Assembly (NCBI GenBank): GCA_010093605.1
Contig: MU004181.1
Location: 3,720,001 to 3,784,000 of the forward strand
DNA length: 64,000 nucleotides
DNA from: Lophium mytilinum
Taxonomy: Eukaryota
Reading direction: 5' to 3'
The position numbers and the translations under genes are program-made. This document shows, piece by piece, positions 1 through 64,000 of the stretch. Position 1 is the stretch's first letter, and each line of letters starts with the position of its first letter. The notes under the pieces were generated by a model. It worked only from the letters and a program-made list of their open reading frames with translations, did not search any database and had not been told where the DNA came from.

Positions 1-8
1 TCAAATCT

Positions 9-938
9 TTGACGATCGCAGGGTCTGGAAAGTGGATGGTCCACTTGATGAAACACTACCTGTTCAAACACTACTCATCTCAAGATGCTGAGGTTCGCCG
101 AATTGAGGATCGAATTGATGCATGGATGTCAGATGCGAATTTCGCGGTAGAGCTTGGCCCGATGTATTGCATGGCGTCAGTGCCAATCAACACAGAGCAC
201 GACATTGAATGCCACCTCAAGATAGAGGACTTCATGGCTTACCGTACCATCACCGAGTCAGTGACTCTAAGTCAGGTCATTCGACTTGGAGGTGCAGATG
301 CGACAGTCTCAATACCATCCTATCTTCTTCCCCACCATGAGCATATCCTCCCGAAGAAGCCAACTCAGGAAGATGAAATGGAGCAAGAGCAGGCCGTTGC
401 CGACGCCGAAGGAACTCCAAATACTGTCCTAGCAGAACGAGCACTGGAGCAGCTGGTTAAGGACGAAAGCAACATTACTATTTCTGCTCATGCGCACTTG
501 CCGGCCTGTTTTGATCAAGAACTACTCAACTTCACGGCTGCGCTCGTCAAAGCTACCAAGGTCATCGAAATGGAACGAGATTTCGAAGAACACGATTCTC
601 TTCGCGAGATTAGACGCTCAGAGAGTAACGCTTCCAATAGCAGTTTGGGCATTGCGAGTGGCAACGAGGACAGTCAAAAGGCAGGCTTCAAAGACTTCAT
701 GCGCAAAATGGACCGTGGGATGAAGGAGATCCCCGGAAATTTCCAGCATGGTATGCGCAAGGCTGGCCACAACACAGTGAATGCCATGGCGAACGATCGG
801 TGGATTGCGAAATTGGTCGGGAAGGTTATGAGGAAACTGGAGAATGCGCAAGGGGATGTGGGATACTCGGGTAACATCCCAATAGCATTGGACTTCTACC
901 GCAAGAAGGCAGAGCCCGAGTCCAAGTTATTGCCATAG
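9..938 (+). CDS. C-terminal part of a hypothetical protein, truncated at the window edge
   Basis: 309-aa open frame from the window start to TAG at 938 with natural protein composition; no family recognised. Confidence 0.7.
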   Translation: MTIAGSGKWMVHLMKHYLFKHYSSQDAEVRRIEDRIDAWMSDANFAVELGPMYCMASVPINTEHDIECHLKIEDFMAYRTITESVTLSQVIRLGGADATVSIPSYLLPHHEHILPKKPTQEDEMEQEQAVADAEGTPNTVLAERALEQLVKDESNITISAHAHLPACFDQELLNFTAALVKATKVIEMERDFEEHDSLREIRRSESNASNSSLGIASGNEDSQKAGFKDFMRKMDRGMKEIPGNFQHGMRKAGHNTVNAMANDRWIAKLVGKVMRKLENAQGDVGYSGNIPIALDFYRKKAEPESKLLP

Positions 939-1306
939 CTGCTCAGGTCCCTTGGTAGATGCGTCATGATGAGCACGAAGGAGCGTAAGTCTGGTTCCTA
1001 TTATACCCTTCCCTAGTTTCGACTTCTGTTAGTCGTGCGTCAGCATAGATTATCACTGGCCTTTTCTCGAAATAGCGAAACCTAATGCACATCTTCTCAT
1101 CAAGTCTTCCTGGCACCTTCACGTGATCTCGGAGATCGTCATGCTGTGGTGCGGACTTCGCCCTCAATTCCGGTCTTTCCTCCGTACCATCTTATACATA
1201 TAAACTGCGGTCGATATCAAGAACATATTTTATCCTGCAACTCAGAGACCTACACAAAGTCAACTTCCTTCCATCCTAAGTCTCGTTATCCGATTCCAAT
1301 AGCGTC

Positions 1307-2338
1307 ATGGCCTCCCTATCCACCCTAGCCGTCGTCAGCCAAAGCGGCGAATCCATTAGCTTCTTCAACAACATCACTGGAGAATTCACCGACCGTACAG
1401 AAAATCTGGCCGCAGAGCCGCACGATCTCGCATATGACAGTCCCCGAAACCTGCTTTACGTCAGCCACACCTACAGCCACGGCCACTACTTCGCCCACGG
1501 CTCCATCTGCAACACCATCAGCGTTATAGACGCCACCACAAGAAAATTTACCGACGCCATTGAACTCACCCCATTCGGCGGCCCTCACGGCCTCAGCATC
1601 TCGCCAGACAACACCATCCTCTACGCAACCGTGGAAACCGGCTTCCCAAATGGCGGCGGCCTCATCGGGATCAATCTCGCTTCCCGCACGATCGTAAAGA
1701 GCATCCCCAGCGACAGCCGCGCACACTGGTTCGCACTGACGCCGGACGGGAAGAAGGCCTACACGAGTAACATGAACAGCCCGTTCATCTCGGTCTTGGA
1801 CCTCGAAAGCGAGCAGCTGGTCAAGAAGATACCGGTCACGGGAAGCAGCCAGGGTGCTGTGAGCGTTGATGGCCGCTTCGCGTATTTCCCCACGCCGTCG
1901 GCACAAATGAAGCTTGAGATTCAGCCCACTATCGAGGTGGTCGACACGAGCACGGACGAGATTGTGAAGACGATACCGTTTGATGAGGGTATTGGAGCGT
2001 TACATGTCACGGCGCTGGGGAAGATTTTAGTGGTGGTGTATAGACTTGAGGAAGGTGCGTCGACTGCGGCATTGAAGCCGAAGCCGGGGGGGTTGATTGT
2101 GCTGGATCCGACGTCGTTTGAGAGTATTGGGGAAGTGGAGGTGGGCAAGTTTCCATTGTCGCTAAGGTCTTCGCCGGATGGGTTGACGGGGTATGTTGCG
2201 AACGTGTTTGGGGGTACTGTTACAGTTGTTGATTTGGAGTCGATGTCTGTGAGGAGGACGATTGATGTTGATACGAAGCCTAGGGCGGATAAGGCCTTCC
2301 ATCAAGGAGCACACGGGATGGCCCTTATTCGAGGTTGA
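1307..2338 (+). CDS. YVTN/YncE-type beta-propeller repeat protein, intronless
   Basis: Repeated blades (PHDLAYDS..LLYVS, PHGLSISPD..LYAT, LTPDGKKAYTSN, SPDGLTGYVAN..GTVTVVDL); no signal peptide evident. Confidence 0.85.
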   Translation: MASLSTLAVVSQSGESISFFNNITGEFTDRTENLAAEPHDLAYDSPRNLLYVSHTYSHGHYFAHGSICNTISVIDATTRKFTDAIELTPFGGPHGLSISPDNTILYATVETGFPNGGGLIGINLASRTIVKSIPSDSRAHWFALTPDGKKAYTSNMNSPFISVLDLESEQLVKKIPVTGSSQGAVSVDGRFAYFPTPSAQMKLEIQPTIEVVDTSTDEIVKTIPFDEGIGALHVTALGKILVVVYRLEEGASTAALKPKPGGLIVLDPTSFESIGEVEVGKFPLSLRSSPDGLTGYVANVFGGTVTVVDLESMSVRRTIDVDTKPRADKAFHQGAHGMALIRG

Positions 2339-2689
2339 AATTGGGAGCAGTTTCTTGCTATGAGAGCGTTGTGGAACATACTGTAAAGTGGGCAAATAGG
2401 TGCGAATTCCCAAAAGGAATTTCCGAAAAAATCATGTTTGAGAATTTCAGATCAAAAGAAAACGCACAAGGGGCTCGTACCTCACCATGCAGCAGCCACC
2501 TCTTTAATCGCTTACGAGGAGCGAGCATGACGGCTTCCAAAACCGGGTCTAGAAAGAGCGCAAGTTTTATTATACAATTTCATTCATCATAGCGAGTATG
2601 TCTCGCGGGTATCTAGTGTATACAAAAGCCGCCCAGGGCGTCGAGCCAACATAACAGCAAATACTTCCACAAATTCACACGCAACACGC

Positions 2690-4108
2690 TCACTTATCCA
2701 GCACCTTCAGCGGATCAAACGGCGTCGTAGCTCTGCGCGCTGACACGCCATACGTAGCGTCATTATCGCGATCGGCACCCGGCTCCAAGAAATCCGGCAC
2801 CGCCCAATCATTCTGATAGTCTTTCCTATCATCGCTATCCCGGCCCTTGAGCGACTGCTGGCTGTCGCTTCGCGAGAAGCCCAGGTCGCGCTCTTCGGAC
2901 GAGCTGGCCATCTCGCGGGACTCGGTCACCACTTCGACTTCTTGCGTGACGAAGATTTTGCCCAGGTTGATGGATTCGAGCATGGGCCAGAAGACGGGGG
3001 TGGAGGCGCAGATTATGGCGACTTGGATTTCGAGGCTGGAGAAGATGAAGATTGGGGGGGAGTAGTAGGTTAGATCGAGGACCGGGGAGGTCCCGGCGCG
3101 GTGTTGAGCGATGCTGAAGAGGCGGACGGCGCTGAAGATGGCGACGCTGCGAGAGAGTTGGGAGTTAGTATATGGGTGAACCTAGCAAAGGGTCTGGGAT
3201 AAAGAGAAGGTTTACTAACATTCCACCAATCACCAGCAATGAGATTATACCCTTCTTCCTCTTCCCCTCAAGTCGGATAGTCGACAGGAAAGGGACTGGT
3301 AAAAGCAGTATAAGGATGTCGAGCAACATATTAGAAGCTGCATGGCCCGCAAAAGCCGCAAATAACTCCTTTGGCTCCTTCGAGCCGAACATTACGCAGC
3401 GAGCGCCCTTGATATCAAGATCCCAGTTCGCTTTGATTGGTGTACAGCCACAGAGCTGAGTGAAGAAGAAGGCAATGCCCCAACACGAAACAACGCCCAG
3501 CATGATAAAGCAAGACCTGCGAGCCCATTTGTTGCTGGACTCTTCGAAGAGACGGAGGTATTGGAGGAGGATGGAGAGTTTGATCAACGTAGCGGAGACG
3601 ATGTAGCAGGAGTTGGCGCCGAATACGTACTGAACGCCGTTAGCTACGTCTTGTTTTTTCTATCAGACCAACTACAGAAGGTGCTTACATAGAAGTAGTC
3701 AGACAGTTGCTTTTCAGAGAGCGTGTTCATATGTTGACCTAAGCCTGCGCCCGGTTCTGTAGTCTAGGTCAGTGGATCCGCTGATGCCAGAGACGAACAT
3801 TATGCTCTTACGAAGGCATATAATTGCTGAACCAACTGTGGCTGTGATCTGAAAGAGAAGTCAGCAAAAGCTTGAATCATCAATTCACAAGTAACTCACC
3901 ACTGCCGCAGTCACGAAGAAGTCGTCCCATCCTAGAGTCTTAGGGAGTTTATAGCGGGTGTATAACCTTAGAGCTACAGCTAACCAGGCAGTAATCTGTA
4001 GGAATCATGTAAATTAAGACTACCTGTGCTAGGCTGACAATATCATACCTGAAATGAGATTGAGCATCCATAGATAGTTGCAGGTCGGTTCATGATAGGA
4101 AGAGTCAT
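2690..4108 (-). CDS. PTH11-like (fungal rhodopsin-domain) integral membrane protein, multi-exon
   Basis: Exons give LRLYTR..LGWDDFF, IKLSILLQYLRLF, CTPIKANWD, DILILLLPVP and IMASTPVFWP-type motifs; GT-AG introns; ATG at 4108. Confidence 0.85.
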
Positions 4109-5348
4109 GATGAAGGGTATAATGAAAAGTGGGCGACCAGACGAGAGCGTCACGGATAGCAAACGCTGAGACAATACCAATATTAAGCACCTGCAATGAA
4201 CGAAGCGGAAACTGGCCTAGCTAAGGAGCCAGATGGGTGAAGGATGAAGGAGCGTACGAGCTCAGGTGGATAGATTGCAGAGCAAGTTAGCTAGCCTTGT
4301 GTGTTTCACAGTCAGTAACACAGGGCTCTATGTATAGTCTGTGTTTGCTAGTATTCCCCGGACTCTACAAGCATGCAATCGAGGTCCGATGTCCGTCCCT
4401 AGCACGGCGATCCTCGTGCATAGCAGGTGAGTAGGTAAGCGATGAGGGCCTTGCCGTCGCAGCAAGCGATGAAGCTATGCATCACGGCCTCTAGTCGCCC
4501 TGACCATGCTCGAACCACACAGAATCTACAGGCGTTGAAGCAGTTGGGCAGGGCACGGGCAGAAGATCGGTCTCCGACTGCCTCAGATGAGATTGGCTAG
4601 GCGAGTTAGGATTGGCGTGACGTCAAACCGTTCACGGACTTCGCGCCCCCAACACCTCACCACCATCCTCCCATGGCACATCGGAGTCCGCTTCAGCGAC
4701 CTGCACCCTGTGGAACGCGAATACGCCAATGGGGACCTTGAAAAACGTCCATGGCTCTTTTTACACCCATGCTTCGAGCGTCTGTTTGGCTCATTCATCG
4801 GTCCGACGCACCGTGGCACGTTTCCTCCAGGGGCTCTCCTTTGTACGCCTTTGTCTATGTAAGTAGTCATGAAGCGTGTGATAATGTCACCTTGCATTCA
4901 ATTGCACGTTCTCACTGCATAATCACGTTTCTTGGTCATTTTCCGACGAATAACCTTTCTTCCTCTTTCAAGAAAGACGTCACGTGATACTCGGACTTGA
5001 ACACTGCAGTCGAACTACGGAAAATGCACCCTTCTATTGTCCCAAGACGTTGGTCCATTTCGTTCTTTACCGAATCTTAGTGCTAGATCACCATTCAACA
5101 AATTGGGACGAGATGTGAATTTTGATTACCCGCAAGCTTGGCACGCTTGGTGGCTGTTGAAGGATCAATGGATTTACATTGACAATCTAACCTCGCAGGC
5201 TGGGTGGGCATTGACTTATGCCGGAAGCCATATGAGGCAGGAGCTGAAAAGCATAGGACGACTGCGACAAACACTTCGAAAATATGACGACTGTTTGGCA
5301 TGCCTTAAGTGGCGGCAAACAGTGTATTGGTACACACATCTCGTGTTA

Positions 5349-6797
5349 CTACTTCGCCTCCTTTGCCTGTTCAGCCTCTTCTTTAGCGTATGGTGGAATC
5401 TCTTCGCCAGCAGCCCATCGAAATTTATGGCCATAATGGTCATCCAACAGCCATGGAGACCCCAAATACGCCTCTCGGGCAGTCGCTCCTTCTTTCTCGA
5501 CCCCCTTACGGAACAGACCTCGTTCCTGAAGCTCCGGTATGACGAACTCGATGATATCCTCAAAAGATCCAGGATTCACGATATGAGCCAAGTTAAACCC
5601 ATCGATGCCAGCGATCTCAACCCATCTTTCCAATTCGTCCACGATCGTTTTCCCGCTCCCCACAATCTTTGCTTGCATCCCACCCAAGATCAGGAACTCT
5701 GCGATGCGGGCTTTGTTCCACGGTAGGTTATCGCTGCCCGGCACTGTACTAGCCCATCGAGCTACCATAGATTGGGCCCCCTTCGGTAGTTCGACAAACC
5801 GGAAATCCTCATCTTCCGAGTAGCTGGACAAGTCGATTCCAGTCCAGCCCCCAAAAAGTGCCAGTGCACCCTCCTTATCTCCATACGAGAGTAGCTCGTC
5901 ATGCTTTTCCTTCGCAGCCTCGTCCGTCTCTGCCGCAATCAAAGTAATACCCGCAACGATCTTGATATGGCTTGGATCCCTCCCATACTTCTCCTTCGCC
6001 AGCTTCCGAATCGCATCCACGTTTGGCCGAAGCTGCTCAGGATGCTGCGCACCAACGAAAATCGCCTCCGCATGCTTAGCACCAAATTCCTTTCCTGCAG
6101 CTGACGTGCCAGCTTGGAACAGAAACGGCGTGCGTTGAAGTGAAGGCTCGCACAGATGAGGTCCAGGCACCTTAAAGTGTTTCCCCTTGTGGTGGATTTG
6201 GCGCACGCGTTCCGGGACTGCATACTGGCCTGTCTTCTCGTCCTCTACTACCGCGTCGTCTCGCCAACTCCCTTCCCAGAGCTTGTACACGACGTCCATG
6301 TACTCGTCTGCAATGCGGTACCTCTCGTCATGCTCGATCTGCGTATCGAGACCGAAATTCCGAGCAGCGCTGTCGAGGTACGACGTGACTATATTCCAAG
6401 CCACACGTCCTTCCGCTAGATGATCCACCGTCGAGAATCGGCGTGCGAGCGCATAGGGAGCGTCATACGTCGTGCTGGCCGTGACTCCAAAAGTCAGATT
6501 CTTCGTCGCTGCCGCCATGGCTGGAACGGCATAGAGCGGGTCATTGATGGGGAATTGGGCTCCGGATGGAAGCGCTGGTCCTGCATTCGCCGGGCCTTTG
6601 TAGACGTCGTACGGGCCCAAGACATCGGCGATGAAGAGGGCGTGGAAGTTCGCTTTGTCGAGCAGCTGGGCGAGGTCGGTCCAGAACTTGAGCGTCTTGT
6701 ATTTCGTCGTTTTGTTTCGGGGATGCCGCCACAGGCCCGGGGAAAGGTGAGCTGGTGAGGTGATGGCGAAGGCGTTAAGGATGAGTTCTTTGCCCAT
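5349..6797 (-). CDS. FMN-dependent luciferase-like monooxygenase, NtaA/SnaA/DszA family, intronless
   Basis: 482 aa with HLSPGLWRHP, FIADVLG, LARRFSTVDHL..GRVAWNIVTS, HDERY..ADEY and QRTPFLFQAGTS..G..F..KHAEAIF motifs. Confidence 0.95.
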   Translation of the reverse strand: MGKELILNAFAITSPAHLSPGLWRHPRNKTTKYKTLKFWTDLAQLLDKANFHALFIADVLGPYDVYKGPANAGPALPSGAQFPINDPLYAVPAMAAATKNLTFGVTASTTYDAPYALARRFSTVDHLAEGRVAWNIVTSYLDSAARNFGLDTQIEHDERYRIADEYMDVVYKLWEGSWRDDAVVEDEKTGQYAVPERVRQIHHKGKHFKVPGPHLCEPSLQRTPFLFQAGTSAAGKEFGAKHAEAIFVGAQHPEQLRPNVDAIRKLAKEKYGRDPSHIKIVAGITLIAAETDEAAKEKHDELLSYGDKEGALALFGGWTGIDLSSYSEDEDFRFVELPKGAQSMVARWASTVPGSDNLPWNKARIAEFLILGGMQAKIVGSGKTIVDELERWVEIAGIDGFNLAHIVNPGSFEDIIEFVIPELQERGLFRKGVEKEGATAREAYLGSPWLLDDHYGHKFRWAAGEEIPPYAKEEAEQAKEAK

Positions 6798-9108
6798 TTT
6801 GAATGGTTTTGAAAGCTAATCCCTTGATCGCTGTGGAGTAGCTAAATCAGCGATTGCGGAAGTATCGAACTGCTTGCGGTCTAGGCTTTGATTCAACAAC
6901 TGCGGTCTTTGCGTTATACTCAAAGCTTGACAGGTAAACGTCACGAAAATGCATCGCGGATGTCTCTACGATAAGATGCGATGACCATGCAAGCACGTTA
7001 TGACCGTCCGCTAATCAGATGCGGAAAGCCGTATTGCGTCAGTACAGGGATCGTATTCACGATCTCGCTTACCTTTCCGGAAGTGGATACTATCGGCAAC
7101 TTAGCGATGCCGGCAGAACACTCCGAGAACAGTGAAGGAGTACCGAGCGGCTTAAGAATACCTTTGCTGAAGCATAGTAGAGATATAAATCGGTAAGCTC
7201 TTGTGTTTTGACATTGGATCAAGCAACGTGCTGGGGTACGAATGGTAGTTGGGGAGTAGCAATGCTCTAGCGAACGCACTGTATTCAAATAAATCATCAT
7301 CTGTCGTCCTGAGCTCTTCCTTCAAAAAGTTAATTTCCTCTTTGTCTCTCATTAATGGCTCACGCATCTTGTATAGTCACCATGCCTTTCACTATCGGTC
7401 ACGATTTAGCCAAGGCAATCGCTAGAGGACTACGATCGTAAGAGGACGAGGTAGGCATCAAGCAGAATTTCAAGGCGATGCTTTTGAGGCCATCCTAACA
7501 TGCCAAGAGTTCACACAATACGTAAGGTCACGAGTGGCGGCTAAGTCATGTGACATAGAATGCTTTCTCTGATATAAAATGCCCGCCGATTCTTCTCGGA
7601 ACAGCAACAAAGGTTTAGTGGGGTTGCATCAAACCAACCTGTGCCTGGTATGATGAGAGCGAGTGACAGACTGCTTTCACATAAAATGCGAAATCGAGCA
7701 ATGGTGGTAGTCCTGCCGGAGAAGGTGGTGGCGGAGGTTTGCAACACAGCACAGCACGCAGTCCATGGTGTGGTCCGGGTGCATTTAACCCGCTTCTATG
7801 ATGACGCTCATCTCAATTCAGAACTGCCCAGCCCAAGATCTCTCACGAATCGATTATAGCTATACGTATCAAGCAGTAACACCCTTCATCATCTAAATCA
7901 AACGTTGAACAGCATCAGAAAACCCTTGGGAGCCCACCACATTCTTCGCGACGTTCCGACCGATTAAACCACCGCAAGACCCCACTTCCCCAGAGCTCCA
8001 TACGAGAGGGGTTCGTTCTTTTCTTGACCACACCCTCCATGGATTTCGATCTCTGTGATTTTTGCTCCTCCAAAGCCCCGTCCAACTCCATGAAGACTCT
8101 ACTCCTCACGACGGGAAAGATGTTTTATACCCCCTCCGCCAAGACCCGTTCCCGTCACGTGGAGGCGGTGAAGTCATGGGTTCAATGGGATGAGAAGCAC
8201 CTGTGACCATGCTGGTGAACACGGGTGAACTCACCGGAGTACTCGGAGCCGTGCTTAGTCATGACTAGGAATGGCTGGGTATATAATCTCTCGTCGAGCT
8301 AAGGTGTGAGGGCCAGAGGTGTGGTTCCAATTCATCCATCTTCGAAAGCCCACCAGCAAAATTGCCATGGTGGTGTGGTTGAAACCTCTCCCTGTACAAA
8401 TGCGATGGATCTGGAGTCAAATCGGCCGAGAGACATGTCGATGGAGGACTGGAGAGGAATCGGGGATCGAAATCGCTCTGAAAGAAGGCGCATGGAGGTT
8501 TGCGAGTGGCGCGGTGCTCCGTGCTGTGAAGGAGAAGCATGATAATGGTGGTCGTTGGCGGGAGGCGTTGGTGTGCATCTATGTCATGAGAGAGACTTTG
8601 CCTTCTCAAGTGTATTGGGACGATCTCCGTTACCACTTTCGGAAGAGTCTCATCATCGTTGAATATTTCGATGGCCCGGCTCCCCCAAACTCCATAATCC
8701 CAGTGCCGCACATTGTTGAAATCTCCAGTCCATCGCCGAAAGCCCAGGCGGCTGTTGAACCACCAGACCCCCATACGAGAGTAGGCCATTGGTTGTAGAA
8801 ACGGTGGCCATCTCCTCCCATGAAGAAATCAATGGTCTGGTAAACTAGACATTTTATAGGAGAGATTCACGAGTGATTATGTTATCAGGTGGAATGCACA
8901 TGACTATTACTTCTGGGACGACGTAGTCAGGAGCCCGGCGAATGGCTGAAGAAGAAGATCGATGCTTATAGCGAAATAGACCGGAGGCGGTAAAGACGAA
9001 ACAAAGGTCTATTAGCGATCTAGAACGCAAGACTCGACCGGGTATAAGAAGAAACACAATACACTCCCTTCCAAACAACTCCCCCCTACTCACACAAACA
9101 ACCTCCCC

Positions 9109-10104
9109 TCAACCCGCCACACACCCCCCCAACCCCTCCCCCCTCCCAACCCAATCCCACGCCTCCCAAACGCCCCCCAAATGCACCACCGCCCCAACCA
9201 CCACCAAGCAATGAAAAATCTGATGACTCCCCCCCAAAACATCGACCCACCTCCCCTTCCCCCCACCCCACCGCTCCCAAACCCACCTCTCCGGCCACCT
9301 CCCCGCGAAAAACCCCGCCCCAATCCCATACGCCACCCCCTCGCCCAACCACCACCGCATCCCGCTCTTCCCCCACATATCCGCCCAGCCATACAACCAC
9401 AACCCATGCGCAATCGGCGCAAACCCGCTCAGCGCCGTCGCCACAAACGCCGTCGTGCGGACGGAGCGGCAGCGGGGGCCTTGGAGGCGCGGGTGCAGCA
9501 CTAACACCGCCGTGAGGGAGGTTAGGATGGAGATCATGCTCCAGTAGAGGAGCTTGAGCGCGGGCTCGCAGTAGAAGCCGACGTGGATGCCCGAGATGAA
9601 GGAGGCGAGGATGAGGAGGAGGATGCCGGCGTAGTCGGCGAGGAGGGCGGCGGCGTTGATGGAGTGGGAGTGCGACATGCAGGTGTGGTACGTCGCGGAC
9701 AGGGAGAAGGTGGTGAGGGCGGCGAGGAGGTTGAGGGTGAAGATGGCGCGGTCGAGGGGTGTGGAGGTGGGGAGGTGGGCGCGGAGGAGGGATTGCGGGT
9801 AGGGGGTGAAGGAGAGGAGGAGGAGGATGGCGGGAAGGAGGTGGGTGTAGATGTTTAGGGTCTCGTTGTGGAAGTAGGAGAGGGAGTGCAGGCAGTGCGC
9901 GAAGGAGTTGGAGACGGGGCGGTAGGCGGTGCGGATGTATGGGTTGTCCTGGTACCAGGGTGGGAGGTCGTTGAAAGAGAGAAGCCGGACGGGGATGTCT
10001 GGGTCCAGAGGGTGTGCTTGAAGCTTTGGAGGCTCGTCTGAGGTCCTGGAGGCTAGTCGGAGGAGCGTAATTGGCCTCCGGAGGGTGACAGTAATGGAGG
10101 CCAT
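9109..10104 (-). CDS. PAQR / hemolysin-III (IZH-like) membrane receptor
   Basis: DNPYIRTAYR, HNETLNIYTH, SATYHT..SHS, DYAGI, WPERW and SHQIFH signature motifs. Confidence 0.92.
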   Translation of the reverse strand: MASITVTLRRPITLLRLASRTSDEPPKLQAHPLDPDIPVRLLSFNDLPPWYQDNPYIRTAYRPVSNSFAHCLHSLSYFHNETLNIYTHLLPAILLLLSFTPYPQSLLRAHLPTSTPLDRAIFTLNLLAALTTFSLSATYHTCMSHSHSINAAALLADYAGILLLILASFISGIHVGFYCEPALKLLYWSMISILTSLTAVLVLHPRLQGPRCRSVRTTAFVATALSGFAPIAHGLWLYGWADMWGKSGMRWWLGEGVAYGIGAGFFAGRWPERWVWERWGGGKGRWVDVLGGSHQIFHCLVVVGAVVHLGGVWEAWDWVGRGEGLGGCVAG

Positions 10105-10638
10105 GATTCAGCAGGTATAGAGAGAAAGATGGGAGTTGGCTGTAAGACTATTGAAGAAGTTCAGAAACCACCATCCCAGTCATCCAGAGAAACGCAGCAA
10201 CAACGGCGGAAAAAGGAAAAAGACATGAAAGCTCGGGACCGGTATACTTAACGCGGCAAGGGAGTGGGCGGATGTAAAATTTGTAAGTGAGGCACGCCTA
10301 AATCCGTGAGTAATTTCTGATGATAAGACTGGGCTGGTGAGTGGTCACCGGATGAGTCGGATCCTCGGCAACATGCTAAAAATGATGATCGGCGCCGTGG
10401 TCCTCCTGCGTACCCGTGGGTCTCCTATGCGTAACTCCAGTCATACTCGGTAAATAGCCAACCTTGGGTCCAGAGGACGAATTAGAAGCTATATTAATTG
10501 GGTACTTTTGATATCTGAGGCCTGTATCCATGAGAGATGTGAGTAGATATATCCTTCCACCAATCCCAAGTCATAATATCATTACCATGTCTGTCCAAAT
10601 TCTCCGACCTAAAATACCGCATGCACGTCTCAAGGGAC

Positions 10639-12035
10639 CTATGAGACGCCATAAATGCTCAAGATGTCCGTAGAATTCGAGTAGTCAACTCCACACTTCT
10701 CACCAAAACTCCCAAGAATCTCCCCGCGGGACTGCACAAACTTCTGGAATCCATCTCTCGAGCAACTCTCCCCTGGTCCATCGGTACACCCTGGAAGCGG
10801 CTGCGGACTCTGGTTCACTAGAACACGATAGTGCTCTCCCACTCCAAAGCCATAGCTATCGCACGACAATTTTTCGATCGCGATATTGGTCAAGAAGGGA
10901 ATGATATGTGATGATTTCCACGCACGGCGGTAGTTCTGAGCGTCCAGCGGCATCGTAGCATTGATGTCGTCACCGCCCGAGAATGCAGAGTTGTTGAAGA
11001 GTCCCAATGCGACCAGGACAACGGGAGGTAGTTCGCGGTGCGTGAAGGAGATGTAGATGTCCTGGGCATCAGAGCTGTCGGTGTCGTTTGCCGTCAACAC
11101 GCCTGCTGTCGCGTTCAACCACGGGAAACCAATGGCGCCGGCTACGTCGTTTCCATAGCCTGTGTTATAGTGGTATTGGATGTCGTTGGTGTATTCGAAT
11201 CCGAGCCAGTCATTTGGACTGAAAACATCCAAGGAGCAGAACGGGGACGACCCGCGGATTACGGTTTCGTAGCCGCATAGCTCCTGCATGCCAAAGATGT
11301 CGTTGGGAGTAAAATTGAATGAAGGAGCAAGAGCGTGGAAGCGCTCGATGATGGGTTTAGTGTAGAGTTTTTGGTATTGCTGGAAACGAAGATTAGCTTG
11401 ATGTTCTAGGTAAATGGGTCTTTGTATCCTACCCCAGACTGTTCACTCCCAGCCGAAGAGCTATACGCCGGACACCCCTCATATGGCGTGAGAGAGTCCG
11501 CACCCTCTTCCTCGCCTTCACTGACCGACACCAGCTCCGTCTCATTGCTGTGTGTAACTAGACCCTCAATGAAGGACTGTGCGCTCTTTTCCGTCCTTTC
11601 TGCCGTAGACGTCCACACCTTGCCCGGCGCTTTGAACGAAGGGTATCTCTGTCCAACACTCACACCCAATGTGAAGGCCTCCTGCCGGCCAACCTGGGTC
11701 AATTCCTCTATATCATCGTCCTCGATTGGGGTATTCCATGTTGATAGAAAAGCTAGTGGGCCAGCTTTCTTCCAGTCGACAGTTGTATTCTGCAGCTTTG
11801 ACACGAAGGGGTCGATGAATTCCTCGTAGTCGAAGTCGTTGGCCCAGATGGCGGCGTGCCTGACCAGATACGCGGCGCGGGTTACGTTGCATCCTTGCGG
11901 CGGTGCTGGATCGAGAGGAGGATCTGAGGGCTCGAAATAAGGTGCAATGCCCGCTAGATGCTGGAGAGGGTCGAATGTGTATGCTGCAAGAGCTGCATTA
12001 GCGACTGTGATGGGGAGAACGAGTGAGAGCAGCAT
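10639..12035 (-). CDS. Secreted histidine acid phosphatase (phytase-like), two exons
   Basis: Signal peptide, HLAGIAPYF, RHAAIWAND catalytic His, FTHRE and YRVLVN; one intron near 11381-11432. Confidence 0.9.
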
Positions 12036-13101
12036 GATCAGGACTCCAGCAACAGGACGAGGCGAACAGAGGATCCAGCAAGGCTTTGGGCGAACTCACG
12101 TACTTTTTAAGCTGACGCCCCCCAAGACGACCCACATTGCACCTTGGTCTTCGTGCACTTGGTACCCTGGTATTGCTATGACGATGGCAATGAGCGGGTG
12201 AGCAGGGATGCCTTGGCGGCACGGACGCAGGAACAGAAAATCGGGCCGAGTCTATTTCCCCACCCTGCATGCTATCCCGCCGCATTGTTGAATTTGGAAA
12301 CTCTGTCAATGGCTCGAAGGGTGCCTGACCCTGTTCTCCGACGTCGAGCGCCATATTGATCTAGCTTCGATTTGGAGTGGTTTGGACATTCTAACGGAAC
12401 ACAGCCTCTAAATTAGACTAAAGCCAAGCGTATGCCTTTTTAGGTAACTTGGATGAAGGACCTCCACTGAAGGGAAATCCTGTTTAGTTACAAAAAGTTA
12501 CATAATGAATCACATGACTCTTAAGTTCATAGACGCGGAGTGCACGGTTTGGATGTTATACGTATTTGCAAAGTGCTAAGACTGCGATCGCATCAGTTAC
12601 ATATGAGACCAGTTACACATGATATGACAGTCCGTCACGAGACTGTTCTGGTAATGATAGTAAGATCTTTATGATGTTCTCATTCGAATAACGTCCAGCC
12701 GCCCTCCCTTCCAGAGCTTCTCAACTATCCAGGAGAAGCCAATGCGCAATCCCTTGATCCATCTCCAGCACAGGCAACCACCAGCCGTGCATGCAGTGTA
12801 AGAAGTTTCAGAACTACAAAGATACACCCATCAAAAGTCTGTAGAAAAAAAAACAGAACAAAAAAAGCCTTTCGTGACGCCTCCTAAACAAGACGGTGGA
12901 CAACCATTAAAGGGAAACTATGTGTGCGAGGCCGACGCCGCTGGGCATCGGCCAATGCGGGAAAGCATTTGTACGCCGTTTGATATTTCCGCCCCAATCC
13001 CAATGCCATGTCGAGGATCGAATAATATTTCAACTACTCTACCGACTCCTTCGGTCTCCCCGATCATCGTACATATCGATGATCTTCTCCTGCTCCTGGC
13101 G

Positions 13102-15540
13102 TCAATGATCATAACCTGCCCCTCGCTGCCACGGGCTCGAATTATTCTGCGTCCGGAATGCGCCCGGTTGGCTAGGAGCCTCACTCCGGATACTGCCTCC
13201 CTGAGGATATTGCTGGTACGAGTTTCCACTGGTGCTGTGGGAGCTCTGTACTCGTGCAACTGGGCTGGCGGTGTTTGTTCGGTTGTAGTACGTTGGCGGT
13301 GGTGCGCCAGGGGCTGCTGCTGGTGGGCTTCCGCCTTGACTTGGGAACAACGGCATCGATGGATTGATCGGGCTACGAGGTGGCTCGGTTCCAAAGGTGC
13401 CCTCTTTAGTTGCGAGATGAGTGCGGTCGATTGAATCAGAACTGAGAGAATCGACATCATCATCAATGCCAGTCCTGGACCTGTGTTGACCCTTGCCCTC
13501 GCCGCGAGCTGTAGCCCCGAGGGCATCCAATTCAGTGGTAAGTTGGGTTTGTGACTTGATGAACGAGCCACGGTCATCACGCATTGGGTGGTAGCGGGTA
13601 TCCGGGTTCTTGGTGAAGAGCGCAAATCCGGAGGATATGAGAACCATAAGGAGAAGGACGAGAGCGAATGCAGCGTTGTAGATGAAGAAGATGACGCCCA
13701 TGATGCCGGTTGCGAGACCCTGCGCATGTTAGATTTGAAACAAACTGTTTTGACCGGTGTTTACTTACGGGTTGGTTGAAGACATTGCTGAAGACAAGGA
13801 TAAAGATGGAACTGAGGAAGTTCACCGCCGCAATCGCAATGTTGAAACCGTTCGTCTTCTTGTCCATGTACGGTCGGAGGACACTGATGCCGACAAGGAA
13901 CGAGGCCTCGATCAAGACAAGCGCAATAGCCTGAGTGACGCCACTGCCCTGCGCAAGACCGATGAACATTCCCTTGATCAGGATGTAGATCAGGAATGGC
14001 ACGATAAAGTAATAGGCCGTGGCCTTAAACTGGACATAGAGGAAGCCCCACTTGTTGAGAGCGATAGGATCCGAGTAGAGGATGTAGGCGGGGTTCTTAT
14101 GCATCATGATTGAGCGCTGGGCAATGCGAATGACCTTGGAGGATGCCCATCCGAGGATGCCGAGCATAACGACGACGGTGAAGATGGCTAGCACAACTTC
14201 AGCTGCCGAGTCCCTGACCGTAAGCTCCCAGAAGCAAATGACAATCATCTGAGGGAAACCGATGAGGATCTGTTGATTTGTTAGCACAGAGCGCGGGTGT
14301 CACGAAAACTGTAATCTTACAATGCGAAACATGATTCCCTTGAGGACGGTCTTCCAGCCATTTCGGAAATCAGTGAACTTGTCAGACTTCATCTTTCCAG
14401 CCTTGACCAGACCTTCGCAGATGAACTTGAAAAGAACGACACAGACGATGACCAGTAGAACAAAAATAATGAAAAATGCGTAGGCCGTGAAGAAGATATT
14501 GGTAATCTCGATGTTGGCGCGGAATCCGACACGCTTGATACCTCGAAGAACAACGCGGTTCTGATTCTCGGCGTTTGTGGCCTGGCTGTTGCTCCTTGAA
14601 TAGACGCGTCCAAGAGCCCGAGTGGCCAGCTGGCCGAAGTTGATGCTGCGTTTCTGCACTTCGACGGACGTCGTCGAGAGACTAGAAAGGTAGGTCGTGG
14701 GAGTGCCTCCGGTAGAGCGCTGGTACCAGGTGGCCATCTTCTGTAGGAAACCAACGCGGATTATACCCATGCTCCACTGGAAGTTCTGAGTCCACGAGGC
14801 GACAATCGGCGGTTGTGAAACGGCGGTAATACCGAACATAGCTTGAGACTGGAAGAAGCCAAATAGGGAAAGCGCATTGGCGGCGACATGGGCGGCGGTG
14901 TTGGAGTGTCCGAGTCCAGAGGTGATAGCGGATGCTACCAGTCCAATACCAGCTATAACAGCAGTGACCCATCCGACGGCTTTGTGGTCCACCGTTTGTC
15001 CGTTGGAGAGCTCGGCTTCCACACAGGCAAGCGGCTCGTTGGTATCGGTGCTGTTGATATAGACCTTGATCTTGGCGTCCAAGTCGGGAATCGTGTATGC
15101 GATATCTAGTCGAATTAGAAATGGCAATTGGCAGTGGAATGGACAGACTCACTAGGAATATCCTTGATAACGCTCTTGCTGATATCCGGATAGTTGGAGT
15201 CGATCGTAATCGAGCCAGTGTTCATCGGGCAGAGACCCTTCAAGGCGTCCTGGGTGCAAGGGTCGATCTTTTCCGTGATGGCCTTGTAGCCGTAGATAAA
15301 GACCTCTGCGACGATGGAGACATTCCCGGCGATGGCAGAAACACCGACAATGTTGAAAGTGAGGGTCCTGTTGTCCGGCGTGAAGGCGACATTGAAGAGA
15401 GTGGCGGAGAAGCTCGAGTTGGCCTGGCAGGGGTTGAGTGAATTCGACTTTATTATCCGCTCGGCGGAAGAGAGCGGGAGGAGGGCGAGGAGGGCGGAGA
15501 TGAGGAAGGAAAAGGGCGATCTGGATAGCGAGTGCAGCAT
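13102..15540 (-). CDS. TRP-like ion channel / flavin carrier (Flc/Pkd2 family), multi-exon
   Basis: Signal peptide, ML-like domain (GLCPM, YTIPDLDA, LACVEAELSNGQTV), WTQNFQWSMGII and KWGFLYVQF..YYF across ORFs 15115-15540, 14300-15127, 13577-14287 and 13102-13701. Confidence 0.95.
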
Positions 15541-18065
15541 GGTGCCGGGTGGAGGGGGCAGTCGAGATGCGGTGGTGACAAAGGTGACGAAGGCAAGGCC
15601 TTCAGGGAGTCGCAGTACCCGTCAGAGTACGATTACGTAGGACAGGCCAAACCAGCAGCGGTGTCGAGGAAGTTCAGCGATAGTAGGCAATCCGAGGATG
15701 CGGAGTAAATGTAGGGATCGGTAGGTGCAGGTAACGAGTGGTGGGTGGGTGGAGGTTGGTGTTGTTGCCGCGACGACGTCGACGAGGCCAGTAAAAACCG
15801 GGAAGCCAGGGAAGCCGGCGGGTGGTGTGGCAGGCTAGCGTTCGAGAACGATCGTGGTGCGATCCACGGGACTATCCAGTTCCCGAATGAATGCGCAGAA
15901 TTAAAGACTCGAGAGGCAACCGGGCGACGCTGAGGATGAATGAGTCTCTGGGGGAACGAGCGAGTGTTGGGGGATTGACCTTCGGCGCGGTGTTCCTGAG
16001 GGGAGAAGCGTCGCAGCGTGAAGGAGGAGAAAGGGGCCGCGACAAGACAAGTCACGGGCTGCTAATTCAGTACACGCGGCTAGCTGCTGGGCACCGAGCG
16101 TGGCGATCAAGCTGAGCGCCGGCAGAAAGACGTGCTGACAGCTGCGGGCAGTGCAAAATATGGGGGTTGAGCTCACGTCGCAGAGGCGCCTGCCCTTTGC
16201 GCTGCAGTTGTAGTATTCCTTGCAGTCTTTGTTCACGATGGGTGAAGGGCTCGCAAAACTCAAAGCTCCAGGAACCGTCGAAGCAGCTCCACAGCTCGTG
16301 GCCGCATGCAGGCCCAGCGGCAGCCAGGCCCGTTCGACAAAGACAGCGTCATGCTGCTCCGCCACACTCGCCAGGCACACGATCGCGCTGCATTCGGCCC
16401 CAGCTGCACACGAGCCTATCGTTGCATCCGCCCAAGGCACCTAATATCCCAACACGAACCACATCGCGACGCCGGAACACCACCCACCCAGCACCCACTT
16501 CACAGATACTGACCATGTGCCAAAGACCTCAAGCAGTGCTAAGCACTGTACACCAGCATAAAGCAGCCTCCTAGCCTATGACAATACGCGCGGCGACGAT
16601 GATGGTGTTTGGACTGGGCATCCGCGGCGAACCAAAGCTTCGCGAAGGGGGCCTCTCCGACAGGCCTCAAACGCGGTGGGTCGCAGAGGATTGCGGGAGA
16701 TGGACGGGCCGAGCGTGTACACGTCTCAGGATATGTGGATTAACCTTCATCATTGAGGAAGCCGAGGAAGGGAGCGGCAGTCGCAGGATGCACGACGCGC
16801 AGACTCTGGTGGGCCAACTGTAATTTGCATTCTCCGATCGCGATTACTCGCGATTACCTCATCGTCAACCTTGGACTACCTAGCTACTTCGTACCGTGGC
16901 GCCTCCGCCTTTTCGGGCCTTGGCGCCCGAGTTTGCCGACGTCCAGCCCGTTTGAACTGGCCTGAAGAGCTATCAGCCTTGTCAAACCCAACGTTTCACA
17001 ATTTTTGATACCCTGCCAGAGGACCTCAAGCGGTGCCAGGCAAGCATACAGAACAGCAAGAGCATCTACTCGAGAAAAGGTGTCATCGACTCAGCTAACA
17101 CTTTGTCCGAGGACGCCTATCATCCAACACTGTAACGTGTGCTTCAGCCTCCCATCACATTCACCAACCATGTCAGCGGTGAAGAGGCCCTTAGCGTCTG
17201 ATGCTGCCTACGCCGCGACGAGGAAGACATCAAAGGGTGCAGTCCCCCGGCCCGCCAATGCCTTGTAAGGCTCTTTACATGATGGCTGCTTATCATTTCG
17301 GACCCTCACTAAACCTTGTAGATCGGTGAGGTGCAGGTCTTTAACGCAGAGGATAATGGTTTTCAAGATTGTTCAGAAACCAGTGCAGACCATTTCTATA
17401 TAGAAACCGCGTGGATACGACCAAAACATGTATAGCTGCGAAGAAACGGTCCTTATCGGTGCCTCGGCCGCCCCTAATGACCAACACATTCATACTCTCA
17501 TTCCCCTCGCTACGAAGGCATTTAGACAAATATTGAGACTGGGACGAAGGAAATGCACCATTCCGCCTGAACTCAGACCTGCTTACCCCAAATGCGCCTA
17601 AATCGCGTTTGAGTTACCGTCGATAGCAAGGCTCGTCGCAGACTTGCAAAAATCTTCATACTATTTCTGCCGTTGCTTTGCTAGCATCAGTATCCTTACG
17701 CAGGTACTAGCGGTCCGCGTTGTGTCTTCCCCGCGGCCTCCTCCGCGCTTCGCCTAGATTATGGTGTAGGGCTGCAGTCGGTACCCAGTAGGATACCTGG
17801 AGAGCCTCCTCAGCCTTTCCTTAGAACTGCGAGCCATAGGCTTCACGCCCTGGTTATGAGCTGCCGCTTTTAGCATTGGCGGCGTATACCGTGCACTAGA
17901 GGCCGCAGCCTAAGTCTTAGTCCAGGTCGAATTGTGTCCTAGGTTAGGGCTACTTGGTAGCCTTCTCATCAGCAGAGCCAGACGGCCGTGCATGTCTTCA
18001 TTGGGTGGGTGTGGCCAAACAGGATGGGCCGTATTTGGTATTTGTATGTTGTTACCGCTGGCAAC

Positions 18066-20208
18066 TCATGCAAGCTTCGATGAATAGGGGGTTTCTCTGA
18101 AGAAGTTTCCGGTCACATGTCTCGCAACAGAAAGAATGAGCTTGAGCTCTTTCGCAACCTCGTCCGCTTTCGGACGGCTGTCAGGGTTGATTGTGAGGCA
18201 CCTCTCCACGATTTTAAGCAGACTGAGTATGGGGCCTTTAGCTGCTTGGTGTGTGCAATGCTGCTTCAGTTGTTCGATACGTGCTAACACTTTGGGTCGA
18301 AGCTGTGCTTTGCCATTTTCGCCGTAGTGATAGTACCCCTGGGTGGTAACCTGCGGGCGGTGGAAATCGATTGGTCCAGATCTGTCGTCTGTCAGCTATG
18401 GCGATTTCTCATGCAATTTGGGGGTCACAAACCTGGTGTCTGCAAATTTGCTTAGACCTTGGGGGCCGTCTTTCAGCCAGACTATGAATTCGAGGACAAT
18501 GCACCCAAAAGACCATATATCATAAGCGCGTGCTTGTTTCCGTTGAAGACTCTTAGCGCCTGCTTCTGGCGCTGCGTAGACTTCGCTTCCCCGGATAGTC
18601 TCCGTGGCACTGCCTTGGAGTTGGGTGCGAAATTTGCCTAGACCAAAGTCCGACATTACAATCCGGCCAAAATCTATTTCAAACCCCTTCAGCGGCTCGT
18701 CCAAAGTTTCATCGATTTGCACAAAGAGTAGCAGGTTTTCCGGCTTGAGGTCGTGGTGGTATCCAAACCAGACTGGCTTGCCCAGCAAGTCGTTGGGTTG
18801 GAGCTTGTTGCTGCTAGTGTTCTGGTGTACGTGGTTCAAACCTTCGGCAAGCCCTTGAAGCTGTTCGAGCGTCCAGATAACGTGACTGCTTTGATTCTTC
18901 TCTCGAGGGTCCACCAGTTGAAAGTGCTTCTGGAGGTCCGATCGCGCGAAAGGGAAAATGAGGTAGTATTTGTCGCCGTGCTGGAAAGACGTCAACAGAC
19001 GAATGAGGTGTTTTTGATGGCCGAATTCTTCCAGTTGGGTCAACATCGTCCATTCTTTCTCGTAGTCTTCCTTACTTCCTTCCCGTTTAGCCTCTTTCAT
19101 GGCTAAGTAAGGGTTCGGGTCCTGTAAAGTGATTGTTAGCAAATGGATTTTGAGATGATTTGATAGTTGACGAGGGCAAGGTATGTTATATGCATCAAAG
19201 TTTGCTTACATTGGCTAGCTTGTATACCTTCTGATGAGATGCCTTTACCTTCACCATATAGACCTTTCCGAATCCTCCAGTTCCCACTAGCTTTATATCG
19301 TCTAGTGGTAGGACATATTTTGAGCTATACGCCGGATGTCGGTTCCCATGTCCGCCTTGGGGTGGAGGAGGAAATTCCATAGCTAGTGTTTGCCACTGAA
19401 ACATACAAATTCGTTGGTGTTGTTCGTCGGTACAGAACCAAGGACGATCTTTAGCGCTGTCGGAGATTGGCATCATGTTATCATACATCCTATGCTTCAG
19501 GAATTGATTGAAGAGATGCCCGAGGTGGCCGTCGAATCCGGCGAGAATCAGCGTTGCCAAAAGTCGAGGTGCTTTGCGACAAATGACAGAAATTTCTGAT
19601 CTCGTTTTCGATCTCAGTTCTACCAATTCTTGGAAGAGAGAGGTTACGGCGGTCTCGGAGACTATCTCAAGAAGCCTATCGATGGGAACGAACCAAACAT
19701 CATTCTCGTTGTCCAAGTTCTTGTTCTGTATTCGTTCTCTGTGGATAGCATCGAATAGTTGCTGGCGGCTAGTGGTGGTGATTTGTCCCTCATTGCGTAG
19801 AAAACTTGTCTTGTACGTGATTTTGTCATAATCATCGCTGCAAGAGTCTTCCACTGTCTGTTCAAAATGTGGACGCGATGCGATCGGGATTTCTTCACAG
19901 TCCCCGGCCACTTCCAGAATGATAAAGTGGCCTTTGCATTCGCCTTCAATACCATGTTTCTTGAGCACTTTGCCTATGAATTCCTGAACTTCGCAGTACA
20001 GTTCCGAGGCACGTAGGTCTAGCTTGTGATGCTCGAATAGGACTTCATGCTCCGTCGACCTGGGCTTGACCTCGACGCAGATGTGGAGCACAGTTGGTTT
20101 GGATTTTTGGAGACGTCCAGCTAGGAAGTGTCCATTTGAGTGCGTATGATCGTCAAAATTGCTGAAGCGAATCTCAGGGCCTCCCATTGTCTGGGTGTCG
20201 AGCTGCAT
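18066..20208 (-). CDS. Ser/Thr protein kinase with long N-terminal extension, three exons
   Basis: GTGGFGKVYMV, AMK, HHDLKPENLL, SDFGL, YAAPE, DIWSFGCI and CLTINPDSRP; GT-AG introns near 19123-19208 and 18383-18433 join the ORFs in frame. Confidence 0.9.
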
Positions 20209-21116
20209 AGTAACGTCGAGAGTAGCTTCCCTGGGCCTTCGTGGTACAAGTTAACAATCTGGCAATGCTTCTGTAGTCGTGATAGGCTTCGCTGATCCAC
20301 ACAGGCTTCTGTGAAATGTCTATTAGCAGTGCTCGTAAGCCTGTCAAAAGAACATACTGGAAAGCCAAGATCCTCTTCCCAATGACGACCTTGTGTACTA
20401 AATAATGCAGAGCCTAGCTAGGCCGCATTAGCAATTCGATGTATTGGGGTGAAGGTTTGAGGATAGATCCGAGCGGCCGACTATTCATGGAATGACTTGG
20501 CGACGAGAAAAGCTTAGAGGAGCGCTAAGTGTGTCGCACCGATAAGGCCTCGCTATATAAACCTAGCCTGGTGTTGGGCCACGCTGGAGGCTGAGTTTGC
20601 CAGAGCCTCTGCAACGCGAATTGTTCATCACTCCAATGAATGCGCCTCATGGAGCCCAACGTGGATTCCGATGATAGGGCACGCAGAGGCGACCGGTGAA
20701 AGGCAGCTTCCAACAATTCGCTGCTCAGGTCCTTCATGCAAGCCAAAATAAGGCTGCGAGGCTGCGCATCGTTCGCCTTTTTCTGCCTTGTCACGTCCGA
20801 CCAATCAGAAAACATGGCGCCTGCAAAGTTGAGTCACATAATCGAAGAAAGGGTGTCCGATTGATCAGTTGTAGAGATGGGCTTTTTGACATCCTAGCGC
20901 ACCAGGATGTGAATATATCAATCTTGGAAGGTTGAGTAGGGGTGCGTACCTGCTCTGAAATAGTTGACTGGATCGAAATTAGACTACCTCTTTCGCATAG
21001 TAAGGTACGTCTCAAACATTTCAGGGAGTAGTCACTTGCCGAGTGAGTGCATGTACTAATAGTTATGAAATGTCAAGTGGAATGTGCTGATGTTGGCGTG
21101 TGTCTGTGTCTGATGA

Positions 21117-23303
21117 TTAGAGTGGTGGTCGTCGAAGGTAGGGAGTGCCCGTAAAGTGCATTTCGGATAGCCCCGGGGATGTGGGAGATCGCGAGTCCGG
21201 CATTTCGTCAGAAGGGAAGTCGAAACTGATAGGTTGATGCATTTCAGCGTGCTCGGGATCGTGATTTGGAGTTTTGGTCTCGCGAAGCTTCAGGAAACGA
21301 GCTCTTTCGAGCCGATGGATGGCCATGTTCTTGAATCTGGTAGAGGATGTCATGTACCACACAAGGAGCGTGACAAGCGTCAACGGGATAGTTATCGCAA
21401 AATAGATCCACCATTTCTTTGAGATAGTGAGACCTTGCGGGTCGATGGAGACAAATTGCGTCGAGAAAAATCCTGCTACTACAGTCGCCGGGAGGAAGAA
21501 GACCGTAATGATTGTAATTATCTTGATAGCCTGCAATTGCAAATTAGCGAGCTTCTTTGTGAACACTGCTTACAAGTAGCATACACCAGAGTCCTTTGTC
21601 GCTTTTTCAGTCAAATGTCGCATTGCCAGATTATCTTGTCGAGCCTCTTCCGCTAGGAGGCGAAGAGAATACGCGTTTTCATAGTCCAGGAGACCAGATA
21701 GCAAATAAGAGGCACCATGCACACGTTTGTCCAGAACTCCCGCCTTTGACAAATAGAGTTTCGACTCATCAAGAGCTTCGCTGTAACTGTTGATAAGAAA
21801 AGCTGACTCTTCTTCGTCGCTTTGTCTCGAGACACTGGAAAGGTGCTTCGTGAGGGATGATATAGTACTTATAGTTGATTCAAGCATGACGTGTAGGTTC
21901 AAAATATGATCCTCCAAAGTTTTCAGTCTTTGCCTATCGCGGAAGTCGATTTTGAAATCAGGTAAACCATCAACCTTATCCTTGGCGACGTCTGCAAGTG
22001 TAATTCTATCAGACTGATCTTGTACCCGTTGGGTCATGTCGTTGAGATACCATCGCCACTCGACTAGGGAAGCTTCGATCATCGTAAGATGGAGTGCAAA
22101 CGCTTGGGTCGGGTCAGATGCTTCTTGTCTGCGAGTGTATGCTATTATATGGCGCTCTAGGCTGGAACTTTTGGGTATGCCTATGAATATCCATATGTTT
22201 TGACGTCGTGATGGATCATATCTTTGATACACAGCGTATTGGCGGACCGACCATCTCTCTTTGCCATTGACGTTACCATTATCAGCAACGTAGCGTAGTC
22301 CATATGCGCATTCATATTGCTTAGTTCTCATGGCTTTGCCTCCTTTGGAGTAACGAAATCGACAGGTTGGAGGTGCGAAGTCGTACTCTTTGTTCTTTTG
22401 CCCGAAAGACATGACAAATTCTTTGAAGCGAGGGTTAATCGAGAATTTATGTAGCAAGCCGTCGAACAGCGTTTGGGAAGGCGAGAGACGACTGTTGGAA
22501 TTTCTTGTGAATCGAATAAAACTGAGTATGTTAGGCATAAGTCGAGTTAGGACATCGCAAATCCTACTGACAATATCGGCTGCGCATGGTCCTGATAGCA
22601 ATCTAGATCATCAACGTTCTGGATCCTCTGTATCTCATCTCTGAGGTATGACGGCCTGTCGTTTTTTTCATTCCCAGGAATGACCCAGGAGTCGTCCAAG
22701 GCGGCTACACAAACGTAAGCAAGGGACGTGTCGGTATTAGAGGTGGTGGATTGTTTCCCTGAACGAAATAAAGGATATAGGAATAGAGCAGCTTTGGAGA
22801 TACATATGAACGAAAGACCAAAATTAGAACGTATAGTCGTAAGGCAGAATTCGATGGATGAATGAATCCTGACTATTGCTTTGAATGGGCACCAACGGCC
22901 AAGACTGCTACAACCGAATCAAATTGCGATAGCACCTGCATACTTCTATAGTTCTAAGGGGAGCTATAGAGGGCGAGGTGTGCGGATTTGGGAGATTGAG
23001 GCAGGTGTAACCAAATCAGTCCGGGAAACGGTGATACTAGTCATTTCTCGAACAGTATAGAACATAGTACACGAAAGGAGTTACTTACGACGAGAGTACA
23101 CGTCAATCCAAGTTTTCAGGCTATCCAGTTGGAAGATCTTCTTAGAGCGCTCCTCGAAGCTCTCCAAGGCTGGAGATTCCGAGTCGTTATGAAGATACCC
23201 TGATGCCATTTCTATCGGCTTGTAGGATGTTGACTGTCGAACACCTGGGACCGTCTCGGTTTTCATCTCGGCAAGGCACACTGGTCATCTCACCGGTGCT
23301 CAT
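21117..23303 (-). CDS. Fungal CorA-like membrane protein with two C-terminal TM helices, about five exons
   Basis: WSVRQYAVYQRYD motif, coiled-coil stalk, then KDSG|AIKIITIITVFFLPATVVAGFFST...WWIYFAITIPLTLVTL; upstream exons splice in frame from ATG 23303 (start uncertain). Confidence 0.85.
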
Positions 23304-24197
23304 GGCGGAAGGAGAAGTGATTGTAAGAAGGAGGGTTGTCCGGGCAATGTGTTGGCCGCTGCAGATGGGGCGCACTGGGCCTCTCGGCATGGAAATGTGC
23401 ATGAGGCTTGAGGCTGAGCCGAACCGAGATTTTAATTGGCACGAAGCAGACAAATCGCAAACGCCAATACCTCCGTCAAGGCGAAACAGTGGCAATGCAT
23501 CACAGACGAGGCACTGGTCAGGGCCTGTTGCGTTGATGTCGTTGAAATAAAGCTGAAGCGAAGGGGTTAGAGGACAACGGTGCCGCCGCCGCCTTCACGG
23601 ATACTAATGGACCCATCTGTCCCTGGGATAATGCCAAGATCTCTCGTACACAGTACTTGTATGCAGTCAGTAAGCCTTATGTTTCCTAGGACTCGGCTTA
23701 TGCGTTGACCCAAGGCTTTCACAGGCCGCAGGTCAAAAGGCTAATAGAAGGGCCACATGGCATGCTACTAGAGCCTTTTCTCCCTTCTCCATGCTACCTA
23801 ATCATCCGATACACTGCCTATCGGCATCCTGACAGCCTCACAGCCCAAACACTAGAGACCCCGTACTGTCGACATTTGCTCTCATAGGAGGCACTCCGCC
23901 ACGCACCGACCCGCCTTTCGTGCGCTGGGTAGCCTGCCGTGTGCGCATTTGCCTGCATTAGCCGGAATTGCTCTTGTGGTACCAGAAAAGGATTTTCCCG
24001 GAGTACACCGCTAATCCTCGCAGGAATTTACCTCTGGAAAAGCCCACGCTTCGTTCTCCGAAGAAATTGCACTCATCGCTACCCGAAATCTCCTCAACTC
24101 ACCATCCTATACCCAAGGGCTCCTAGATTAGTATCACCTTTGCGAGGAAAACCATCTTCAACAGTTCTGACCTCTCAAGCCCATTTTCTATTTCATC

Positions 24198-24517
24198 ATG
24201 ACACATTACCGGTCACCATCCACAAAGCTCGAATGGTCTGTTCAGGTGCTGAATGATGCATACATTGATAGCAAAAGACTGTGGGAAATGATGGACGAAC
24301 TGTTCCCCCGTGGAGATTACAAGGCTCGGGTGAGCAACAAGTCTGAGAGTTCATGGTCGTATTCTGATTCATCATTCAGCATAAAGACAACCGCTGGATG
24401 ATCCAAGCCCCAAGAAAGCTCACAGACGCAAGTGCACTCTCTGAGCAGCTTATCGGTCGTCTAACTCTTCTTAAGGACGAGATCGAATCCATCTACCAAG
24501 AGTCCTCCTCGGTTTAA
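24198..24517 (+). CDS. 73-aa microprotein, three exons (24198-24329, 24380-24427, 24476-24517)
   Basis: Intron 1 is GTGAGC..CTGAT..CAG (50 nt) and intron 2 is GCAAGT..CTAAC..TAAG (48 nt). Spliced product: MTHYRSPSTKLEWSVQVLNDAYIDSKRLWEMMDELFPRGDYKARHKDNRWMIQAPRKLTDDEIESIYQESSSV*. Confidence 0.8.
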
Positions 24518-24999
24518 TGCCCAGATTGTATCCCACGTCTCCCGAGGCGTGCGTGAGCCTAAGCATCTATCGTCGAACTCCGAATGCAACAAAGATCAGC
24601 CTACATAGTACCACAAGAGGGCATCCGAAGCTTATGCTGTCAGCTCGCAAACCACACCAAAGTCCGAGGGTACGAGTGTTAGTAGTGTAAAGCGCACGTC
24701 AGCATCCACACACAAAGTTCAGGAAGCATCCAAGTTTAATAGTCTATCACATATACTCGGTGATGCATAGAGAGGTGTCAGATTTAGTCATTGCTTGTTA
24801 CAAATTTTCGATGCATCAATAACTGCCTCAAATTAGTTCCGTCGCACGTGTGCATACCCGCTATGTAATAGAACGTCCCGCAGTCATTTACCAGAGCAGC
24901 CCTCTTCTAATTTCCGCTTGCCTTTTCTTTTTACGGGGGCGAATTCGTACATCGTACCCCTTCGCTCGACAGTGGCGACGGACAGCAGAATGCGCAGTC

Positions 25000-25400
25000 A
25001 CTGTTCAGAATGTGCCATCCTTCGCCAGTGGCGGTTGTTGCATGAGCACGCTCGGGAACGTCGTTTGGCTGACCCTGCAACACCCTTGTACACTTCTCGT
25101 TACACGACATCGTCTACATGCATGACATCTTCGCAGCGGTTTCCCAATCACCGAGTCCTTGATAATACGTCTGTCTAGAGCAGATATCGGTCCTTTCGGA
25201 ATGCTCTCTTCTCCCTATCATGTATCCATCTTGGCTAATCCACAAGTTTCGAACACGTTGTCTTTTGCAGGCTTGCGATATGCAGTCTATACTGCTTTCT
25301 AAGTTTCGGACTGCGCCACCGGTAATCAACCAATTGGATGGGCCGGGCTTGGGGATATGCTTCCGATACAACACACATACTCTCGATCCACTAGGCTACA
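25000..25400 (-). pseudogene. Possible decayed HET-domain gene
   Basis: VRNLESSI..RVRNLWISQD..DICSR..QGLG, then NRHWRRM, resemble the HET-domain order NL..AL..LWID..Q..IY..WLG..W.R.W; interrupted by stops and frameshifts. Confidence 0.3.
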
Positions 25401-27646
25401 TCACCACTTCCTCGTCAAAGCATCCCATTGGATTTGGAACCTGCATAAGTCCCAGAAAGGCGAACGCCTTGCAGTGTTCAAAGTGAGCCCGCGCCGTTGA
25501 GCCGCCTGGGCTCGGAGGCACTCAAAAGAGTTCTAGGTTTAGATGTGCATAGAAAATTATTTCGCAATCCTTCATGGAAGCTACATTGAAAATGAAGGTC
25601 ATAATGTCGGCTCATAGCATCTCTTGAACAGTCTAAAAGTCGGGATTTTCTTAATGTCTATCATTTCTCGTTTCTTGCAGCGCCTCAGTCGGATTGCGAA
25701 TGACCTATACCAACGTCAAGTACTGCAACCTGTTTGATAAAGAAAACTTTTGCAGTGGATCACATTGTGCTATACCTACGATGATAGCCACCGTGACCAC
25801 TGAAAGGTGGCGGAGGTGGAGGCGACTCCAACGAAGGCATTTGGTCCAGCAACCCGTAAGCGGCTCTGACGGCCGCGGAAGCTCATCAGCGGTGGAAGTA
25901 GGCGTATATCGTACCTCGTTACGAATAAAAAGAGGCGAAATGAAGCAGCCAGTGATCCAACATGTAAGATTGCTTCACCGGACCGTGACTCCTATCCACT
26001 TCCAAGATTATCACAAGCAACAGCACACCAAGGCAGCCTCCAGGGCAGACTTAGACCTCTTTAATTCAACCTGACATCAACAAGCCCTACCTCGCCCCGC
26101 TCTACAGGCTTTCCATAATCACACCACGTATATGTGCCTCACCTACGACGTTCTTACACGTATGACCCGCCTCACAGTCACTAAGCACGAAGGCCCCCTC
26201 AGCCCCACGGAAGTAACCACACCTCATCCCCTTCCGCGGTCGACAAAGGTTCTAATCCTGAATACCCCCTTTCAGTCACTAACAACTTCCTCGATCTATA
26301 CTATCCTTGGAAACTGTGCACAAGGGCCCCCGTCCGGTAGCATCACCACCGGTTCTAGTAACCCATAGGCGATACGTCTGGCCTCTCCAGAGCGCCTTAA
26401 CCTCTTCAAGCGACGCACACAGCATGCCTTCCCGGCCTCAGTAAGCGATAACAGGTGTACTTAGACAGCGTGTGCACGAGTCTCTACTGGTGCACCTAAG
26501 GCATGACGTGTTCAGGCACCCTGTTCGAGGCACACACGTCTGCAGCGCTCACATCGCACAGAAGCTCGTCATTCCGCTTGTTGCGGACACTCTGAATGGC
26601 GAGGGGGGCAGAAGCATAGGCAGCCGCCGTTGTTGCCTGTGGCCGCATACTGGACTGCGTTAATCGCGCCTTTTCAGAACATGTTGCAGATGAACCTGCG
26701 GAAGAGGGGCGAAAAAGGGGGTGGGGGTTTCACTGGTGGCAGGCTCGGCGACGAGGGTGCGCTGGAGGAAGGCGGTGATGTGATTCGTAAGGGGTTGCGA
26801 GGAGTCCTTCAATGTAAAATAGATAAACACTACACGATATCCTAACTCATCGCCCATATTGATAGAGGCTTTATGATTTAAACCCTTATTTCAAGCGACA
26901 ATCTCTTGCTAATATCGATCTAGTTGGGGTCGGGGGTCATTATTGAGGTGAGTTGGTCCGATCTATACAACGGAATCGATGCAATTGATACGTCATATTC
27001 TAATTGAATATCCACCAACCTTGGGTCACATGTTGGCAGTTGGTTCATGGCAGAGGTCCTGTTGCATGCTAAGCGAATCAACATATACGATACTAGGGAC
27101 TATTCTGTTGGCCTTTTACTGCGGCCCAGCCTCTCCGAATGGCGCTGAGAGTCGATTCGTTTGGCATGGGGGGTTCCCCAAATACGGGATTGTGGGATAT
27201 TCATTCATACCCATGACTTTCAAGTCCTATGGAGCATCCCGCGTGCCGTCTTTCCTTAGACATGGAGAAGCCGGATTGTTGAATGTGTGTAGGCAAGGGG
27301 GTTGTTCATGAACCGGGCAGATCTTCTGTAGTGGTTAGATCGTAGAATGCCTCCGGAGTGCTGTCTGCCTTGAAGAGAGAAACAGGGATTGCTCTCAAGA
27401 TAGAAAGAGGACTGTGAACATGGAGAGACATAGTAAGGATTTAGCTGTTGAATAATGCAGGTACCTTGTATCGCGAAACTAACTCCAATTCGCTGTGCGG
27501 CACAGATACGAAGAAACGAAGGTTGAGGCAGACCTCACTACCCCATTTCTGGTTAGGCCGGTTAATCGCGGGACATATCCGCGCTATCGTCATTCCTCAA
27601 CGACGAGCGACGCGTGCTGCTGCTCTTTCTCTCTCCCACATGCGCC

Positions 27647-30156
27647 ATGAGGACCTTGGACGAAGCGAGGTGGGTGTGTGGGTCCTAGCTATGCGCAGGA
27701 TAAATGCTAAAACTTGTGTAGAAAGTGTTGGCCCCAGCTAGATGGAGTCAGCTCTATCGGCCAGTTGAAGAAGGTTGTGTCTTCGCCGGATGAGCCCCGA
27801 ATCACTACAGGTTTACGGTCGATATGTTGGAAGGTAGGCGCATTATGCCCCCCTGTAGAGGTAGCTATACTCATAGAATCTAACAGATATTTCTCCTCTT
27901 CCATAATTTCGACCGTACGTCATGGCCGACCGCTCTCGTAGATTCGAGAACCGCATACGACTCCCTCCGGTCCCACTTCCTACGAGCAATCGAACACCCT
28001 GACGAGATTGAGTCTGCTGTAGACCCGTTGAGTGAACATGAAGAGGTACTACACCCAATGCGGCTCGTCATAGGGCAGAGAAACCAAACTCAATCTGTCT
28101 GACAACTCACTAAGACTTGAAAGTCCCCCTGGGTAGCCCTCCGCAATGACGAGACCCTACGAGCCGAGATTTTTCAAGACGTCGAACGATGCATGCCGGA
28201 CAACATGTACTTCCGCCAGCCGTCGACTCAGAACATGATGCTGGACATAATCTTCATATTCTGCAAGTTGAACCCAGATATCGGATACAGACAGGGCATG
28301 CATGAGGTGCTGGCCCCTATACTTTGGGTTGTGGAAAGAGATGCTATCGACCCAGCAAGCATAGAGCGCGGGCGAAATACTGGTATGGCAAGCAGACTGC
28401 TCCGCGATGTCTGCGATCTTCGCTTCGTCGAGCACGATACGTTCACGTTGTTCCAACTGGTCATGCAGAACGCGAAGTTCTTCTATGCTCCTGGAGAAGG
28501 ACAATCAGGTTTCTCGCAAGCGCCTCAGGCCGATACGCCGATGTTGATACGAAGCAAGAGGATATTTGAGGAATATCTTCCCATGGCAGATCCGCCCCTA
28601 GCCGCTCACCTGAAGAAGGTGGATATAGTTCCTCAAATATTTCTCATGTACGTCAAGCCTTTCATCGTCAGCATAAGTTCATTACTAATGACTGCAGGCG
28701 GTGGATACGGCTTCTGTTTGGCCGAGAGTTTTCATTCAACGAAGTATTGGTGATGTGGGACATACTTTTTGCCGAGGACTCATCCTTAGAGCTTGTCGAT
28801 TTTATTTGCATAGCGATGCTGCTTCGTATACGGTGGGACCGTAAGTTAATCCCTAGGATCCGATCACTTTCACATTACTGACCATCATTAGTCGTTGAGG
28901 CCGACACAAATACTGCTTTCACACTACTGTTAAGATACCCTGAACCCGACAATCCACCCTTTACCTTTGTACATGATGCGTTATATCTGCGCGATAATCT
29001 TACTTCCCAAGGCGGTGCCAACATCATCAAGAAATACGGCAAGAAATCGCCACCAATATCCGGAAACGATTCGCGTGTAGCCAGCCACGCTCGCACGCCA
29101 ATTGGAGCTTCAAATAGTCTCGTTCCACAGCCCGGAAGCCTAGAAGCTATACTACAGGATGCTGCCCGAGGTGTCTACAACCGCGGGGAGAAATGGGGCA
29201 TTGCGAAAGCTGTGCGCGACGCGGTTGGGGAGGTAAAGAAAAACGTGCAGACGTTGCAGCAGGCCAACTCTGGGCAAAGTACCCCAAGATCTGGCGGAAG
29301 AGAATACAGAAAGCCGGCACGACCTGTGCTTAAATCCACACAGTCCAACTCTGAAGTTTTGCGGAGGATTTCTGCGCTCGAGGCGCGGAACAAAGGTCTC
29401 GCCAAGATGCTCGAGGGCGCACTCTCTGAACTATGGGACTGCCACAAGGAGAAAAGCGACGAGGCGGATGTTGACAAAGCATCTTTAGAAGCATTGAGTG
29501 TCGCTATTGCCAAGGTCCAATTCGTACAGGTTTATCTAGAAGACGCATCAATACCCCTACCTATCGAAGAAGACAAAGGCAAAGCGCCAATGAGAGTCCT
29601 CATCCCACCAGAGCGCACCTCTAGCGCACCACCAACCTCAAGCCCGACCTCTTCAAGGTCCGGAGCTATTTCGTCACCATCTTCCAAATCTTCACGACCA
29701 CAAATAAGCATTGGCAACTCCTCATCAAGCAAATCCGCCCTTCCAATTGATATTCCATCCCTCCCAACCACACTCAAGAATTCTACCTCTAGAATCACCG
29801 CTGTGCCCACCATTACAGCACCTAGTCCCTCGCCACCCAGCCCAACCATCTCAGTCTCTGCTCGCGCGCGCCCTGCACTCGCACAATCATCTTTCTCCTG
29901 GATGCTTGGCCAGGACGAGCGCACCTCCACGTTCGCATCCGCGTCTGCACACACCGCCTTTCCGTCAGATGAAAAACGGCGCATGGCTAGGGGCAAGGAT
30001 GGCATCGGCGGAAAGGGATACCTGTTTGGAGAAGACGATGAGGAGGGTAGCTCGATAAAGGATGGACGGGCGAAGGGAAAGGGAAGCAAGGCGGAGAAGG
30101 AGGTTGAGGAGGAAGTTATCGACTTGGGGCCGTTGGGGAAGAGCGCGGTAGCTTGA
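27647..30156 (+). CDS. TBC-domain Rab GTPase-activating protein (TBC1D5/Gyp6-like), multi-exon
   Basis: LRSICWK, IFQDVERCMP (R finger), YRQGMHEVLAP (Q finger), EHDTFTLF and RWIRLLFGREF; ATG 27647 followed by a GTGGGT donor. Confidence 0.92.
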
Positions 30157-30535
30157 GGGATAGTAGAATACTGCTTTTGTGAACTTTTAGATTGTTGTAT
30201 ACCATTCTGATGAAACTCAGCTTGTATTTGAAATTGATGGAAATCACCCGTCGTCTTGACTTCTATCGGGCATCACTGAACCACCCCAGGCAATACTGAA
30301 AGCGTGCTTGTATATGCGTCTGCTTGAGTAGCTAATTCAGGGCATATGTTGCTTGGTTATGGCCTGTGATGCGAGAAGCGGACTGGCTCCCGTTCATACA
30401 TCCGACTAGCACCAGGATTCCATGACCTAATTCACGGCCCTTAGATTATATTTTTAAAAAAAATCAGGCGATATCAGGACATTTGAGACTAGGTTCTCTC
30501 TCGCGAACCAAACACTAGGCTGGCTCCCAAGTGTA

Positions 30536-30751
30536 CGGTCCTAGGCCAGAAGTCTGGGCACACGGACTCAGCTCCAATCTGCCCACTCAACACCACTGTT
30601 GGGGGTAGCCTGGCTGTTGAGCAGGCAATCAGTCAAGAGGCAGTCTAATATGCATTGCTTGAAGCTTTACATCGCCCTTGAGTCTTCGGAACCTTGCGGG
30701 GGACCCCAAACAGTGGCGTACTAGTGTGCCCAGACTTGTGGCCTGTCACTG
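30536..30751. mobile_element. Degenerate MITE with Tc1/mariner-like ends
   Basis: AGGCCAGAAGTCTGGGCACAC (30543-30563) is the reverse complement of 30724-30744 with one mismatch; preceded by TA; the core recurs at 43251-43405. Confidence 0.75.
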
Positions 30752-31231
30752 CACGTCTAGTACCATTGTCGTGCTCTGCTATGATGCTTCTGGCCCTAAA
30801 TCAGAAATGATCTCTACGGCGCACACAGCGCCCAACGTCACTGCAGTGATGCGTACGGTCTGGTTCAAAGTTGTTGCAATAGTCACAAAACTGAGACTCC
30901 CTGTCGCGATCACAAACGCAAGCGGCCTTCATTCTGAACTCCGAGCCAGGTATAAGCGCCTTCTATGAGGTTGATTTTTACCTCCATGAATCATAATCCA
31001 CTAAAACATTGCTGGAAGCGACTATATGTAATCTCAATGTGTTCGCTGTTCTAAATAAATCAAATGACCCAACGTGGTGAGTCGTAACCTCTCTGTGCCG
31101 CCCTCCCATGCTTTTTGACCCAATGCAAGCCAACTCCCTCGCCAAATGCAGCATACCAAAATCAAAACCCAGGCCCAAACTCCCTCTCAAAGCCCTCTTC
31201 GCCTTGCCAAGCCTCACTCATAGCACCGCCT

Positions 31232-33995
31232 CTAATATCTCACATTCCTCCTGAACCCAGCGGCCCGCTTCCCAAACGAACGAGGATGGTTCCTCGCACG
31301 CTCCATCTCCTGGGCAGCCTGCACAGCCAACAAGCGGCGTCTCTCGTACTCGGTCTCGAACCTGGGTTTGACGTCCTCCTGTGGTTCGCGCTTCATCTTT
31401 GGGAGGCCGGGGAAGCCAGCTGAGAAGCCGGGTGGGAAGGTAGGGGCGCTGGGTCCCATGACGTACGGACGGCCCTCGCGTCGAGCTCGTTCCATATCGG
31501 CGATGATGCGGCGGCGGGCTGTCTCGGCGTTGTGCTGGTGGGCGTAGTTCTGCTGTACTTCGTTTTCGCGGTTGGCATCCTCCTCCTCCTCCTCCTCATC
31601 ATCATCATCATCATCGTCATCCTCCTCTTCGCCATCCTCGTCGCTCTCCTCGCCCTCGTTGTCGTCATCAGACTCGTCCACGCCAAAGTCATTGCCGATG
31701 CCAAACTCATCGTCGATGTTGATGGCATTGCCAGACTTCAGAATGCTAAAATCTGGTAAGTTCCATCTCCCTACCGCCATCACATACTCTACCCTTACAT
31801 TTGCTTTGAATCGGAGGAATCCGAGTCAGAAGAGTCACTGCTGCTGCTACTCTCATCGTCCGAGACATCAGTGCGGCGTTTGCGGTTGCGGGCTCGCGGT
31901 TTCGGTGGCGGGGCTGGAAGGTCGTCGTCGTCGTCGAATACGAGTCGTGTTCCGGCGCCTTTGGACACGACCGTTTTCGGCACTGCGTTGGGTGCATACA
32001 CGTAAGGGACGACTGGAACGGGCCTCGGTGCCAGAGGTGAAGCGGAAACTATAAGTAGTCTGTTAGCATAATGCTCAAAGAAAAGCACTAGAAGCTCGAA
32101 TCAGGCGTTCGCAGAGGTATGAAAGTGTTTGTATTTTCGTCCTTGAAAAAATGATGGATGATCGATCGGCGTGGATGAAACATTGCTCGTGAACGCGTCA
32201 TCTGAGGTGGCTCGAGCCGGGAGTAGGCTTCTTCGTAGTTCAAACAGTCGAGTCACGCTCAACTTCCGAAAATGCGTCGAAGCACACCAAGCAGTGGCAG
32301 AGAAGGGTACGTAGATTCATAACGAAGAAGTTTCATCCCAAGAAGTACAAGACGAGACAGGTGACAAAGTAAAACACCAGTAGATGGGAATGTCAAAGGG
32401 TACTTACGATAGTGTTCAGCATGCACGGGATGAAGGGTGGAGGGCGAGGGCTTAGATGCTTTCAGCGGAGCTGGAGCTGCACTACCGGCCTCGAGTGCCT
32501 CCAGGATGTCTCGCGCGCGCTGGTGTGTCAGTCGCCTCTTCGGTTCCGGGCCTGCCGTCTCTGGAAGTGGGTGTCCTGCATCGAGAAGCCGTTTCGTGCG
32601 CTTGAGGGTCTTGATCAGGGCCGCGTCTTGGGCGGCTTTGCGAGCCTCTCGGTCATCGAGGATCTCCATGTCTTCGACCTCGTCAGTCTCGCCAGTCTCT
32701 TTGAGAATAGCAGTGGCTGCTTCGTGTAATCGATCACGAGCCGCCGCACCTTGCAGTCCGGTGATATACTCTTTTAAGGCAGGAGAGTATTCCGGAGGAA
32801 TGCGGTAGACGCTTAGAGCATCTCTGAGTAGGTTGCTCTGGGTAGCTTTGTTGAACTTCCAGGTTTCACGTGAAGTGTGGTAGCGAGTGAGGTAGTCGAG
32901 GTAAGCAGCTGACTCTGTGTTATTTACTGTTGCCTTCGTTGCTTTCTTTGCTGCTTTGAGCTCGGCTTTCGACGGTTTGGAAGGCTCTTCGGATGATGCC
33001 TTGGCTGGCTTATCTTCTACGTCGTGTGATGCTACGTTCGATTCGTTTAATTTAGTCTTCTCTGCCTTTTCAGTCTTCTTGGCCTTGTTTGCCTCTTTCT
33101 TACTGAGCTTCTCAGACGGTGGAAGGTCGTTGGCTGGGTGCAGTTTTGGAGGTGGAGTGAACTGAGCTACTTCGGACGGAGTCAAGTCGGCCAAGGATCC
33201 TTTCTGTTGTGCTGCCCAGGCCTTGAACAGCTCCGAAGCACTGTTACCGTCCACGGTCTTAGTGTCTGGGGTGAAGGTGACTGACTTCCGTCGAGTGAGG
33301 TTTGGAGTGAGTTCTATCGAGGCTCGGTCTATGTCTGGTGTCCCTTTAAGTAGACGTTTTTGAGGACTGTTCTTAACAGTGGTCACATGATGGTGACCTG
33401 TCTCCGTAGATTTATGAAGATTGTCCTGCTCACGGTCCGAAATGACACGCTTGCCTTCATTGGGCGAGGGTTCATGGCCATTACTGTGATTGAGTCTGGC
33501 ATTGGTCTCCAGCCTGTGACCTTCTGACAATATGCGACGTTTTTTGGGCACTGAATCTTGCTTCTTCCCCTTCTTGCTTCGATAGTTTGCGTCCCCACGA
33601 GGCTTGTTACCTTGTTCTGCGATGCTAGCTGACGGGTTCGTGACTGCTATCTCTTGTACAGCTAGGGAAGCTGTTGGCAAGTCATTCGGCCCCACGACCT
33701 TCTCTTTCAGCCGCTTCTTTGTTGGCTTTTCGTCATCTCCGAGAATGCTGTCCTCGGCCTTCCTTTTACCCAGTTTGGCCGGACGCTGCCCGTCTCTTGC
33801 AGCAGCTTGGAGTACATCTGACCCAGTAGATTCACCAAATGGACGATTCTCAAAGCTTCCCTCTTGCCTCGCCTCGACAACCGCGCTTACTTCCGGATAA
33901 CGGGTCGGCTCTTCCGGTGACTGCTGATTCTTTAATTGAAGGCCCAGTCTCTTCCAGGCCGGTATGCGAACAGGTGCTGGGGCAGTCGAGGCCAT
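31232..33995 (-). CDS. WKF-domain (DUF2373/C7orf50-like) nucleolar protein, about three exons, acidic tail
   Basis: IPAWKRLGL N-terminus, KSVTF and YLTRYH..WKFNKATQSNLL..YITGLQG.ARDRL; introns near 32050-32406 and 31746-31798 join downstream Ser/Asp/Glu-rich exons in frame. Confidence 0.8.
31575..31632. repeat. TCC/TCA trinucleotide microsatellite encoding a poly-Asp/Glu tract
   Basis: (tcc)n(tca)n run read directly from the sequence. Confidence 0.85.
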
Positions 33996-34371
33996 TTTCT
34001 AGGCTCGAAATGGAATGTGGTTGAATTTAAAGACGATCGCGCATATCCGTGTCAGCTCTTGAGTCAGTATAGAATTCTAGAAAGGCGAGGATAGCGTGTG
34101 GAAGGAATTGTGTGTTCTGCGATGTCGTTGGCTGGAAAAGAGAATTTTGCCCAGGTAGCCTTGCTGTGGCGGTGCTTTCAAGCCTTGGCACGGCTTCACC
34201 GCCCGGGCAGGCACCTAGAGCATACGCAGACGAGGAACTCATGATCGTCAACTTTACCAAACAAGCCGCCTCCACTCCTCTCACCATCACGCCGGTGCTG
34301 ACATCTAATCTCCTGAACCTGCCGACCAAGCTGAAGCATCACTTGCGAGAGCCTCAGCACTTATAGCCATC

Positions 34372-35412
34372 ATGTCCGGCACGTTCACTCCTCCAGGTCG
34401 AAGCTCCATCTCAAGCTCCCCAGCTAACAGCTCTCTGCCTTATTAGGAAGCGCGGGCTATGACCGACACATCACCATCTTCTCCGACCAAGGCAGGCTAT
34501 ATCAAGTCGGTATGTTGCATTCCCACATAGTCTGGTTGTGCCGACAGTGTCGTTGTAAAGACGCGCTCCACCAATATCACAATAGCTCACCATGCATCTC
34601 TACAGAATATGCCTTCAAGGCTATCACGGCAGCGAACATCACGTCCGTAGGGGTCAAGGGAAAGAGCTGTGCCGTGGTCATCTCACAGAAGAAGGTTCCC
34701 GTGCGTATATTTCACCGCCAGACGGGCGGCTCAGCTGCTGATGGTATGCCAGGATAAACTCATCGACCCTTCCTCCGTGTCGTACATCTACAAGCTCTCG
34801 CCGTCGGTTGGATGTGTCATGACAGGGTCCATTGCAGATGCCAGAGCATCGGTCAATCGGGCGCGAGGTGAAGCTGCTGAGTTCAGATACAAGTTTGGAT
34901 ACGAGATGCCCTGCGATGCCTTGGCCAAGCGGATAGCCAACATTAGCCAAGTCTACACACAGCGCGTAAGCAAGGCTACGGCCGCTGAGATATGTATCCC
35001 CTGTGCGATTCTGACATTGTGCTAGGCGTACATGCGTCCCCTAGGTGTTGCGACGACGCTCATCTCAGTGGACTCGGAACTCGGCCCCCAACTGTTCAAG
35101 TGCGATCCGGCTGGCTACTACGTGGGATACAAGGCGACGGCGTCTGGCCCAAAAACGCAGGAGGCTCTGAACTTCCTCGAGAAGAAGCTGAAGAACAAGG
35201 ATTGCGCCGAGGGCGACTGGGAGGAGGTGGTGGAGCTCGGAATTGCAACGCTCAGCACCGTCCTGAGCGTTGATTTCAAGAAGGGCGAATTAGAGGTCGG
35301 CATTGTGGGCGGACCGCGGGCGGATGGCAAGGAAGGGGACCTCAAGGATTTCCGAGCCCTAACGGAGGATGAGATTGACGAACGCCTGCAAGCCATTGCG
35401 GACAAGGACTGA
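34372..35412 (+). CDS. SCL1: 20S proteasome subunit alpha type-1 (PSMA6 orthologue), five exons
   Basis: [77 protein letters not shown]; first intron is GC-AG (34379-34446). Confidence 0.97.
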
Positions 35413-36157
35413 ACGTGGTGCGCTGAGAGGAGGACGGCGAGGCTGTAGTGGAGGACCGGCTGGTTGGCGTCTGATGCAGCATTTTCAGCCGCCACGACGG
35501 ACGCAATGCAAGGGGCAACCGTTTGGTGGGCACTCCTGCATAAGCGTATCGTAATTTGGGATCGAGGGCAGGGAGCACGGCGAGGGGTTTGTATGTACGT
35601 ACCGCTAGTCCTCCTACTGAGCTCAATTCCAGCCGTTTGTCCTCACCATCCGGGTCGGTTGTCCACGCGAGTAGCCGCATCAATTGTCCGCACCAGTCGG
35701 GCGCTTGTTCTCAATCGCGCATGCTAATAACCTTCACGCTGGCCAGTTCGCACTACAGTTCCCAGCTGGGTCGGTCTCACTAGCACGACGACGCAGGCGC
35801 TAGCGGCAGCACAGCCCTATGTGGCGGCGCTGGAGGACTGAGCTCTAGCATTCGGCATCGATCCGGGCAACACGAAACGAGTGGTGGACCGCAGGCTGAA
35901 TTTTGGACGTTCTCCAATGAACGTGCATAGGACTGATTACGGCTATGTTTCCTAAACTCCATGTGGTTAGCATATGCAGGCGACGCAAGCCACATCAAGA
36001 GCGCTTCAACAAATCCCGAGGAGACCGTGAACAGTATAGGGTGTGTCCAGCTCACTTGGAAAGTAAGGCCTGCCAACAAGTTGCTGTGATGCAACTGTTG
36101 CGCCTTATCGTGGGACCCTTCGTGCCTGGGTCCCTTGCAATGCTGAAGAGCACTCTC

Positions 36158-36362
36158 CAGCTGGCACTCTTTCACGCCTGTACTGTGGTGGACTCGGTAA
36201 ACACTGGCGGCGGGAGTAGCCCTGAGTGATTGAGCCTGATCTGGGACCCTATCCACACCAGACCACCTTCAGGAACACTGCTTGAGCCTCTTTATAAACA
36301 CTACTGCAAACCTCAAAGGACCACCCAGCATCATTCCGACACTGCAGTACTACGCTTGCTCC
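36158..36362 (+). repeat. Upstream region of the gene at 36435; copy 1 of a ~205-bp duplication
   Basis: Aligns to 40669-40874 (GGACTCGGTAAACACTGGC..CCCTGAGTGATTGAGCCT..GCCTCTTTATAA..ACTGCAGTACTA). Confidence 0.9.
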
Positions 36363-36434
36363 CTTCTCTCCATTCTTGCATTCGCTCTGTTCCCTTCTAA
36401 CTAGTCTTATTTCCTACCTAATTCTAATCATACA

Positions 36435-37316
36435 ATGGCCGACGGACGTAAGGCTCTCCCTACTCTACCCACTGCCCAAGCCCTATCATTCACTGCGGCA
36501 TCAGTGAAGAGAGAAAGCATCATCCCTACCGAACGCCTGCTAAGAGTGCTCTTCTGCTAGTCAACGATGCCCGCGCTATGCGTGTCGCCGAGATCATGTC
36601 CGACTTTCGCAACTTACAATACTACATCGCTCAGATACGGGCGACACCCACCGCAGAGGAGTACTATCTCGAAGGCTATGCTCTTCTGCGACAGTGTGCC
36701 ACCGAAGCGCAGGCAGTTCTTTCCGCGCCTTTTGCCGCATCGACCACGTCACCAGACGGCAACCCGGAGAGAGAAAAGGCGCAGTTGAGATCGTAAGATA
36801 TGCCTTTTTATCATTTACCACACTCTGTGGACGAGCAAATACCCGTTTGTTGAGGTCCGACGTCGAAGTGACGAACGCTGTGTCTTGGTGGAGCGCCCAA
36901 GCTGACGAGGACTTCTATCACAGCATCATTCTAGACTCCGCCATCCGTCGGTTCCAGTGCCAGAGGGCGTATCTCCGTGCCCACGCTGCGCTGCGGTGGA
37001 TGAACTCTCGAAACGCCGTCTTGCGGGGCCAGAAAGCTCACGCTGGCCACTTCCAAGCTTTGCAAGCTATTGACAACACTCTTAGGGTGGTACGTACACT
37101 CCAGAAGCCACTATTCATCACTCCCTTAGATAAAAGTCGTGCGACACTACAACAATAGGAGCTTTACTGATGGTTTGTTCGCCATAGGAGCTTTCCGGCA
37201 TCACTGACCAGCATGTCGACTATACTCTCCGATCTCAGGACGCAACACAAGGCAAATGGCTCGCCGAAGACCCAGCATTAGTTACGATTCAGCAGATCCT
37301 CGCAGCACGACAATAA
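36435..37316 (+). CDS. Conserved-looking fungal hypothetical protein, four exons
   Basis: MADG|LNDARAMRVAEIMSDFRNLQYYI..EKAQLRS|IILDSAIRRFQCQRAYLR..TLRV|ELSGITD..WLAEDP..ARQ*; canonical GT-AG introns keep the frame. Confidence 0.8.
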
Positions 37317-39805
37317 AACCCGCATATTGTATTATGAGCAAACGGCCGGTCTACTGGTTTCTTCTCGACTTCAAAAGCTCTGACGACCGCTTTTCCTTCA
37401 TCTTATCGGCAATTGACAATACCCTCATATACCCCCAATACCTTCGTCGTCCCTTTCCTTTGTCTTCGCCTGGCCACTAGGTCCTGGAGACCAGTCCGCC
37501 AGTGGTGCTTGCAGAACAACTTCGACTCTTATCAGCGCGCTGCTTCCTTGGACTCGACCTCTTTTCTACACAGCTGTTGAGCAGCATAGGATATTACAAT
37601 GCCTCGTCATAGGAATCCGCACACTTGTTTACCGCTGCCTGACGAGCCTCGTAGTATTTTCAGCATGCCGAATGAGAGAAAAGTACGGCATTTTGGACTA
37701 CTATCAAACTCGCGAGGTTACTCCAGACAGTACCAACACAGTGTACGGACATCTATGGCAAGGCACTGTACCATACAACAACCACAAACATAGCCCTACG
37801 ACACTCTTTACGATGAGAGTTGGAGCGGTTACGTGGGCTTTCTGGATGGCGCCGGGTGGCGCAGATATCTGAGACATACCATGTATTGTTTCTGCTTGCA
37901 CCATTTCTTATATTCCCTTGGCTTGGATCACACTCACGGCAATTTGAGTGCATGGACCTTCTCTATACCACAAAAGCACGCTTGGGAATCATTGGGATAT
38001 CTATTAGGACTTTCAACCATTTATATAGCATTTGCATGGGCATAGGATTTGTTTTGGATGTTTTTTCGTTGGTTTGGATAATCTCCCATAGGTTACGGTC
38101 CTTTTGCTACCAAATGACCGGTAGGTTCGTATGATAGGGTTTGGGATTAGACACAGAATCGCAACTCCAGATACTTGTTCGCTCCCTCACACAGAATTGC
38201 AACAACAAAATTGCAACACTACTCTCCTTCACACACAAATCTTCTTGCCTCGGCGCACCTGAGTCAACGATGTGACTATTCCCCCTCCTCGAAGCCTCAG
38301 ATGAACGGACCATTCCAAGCCGCGCGGCCTAGACAGCTAGATCAGGTACGGTTGAAGTTACGATTGGGCACTGGGGCTACCTCCTAGTACAGCGCTAAAG
38401 CCGGTATCAGACCACACCAACGTCTGTCCAGCATTATCCAGTTCAGTTCGCAGGAGCGGACGCGCAACCCGGAAGCTCATGAATGCACCAGTGAAATATC
38501 TCATATCAATAAGAATACAGCCAATAGGAAGCTTCTAGTGATGAGAGCTGCAGGGATATACTTGAGCAACACATGCCCTCTGGGCTTTTCGTACACTAGC
38601 CTAGCACCGCCTGGGGTCCTGTAGTACGTTATAAGAGATCGGAAAGGACAGTTTTGACAAGACTAAACGCGTTGCGGGCCACTTCAAACGGTGTCAGACT
38701 GTCCCTTTACACTGTTTGTTCAACAGAAAGTCCGAGCGTTGCGCCACGACAGGCCAAGGGATAATCTTAAAATTTTCATTCGGCAGTCAATTAGTTGTTC
38801 TAGCGGTAGCAACAAGACAAGTTGGAAATCTCTCCCTCTCAAAGTCACTGCAGAGGTAATTGAACGCTTTACGAACCCACGCACAGTCGTCTCGGTACAA
38901 CTTGCAAGTGATCGGAGCCGCTATATCGGATCCGTTTAAGCTTCCGACGTGGGCCCGGAGGCGCCGATGCCAGCGCGTCACTCAGCCTTGCTCCAAAGCA
39001 AACTCTGCGTCACTTCACAACGAGAGAATTAGGACGGCGGCCCCATCGATTCTATTTTGGTTTTGTGTCACGATGGGGGAGAGGATGAGGATTGAACAAT
39101 GCATTGGCACGATTGGTTCCATGGCTCACGGAGACTCCGACGCTGAACTAACGGTAGCCGTTATTAACGCCGCGTTAGTGAGAGGTTTGGCGACTGCTCT
39201 ATGGATACCCCACCTCTTCGCCAAGTTACTTCCGCCATACGGAACGGGGTGTTGATAGTTGCCGGCCGGATTGGAGGGTGGAAATGTCGTCGTTGACTCT
39301 TGGTCCCGGTCTCCGTCCATGGATGGATACATACTCACACGAAACCTAAAAAGGCACCAGCATCAAACTATGTACACCACTCCTCACCTGAAACCAAGAC
39401 CCAATCAATCAACGCATCCATTCCCTGCAAACTCGGTTCCATCCCGCCGCCACTTACCTCACCGCCTCAGCCCTCCCAGATCGGAGATGGTTACCCACCC
39501 CAATTCGGAGACGCTGACCCACCAGCTCCCCCTCCACGATCTGACCGTACCTATCATCGGACCCGGTGTCCTGGTACTGGCGCACCGGACCCACGCCTAT
39601 TTACTCTCCGGTCCTGTTAGCTGGAAGCGGCCGCCGAGCTGAGGCCGTACCGCGCTTGGCATGGGTGCGTCTTCAGCTGGGCTGGGGGGGAGGTCACAGG
39701 TGCTCAGCTTGAGGTGTGAAATTGGGTGACCATTATGAATTGATATTAGCTTCACCATAGGTTGTAGTCATTTAGAGACTGTGTCATGGTCATGAAGCAT
39801 AACTA

Positions 39806-40022
39806 CCGTATAGTTTCTGAATATACGGACGCCAGTCTTGGCAAGCCCGCTGATCCCCTAAACTCAACAGCGTTGGAAGGTGGGTCCTAGCGGTGGTGTC
39901 GGGCCAACTCAGGGGGTGGGTGGCCCACAATTCAGCTCGCTGGCGTTGACCTGATACGCTGAAAATTTATGCTTGAGATAGCGCTGCCAAGAGTGGCGTC
40001 CGTATATTCAGAAACTATACGG
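39806..40022. mobile_element. 217-bp MITE, Tc1/mariner-pogo type
   Basis: 38-bp TIRs CCGTATAGTTTCTGAATATACGGACGCCA(G/C)TCTTGGCA at 39806-39843 and 39985-40022 with one mismatch; TA on both sides. Confidence 0.93.
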
Positions 40023-40324
40023 TAGGTGAGAGGAGGTGAGGGGTGCGGCAGCGTCTCATCATAGACTATAGATACCGTACGTTTCTCTGGCAGTGCGTGA
40101 GGTGCTCCATCCGTCCAGTAAAGATTTAGGGCATCGGACCACTCAGCTGATTTTCATACTACGCTCTACCGCTGTCTGGGGTGGGATCGCGAATTGACTA
40201 ACTGTTTAGAGTATTAAGATGTATATTGATCCGAAATTGCGAAAACATCGCAAGCAGTAGATCTCACGATGCAATACGAGGATTAGAAGAAAGGCCTTCT
40301 TGTATTGCGTATACAGACCAAGTA

Positions 40325-40666
40325 GGTTCAAGATTTTTGGCCAGGGAACCCTTCAAGTCGGACCGATTTCGATTCGCTTCAATCCAGAGTTGAGACGCTT
40401 GAGACTTTACTGGTAAGACTGCTATTATGCCTGCTCTTGGGTACCCAGACTGATGGTAGTAGTATGGAAGCCTTCAGCCAGATTCTGTGAAGTTGGGCGG
40501 CAAGACCAAGACGCTGGGCGAGAAGGTCGACGCGCTCCACGATTATGTGTGCAAGTGGGTGATGGCGTCGAAAGCACCATATGACAGCGAAGTCGAAGCA
40601 GACAAGCAGAAAGCTTTGGTCTGTGATTCGCTCTTCAAGAAGGCGCAGATTGGAAAGCTGGGATGA
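40325..40666 (+). pseudogene. Spliced gene fragment with no start
   Basis: ..QSRVETLETLL|GTAAGA..CTGAT..TAG|YGSLQPDSVKLGG..KAQIGKLG* joins in frame; upstream frame closed by TAG. Confidence 0.3.
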
Positions 40667-40668
40667 TT

Positions 40669-40874
40669 CAGCTAGCACCCTTTCACGCTTGTATGATATT
40701 GGACTCGGTAAACACTGGCAACGGGAGAGGCCCTGAGTGATTGAGCCTAATTAGGCACCCTATCTTATACCAGATCACCTTTAGAAACACTACTCAAGCC
40801 TCTTTATAAGAACCACTGCAATCCTTAAAGCGTAATCTAGAACTTTTTCAAGACTGCAGTACTATGCCTGTTCC
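40669..40874 (+). repeat. Copy 2 of the duplicated upstream region, diverged mostly by transitions
   Basis: Aligns to 36158-36362 with many C>T and G>A differences. Confidence 0.9.
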
Positions 40875-40969
40875 GGCTGGAAGAAGAGCGAGGCTGGCAC
40901 TAAGCGAGATCACGTGATATAGGCACGTGAGACAAAGCCACGTGATGCCGCAGTGACAGTACCGGTACG

Positions 40970-41587
40970 TATTGGAATTGACGGAGTGTCCGTCTCGTCT
41001 CATCCAGTACTACTCTAGAGCAGTCTAGGTAGTCTTCTTGTTATATACAAGATAGCAGCTCCCTTTGTATTGAGCTCAGTTATAGGCTCGTTCCTCTCTG
41101 TAGTTACTCCAATACACAAGCATTCACATCAGCTTCGTGGCTGATGCTTAATATAGGGTCGAACTCTTCAGAAGTTCCCTTGATGATCACGTCGTTGGCC
41201 TCTTTGAGCCGCTCTTCGGCGTCACTGCCCGTCAGTGAATCAGACAGTAAAAGCTTTGGAGTGAATGGGGGTATGGTGATCGCTCCGGTGACTAGCTCTT
41301 CACCTCTAAGGTAGGCCGTGAGCTGCGCTCTCCATTGGATGATATTCTGACCCTCTTTCTTCAGCTTTGGTAGCCGAGCGAAGTCCTTCGTCAGGACGAC
41401 TGTGCATAGCCGTAGCTATGAAACACCACGACCTTTGGTTGTGAATGCTTGTGTATTGGAGTAACTATAGAGAGGAACGAGCATATATCTAAACTTAATA
41501 TAGAGGGAGTTGCTGTCTCGTATAGAACAAGAAGACTATCTAGACTGTTCTAGAGTAGTACTGGATGAGACGGGACGGACACTCCGT
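40970..41587. mobile_element. Inverted pair of copia-like LTRs around a gag-like fragment
   Basis: 40981-41128 is the reverse complement of 41440-41587 (~148 bp). The unit has TATATA, AATACA and a ..TCACA end. The inner minus frame reads LPKLKKEGQNIIQWRAQLTAYLRGEEL. Confidence 0.75.
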
Positions 41588-41697
41588 AGGCGATAGGGTC
41601 GCGATACGGGCATGACGCAGCCCGTGTAGTGCTCCATCCTTCTAGTGGAGATCTAGAGAAGTAGACAGGTAACATATCTGATTTATGGACTATCCCA

Positions 41698-44275
41698 TTA
41701 CGTGCTATCTAGTCTATCTCCCTGCCAAAAAGCATCAGGGCTATCGAGCTGGAAGCCCTGTACGAATGCTTCCCAATTTGGCCATTCTTCCATGTTAATG
41801 CTGAGACCGAACTCATCACCGTCTGCATCTCCAGGCATGTACCCGGAGGCCCTAGGTGATCCTTCTCCGGGCACTTGGCCCGGACTGGAATGGCTAGTTC
41901 TCGATTGTTCCCCTGGGCTCAATCTTTGTAAACTTTCTCTCACTGACATGGCCTTCGTCTTGAGGGCTACCAACACTGCTGACTTCGGGCCAAATCCCAT
42001 AGTAGACTCATCCCATAACTCTTGAGAAAATAGGGGTTGTACCGCCTCCCATGCACTGTCGATATTTGGGCCTTCAGGTTTGACACACAGATGCCACAGA
42101 ACGTACATGGTGATATGGTATTGCGGATAAGCTTTCCTAGCCCACGCAAATTGCTTGAGCAGATCATCCTCGTGGTAGAGTCTCGGCGCTAAGATATCCA
42201 GGGCCTCGCCCAGATTTTCCTCGGTCGCAAAGTCTATTGGGGGGCCAGCACGCTGCAATAAAATCCATTGCAGTCTCGTTACGAAGTCGAGCTTTCGAAG
42301 CAAGAAGCGGGAGCAAAGGCGCGTCATTCGATGCTGAGGTATGACAGGATTGCATTGCGCTAACAACCTCTCGATACGCACCTGAGTCTCTTTGATAACG
42401 CCTGCTCTAGCCTCTTCGCTTGGAGGAGCCGAAGATGTTGTTGAAGCGGTGATAGCTGCTAGTCTTTGAATAGACTTCGACAGATCAATGTTGATCAGCG
42501 AGAAAGTCATACTAGTCCAGCCCTTTTTCGCGGCAGGGAGGCGCTGCATTTCTGGATAGAGATCTGTATCGTCGACGTTGATTGGTAGGCTAACTTCTGA
42601 CACCAGGATCAGATTGTTGGTGTTTTGTAGACCGTAATCCTCGCCTGCACGGCCATCTCGGGTGAGCAAATGCCACCAAAGGCGACGGCGGATCTCAGAC
42701 TGGAAAGGCGAGAGACCAAGTCGCTCTCCATCGCGATGAAGGCCCAGCGACTCAGCGATACGAATTGCGAGGCCGTTGAGAATCCATATCCCTTTACCGT
42801 GATTATGCACGCGAATCGCAGACTAGAGACAACTTAGATCTGCTGGAGAAGCAAACAATAAGCGAGAACGGAACATACAAGATATATTGCCAAAGCGTGA
42901 AGGCCAGTCATAGTTGGACGGTCCAAGAAGTCCATATGCGCGAGTGCTTGTTCTAGACCAACCTTGAGTTGGAGTAGAAGAGTATGTTTATCTTGTCCTA
43001 GATTTACGCGCGCTTCTACATCGTCGAGAGAGACTGTTGACACAAAGTAGACGGCGAAGCTAAGGGCAAGATTCTCTAAAGATGCCGTCTTTGGGTCATC
43101 AATGGTTGAATACACCTTAATTTCATCGGTTGGGAGACTTAAGGTGGCAACACAGTTAGCAAATAGTTCAAAACCAGAGTAAGGAAACTAATATTAATAA
43201 CAGGTTATGCTGCGTGATACTCTCCTTCAGGGAATTCCAAGACACCATTGTCCAATTTACCCACTCAAAACCACTGTTGGGGGTAGCCTGACTGCTGAGC
43301 AGGCAATCAGTCAAGAGGCAGTCTAATCTGCACTGCTTGAAGTTTGCCATTGCCCTCGAGTGTTCGAAACCCTGTGGGGGTACCCCAAGCAGTGGCATAC
43401 CAGTGAACAGTGGTTGCCTCGGAATACCCCCTGAGTAGTCTTTCAAACAGACATACTGCTGGGAACCTTTTTATCTGTGCTGGGGGCTTACGTACTGCAA
43501 CATCTTGAATCCTGCACAGCCTTCGACGTTGTCCACGTAGACTCTCCAAAGCCTCAGCGCTAGCTGCTTAGTCGGATGAAAATTGGCAGGCGCTACTGAT
43601 AAAGAAGCAGAGGATATAATCCCCATGGCATTGAACGGCGATACTACTGGCGGCTGCGGGGGTGCTGTCTGAGGAGGTGTCAAAGCGCATTCGACGTTTC
43701 TCTCCTGCAGTAGCTGTTAGCATCGCGGGATGGATTGGAATATCAATGGCAAAATTGGTGTAACGACCTCTTCTATGACTCTAGACATGAACACTTCATT
43801 GAAGTACTGGCTTGATGACCCCTTCTGGACAAGAATGCCGCCCCTAGACCTCTCCCTCAAATGCTCGGAGTTCAAAGCGGTCGCCGAAGGCGTGTGACTC
43901 GCAGCCTCGGAATGTAGATTCGTCGAAACTGATGCCTCATCTTTTCTAGCCTCCCTAAGAGACTTTTCTAGACTAGAGATGCGGGAAGCCATGTCAGCTA
44001 TGATGGTCTCTTTCGTTCGCCGTTTCCGTGGACCCGGTCGTGGATAGGCACACGGCCGACCAGCTCGGAGGCATGATGAGCATGGTTCTCTTTTGTCACA
44101 GCGAATTTTCTTGCTGTTACAGGTGTAGCACGAACGAGATGTCCAGCGGCTGCTTTGAGTTTCCTCCGAGTCCGGCTCAGAGCAGGGCGTTAAGCTGAAT
44201 TGGGCGGCGCTTGTATCGAAGACCATCTCCACCCCTGAATATGCTTGCTTGTAGAAGTGGAGGCTCAAATGGCAT
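41698..44275 (-). CDS. Zn(II)2Cys6 transcription factor with Fungal_trans domain, multi-exon
   Basis: CYTCNSKKIRCDKREPCSSCLRAGRPC, AIRIAESLGLHRDG..EIRRRLWW and PINVDDTDL; start uncertain (44275 or 44226). Confidence 0.92.
43227..43434. mobile_element. MITE-like insertion in an intron (about 43139-43497) of the TF gene
   Basis: Core 43251-43405 matches 30573-30726; imperfect inverted repeats at 43227-43254 and 43404-43434. Confidence 0.7.
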
Positions 44276-44394
44276 GTTTCGGTATGTCGAAAAGATTTCT
44301 GAAACCACTGGTTCCGCTGGAGAGCAGATGATGGTTCGGTCGTTTTTAAGGCCGAGCGGTGCAGTCACATGACCATTATCATCGGCCCCTTTCT

Positions 44395-44508
44395 ATTTTA
44401 CGACCGAGCCGGAAACATCCCCGTCGTCACCTCCCTCCCGGAATGCCCTTTTTCGTTGCTTCCACAATAGATCGTGAAAGCTCTTAGAATTTTACGACCG
44501 CGCCCGAA
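44395..44508. promoter_or_regulatory. Repeated CCG-containing motif in the shared TF/MFS promoter; candidate Zn2Cys6 sites
   Basis: ATTTTACGACCGAGCCGGAA (44395-44414) and ATTTTACGACCGCGCCCGAA (44489-44508), 18 of 20 identical. Confidence 0.5.
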
Positions 44509-44843
44509 TGTAGCTTGTCAATCTTTTGACAGCGACCCACCACGCCGTCGCTTTGATTCGATGATCATGACTTTCTTAACTCCATGATATCCTTTTCAGA
44601 GAGGGCATACCGGTGATGAGCTTCACAATATCCCGGGTTGCGGCCTTACTTCAACTAAATCCGGGCATTACTCCCAAAATCCGATGTCTCAAGGTCTATC
44701 TTCCAGTGTCTACTAGGCTATAAGTACTAGCTAGAAAGGCAGCATGGAAGGCTCGAGATTCAGCCCAACTCATTTCCGTCCTTACTTGTCACTGATAGCC
44801 TTCGACCTTTCATTCGTCTATCTAGTCTTGAATTCCAGCAATC

Positions 44844-46364
44844 ATGTCAGAGCCAAATCAATCCACGGTAACAGCTGGGGATCAACTGCCCGGAGGAAGT
44901 CCTGAGAAAGCAGAATATCAAGCTGGAAACTCGAACCTCCCCACTACTTCGCACGACGATGATGTTGAGAAGGTTCCCCAACCAGAGCCACCAGGCAGCG
45001 ATGCGCCAGATGGCGGTGCTGCCGCTTGGCTGGTTGTGCTTGGAACTTGGTGCACATCCTTCTGCAGCTTCGGTTGGCTGAATAGTAGGACAGCCTCTGG
45101 CCGTGCGTGCGCTTAAGCCGTAGACTAACAATCATCAGGTGTTGGAGTATTCCAGGAGTACTACCAGGTCGAACTGCTCAGTAACTACTCGCCAAGCACC
45201 ATCTCATGGATTCCGTCGCTACAAATATTTCTCATGATGGGCATGGTATGTCCAAACTCCCATGACCAAATAGAACTTGCTGATGCTCTGCAGGGGCCCT
45301 TCGTTGGGATCATCTACGATCACTATGGTCCCCGCTGGCTACTACTCGGTGGCAGCCTTCTGCATATATTTGGCATCATGATGGCTAGCCTGGGAACCGA
45401 GTACTACCAGATACTCCTTGCACAAGGAATATGCTCCGGTATTGGTGCTTCAGCCATCTTCCAACCCTGTACGTATACATTCCGTTTCAGTGTTTGCCCC
45501 TCAATGCTAGTATACTGACAGGTCTTAGCTGTCACCTGTGCCGCCGGGTGGTTCAATAAAAACCGTGGCGCTGCTTTCGGAATTCTTTTCACGGGCTCCA
45601 GTTTAGGAGGCGTCATCTTCCCGATAATGGTGTCACATCTCATCCGCGAAGTTGGCTTCGGCTGGGCTATGCGTACCTGCGCATTTCTCATGCTCTTTCT
45701 CCTAATCATTGCCAATCTGACCGTCCGCCCTCTCCATCCTCCACAACCGCACAAAGTCACCCGCGCCCAGCTCGCCAAGCCATTCACCGAGATCCAGTTC
45801 GTCCTGCTCACCGCCGGCTTCTTCTTATTCAGCTACGGCTTCTTCGTCCCAATAAACTACCTCCCCGTTCAAGCCCTCAGTGCGGGCATGAACCCCAACC
45901 TAGCCCAATATCTATTGCCAATCCTAAACGCCGGATCGCTATTCGGCCGCCTCTTCTCCGGCTTCTTTGGCGACAAAATCGGCCGCTACAACATCTTCAT
46001 CCTCGTCTGCTATCTATCCGGCATCTGGATTCTAGCACTCTGGCTCCCCGACTCCGGCGATGCAGCGCTTATTGCATTTGCCATTCTTTTCGGCTTCTTT
46101 TCCGGCGCTTACGTCTCCCTGATCACGCCTTTAGTGATGGCAATCTCGCCAATGGCGGAGCTCGGGTTCCGCTCAGGCATTGTCATGTTTGTTACCGCTA
46201 TTGGCGGCTTGACGACTAATCCTATTAATGGCGCTATACTGGACGGTGCGGGCGGCTGGGATGGTCTGAAGATCTTCTCTGGCGTGTTTTGTCTTGCTGG
46301 TACTACCTTTGTGCTTGTTGCGAGGATTAAGAAGACAGGTTGGAAATTGCTTGTCCGGTTTTAG
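44844..46364 (+). CDS. MFS monocarboxylate-porter family transporter (MCH-like), multi-exon
   Basis: [40 protein letters not shown] and GFGWAMR. Confidence 0.93.
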
Positions 46365-46645
46365 ATTGCATGTTGTCTTTAGAGATGGAGTACTAGCAGA
46401 TATACTTACCAAAAGCCTTTTTTCCTTTCAGTCATTCAATCAGTAGCACATGATTTTGTAATATATAGACCGCAGAAAAAGACCGGTTGATTTATAGTCT
46501 CCACTCCATACATAGCAGCTATCTGGCTCTTCTGCTAACTGGCGATCTACTCCCTAAACTCTCTGAATACTTCTTAACCGCTACTGTCTCTATCGCTACT
46601 CAAATCGATGGGAGTATTTGACGTGCAGCACTTCGGTCCCGGCAA

Positions 46646-48349
46646 TCACAAGCGGGATTTAGTCTCTGGCTCCAACACAAACTCCCCCTTCTCAACCCTT
46701 CCACAAAGCTCCTTCAACACCGTCCCCGCCCACTCGAAGTCCTCCATATCCAAATACACCTGCCCGCTAAATCTCACCCACCACGCGCCTCCATACACCA
46801 TCATAGCAATGAAGGTATCGTATTCCTCCACCATGCGCTCCACCATCCAATCCCGCACCAGGCTCTGCACCTCCGCGGGACTATTCGTCAACCCCTTCGA
46901 TGCCGTAACCTTCACAATAGCATCGACGTCGAGCGGGAGGCGGACGTTGGCCATACAGCACTTCGTCAGCGTGCCCGTCGAGTTCTCTAGTATCTCGGTG
47001 CCGAGTACTTTAGCAGCATGTTTTGCGGCCGAGAGCGCAAGAGCGGAGTTGTAGGCTATGATGGCTTTCTCGCCGCCAATGCTCTCGCGGTACTTTAGCG
47101 CGGTGGGGATGCAGAGGTAGGGCGAGTTATCGATGGTGCCGATAAACGAGAAGTTGTAGACCCAAGGGGATGAGGAGGAGGGCGCGAAGGGGTTGATGTA
47201 CGCGACGCCTGGCTTTGGAGTGGGGATGAAGCCGTGGGAGGTTGGGAGGGAGGATCGGAGAAGGTGCTGGTTGCGCACAGGCACGTAGAAGACTGCGCAC
47301 CCGCGGGGGACGTAGAGCCACCTGTTCAGGTTAGACAACAGTCTAAGGCTTCGGAACGAGAGCCTGTCCGAGAAATGAAGACGGGAAGGGGAACAAGGAC
47401 ACCCACTTGTGGCAATTGCTAACCAAAAAATCCGGATCTAGCTTCTGCAAGTCCAACTCCACATGCCCGATGGCATGCGCTGCATCAACGCAACTTAGCA
47501 CACCTAGCTCTTTGCAAGCAGCCGTGAGCTTCTCGAACGGCATGCGGACACCCGGCATCGATACTACAGTATCAAAGATTGCGATACGCACACGGTTCCC
47601 CTGCCTTTTTTCCGCTTCTACCTTTCGCTTCATCTCCTCGACAAGCCAGTCATCCTCTACGGGATAAGTGAAGTCAACCTGTACAGCCTCTGCGGGGGTA
47701 GTCTCCGTGATATACGTCACTGTCTTCCCGCAAGCGCCATAGATGGATGAGAAATACAGAATCTTATCCCCCTTCTCGTAGGTGAGATTGCGGAGAACAG
47801 TGTTTATGCCTGTCGTGGCATTGGGAACGTAGACGACGGTGTCGACAGGAGCGTTGAGAACGCCAGCAATCGCGGCGCGGGACTCGATGAGGAGCTTGGG
47901 GTAGGTGTAGCGGATGAAGTGATCTGGGCGAGCTTCGACAGCGTCTTGCATGGCGCGCAAGGTATCACGAACGGTCTTTGGGTAAGTACCGAAAGAGCCT
48001 GGGGATGGTTTAACATGGGTACTCCCGATATACGGGATAGAGATAATTTGGGGTTTTTGACGCATATGTTGACCTATCTTTCCAGACGTAAGAGCAGAAA
48101 GTCCACTACTAACTGATTGAATAATACAATCGAGAGATAATGTTGCTCCGAACTTTCATATTGAGGAATTCCATGCCCGCAACAACGAAAATACTTGCTG
48201 AAAACAAACGTACCATGATTGAGGTTACGATACTTCTCATGAAACAAAAAGTCCTTCCTCAGCTCTTTCGCCGACTTTACCAACCCACTCGTCTCAACCC
48301 CATTTTGCTTCTTGCTATCTCGCACAGGGAGTGTTGACGTGGAAGACAT
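46646..48349 (-). CDS. PLP-dependent class-V aminotransferase-fold C-S lyase (Egt2/LolT-like), three exons
   Basis: LNHG|SFGTYP, NATTGINTVL, FDTVVSMPG, VDAAHAIG, SNCHK|WLYVPRG.A, GTIDNSPY and RFSGQVY. Confidence 0.9.
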
Positions 48350-48815
48350 GCTGTTTCTTTCTTCTCGAAACCAAGACTTAGCCAAATGAAATCTTCTCGA
48401 GATGAAATATGGATCAGACAAAGGACCTGAGGAACTCTACGAGCTTTATACAACAGTCCTTCGAGTCATAAGAATAGGAGAAGACAGCTATAAGGTGACT
48501 CAAGCTGGGCGAATACGATATCGGGAGGATTGTCGAAAGGGCGTGCATGTGGAGTACAGTAGTTGCATGAGTCCTTTCGCATTGGCCAATGAGATCCGAG
48601 CGGCTATTGGCGGGGCATTTTCGCCGGATACTTGCGTGGAGAGCAAGATGTGCATTACAAATGTAGTATCACAGTCTACCGGGAGGGTGAAGAGAGGTGT
48701 GTTGACTGCTTGGGAGCAACCGGGTAAAGGGATGGTGGTGTTAGTGATCCCATCGATGCTGACAAGTATGAATCACGTGATATCCGAGAAATTGCAAAGA
48801 TGTGACCAGCACGCT

Positions 48816-49838
48816 TCATATTTTACTCTGCTGCTTCAGCTTCTCCCTATTCTCCTGTGCCATCCTCAGTAATGCATACAAGCTCTGCATTCGCGGCATC
48901 TCAAAGCCCCTCTCCCTTGCTACCCGAATCGGGTTGCCCAATATAACCTCCAATTCCATCCTCTTCCCCTGCTCCCAATCCAACGCCATACTGGGCTTAC
49001 TCCCACTCGTGTTCTTCTGCGTGCTCCTCAGCAGCTGCTCGGTCGTTGCGAACTCCTTCGGGAATGGCTTCCCCAGCACCTTCGGCGCCGTGCTCAGCAC
49101 CTCCTCCATAACTCCTTTCAGATGGCGGTACAGCTCGTCATCGAGCGCCATCGCGCCATTCGGCGTCCCGCCCGAGAGAACAGACGACGGATTCATAGAC
49201 GCATTGATAGCAATCTTATGCCAGCGCACCAGCTGCAGCTTCGCATGATCGTAGGCGTCCGCATCCTTGATCCCACCCGCCTTCAGCAGCCCTACAAACT
49301 TGTCGTTCCGCGCAACCGCTTCCGCATCGCTCGCCTTCGCGTCTCCAGTATCCAGGTGCGGCAGGTAGGGCCCTACGTTTATGCGCGTCCAGCGATTGTG
49401 CTTGATCTTACCATGGCTCGTCTGCGCCGCACTGACAATTGTGACCGCGCTACATATCGTAGCTTTGGGGAAGCGTTTGGTGTACGGCGCTTCGACGCCC
49501 AGTCCGTTTTGTACCAGGACGATGGCCGTGTTGTCTCCTACTAGCCCCTCGAGGATCTCCGAGTCGTCGCTGACGTCCGGCAGCGCCTTCGTGCTCACGA
49601 GTATGTAGTCCCAGCTAGTGTTGCTTCGCCGCGCCTCGTCCGGATTGGCAAAGGTGTGGGTGGGGGTGAAGGTGTAGTCGCCGTATTGAGGGGAGGTGAC
49701 GGCGAAGCCTGAGGCGGCAACAGCAGCGTAATTGGATCGGCATATTACGGAGACGTGGACGTCGGGTGCTTGGGCGAGACGGGAGGCATAGAAGGCTCCG
49801 ACGGCGCCAGCGCCGACGATGAGGACGTTTACGGGCAT
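48816..49838 (-). CDS. Ketopantoate reductase (PanE/ApbA) family protein
   Basis: GAGAVG, STKALP, QNGLG.E, WHKIAINASMN and PSMALD..MELEVILG. Confidence 0.92.
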   Translation of the reverse strand: MPVNVLIVGAGAVGAFYASRLAQAPDVHVSVICRSNYAAVAASGFAVTSPQYGDYTFTPTHTFANPDEARRSNTSWDYILVSTKALPDVSDDSEILEGLVGDNTAIVLVQNGLGVEAPYTKRFPKATICSAVTIVSAAQTSHGKIKHNRWTRINVGPYLPHLDTGDAKASDAEAVARNDKFVGLLKAGGIKDADAYDHAKLQLVRWHKIAINASMNPSSVLSGGTPNGAMALDDELYRHLKGVMEEVLSTAPKVLGKPFPKEFATTEQLLRSTQKNTSGSKPSMALDWEQGKRMELEVILGNPIRVARERGFEMPRMQSLYALLRMAQENREKLKQQSKI

Positions 49839-50473
49839 TGGTGTTGTGGTGAGTAAGTATAGTAAGTATGTATGAGTTCAAAGAGCTGTGGATGAGTTCG
49901 AAGAGCTGTGGTGGTGAGTGATCACCGAGGCATGGCGAGCTTCCCTTCGGCTATAACTTCCGCAGACTACTCGACTATATATACCTGCTTCCCTGCTTCT
50001 TTTATCGTTTCGTTTCTTCAAGTGAGTATGAGTTTCTTGACACGAAAATGATTAAAAGATATCTATTACCTCTTCTATTCTCGTTGTTGAGCTTTGCATT
50101 ATACTATCATACCCCGCTGCACATCCAGACATCTCCTTCAAGCATTCATAGAATATCTTCCTATCCAAAAGCTAGATCCGGAGGGGAGACTGTATTATTC
50201 TAACTCCCATTGGGACGCAAGAGAAGGGACGCGCTTCCATACTGTCCGAGACTCAACAGACTAACATAGACGATCCGCTTTTCCCTTGCTGAAGAACCCA
50301 ACTCCGATGTCTCGTCTCAAAGTCTATAGACCAAGCAAGTCATCCAAAGCCTCATTAACCATTACATCCTCCACCTGCTCCTGGTAAACGGAGCTTTTCT
50401 TTCCTTCGAAGATTCTCATTTCTGCTCCTGTTGGAACGACATTATCGTCAAGCGGCATTCCCACGCTGTTGCC

Positions 50474-52750
50474 TCAAATGGCAAACTTGGATCTCGCACG
50501 CAACTTCGCGCCGGCATAATACAGCAACCACATTCCAATCTAGTAGCAATATTAGCATCATCCCACTATCCAGGATCTAGATCGGAAACTTACGATTCCC
50601 ATAACACTCAATCCACCCAGCAAACTACATCCTTTTCCAATCCCTAGGTTTATAAACATTGGGCGTGAAAAGAGGATAGCGCCGAACGCAAAGAGCGAGC
50701 GACAGAAGTCGTTGCCTGCAAAGAGGGAGGCAGCGTATTGTGGGTAGGACATCGGTACGTAGACTGCACATATGTTAGTGACTTTGAGAACCAGATGGGG
50801 CGGGCTGATGGCTTACCGAAGATACACTGGAGCAAGATATACACCGAAGTTGCGTAGATTGTAATTCCGATGACGCTGACGATCCAGTGGACAGATTCCC
50901 TTGCCGTCCATCCTGAGCTTTTATTAGCGCCTTCTCTGTCAGCCTGGGGGCGCTTTTCGACTCACCGAACAAGAACAGTCCAACTGGCGGCCCGAAACAA
51001 GCAAAGAGAGCTGGTACAAGCCGTGACTCCTGCGCGCGTAATCCGTTTTTCATAATGTCTGGAATGAGATAGAAGTGTAGGTATGAGAAGTAGATCGTCA
51101 TGGCGATGACGCAGCCGATTACGATACACACGAAGACGGTGCCTGTCTCGCCGACGTTGAAGCCATAAAGAGGGGGGTACACGAGCGGGAACACTTCGAA
51201 GAATGAGTAGTAGATGCCGTAGGTTAAGGCCGTGTACACGTTTACGAAGAGGACCTAGAGAGAGCGTTAGCAACTCTCCACTTGATTGAAGAAAGCATAA
51301 GAGCGAGGCTTACGGCAGGATCCTTGATACAGATCTCGATGGGCTTAATGATGGCCTCGGTAAGAACGTGCCCGAAACTTATGCCCTTCCGGTCAATCTC
51401 AGTTTGAGAGCGGATCTTCTCGTTGCCGGTCAATTTGCGCAGCCGTGCCGCGCGGCGGAGGAGAATGTTGGGTGCGAAGGTCTCGGGGAGGAAGAAGAAG
51501 AACAAAATGAAGACGGGCGCAGACATCCAGAGGACCTCCCATTGGGACCACCGCCAACTGTGTTTCTGTTAGCTGCTGTGTAGATATCTGGAAAGGAGAG
51601 ACTGGGCTTACTTTTCAGCAACGACAGCATAGCCGGAGAGGAGAGGACCGAGAGCTGGTGCTGCGAAGGCAGCAGATACCCAGAAGGCCACCGAATAGGG
51701 TAGGTAGAGGAGAGAGTACATATCCTATCGAATGTTAGTTTATAGCCTACCAAGAAGTCAATCAATTTGTCACTCACCCCCATACTCGCACCACCACTCG
51801 CCAAACACGGACTCCCAAAGAACCCCAGCAGGAACCGTAGGAACACCAACCCTCCCAAGTTATCTACCAAGCTCGTGGGCACACACAAAATGACGTACAA
51901 GGCGAAGCTGACCACATAGGGCACGTTCCGCCCAAACGCCGGAATTTCAGACATCGGTGACCAGATAAGCGGTCCCAAACCGTAGCCAAGCACGTACAAA
52001 GCAAGGCCCAGCGAAGCTTTGAAGGGGCCGACCCCGAATCGTTCCATGATGAGGCCTTCGCTGGAGACGTAGATCGCAGATCCGGCATAAACGACGAAGG
52101 TATAGACGTCGATGAGGAAGGCCACTGCGAGCTTCTTCCTCGGAGACCAATTTTGCGGGTTGGCAGGGTCGTCGGTGTTGTACCTTTGTGAGGAGTTAGT
52201 CGGCACCAAAATGAGCTTTGGAGTGGATAGCTAACCAATCTACTAGAATCGTCCCGTCTGCAGTCACTGCTGGCATGATTGGCCTCGACTTCGTCTTCTC
52301 GACCGCGAGCTCATGCTCTATAGCCAAGCGCTCGTTGGTATATGGGAGTGTTTGGGTCCGCTGAAGCCCCAGCGTCCCTGTTCTCTCGACATCAGCTGTG
52401 ACAGAGTCGTCTGAGCTCCGGGTGTCCAGCTTCTCGAGACTCGGTTCCAAGTTATCCACGTTGCTCAACCGAGCCTCGCCAACGGTTGATGGAGCATTGC
52501 CAGAATCTCCGGCAAGAGGTCGCTCTTCCTGCTTTTCGACATCGTCACCATTTCGAACAGCTCGAGCTGACTTGTGGCTTTGTCGGCTTTGGTGCTGATG
52601 GAGATGGTGCTTCTCGTCGCCGTTATTGCAATTGTATGATAAAGGACATTGGAAGTCTGGTTTCTCTTCTGGATATTGGAAGTATTTGTTCTTCGTTACC
52701 CACCGGACCACCTGTCCAAATGGAGCTTCGCGAATGAGTTCGGACAACAT
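50474..52750 (-). CDS. MFS multidrug transporter, DHA1 family (Flr1/Caf5-like), multi-exon
   Basis: VDW|Y..DDPANPQNW, SPMSEIPAFGRN, RFLLGFFGSP, LPET..NILLRRA.RLRK, YPQYAASLFAGND and GAKLRARSKFA. Confidence 0.93.
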
Positions 52751-54180
52751 CTCGTCTTGCGGCGTGAGAGTGAAGGTGAGAGTTGGATTGGTAGCTAGGT
52801 AGAAGGGCTGAGGGAAAGATGGCCGTCAAATACCTTCCTTGATCACCCACATGTGATAAGGATAGCAATGACTGTACATGGTGGAGCTTAACAACTAAAG
52901 TCTGGACAATGCTGGGTGGAACTCCGCAGATACGATTGGAAGATGGCGATTTGGAAGACATGTATTGGACGCCACTGCCAACGACGGCGATGACGAAGCA
53001 AAGTAGTGAGGTGCAGCGCTGATATAATCCTGCACTCGAGTAAGATTGGAGATCTTGTCTTGATAATTCCCTACCTGGAGCAGGGCCAAGCTTTGGCGTC
53101 CAATGAGCAAATCCGGGGAGTCCCGCAGGCTGCCGTTGATTAGTATTTGGCTAAGGCTGTGTAACGTTTCGCGTGGCTTTCTAACAATCCCAGCGATTAC
53201 TGATCGATTCTGACACGTTCAGTGGACCGTCTGGCGTGCTGCATCCTTTGTGCTTGATTACATACAGTGAACAAATACCCGATTGGGCTGTCGGTCGGCT
53301 ACGCTAACTAACGGACGTACTTTCGCCTGCCTCAGTGAACTCAGACGTGATTTTGAGTGGTTCGCTACCTACACCTGCACGCTGACACCACCTAGGCACA
53401 CTATACCAAACGTAGGATCGACCTGCATGCATGAATCACAAAACCACGGTGTACCAATCATCTGGAGCCGCTAAGATAATCCTTTGGCAGTAACATTCGT
53501 CACCAGGAATGACTCCACCAAGGTCCCTTTTCCGATTTGAACCTGAGCAAACAAGCTTTTGATTTGAGCTATACCTAAGCGAACCTGAGTTCAGCCCTGA
53601 GCAGGCTAACTCGCCCTTCTCAAACCCAAAAACAAATGAGTGACCGAAGAAATCATCTTACCTTTTGAACGAGTGTCCATTTTTCCGTCCAGAGTCATCA
53701 TCTCTGCCTTTCTCACCGGCGCAGACAGCCCCGAGATCATGATTGTATTTTTTCCACTCGAGTAGATTGCGTAGTATTGAAACCATAAGTTGAGCCTTGT
53801 GCTGTTCTTGGGTGAGAATTTCCGAGCGCAAGTCTGATGATGGCAGGTTATTTCCGGGGTAGATTAGAGCTCTATACAAGTTAGTACCGACTCCGAAGAA
53901 TATATCCTGAGATCATCTTCACCTACTAGCCAGATTTTTTGATACATTACTCCTCCGATTCCCTAACACCTCCTAAATATCATGTACCTTGTATATATTC
54001 CGAAGTCGACGTAGATGATCTGATGTCGGCGTCGCGTTCCATGACTCTGTTAACCGGCATGACTGAACCCCTAGTGGCAAGAAGAAATACTGTCAGCACT
54101 AGCGTGGTAGATAAATAGAAATAGAGATTACGAGTAAGAAGACTGGACAGCTACATGGCTCATCGACATCTCGAGCACCA

Positions 54181-54627
54181 TCAAACCGCAATCCAGAGCT
54201 TGACAAGATCGTAGCACTTCTTGGCCGCCCTATGGACCGCATCACCGAACGGAACCATAGTCTCGTCGGTGTCGTTTGCCTTCATCTTCAGGACATCAGG
54301 CTGCTTGTCGATCAGGTACCATATGCCGATGAATTTGCTCACACAGACGTGAGTCAGGTTGAACGGAGATGGGTCCTGGTGCCTCTCGAGGACTTCCGCG
54401 TGTTCGTGTGCGGCCCTCGCCAGGTGCCAGCAGTAGTAGATTCTGCCCGCTTTGCCTCTCTTTTGGGTTTCGAACTCGGAGTGGCACTCGAGCAAGTGGA
54501 CAAGAGTTGCCGCGGCTTCGAGCATCTCTTCGACTCCCGCCTTGTCTGGTACGTTGACGTCGATGTCGAAAAGGTCGAGGAACCGGTCCACAAGCGCAGG
54601 CTTTTTGGGAATATTGGATTGCGACAT
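54181..54627 (-). CDS. Orphan 148-aa protein
   Basis: Single-exon ORF with ATG and natural composition; no family recognised. Confidence 0.5.
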   Translation of the reverse strand: MSQSNIPKKPALVDRFLDLFDIDVNVPDKAGVEEMLEAAATLVHLLECHSEFETQKRGKAGRIYYCWHLARAAHEHAEVLERHQDPSPFNLTHVCVSKFIGIWYLIDKQPDVLKMKANDTDETMVPFGDAVHRAAKKCYDLVKLWIAV

Positions 54628-55598
54628 GACGTTAGGTTTCTATTCGGATAAGAGATGGTAGTATGATGTGCGCAAGTAAGAACGGTTGTTTGAGACGATG
54701 TCGGACTGATTGCTGTAACTGGAGAGGCTGGTTGTAGTTGGAACGGAGAACGAGCTGTCTTTATACGGAGTTGGGGATCTTGCGCATGCTTCCACGTTGT
54801 CCTGGGGCGAAATCCCAACAGTCAACGAAAGTGCTCTGCCCCAGCGAATTGAACCATTGAACAGTATGTGGTTCCGTTGTAATGGGTAAATGAGGGGTTT
54901 CTGCTCAAACTCCCTCATTCATGACGAGATCAAACAAGGCGGTCGCAACTTGTCAACTCTGCGGAGATAGCTCTAAGCTATTGGGTGTCCGAATCTCCCA
55001 TGCAGCGAAGACCTGAAGTCGAATTTGGCTACGTCGCATTAGTAAATTTGATAAGGAAGCAAACTCTCCGCGAGCTAGCTGGCTATCTCAAGAATTCGTA
55101 CCAAAGCTCTCTTTGACACACCTCTTTAGTACTTAGAGGGCGTAACTGATCTCGACAAACACCTCCCCAAAGCTGTTGATTGCGCTGAGCCCCATTGAAT
55201 TTTAGCAACGCCTGTTGGGCTTCTTGATCAGGTGGTTCTGCGTAAGCCTGCGAATGACGTTGGTGGATTAGGTTGAGTTGAGCGGATCCTCGTGGGGAAT
55301 ATTGGAGCCCTGCGACTTTGGGCGGTGGCGCAGGGCCAACGCGCCGTCTTTAAAATGGCATCTGGGCAGCACCTCGCGCGAGCAGCCTAGGGGCTCAGAC
55401 AAGTTTGAAAACTCCCTGATCTCGGCTCTAGAGTGGCATATCTCAGGCGCAATAGAAAGCAAATTGTGAAAATGGTCCCTGTTGATGACCCTCGATAAGC
55501 GCCAGTCACGCGAACCGTCTCGTGAAAGAAACCACAAATGCGAAGAAGTTCAAGCTGTTTCAATGCTAACGCTCATATGAGTAGCTAAGAAGTCAGAA

Positions 55599-57965
55599 TC
55601 ATGCTCCCCTCCTCACATTTGTGCTCATCAATGTGATCTTCTTCGCTTTCTTCTTCTTACCGCCGCTCGCTGGCGGTTTCTTGGAAGGTTCTCCCTCCCC
55701 AACAAGCGACATGGCTTGCGCTTGGGCTATCATGTCCTCCTCCTGCAAGAGATCCTTCTCCCACCCTTGGAGCCATCCGTCGTCTCGCATGTCGCTCTCT
55801 GACGGCACGGCCACCAACGTCGGCGAAGAAGATGCCACTATCGTGGTGCCCCAAACTGTGCGCGCAGCAGATGGACTAGTTGACGGCGACGCCAGAGAAG
55901 CAAACCCTTGACCTCGTCGTGCTGGCCAAGGTGGCGAAGTCGACGCACTCTCAGCGCCGACAGACCCAGAACTATCAGCCCCATCCGAGGAAACGAGTGG
56001 TTGGAAGTCATCCGCCGTGAACCTTTCCGAGATGCTGGCTCTCTTCCGCCGTGCAGGGGCATATCGCGCATCCTCTTCCTTCTCTGCCTTGATGCGTGCC
56101 TTCTCCTCTCTTGCTTCCTTATCTTGATTCTTCTTTCGACGTTTGTCGATTTCTGCCTTGAACTGCTCAAGGATTTCAGAGGGTACCGTATCGGTCCAGT
56201 CGCATTCTAGGAAGCCCACTTCACATCCGTATGGTAGATGTGCAAGGTACTTAGTCTTCCTTCGAAGTTCGTCATCGACGATATGGCCAGTAGATACTCT
56301 TTCAACGCGCGGCAAAATCGTTGACGGGAAAGTCGAGAAATTGCCGAATGCCGCTTTCAAAATTCGAATGTCAAGCGGAGAGAGATAGTAATGCAATAAC
56401 GCTTGATAAAAATAATACTCGGACGGAGTATTATGATGCTCGTGATGTTGACGGTTTCGAAACTCGGCGAGAGTTCCAGGAGCACCAGGGCCTGCTTTTT
56501 GGGGGTTCGAGGTAGTGGAAAGCTTCCTCGAGAATTGAGCGTTCGATTCATTGACAATCGTCGCAGGACCTGCTCGATGGTCCGATTCCTCAGATACGGT
56601 AGATTCATTTGCTGTGGCCTGGGATATGCTCTGGCCAGACTTAATCGCGTTTTGGATCAGGTACATTTCCGGTGCCTGATCGCCCGCTTCGTGGTAAACT
56701 ATTGGAGCGCGCTTTGGTTTCTGCTCCGCTGGTTTGCTCGGTAAAGCCGGTGGGTTTCCGATGCCTTTGACTTTCTCTTTGGCTTCGTGAATGGACCGCA
56801 CAGCCTTTCGGACCCACTCTACATTGTCCTCCCCAAACATCAGCTCGTCTTCCTTCTCTTGCCTTTCAAGCTCAGCAACCTCTTCATCTAATTGAGAAAG
56901 CAAGTAGTCCTCGCTCCCCTTCATAACGCGAGCATAGTCCATGACTTCTGCGGCGTAGTACCAAGGGATGTCTTGGTCCTTATCCAACAGCTCAGCTCCA
57001 TCTCTCGGCAAGGCAAGGGTGCTTCCTGTTGTTCTCATGATCAACCGAAGCACAATGTCCTCACCCTCGTGGGGTGCACCTCCTTCTTGCCCAGTGTACC
57101 ACCGCACAGGGCGCGTCTCTGATATGTATATGCTGTCCCAGCAGAGTGGGCATTTCTTGGACCGAGCCCTCTTCTCAGGCGGCTTGGCCTCCTCGTCCGC
57201 GTGCATGTACCGGATGAGGCAAGGCAAGCAGAATATGTGGCCGCACTTGGCCATGCGGGGAGCGACGGGAGTGCCCAGGCAGATGGGGCAAGATGCGAGT
57301 TGAGACTGAGCGGACACCAAGATCTGCAAGACATTGTTCCAGTCCAGATGGGTATCGGCGTCTACGTTCTGGGCCCGGTAATCCCCTCTGGGATCGACGA
57401 TGAAGCGGTAGTTGGAGTGAACGAACCTGTGGCGGTCAGATGGTGGCTCATACACTGTGGTCATGATGCTTACCTCGCTTTGTCGACAGCATGATAGCCC
57501 GACCCCATTCCCCAGGTAGGGTGTCTCCGGTTGTTCCGCGACGGGGCATGACTATGGTAATTCGGAGGACGAGGGGGAAGGCTGAAGTTCATCAAGTGGG
57601 TAATCGATGTTTGCCCCTTGCGGTTGTTGAAAGGACGCATGGCCGCCTGGCATTGTCAGATTGAGAAACGGAGGAGCCGGATAGACTGCAGCAAGACTGG
57701 CACCTACGGATTCCGCGAGAGCATCCTCATCCGTAGCCCTGAAGCGCTTGGAGCCCTTGTGCTGCTTCCGGACGAGCTGAGCGTTCCGTGGGGAGGGCGA
57801 CGCCCGCGACGTATTCCCCGCTCCAAAACTGCCAGATCCCCCACTGCGTCGCTGGCCGAAGGTATCGCCGGCTGCTACAGAGCCCGCCTGGTTCTGCGCT
57901 GGCGAGAGCTGGCCCGCGGTGGTTGCTGCTTTGGAGGACGAAGCAATGGCTGGCGGAACAGACAT
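55599..57965 (-). CDS. MAG2: RING E3 ligase of the RNF10/Mag2 family, three exons
   Basis: ITHLMNF, FVHSNYRFIV, CPICL..P.APRMAKCGHIFC.PC..CPLC, YYFYQ and YLAHLP.GCEVGFLE.D, with a KKKKAKKITLMS C-terminus. Confidence 0.9.
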
Positions 57966-58224
57966 GGCGGGACCGATCGAGTGCCGATGACGAGGCGGGG
58001 GCGCTGGACGCCAGACGCTCGACGCTCAACACTCACACGCGAAATCTAACAAGGGAGGAGAGGGAGGAGAGAAGAAAGAACGAGGAGAGGAAAAGAAGAG
58101 AGGGGGGGAGAGCGAATAGTGAATGCACAGCAGCACACAGCAATGTCCCAGGCCCTCGTGGGTGGACTGAGGCGAGAGAGTGACTCCGCGAGGGCTGCAG
58201 AGGAAGCATGGGGGCAAATCGAGA

Positions 58225-58233
58225 TCACGTGAC
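58225..58233. promoter_or_regulatory. TCACGTGAC E-box (Cbf1-type bHLH site) in the MAG2/UBP3 divergent promoter
   Basis: GATCACGTGACATGTG read directly from the sequence. Confidence 0.45.
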
Positions 58234-58841
58234 ATGTGTTTTCAACTGCTCCCGGCGGCGATGCTTGCGGGCTGTGAAGGTGATTGTTTGCTGCCAAACT
58301 CACACACGGCCGCCGGGAGCCGGTCTGGGAATCATACGCAGTAGGTATCCAACAACGGGCACACGAGCGCGTCTGCAGATGATGCTTGGTGGCCCCATAG
58401 CGGAGAAGATACGCTACCTAAATGGGCTACGTACTGCAGACTCGAGTGACCTTGCTGCACCGTTCGAAAGGCTTCCAGCATCCTAACGTGGAGAGGCTCC
58501 TTCACCACCACCAGCATTTCACTGCGAGCCCTGCCTCCAACACCACTTTCTACTTCTTCAGAGGCCTAAAGATGCCCTGGCTCCAGACCACGGCCCTCCG
58601 CCGCTCCGAATAGTGTGACGCCTCAGTCTCGCTGCCTCCCCCCAGCAATAATTTCGGCCTCATCAACACCATCTCCTGCCCCGTTGTCAGGCCATCACTC
58701 GCTCCCCATCTTCGCCATCTACTGCCGTCGCTCCCAGCCAGGACTTCGCGCTGTCCACGTCGCCGGCTCTTCCACGCCTCACAAGTCGGTCGCTAGGCCT
58801 CTCCACGGCCAGCGCTGACTGTGACGGCAGCAGCATTCGCC

Positions 58842-61696
58842 ATGATGCCCCATGTACCGCCTGCTGCTCCTATCCATCAGGGTAGGCGGCATGGCGAGTA
58901 CTACCCGCCGCAGACGCATTCGCCCGTCCATAACCCCTACGCCAACTTCCACCCGCAGTACCATGGGCCACCGCACGCGTCGCCGTACCAGCAGCAGTGG
59001 TATCCCTATCACCCGCCCCAGCATCAGCATCAATACTCTATGCCCCCGCGCCAGTACCAGCCGCAGTCCCATGGCTCGCCTGTAGTCGTGTCGTCGCACC
59101 CGCACATGCAACCGGTCACTCCCGTCAGTCGCCAGCTTGGACAAACGCCGCCCATTGTCCACTCGAGGACGCCCCCTGCTCCTCGGAACTACACTCCCCA
59201 GCAAGCTCCTTCGACTCCCTCGGTGGCATCGCAGGCGCATGTTTCTCCTTCTACGACAACAACCACAGTGACGACTCCGGAGCCGCCCCCATCAGCTTCG
59301 TCCCGACAGTCTTTCTCCGCGCCTCCGCCTCCTCAGCCAACACACCGAACTCCTTTCGCGCCTCCTCTACCGTGGCTATCTATCCCTGAGTTGCCGTTCC
59401 CCCCCAAAGCCTCCAACAAGCGGCGGAGACGGCGTGGTCTGGTAGCTTCGACCGAAGAGGGTCTTGCCTTTCCAGCACGCGAGCAGATAGACACACCAGA
59501 GGAGGAAATGCCAGAGCCGGGGCATACGCACGAACAGCCTCTGGTAGAGGAAGCTCCCGCTGAGGAAGCTCCAATTGAGGAACAAGCTGCCTCCCAAACC
59601 TCCACCGCGGCTGCGGTATCTGATCTAGAGACGCCAGCAACTTCACAAGCTCCATCAGAAGCTGACTCTACACACCCCACAACACCGTCTTCGGTACTAC
59701 CCCCTGCTCCTGCACCGCGACCTGCCGCTCCATCCTCGCATACAAGGACTGCCACAAAAACGGCAGTGCCTCTCATACCCATCAAACCAGCAGTGCCAAA
59801 GGTGGCGCCCAGCGTAACCTCAACTACCCAAAAGTCGGTGACACAGGAGAAGGCGGATCAGCCGGTCAGCGAAGCCCAGGAATCCGAGACAACCGCAGGC
59901 TCAGAGAGCACACCCACAGCCTCGCCACCAGCACCTAAGCCAGCCCCGAAGTCATGGGCGGAGTTGCTGCGAAGCAAGCCTGTCCCTGCCACAGCGCAGT
60001 CCGTAGCTGTTCAGAACGGTGTCGTGACGCCCAATGGGTCAGGAGTCGCCAAGAGCAACTCGCTCGGTGACGTCCTCACATCTTTTTCTGTGGGCGCCGA
60101 GAAGAAATTAGCGTTCCTTGAGCCTCGCGGCCTTGTCAATACTGGGAATATGTGCTATATGAATTCGGTAAGCTTCTCAGCTTTCTCATCTACGAGATAT
60201 ACTAATTTGTCTGCAGATTTTGCAAGTTCTTGTTTTTTGCGTTCCTTTCTATGACTTCTTGGACCAAGTTCACAAGCGTGCGGTTCATAGCTTCAAAAGT
60301 GAGACTCCTTTGGTCGACGCCATGTAAGTTCAAGTTCGGAACTGATTCCTCGTCCATCACTGACATCTAGGAAGCATTCTTTTCATGCGTGATTTCAGCG
60401 TCATCGATTCCGCGGCCTCTGCCGAGAAGCTTCGACTTCGCCTCAAGGATAACGAGCTCGAGCAGTACGGTGATCCACTGACTCCGGAGTACGTCTACGA
60501 CGTAATTAGGAGGTTGCCGCGCTTCGATCATATGAAGGTATGAGATTCTGCCTTGCTGTAGCGTTGCAGCTCGTCACTAACGAATTTAGCGAGGACACCA
60601 ACAGGATGCCGAAGAGTTCCTTGGCTTTTTGCTCGCTGGACTACATGACGAGTGTGCCCATGTCATGAAGAGTGCCAGACCTACCAATGGTGCGGAGAGC
60701 GCCGAAATCACATCCCCAACGAGCGACAAATCTGCTTCGGTAGACGGCGGCTGGCTGGAAGTTGGTCCAAAGCAGAAGTCCGCGGTCACACAATCATCTG
60801 GCACTATCGAGGTCGAGTCGCCAATCACCAAGATATTTGGCGGCAAACTCCGCTCTGAATACAAGCGCCACGGACAGAAGACCACGGTAACTTTGGAGCC
60901 ATACCAACCTCTCCAGCTTGATATCGGCGCCTCAAACGTTAACAATATCACCGATGCCTTGCGTGGCCTCACGCACTTGGAAACTCTCCAGGGAGACTCT
61001 AATGCGCCACAAGGTACGCGATCGGCAACGAAACAGCTTTTCATTGAGACACTACCCCCTGTTCTCATTCTACATCTCAAGCGGTTCCTTTACGACGCTA
61101 CGGGCGGTACCCAAAAGATCTGGAAGAAGGTCGGCTACCCACTTGAGCTGGAGATTCCCAAGGAGGTCTTCCCACCTCACAAACGCAACGCCTTCGCGGC
61201 TCGCGGTGGCTTGCCCCGCTACCGTCTCACCGCTGTTGTTTACCACCACGGCAAAGACGCCTCAGGGGGCCACTACACCGTCGACGTCCGCCGCCAGGAA
61301 GGCCGCGAGTGGATTCGCATGGACGACACCGTCATCCGACGCATCCGTGCCGACGACGTCGCCGAGGGCGGCGCAGAGGAAGACCCGAAGATCCTCGCCG
61401 AAGCCCTCGAGCAGCACAAGCGCGACTCCAGCCGGTCGCGCAACTTTTACGAACAGGTGGGTCTGGACGAGGCAGATAAGGCCGACGACCAGGGCGGATG
61501 GAGCCAGGTCAACGGCGCGGAGAAGGCAGAGGGCGGGAGCGCGGGCAAGACGAAGAAGTGGAGTGGTGTAGTCAACGGCACGGCGACCCCGGGCAGTGCG
61601 GGCAAGCGAACGCCCACGCCTGCGTCGGCGCGCAAGGAGGGTGTGCGCGAGGGCAAGGTCGCGTATATCTTGTTTTATTCCCGGATTGAGGCATGA
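58842..61696 (+). CDS. UBP3: Ubiquitin-specific protease of the Ubp3/USP10 family, four exons
   Basis: Pro-rich N-terminus, PKSWAELL, PRGLVNTGNMCYMNS, HQQDAEEFL, SPITKIFGG, LHLKRF, HHG..ASGGHYT and AYILFY. Confidence 0.93.
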
Positions 61697-62160
61697 GAGC
61701 GGCCTGCAGCGCCGACTATCAGCAATGAGTGCGTATCCTTTTCAAGAGTCTATTTTGTCGTGAGGCTTGGTGAGAGGTGAGGTGAGTGAGACAGCCAAAA
61801 GGGCCGGATCGGCGCGACGAGGTCATTACAAACGAGAACTCCGACTCGAATCAAAAGTTAGGGGGGCGGGGGACCTAGATATTGGTCCATGGTTCGTGTA
61901 TATAATCATTGCGGAAAAGTGAAACTTTGCGAAGGATGGTGAGGGGAGGGGATGTTTGGGGCTTGTCACATCGGGGTGGCTTGAAGCATGAGGGTGGGAG
62001 GTGAGGGGTGTGAGCAGAGAAGCGCAGTGGATAGTGCTCGATGTAGATCGTGCAATGCTGCATATTGAATGCGAAGACTATCTTCACCATTATCTTGAGG
62101 CCGTGCCGCATTTCATCTTCATGTACGCGTGATCGTTAAGTCAAGGGTGGGGAGCTGCGC

Positions 62161-63432
62161 TTAGCACACATCCTCCACCTCTACCGCCTCGCCGCTTCGC
62201 GGTCCTATATCTGAGCGTAGGACGCGGCCGAAGAGCTCGGTCAGCATGTTGAAGCAGATGCCCGCGATCGGGGGGTCGTAGCGGCCTTTGCTTAGTTCGT
62301 CGCGGATGAAGGCATCTGTAGTCATGTATCGTCAGCATGAGTGACAGAGAGTAGCCGTCGAAGTGATAACGGCATGAAAGACTTGGGATAGGGTTTGCTT
62401 ACGCTGTGCCCATGCCACCTCGTAGAAGGAGAACGTCAAGCCAGCGTCGTGGAGCGTCTTGCGGATGAGATCGCGACCAGCGGGTGGGACGTGGTTGTCT
62501 AGTTTGCCAAAGATCTGTAGGGTCACGCTCATCAGTATCGGTTCACATTACATGCCTCATATAACACTTTTGAGAGTAGTAGTCTCGGCTCACCATCACC
62601 AGTTCCCCCTTGATGTCCCCAGCACGCGCCAAACTGTCGTCGTTCTTCCCCGCACCTAGACTCTTCGAGTGCATGTCCGTCGCGAAGTAACACACCGCGG
62701 CAGAGACTCTCTTGTCTAGTGCAGCGCGGTACGCGAGGTGGCCGCCTAGGCACATACCTGCAGCGCCGATGCGGCCGGTGCAGGTCGGAAGGGAGACGAG
62801 ATGGTCGATGCTGAGGGTCGCATCTTCGTCGTACGCGGAGACTTTCTTCTTGATCTTCCACTCGTTGCCGGCATCTGTACCGGGGCCGTCGTAGGCGAGG
62901 GCTTCCGGGCCTGTGAACTCGTGGTAGGAGGAGGGTGCTACGGCGATGTAGCCTTGGCCAGCGATTTGGCGGCAGAAGCGTGCGACGGGGCCGGTGACTA
63001 GAGAGGGGCGTGAGGTCAGGTTGTGATGGAAGATGTAGCGAACGAGATGTGATCTTCCTTTAAAAGTGGAATTTGAGAAATGGAAAGGAGTTCTTATGAA
63101 TACTTTAATGCTGACAGACAGGAAAGTTATAGTGCGAGATGTATACTGTCACGTAAACTAAGAGTGGTGGATCTTGTAATACTCTTCTTTTCGATATAGA
63201 CAAGGAGGGAGGAGACATAGAAGAGAACTCGGAACTACCTCATACCTTGATAGATCTCACTGAAGACAACGACTCCTGGGAATTTAGCCTTTGGGTAGTT
63301 TGCAATTGTTGGATGGAACACGAAAAGCCCTAGTCATTTTCAGAAAGACACGGAATGTCACGGATGAATCGGCCTACGCATATCCCCTCCAGCCTGGGTG
63401 GCAATATCGACGTGTGACTCTTGAATAAGCAT
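62161..63432 (-). CDS. Dienelactone hydrolase family protein, multi-exon
   Basis: MLIQESHVD, FSEIYQ|VTGPVARF, GMCLGG nucleophile, FG.LDNHVP and HAFIRDELSKGRYDP..EDVC*. Confidence 0.92.
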
Positions 63433-64000
63433 CTTGATATAGCCTTCCTGTTCCTTATTTTGAAAGTTGAGCTGGCGGAGGAGCAGAGACGAAGCTTGTG
63501 GTGAAATTGAGACGATGTCTAAAGCGGAAGTGGAGCTACGGTGGACGATGAGAGCCAACCTTCTTTTCAGTAGAACTAGGCGCGCCCCTCCGTGCCCTTC
63601 TGCAACTCAGACGTCAGATCTAACTCCGCACAAAGCCATACCGGGCGTCCTTTAATCTCAGAATACGTGAGGAGATGAGAGCTAATAACAAGCGTATCAT
63701 CCGCAATCTCCGTCTCGCAGAGGATTATGACAAAGTTCCTTGGTATGCGTGCAATGCACCCCTTCAGTCAGGTCAGTTTTGACCCATTCAGAACACACGA
63801 AACAGTGTCGATTCTAAGAACAGCATCTTTGACATCTGGACATGTTTGTAGGCCCCCAAAATGGCTAGCACAGGGGCCAAAGTCAGCCGCCCTGCAGCTC
63901 GCTCCTCAAGCTCACGATGGCTTAGGCCGCCCTTCAGCCGCACATGCTAACAGCACCGGCTTCACGCCACTATATGAGAGGATCTCCGGTCCCCTTCCTT

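What the first reader, a model, noticed from the sequence alone, without database searches (positions are those of the whole stretch)
18066..24517. Candidate fungal defence / nonself-recognition module: kinase + CorA-like pore + 73-aa microprotein
Seen: three intact genes packed in an accessory interval between the housekeeping Flc and TBC genes. The CorA-like gene and the kinase are co-oriented, the microprotein is divergent from the CorA-like gene across ~900 bp, and the flanks contain only gene relics. Established: CorA-fold proteins form oligomeric membrane pores, and CorA-family proteins serve as membrane effectors in some bacterial type III CRISPR systems. Fungal allorecognition loci are often tightly linked, fast-evolving gene sets. 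Inference: a sensor kinase gates a CorA-like membrane effector by phosphorylation, with the microprotein as inhibitor or adaptor, forming a toxin-antitoxin-like cell-death unit.
Basis: partly seen in the sequence, partly recalled or inferred. Interest (0 to 1): 0.85.

Follow-up and report, generated by a model that had tools for sequence, protein, structure and literature searches.

The report
CorA-like protein, small partner, kinase
Three real, expressed neighbouring genes of a wood-dwelling fungus encode a kinase, a magnesium-channel-like membrane protein that lacks the magnesium filter, and a 73-residue protein; the last two also sit side by side in a distant relative, so they may work together, but nothing shows a defence or cell-death role.

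Summary
By database names the window is Lophium mytilinum. It carries three intact genes between an FLC/TRP gene and a TBC gene:
- a 667-aa protein kinase on the minus strand;
- a 553-aa CorA-fold protein on the minus strand;
- a 73-aa protein on the plus strand, 931 bp away and divergent.

RNA contigs confirm every intron, including the GC-AG intron that gives 73 aa rather than the deposited 89 aa.

The CorA-like protein has the whole CorA fold (Foldseek E 1.5e-10). FFSTQF replaces the GMN filter. The kinase keeps its catalytic motifs but is non-RD (HHD).

GenBank accession order, validated on the window itself, shows two things:
- all three genes are neighbours in Mytilinidion resinicola;
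- the CorA-like gene and the small gene are consecutive in Lineolata rhizophorae, which belongs to another order.

The kinase's N-terminal region was found only in the two Mytilinidiaceae.

Best reading: a conserved CorA-like plus small-protein pair, with the kinase as a lineage-restricted neighbour. Nothing supports defence or allorecognition. The orthologues are 79-86% identical and no HET or NLR domain matched these proteins. Complex prediction could not be run. Linkage across Pezizomycotina is untested.

The parts
18066..20208 (-). Protein kinase gene, 667 aa. Exons 20208-19210, 19121-18433, 18381-18066; introns of 88 and 51 nt. Residues 1-295 are a lineage-restricted N-terminal region. 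The kinase domain is about 305-646 and carries GTGGFGKV (309), AMKE (340), HHDLKPEN (455, non-RD), DFG (491) and APE (517).
   Evidence: gene model; identical to P0027; Pkinase 76.4 bits; motifs; 51-nt intron skipped in RNA contigs of X3 and X4.
20209..21116 (-). Transcribed spacer between the CorA-like stop and the kinase ATG. It holds two spliced minus-strand introns (20309-20357, 49 nt; 20894-20949, 56 nt) and 12 upstream ATGs in the spliced leader. It also holds a 96-aa ORF (20815-20525) that is not in the protein collection.
   Evidence: joints in X3 and X4; one 5837-nt X3 contig runs from 22704 across this spacer and the kinase; leader, uATGs, ORF; ORF not on record.
21117..23266 (-). 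CorA-fold membrane protein gene, 553 aa by the RNA joints. Exons 23266-23089, 22704-22572, 22521-21585, 21530-21117. It has an N-terminal alpha/beta domain, long stalk helices and two C-terminal TM helices (about 416-442 and 456-479). FFSTQF at 438 replaces GMN.
   Evidence: model; PF01544 26.3 bits, cut-off 27; precomputed PF26616 and PF01544; fold; TM segments, motif.
23267..24197 (.). 931-bp divergent spacer between the CorA-like and small-protein start codons. It is wholly covered by one RNA contig, so the two 5' ends overlap or one leader is long.
   Evidence: X3 record 11, 1614 nt, lies on 23089-24328 without a gap and goes on through both introns of the small gene.
24198..24517 (+). Small-protein gene, 73 aa, three exons (24198-24329, 24380-24427, 24476-24517). 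Predicted soluble beta-alpha-beta-beta-alpha domain with no TM segment. It belongs to a small ascomycete family.
   Evidence: splicing, 73 aa; relatives; model, mean pLDDT 74.9; no hydrophobic segment.

Best explanation
The core of the locus is a conserved head-to-head gene pair. One gene encodes a GMN-less CorA-fold membrane protein of the fungal 'CorA-like transporter domain' family (PF26616). The other encodes a 73-residue soluble alpha/beta protein.

Inferred mechanism:
- The CorA-like protein assembles like CorA into an oligomeric channel or transporter.
- Its filter (FFSTQF in place of YGMNF) gives it a cargo other than hydrated Mg2+.
- The small protein is a cytosolic accessory or regulatory subunit, made from the shared divergent promoter region.

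The kinase looks active and is of the non-RD type. It lies directly downstream of the CorA-like gene, and RNA contig cover runs across both without a break. It is a lineage-restricted neighbour in Mytilinidiaceae. It may regulate the pair, but it is not shown to belong to it.

Shown here: the genes, their splicing and presence in RNA contigs, the CorA fold, the loss of GMN, and adjacency in three genomes.

Inferred only: oligomer formation, transport, binding of the small protein, and any role of the kinase.
For: Genes and expression
- All introns of the three genes are skipped in contigs of two runs.

Fold and filter
- The AlphaFold model has mean pLDDT 68.9.
- Its best PDB matches are Thermotoga maritima CorA chains. 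E is 1.5e-10, probability 1.00, about 440 aligned columns, and TM by target 0.5-0.6.
- There are two C-terminal hydrophobic segments.
- GMN is absent in 16 of 16 family members examined. Of these, 13 show an FFS[TS]x[FL] motif after 'LP'. In 2 my pattern found nothing, and 1 has a divergent RTSLSC.

Linkage
- In Lophium the GenBank accessions KAF2503365, -66 and -67 follow the window order kinase, CorA-like, small gene. This validates accession order as gene order.
- In M. resinicola the small gene is KAF2805157, the CorA-like gene KAF2805158 and the kinase KAF2805160. All lie on one 999,578-bp contig.
- In Lineolata rhizophorae (order Lineolatales) the CorA-like gene is KAF2454562 and the small gene KAF2454563. 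Both lie on one 589,049-bp contig.
- Gene order is generally not kept between distant Dothideomycetes (mesosynteny; PMC3516569, passages read).

The small protein is a real family
- The search gave 8 representatives with E <= 0.001 out of 1.84 billion. Three of them show the 73-aa splice form.
- The model is confident for its size (pLDDT 74.9).
Against: - Adjacency is known for only three genomes, two of them close relatives. It is inferred from accession order, not from DNA. The orientation in Lineolata is unknown.
Simple inherited microsynteny is therefore not excluded.
- For the more distant relatives of the small protein (Zopfia, Annulohypoxylon, Hypoxylon) the neighbours are unknown. The same holds for the distant CorA-like relatives (Leotiomycetes, lichen fungi).
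- No physical interaction was tested, because the complex job never ran.
- A profile comparison found no homology between the small protein and the CorA-like protein (probability 0.5%).
- An RNA contig across two genes does not show a single transcript (note).
Confidence: 0.4

Rival explanations
1. The three genes are unrelated neighbours. Each works on its own, and the shared position in Mytilinidion and Lineolata is inherited microsynteny without functional coupling.
For: - The three proteins share no family: kinase, CorA fold and an unassigned small domain.
- Identities between Lophium and Mytilinidion are ordinary, at 78.7-85.8%.
- The kinase N-terminal region was found only in these two genera.
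- Only 3 genomes are informative.
Against: - The CorA-like gene and the small gene are consecutive in a member of another order, at about 49-55% protein identity.
- In this class gene order is usually scrambled at such distances (PMC3516569).
- The divergent spacer is fully covered by one RNA contig.
Confidence: 0.35
2. The kinase senses a signal and phosphorylates the CorA-like protein, which opens as a membrane-permeabilising effector. The 73-aa protein acts as inhibitor or adaptor. Together they form a toxin-antitoxin-like cell-death, defence or allorecognition unit.
For: - The three genes are tightly packed and RNA contig cover runs across the CorA-like gene and the kinase without a break.
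- CorA-family proteins are membrane effectors of some type III CRISPR systems (PMC10600005, search listing and start of abstract seen).
- A polymorphic gene with a CorA-like domain is one of two candidates linked to vegetative incompatibility in Morchella importuna (PMC8940278, passages read).
- The kinase is non-RD (HHD). From recall, that class is often tied to innate-immune signalling.
Against: - No sign of fast evolution: 85.8%, 78.7% and 82.2% identity between genera. One CorA-like piece of run X4 differs at 10 of 649 bases, against 28 of 526 for a TBC piece.
- The locus is present in both Mytilinidiaceae genomes in the same order.
- No HET, NLR or HeLo domain matched any of the three products.
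- The PADLOC CorA model matches only the TM end, at 13.2 bits.
- The strong kinase hit there (mad6, 106 bits) covers just the generic kinase domain.
- The kinase was not detected beside the pair outside the family.
- The Morchella gene is only a mapping candidate and was not shown to be of this subfamily.
Confidence: 0.07
3. The coupling is transcriptional only. The small gene's transcript, or a long leader, overlaps the CorA-like first exon in antisense and modulates its expression. The 73-aa product has a separate job.
For: One X3 RNA contig (1614 nt) runs without a gap from 23089, the end of CorA-like exon 1, through the 931-bp spacer into the small gene.
Against: - Contigs carry no strand and can merge overlapping transcripts (note).
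- The small protein is conserved as a protein, with a conserved splice form.
Confidence: 0.1

Closest known systems
CorA / MIT superfamily Mg2+ channels (Thermotoga maritima CorA; Pfam PF01544)
   Same: The whole-chain fold matches: an N-terminal alpha/beta domain, long stalk helices and two C-terminal TM helices (Foldseek E 1.5e-10). The conserved 'LP' and aromatic residues at the end of TM1 are kept.
   Different: The GMN signature is replaced by FFSTQF or FFSSQL, with 0 of 16 members carrying GMN. Sequence identity to CorA is 10-14%. The PF01544 score of 26.3 bits is just under the 27-bit cut-off. There is an extra N-terminal extension of about 100 residues and a disordered C-terminal tail. 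Transport has not been tested.
Fungal 'CorA-like transporter domain' family (Pfam PF26616; the UniRef name of P0001, P0002, P0008 and P0016)
   Same: The window's protein and 24 of the 26 hits carry the precomputed PF26616 annotation. Members come from Dothideomycetes, Leotiomycetes and lichen-forming fungi.
   Different: I found no functional study of the family. The searches 'CorA-like' + Pezizomycotina (0 papers) and 'CorA-like transporter' (4 papers; listing seen, none on this family by title) gave nothing. I found no report of the conserved small-gene neighbour.
CorA effector of type III CRISPR systems (activated by SAM-AMP)
   Same: It is a CorA-family membrane protein used as an effector next to its activating genes (PMC10600005, listing and start of abstract).
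   Different: That system is bacterial and driven by a nucleotide signal. Here the PADLOC CorA model gives only 13.2 bits over the TM end. No Cas10 or NrN-type partner is present. The similarity is one of superfamily only.
Morchella importuna mimpvic32, a candidate gene for vegetative incompatibility with a CorA-like domain
   Same: It is a fungal protein with a PF01544-type CorA-like domain. It is allelic and linked to barrage formation by bulk segregant analysis (PMC8940278, passages read).
   Different: It has 765-773 aa and 8 introns, and it is a candidate only. Strains with the same alleles still showed incompatibility in that paper. Its sequence was not compared here. The Lophium gene shows no evidence of polymorphism.
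Eukaryotic Ser/Thr protein kinases (Pfam PF00069), non-RD class
   Same: All catalytic motifs are present. Pkinase scores 76.4 bits.
   Different: There is no close solved relative (best PDB E 3.4e-06). It has HHD instead of HRD. The 295-residue N-terminal region has no family. The Atlas gave no usable hit by features, and its structure matches have TM (by query) <= 0.45.

Membership tests
CorA / MIT superfamily (PF01544) | Two C-terminal transmembrane helices after a long stalk helix and an N-terminal alpha/beta domain (CorA fold) | tested here: met
   Model. Foldseek top hits are T. maritima CorA chains, with E 1.5e-10 and about 440 aligned columns. Hydrophobic segments at 416-442 and 456-479.
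CorA / MIT superfamily (PF01544) | GMN (or G-x-N) signature at the end of TM1 | tested here: not met
   FFSTQF stands at 438-443. GMN is absent in 16 of 16 family members examined (alignment).
CorA / MIT superfamily (PF01544) | Sequence score above Pfam's gathering cut-off | tested here: inconclusive
   26.3 bits against a cut-off of 27 for P0001. The protein collection's precomputed list does carry PF01544.24 for P0001 and P0002.
CorA / MIT superfamily (PF01544) | Homopentameric assembly and divalent-cation transport | not testable with these tools
   A pentamer of 553 residues exceeds the size limit of the complex tool.
Fungal CorA-like transporter domain family (PF26616) | Match to PF26616 | tested here: met
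   Precomputed Pfam column: P0001 and 24 of 26 hits carry PF26616.1. The local Pfam scans gave no PF26616 row, so this rests on the precomputed annotation.
Eukaryotic protein kinase (PF00069) | Pkinase profile above cut-off, with Gly loop, catalytic Lys, HxD, DFG and APE | tested here: met
   76.4 bits against 31.7. Motifs at 309, 340-343, 455, 491 and 517. HHD makes it non-RD.
Fungal het / allorecognition locus | Marked allelic polymorphism or trans-species polymorphism | not testable with these tools
   Only one genome per species was reachable. Between genera the proteins are 78.7-85.8% identical. Run X4 is a relative of unknown status.
Fungal het / allorecognition locus | HET, NLR (NACHT/NB-ARC), HeLo or other known death-domain partner in the locus | tested here: not met
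   Pfam scans of all exons and proteins and of the 10 longest flank ORFs list only Pkinase, PK_Tyr_Ser-Thr and weak CorA.
Toxin-antitoxin-like death module | Toxicity of one product and neutralisation by the neighbour | not testable with these tools
   Needs expression experiments. The binding prediction never ran: the queue was full or the job was not sent on, and there was no usable answer.
Type III CRISPR CorA effector | Match to the defence-type CorA profile, and a CRISPR/NrN context | tested here: not met
   PADLOC CorA gives 13.2 bits (E 0.0076) over residues 410-478 only. P0008 gives no hit. This is a eukaryotic locus without such partners.

The most novel reading that the evidence does not exclude
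The GMN-less CorA-fold protein is a regulated membrane-permeabilising executioner. The 73-aa protein, made from the same divergent promoter, holds it closed, and the adjacent non-RD kinase releases it. This would be a fungal counterpart of kinase-gated pore formers (RIPK3-MLKL) and of CorA effectors in bacterial CRISPR defence. PF26616 would then be a new class of fungal cell-death effectors.
Probability: 0.07. Interest if true: 0.8.

Novelty: new variant of a known kind. Interest (0 to 1): 0.35.

Why it matters
PF26616-type CorA-like proteins occur in several classes of filamentous ascomycetes, and my literature searches found no function for them. A small protein that stays next to such a gene across orders gives a concrete, testable handle: a candidate partner for a channel-like protein that has lost the Mg2+ filter.

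The locus also corrects two deposited gene models. If the pairing proves general, it would define a two-component membrane system in fungi. If it does not, the locus is an ordinary stretch of three neighbours.

Tried and rejected
- Whole genome of the window: none is held.
- Metagenome contexts. A scan with the CorA-like alignment matched 24 stretches, and none was confirmed. An alignment of the small family had no usable conserved stretch. A degenerate DNA pattern for its conserved exon-2 peptide gave 0 matches. No DNA of any other genome could therefore be read, and linkage rests on accession order.
- Earlier findings of this scan: nothing by place, relatives, sequence or words.
- Sequencing runs: no listed holder is on record as RNA. 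X3 and X4 are taken as RNA only because their contigs skip introns. Contig depths were not used to rank genes.
- Complex prediction of the M. resinicola CorA-like protein with its 73-aa neighbour never ran. The job was not sent on. There was no usable answer.
- Fold of the small protein: no Foldseek match with E <= 0.001 (best 0.065). The best VIA-align Z is 4.9 among 48,161 chains. It is a common small alpha/beta arrangement and no family is assigned.
- Atlas, small protein: three Ascomycota clusters of about 75 aa score 0.81-0.84, which is a lead only.
- Atlas, kinase N-terminus: no usable hit by features, and structural TM (by query) <= 0.45 with weak PB1-like rows.
- Homology of the small protein to the CorA-like protein: rejected (hhalign probability 0.5%).
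- Paralogues or relics of the three genes elsewhere in the window: none by tblastn.
- Rfam families in 15.5-28.2 kb: 0.
- Repeats: only two 20-nt chance-like inverted pairs.
- Pfam on 10 flank ORFs: nothing near a cut-off.
- PADLOC mad6, MkoA and PD-T4-6 hits of the kinase: set aside as generic kinase-domain matches.
- Literature: 'CorA' occurrences in two fungal NLR and cell-death papers were the word 'coral'.
Full report
**What is there.**
Database names of identical proteins place the window in Lophium mytilinum (Dothideomycetes, Mytilinidiales). Between an FLC/TRP-type gene and a RabGAP-TBC gene lie three intact genes. The FLC gene scores TRP_N 103 bits and TRP 227 bits, and the TBC gene 54.6 bits.

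*Kinase.* It lies on the minus strand with exons 20208-19210, 19121-18433 and 18381-18066. My hand-built model equals the deposited 667-aa protein P0027.

*CorA-like gene.* It lies on the minus strand with exons 23266-23089, 22704-22572, 22521-21585 and 21530-21117. This gives 553 aa. It differs from the deposited P0001 only at the first junction (SRP against VCVA).

*Small gene.* It lies on the plus strand with exons 24198-24329, 24380-24427 and 24476-24517. The deposited 89-aa model P0029 keeps the second intron, a 48-nt GC-AG intron.

**RNA support.**
One run (X3, near-identical DNA) and a second run (X4, a relative 80-99% alike) consist of contigs that skip every one of these introns. I therefore take them as RNA, although neither is on record as RNA.
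- One 5837-nt X3 contig runs from 22704 through CorA-like exons 2-4, the 908-bp spacer and the whole kinase. By its record coordinates it goes on about 1.5 kb further, to near 16.5 kb.
- Inside the spacer it skips two more minus-strand introns (20309-20357 and 20894-20949).
- Another 1614-nt contig runs unbroken from 23089 (the end of CorA-like exon 1) through the 931-bp divergent spacer into the small gene.
- Contigs have no strand and can merge transcripts. This shows continuous transcription, not shared mRNAs.
- The stretch 24.9-27.7 kb has almost no cover.

**The proteins.**

*CorA-like.* The model (mean pLDDT 68.9) has an alpha/beta N-domain, stalk helices at 298-336 and 341-412, and two TM helices. 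Its best PDB matches are all T. maritima CorA: E 1.5e-10, probability 1.00, about 440 columns and 10-14% identity.
- Pfam PF01544 scores 26.3 bits, just under the cut-off of 27.
- The precomputed annotation gives PF26616 ('CorA-like transporter domain') for 24 of 26 hits.
- The GMN filter is absent in 16 of 16 members examined. Its place is taken by FFSTQF, FFSSQL and similar motifs.

*Kinase.* It has GTGGFGKV, the AMKE lysine, HHDLKPEN (non-RD), DFG and APE.
- It has no close solved relative (best E 3.4e-06).
- Its first 295 residues match no family.

*Small protein.* It has no Pfam family and no hydrophobic segment.
- It folds as beta-alpha-beta-beta-alpha (mean pLDDT 74.9).
- It has no significant PDB neighbour.
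- It is not an orphan. An exhaustive HMMER search gave 8 representatives with E <= 0.001. They come from M. resinicola (80% identity over the matched stretches; 82.2% for the spliced 73-aa form), Lineolata rhizophorae, Zopfia rhizophila, Annulohypoxylon nitens, Hypoxylon crocopeplum and unnamed environmental contigs.

**Linkage.**
No DNA of another fungus could be fetched, so I used GenBank accession order.
- In Lophium the three proteins are KAF2503365, -66 and -67, in the same order as in the window. This validates the proxy.
- In M. resinicola the small gene, the CorA-like gene and the kinase are KAF2805157, -58 and -60, on one contig. One unknown model lies between the CorA-like gene and the kinase.
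- In Lineolata rhizophorae, a different order, the CorA-like gene and the small gene are KAF2454562 and -63, on one contig.

So the pair is adjacent in 3 of the 3 named genomes in which my searches found both. For Dothideomycetes, gene order is reported as generally not conserved between distant species (PMC3516569, passages read). That makes the Lineolata case mildly informative. I could not measure a background rate, and the orientation there is unknown.

The kinase N-terminal region was found only in Lophium and Mytilinidion: 2 hits among 1275 candidates of 584-2000 aa. That search is word-indexed and can miss divergent relatives.

**Defence or allorecognition?**
Nothing found here points that way.
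- Lophium and Mytilinidion orthologues are 85.8% (CorA-like), 78.7% (kinase) and 82.2% (small protein) identical.
- No HET, NLR or HeLo domain matched any of the three proteins or the flank ORFs.
- There are no repeats and no compositional oddity in the interval.
- The defence-type CorA profile of PADLOC matches only the TM end, at 13.2 bits. The kinase's strong PADLOC hits cover just the generic kinase domain.

Leads in favour are indirect.
- CorA effectors exist in type III CRISPR systems (PMC10600005, listing and start of abstract).
- A polymorphic gene with a CorA-like domain is a mapping candidate for vegetative incompatibility in Morchella (PMC8940278, passages).

**Verdict.**
The most likely reading (0.4) is a conserved pair of a GMN-less CorA-fold membrane protein and a small soluble partner, with a lineage-restricted kinase next door. 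Unrelated neighbours (0.35) remain a serious rival. The kinase-gated death module is possible but unsupported (0.07).

Binding was not tested, because the complex tool never accepted the job. Supplements of the cited papers were not consulted.

Noticed in passing
window 24428-24475: The deposited model of the small protein (89 aa) retains a 48-nt GC-AG intron. RNA contigs of two runs splice it out, and the orthologues lack it. The true product has 73 aa.
   Followed up: yes
window 22704-23096: The deposited CorA-like model uses a different exon 1/2 junction (VCVA) from the RNA contigs (SRP). The RNA-supported form agrees with the Mytilinidion orthologue.
   Followed up: yes
window 20209-21116: The spacer between the CorA-like stop and the kinase ATG is transcribed. 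It contains two spliced introns, 12 upstream ATGs and a 96-aa ORF (20815-20525) that is not in the protein collection. M. resinicola has one extra annotated model between its two genes. Run X4 shows two 1-nt insertions (at 20746 and 20748) inside the ORF. It could be a long kinase leader, a read-through or a separate small or non-coding transcript.
   Followed up: partly
window ~16500-18065: The RNA contig that covers the kinase goes on for about 1.5 kb past its stop codon. There is no ORF with a Pfam match and no Rfam family there. It could be a long 3' UTR or a separate non-coding transcript. A piece of X4 there is only about 88% alike, less than the coding pieces.
   Followed up: partly
window 16948-17054: A short dispersed element. 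Pieces of 38-71 nt from seven other contigs of the genome run X1 match here, mostly at under 90% likeness, with loose ends on both sides.
   Followed up: no
window 15541-16314: The RNA contig of the FLC gene extends about 770 nt upstream of its ATG (15540). This is either an unusually long leader or an unannotated divergent transcript.
   Followed up: no
window 18844-18846 (kinase residue 456): The kinase has HHD instead of HRD in the catalytic loop (non-RD). This is conserved in the Mytilinidion orthologue.
   Followed up: partly
window 9001-10000 and 57001-60000: Local G+C peaks (0.63 and about 0.60) stand against a window background near 0.50-0.53.
   Followed up: no
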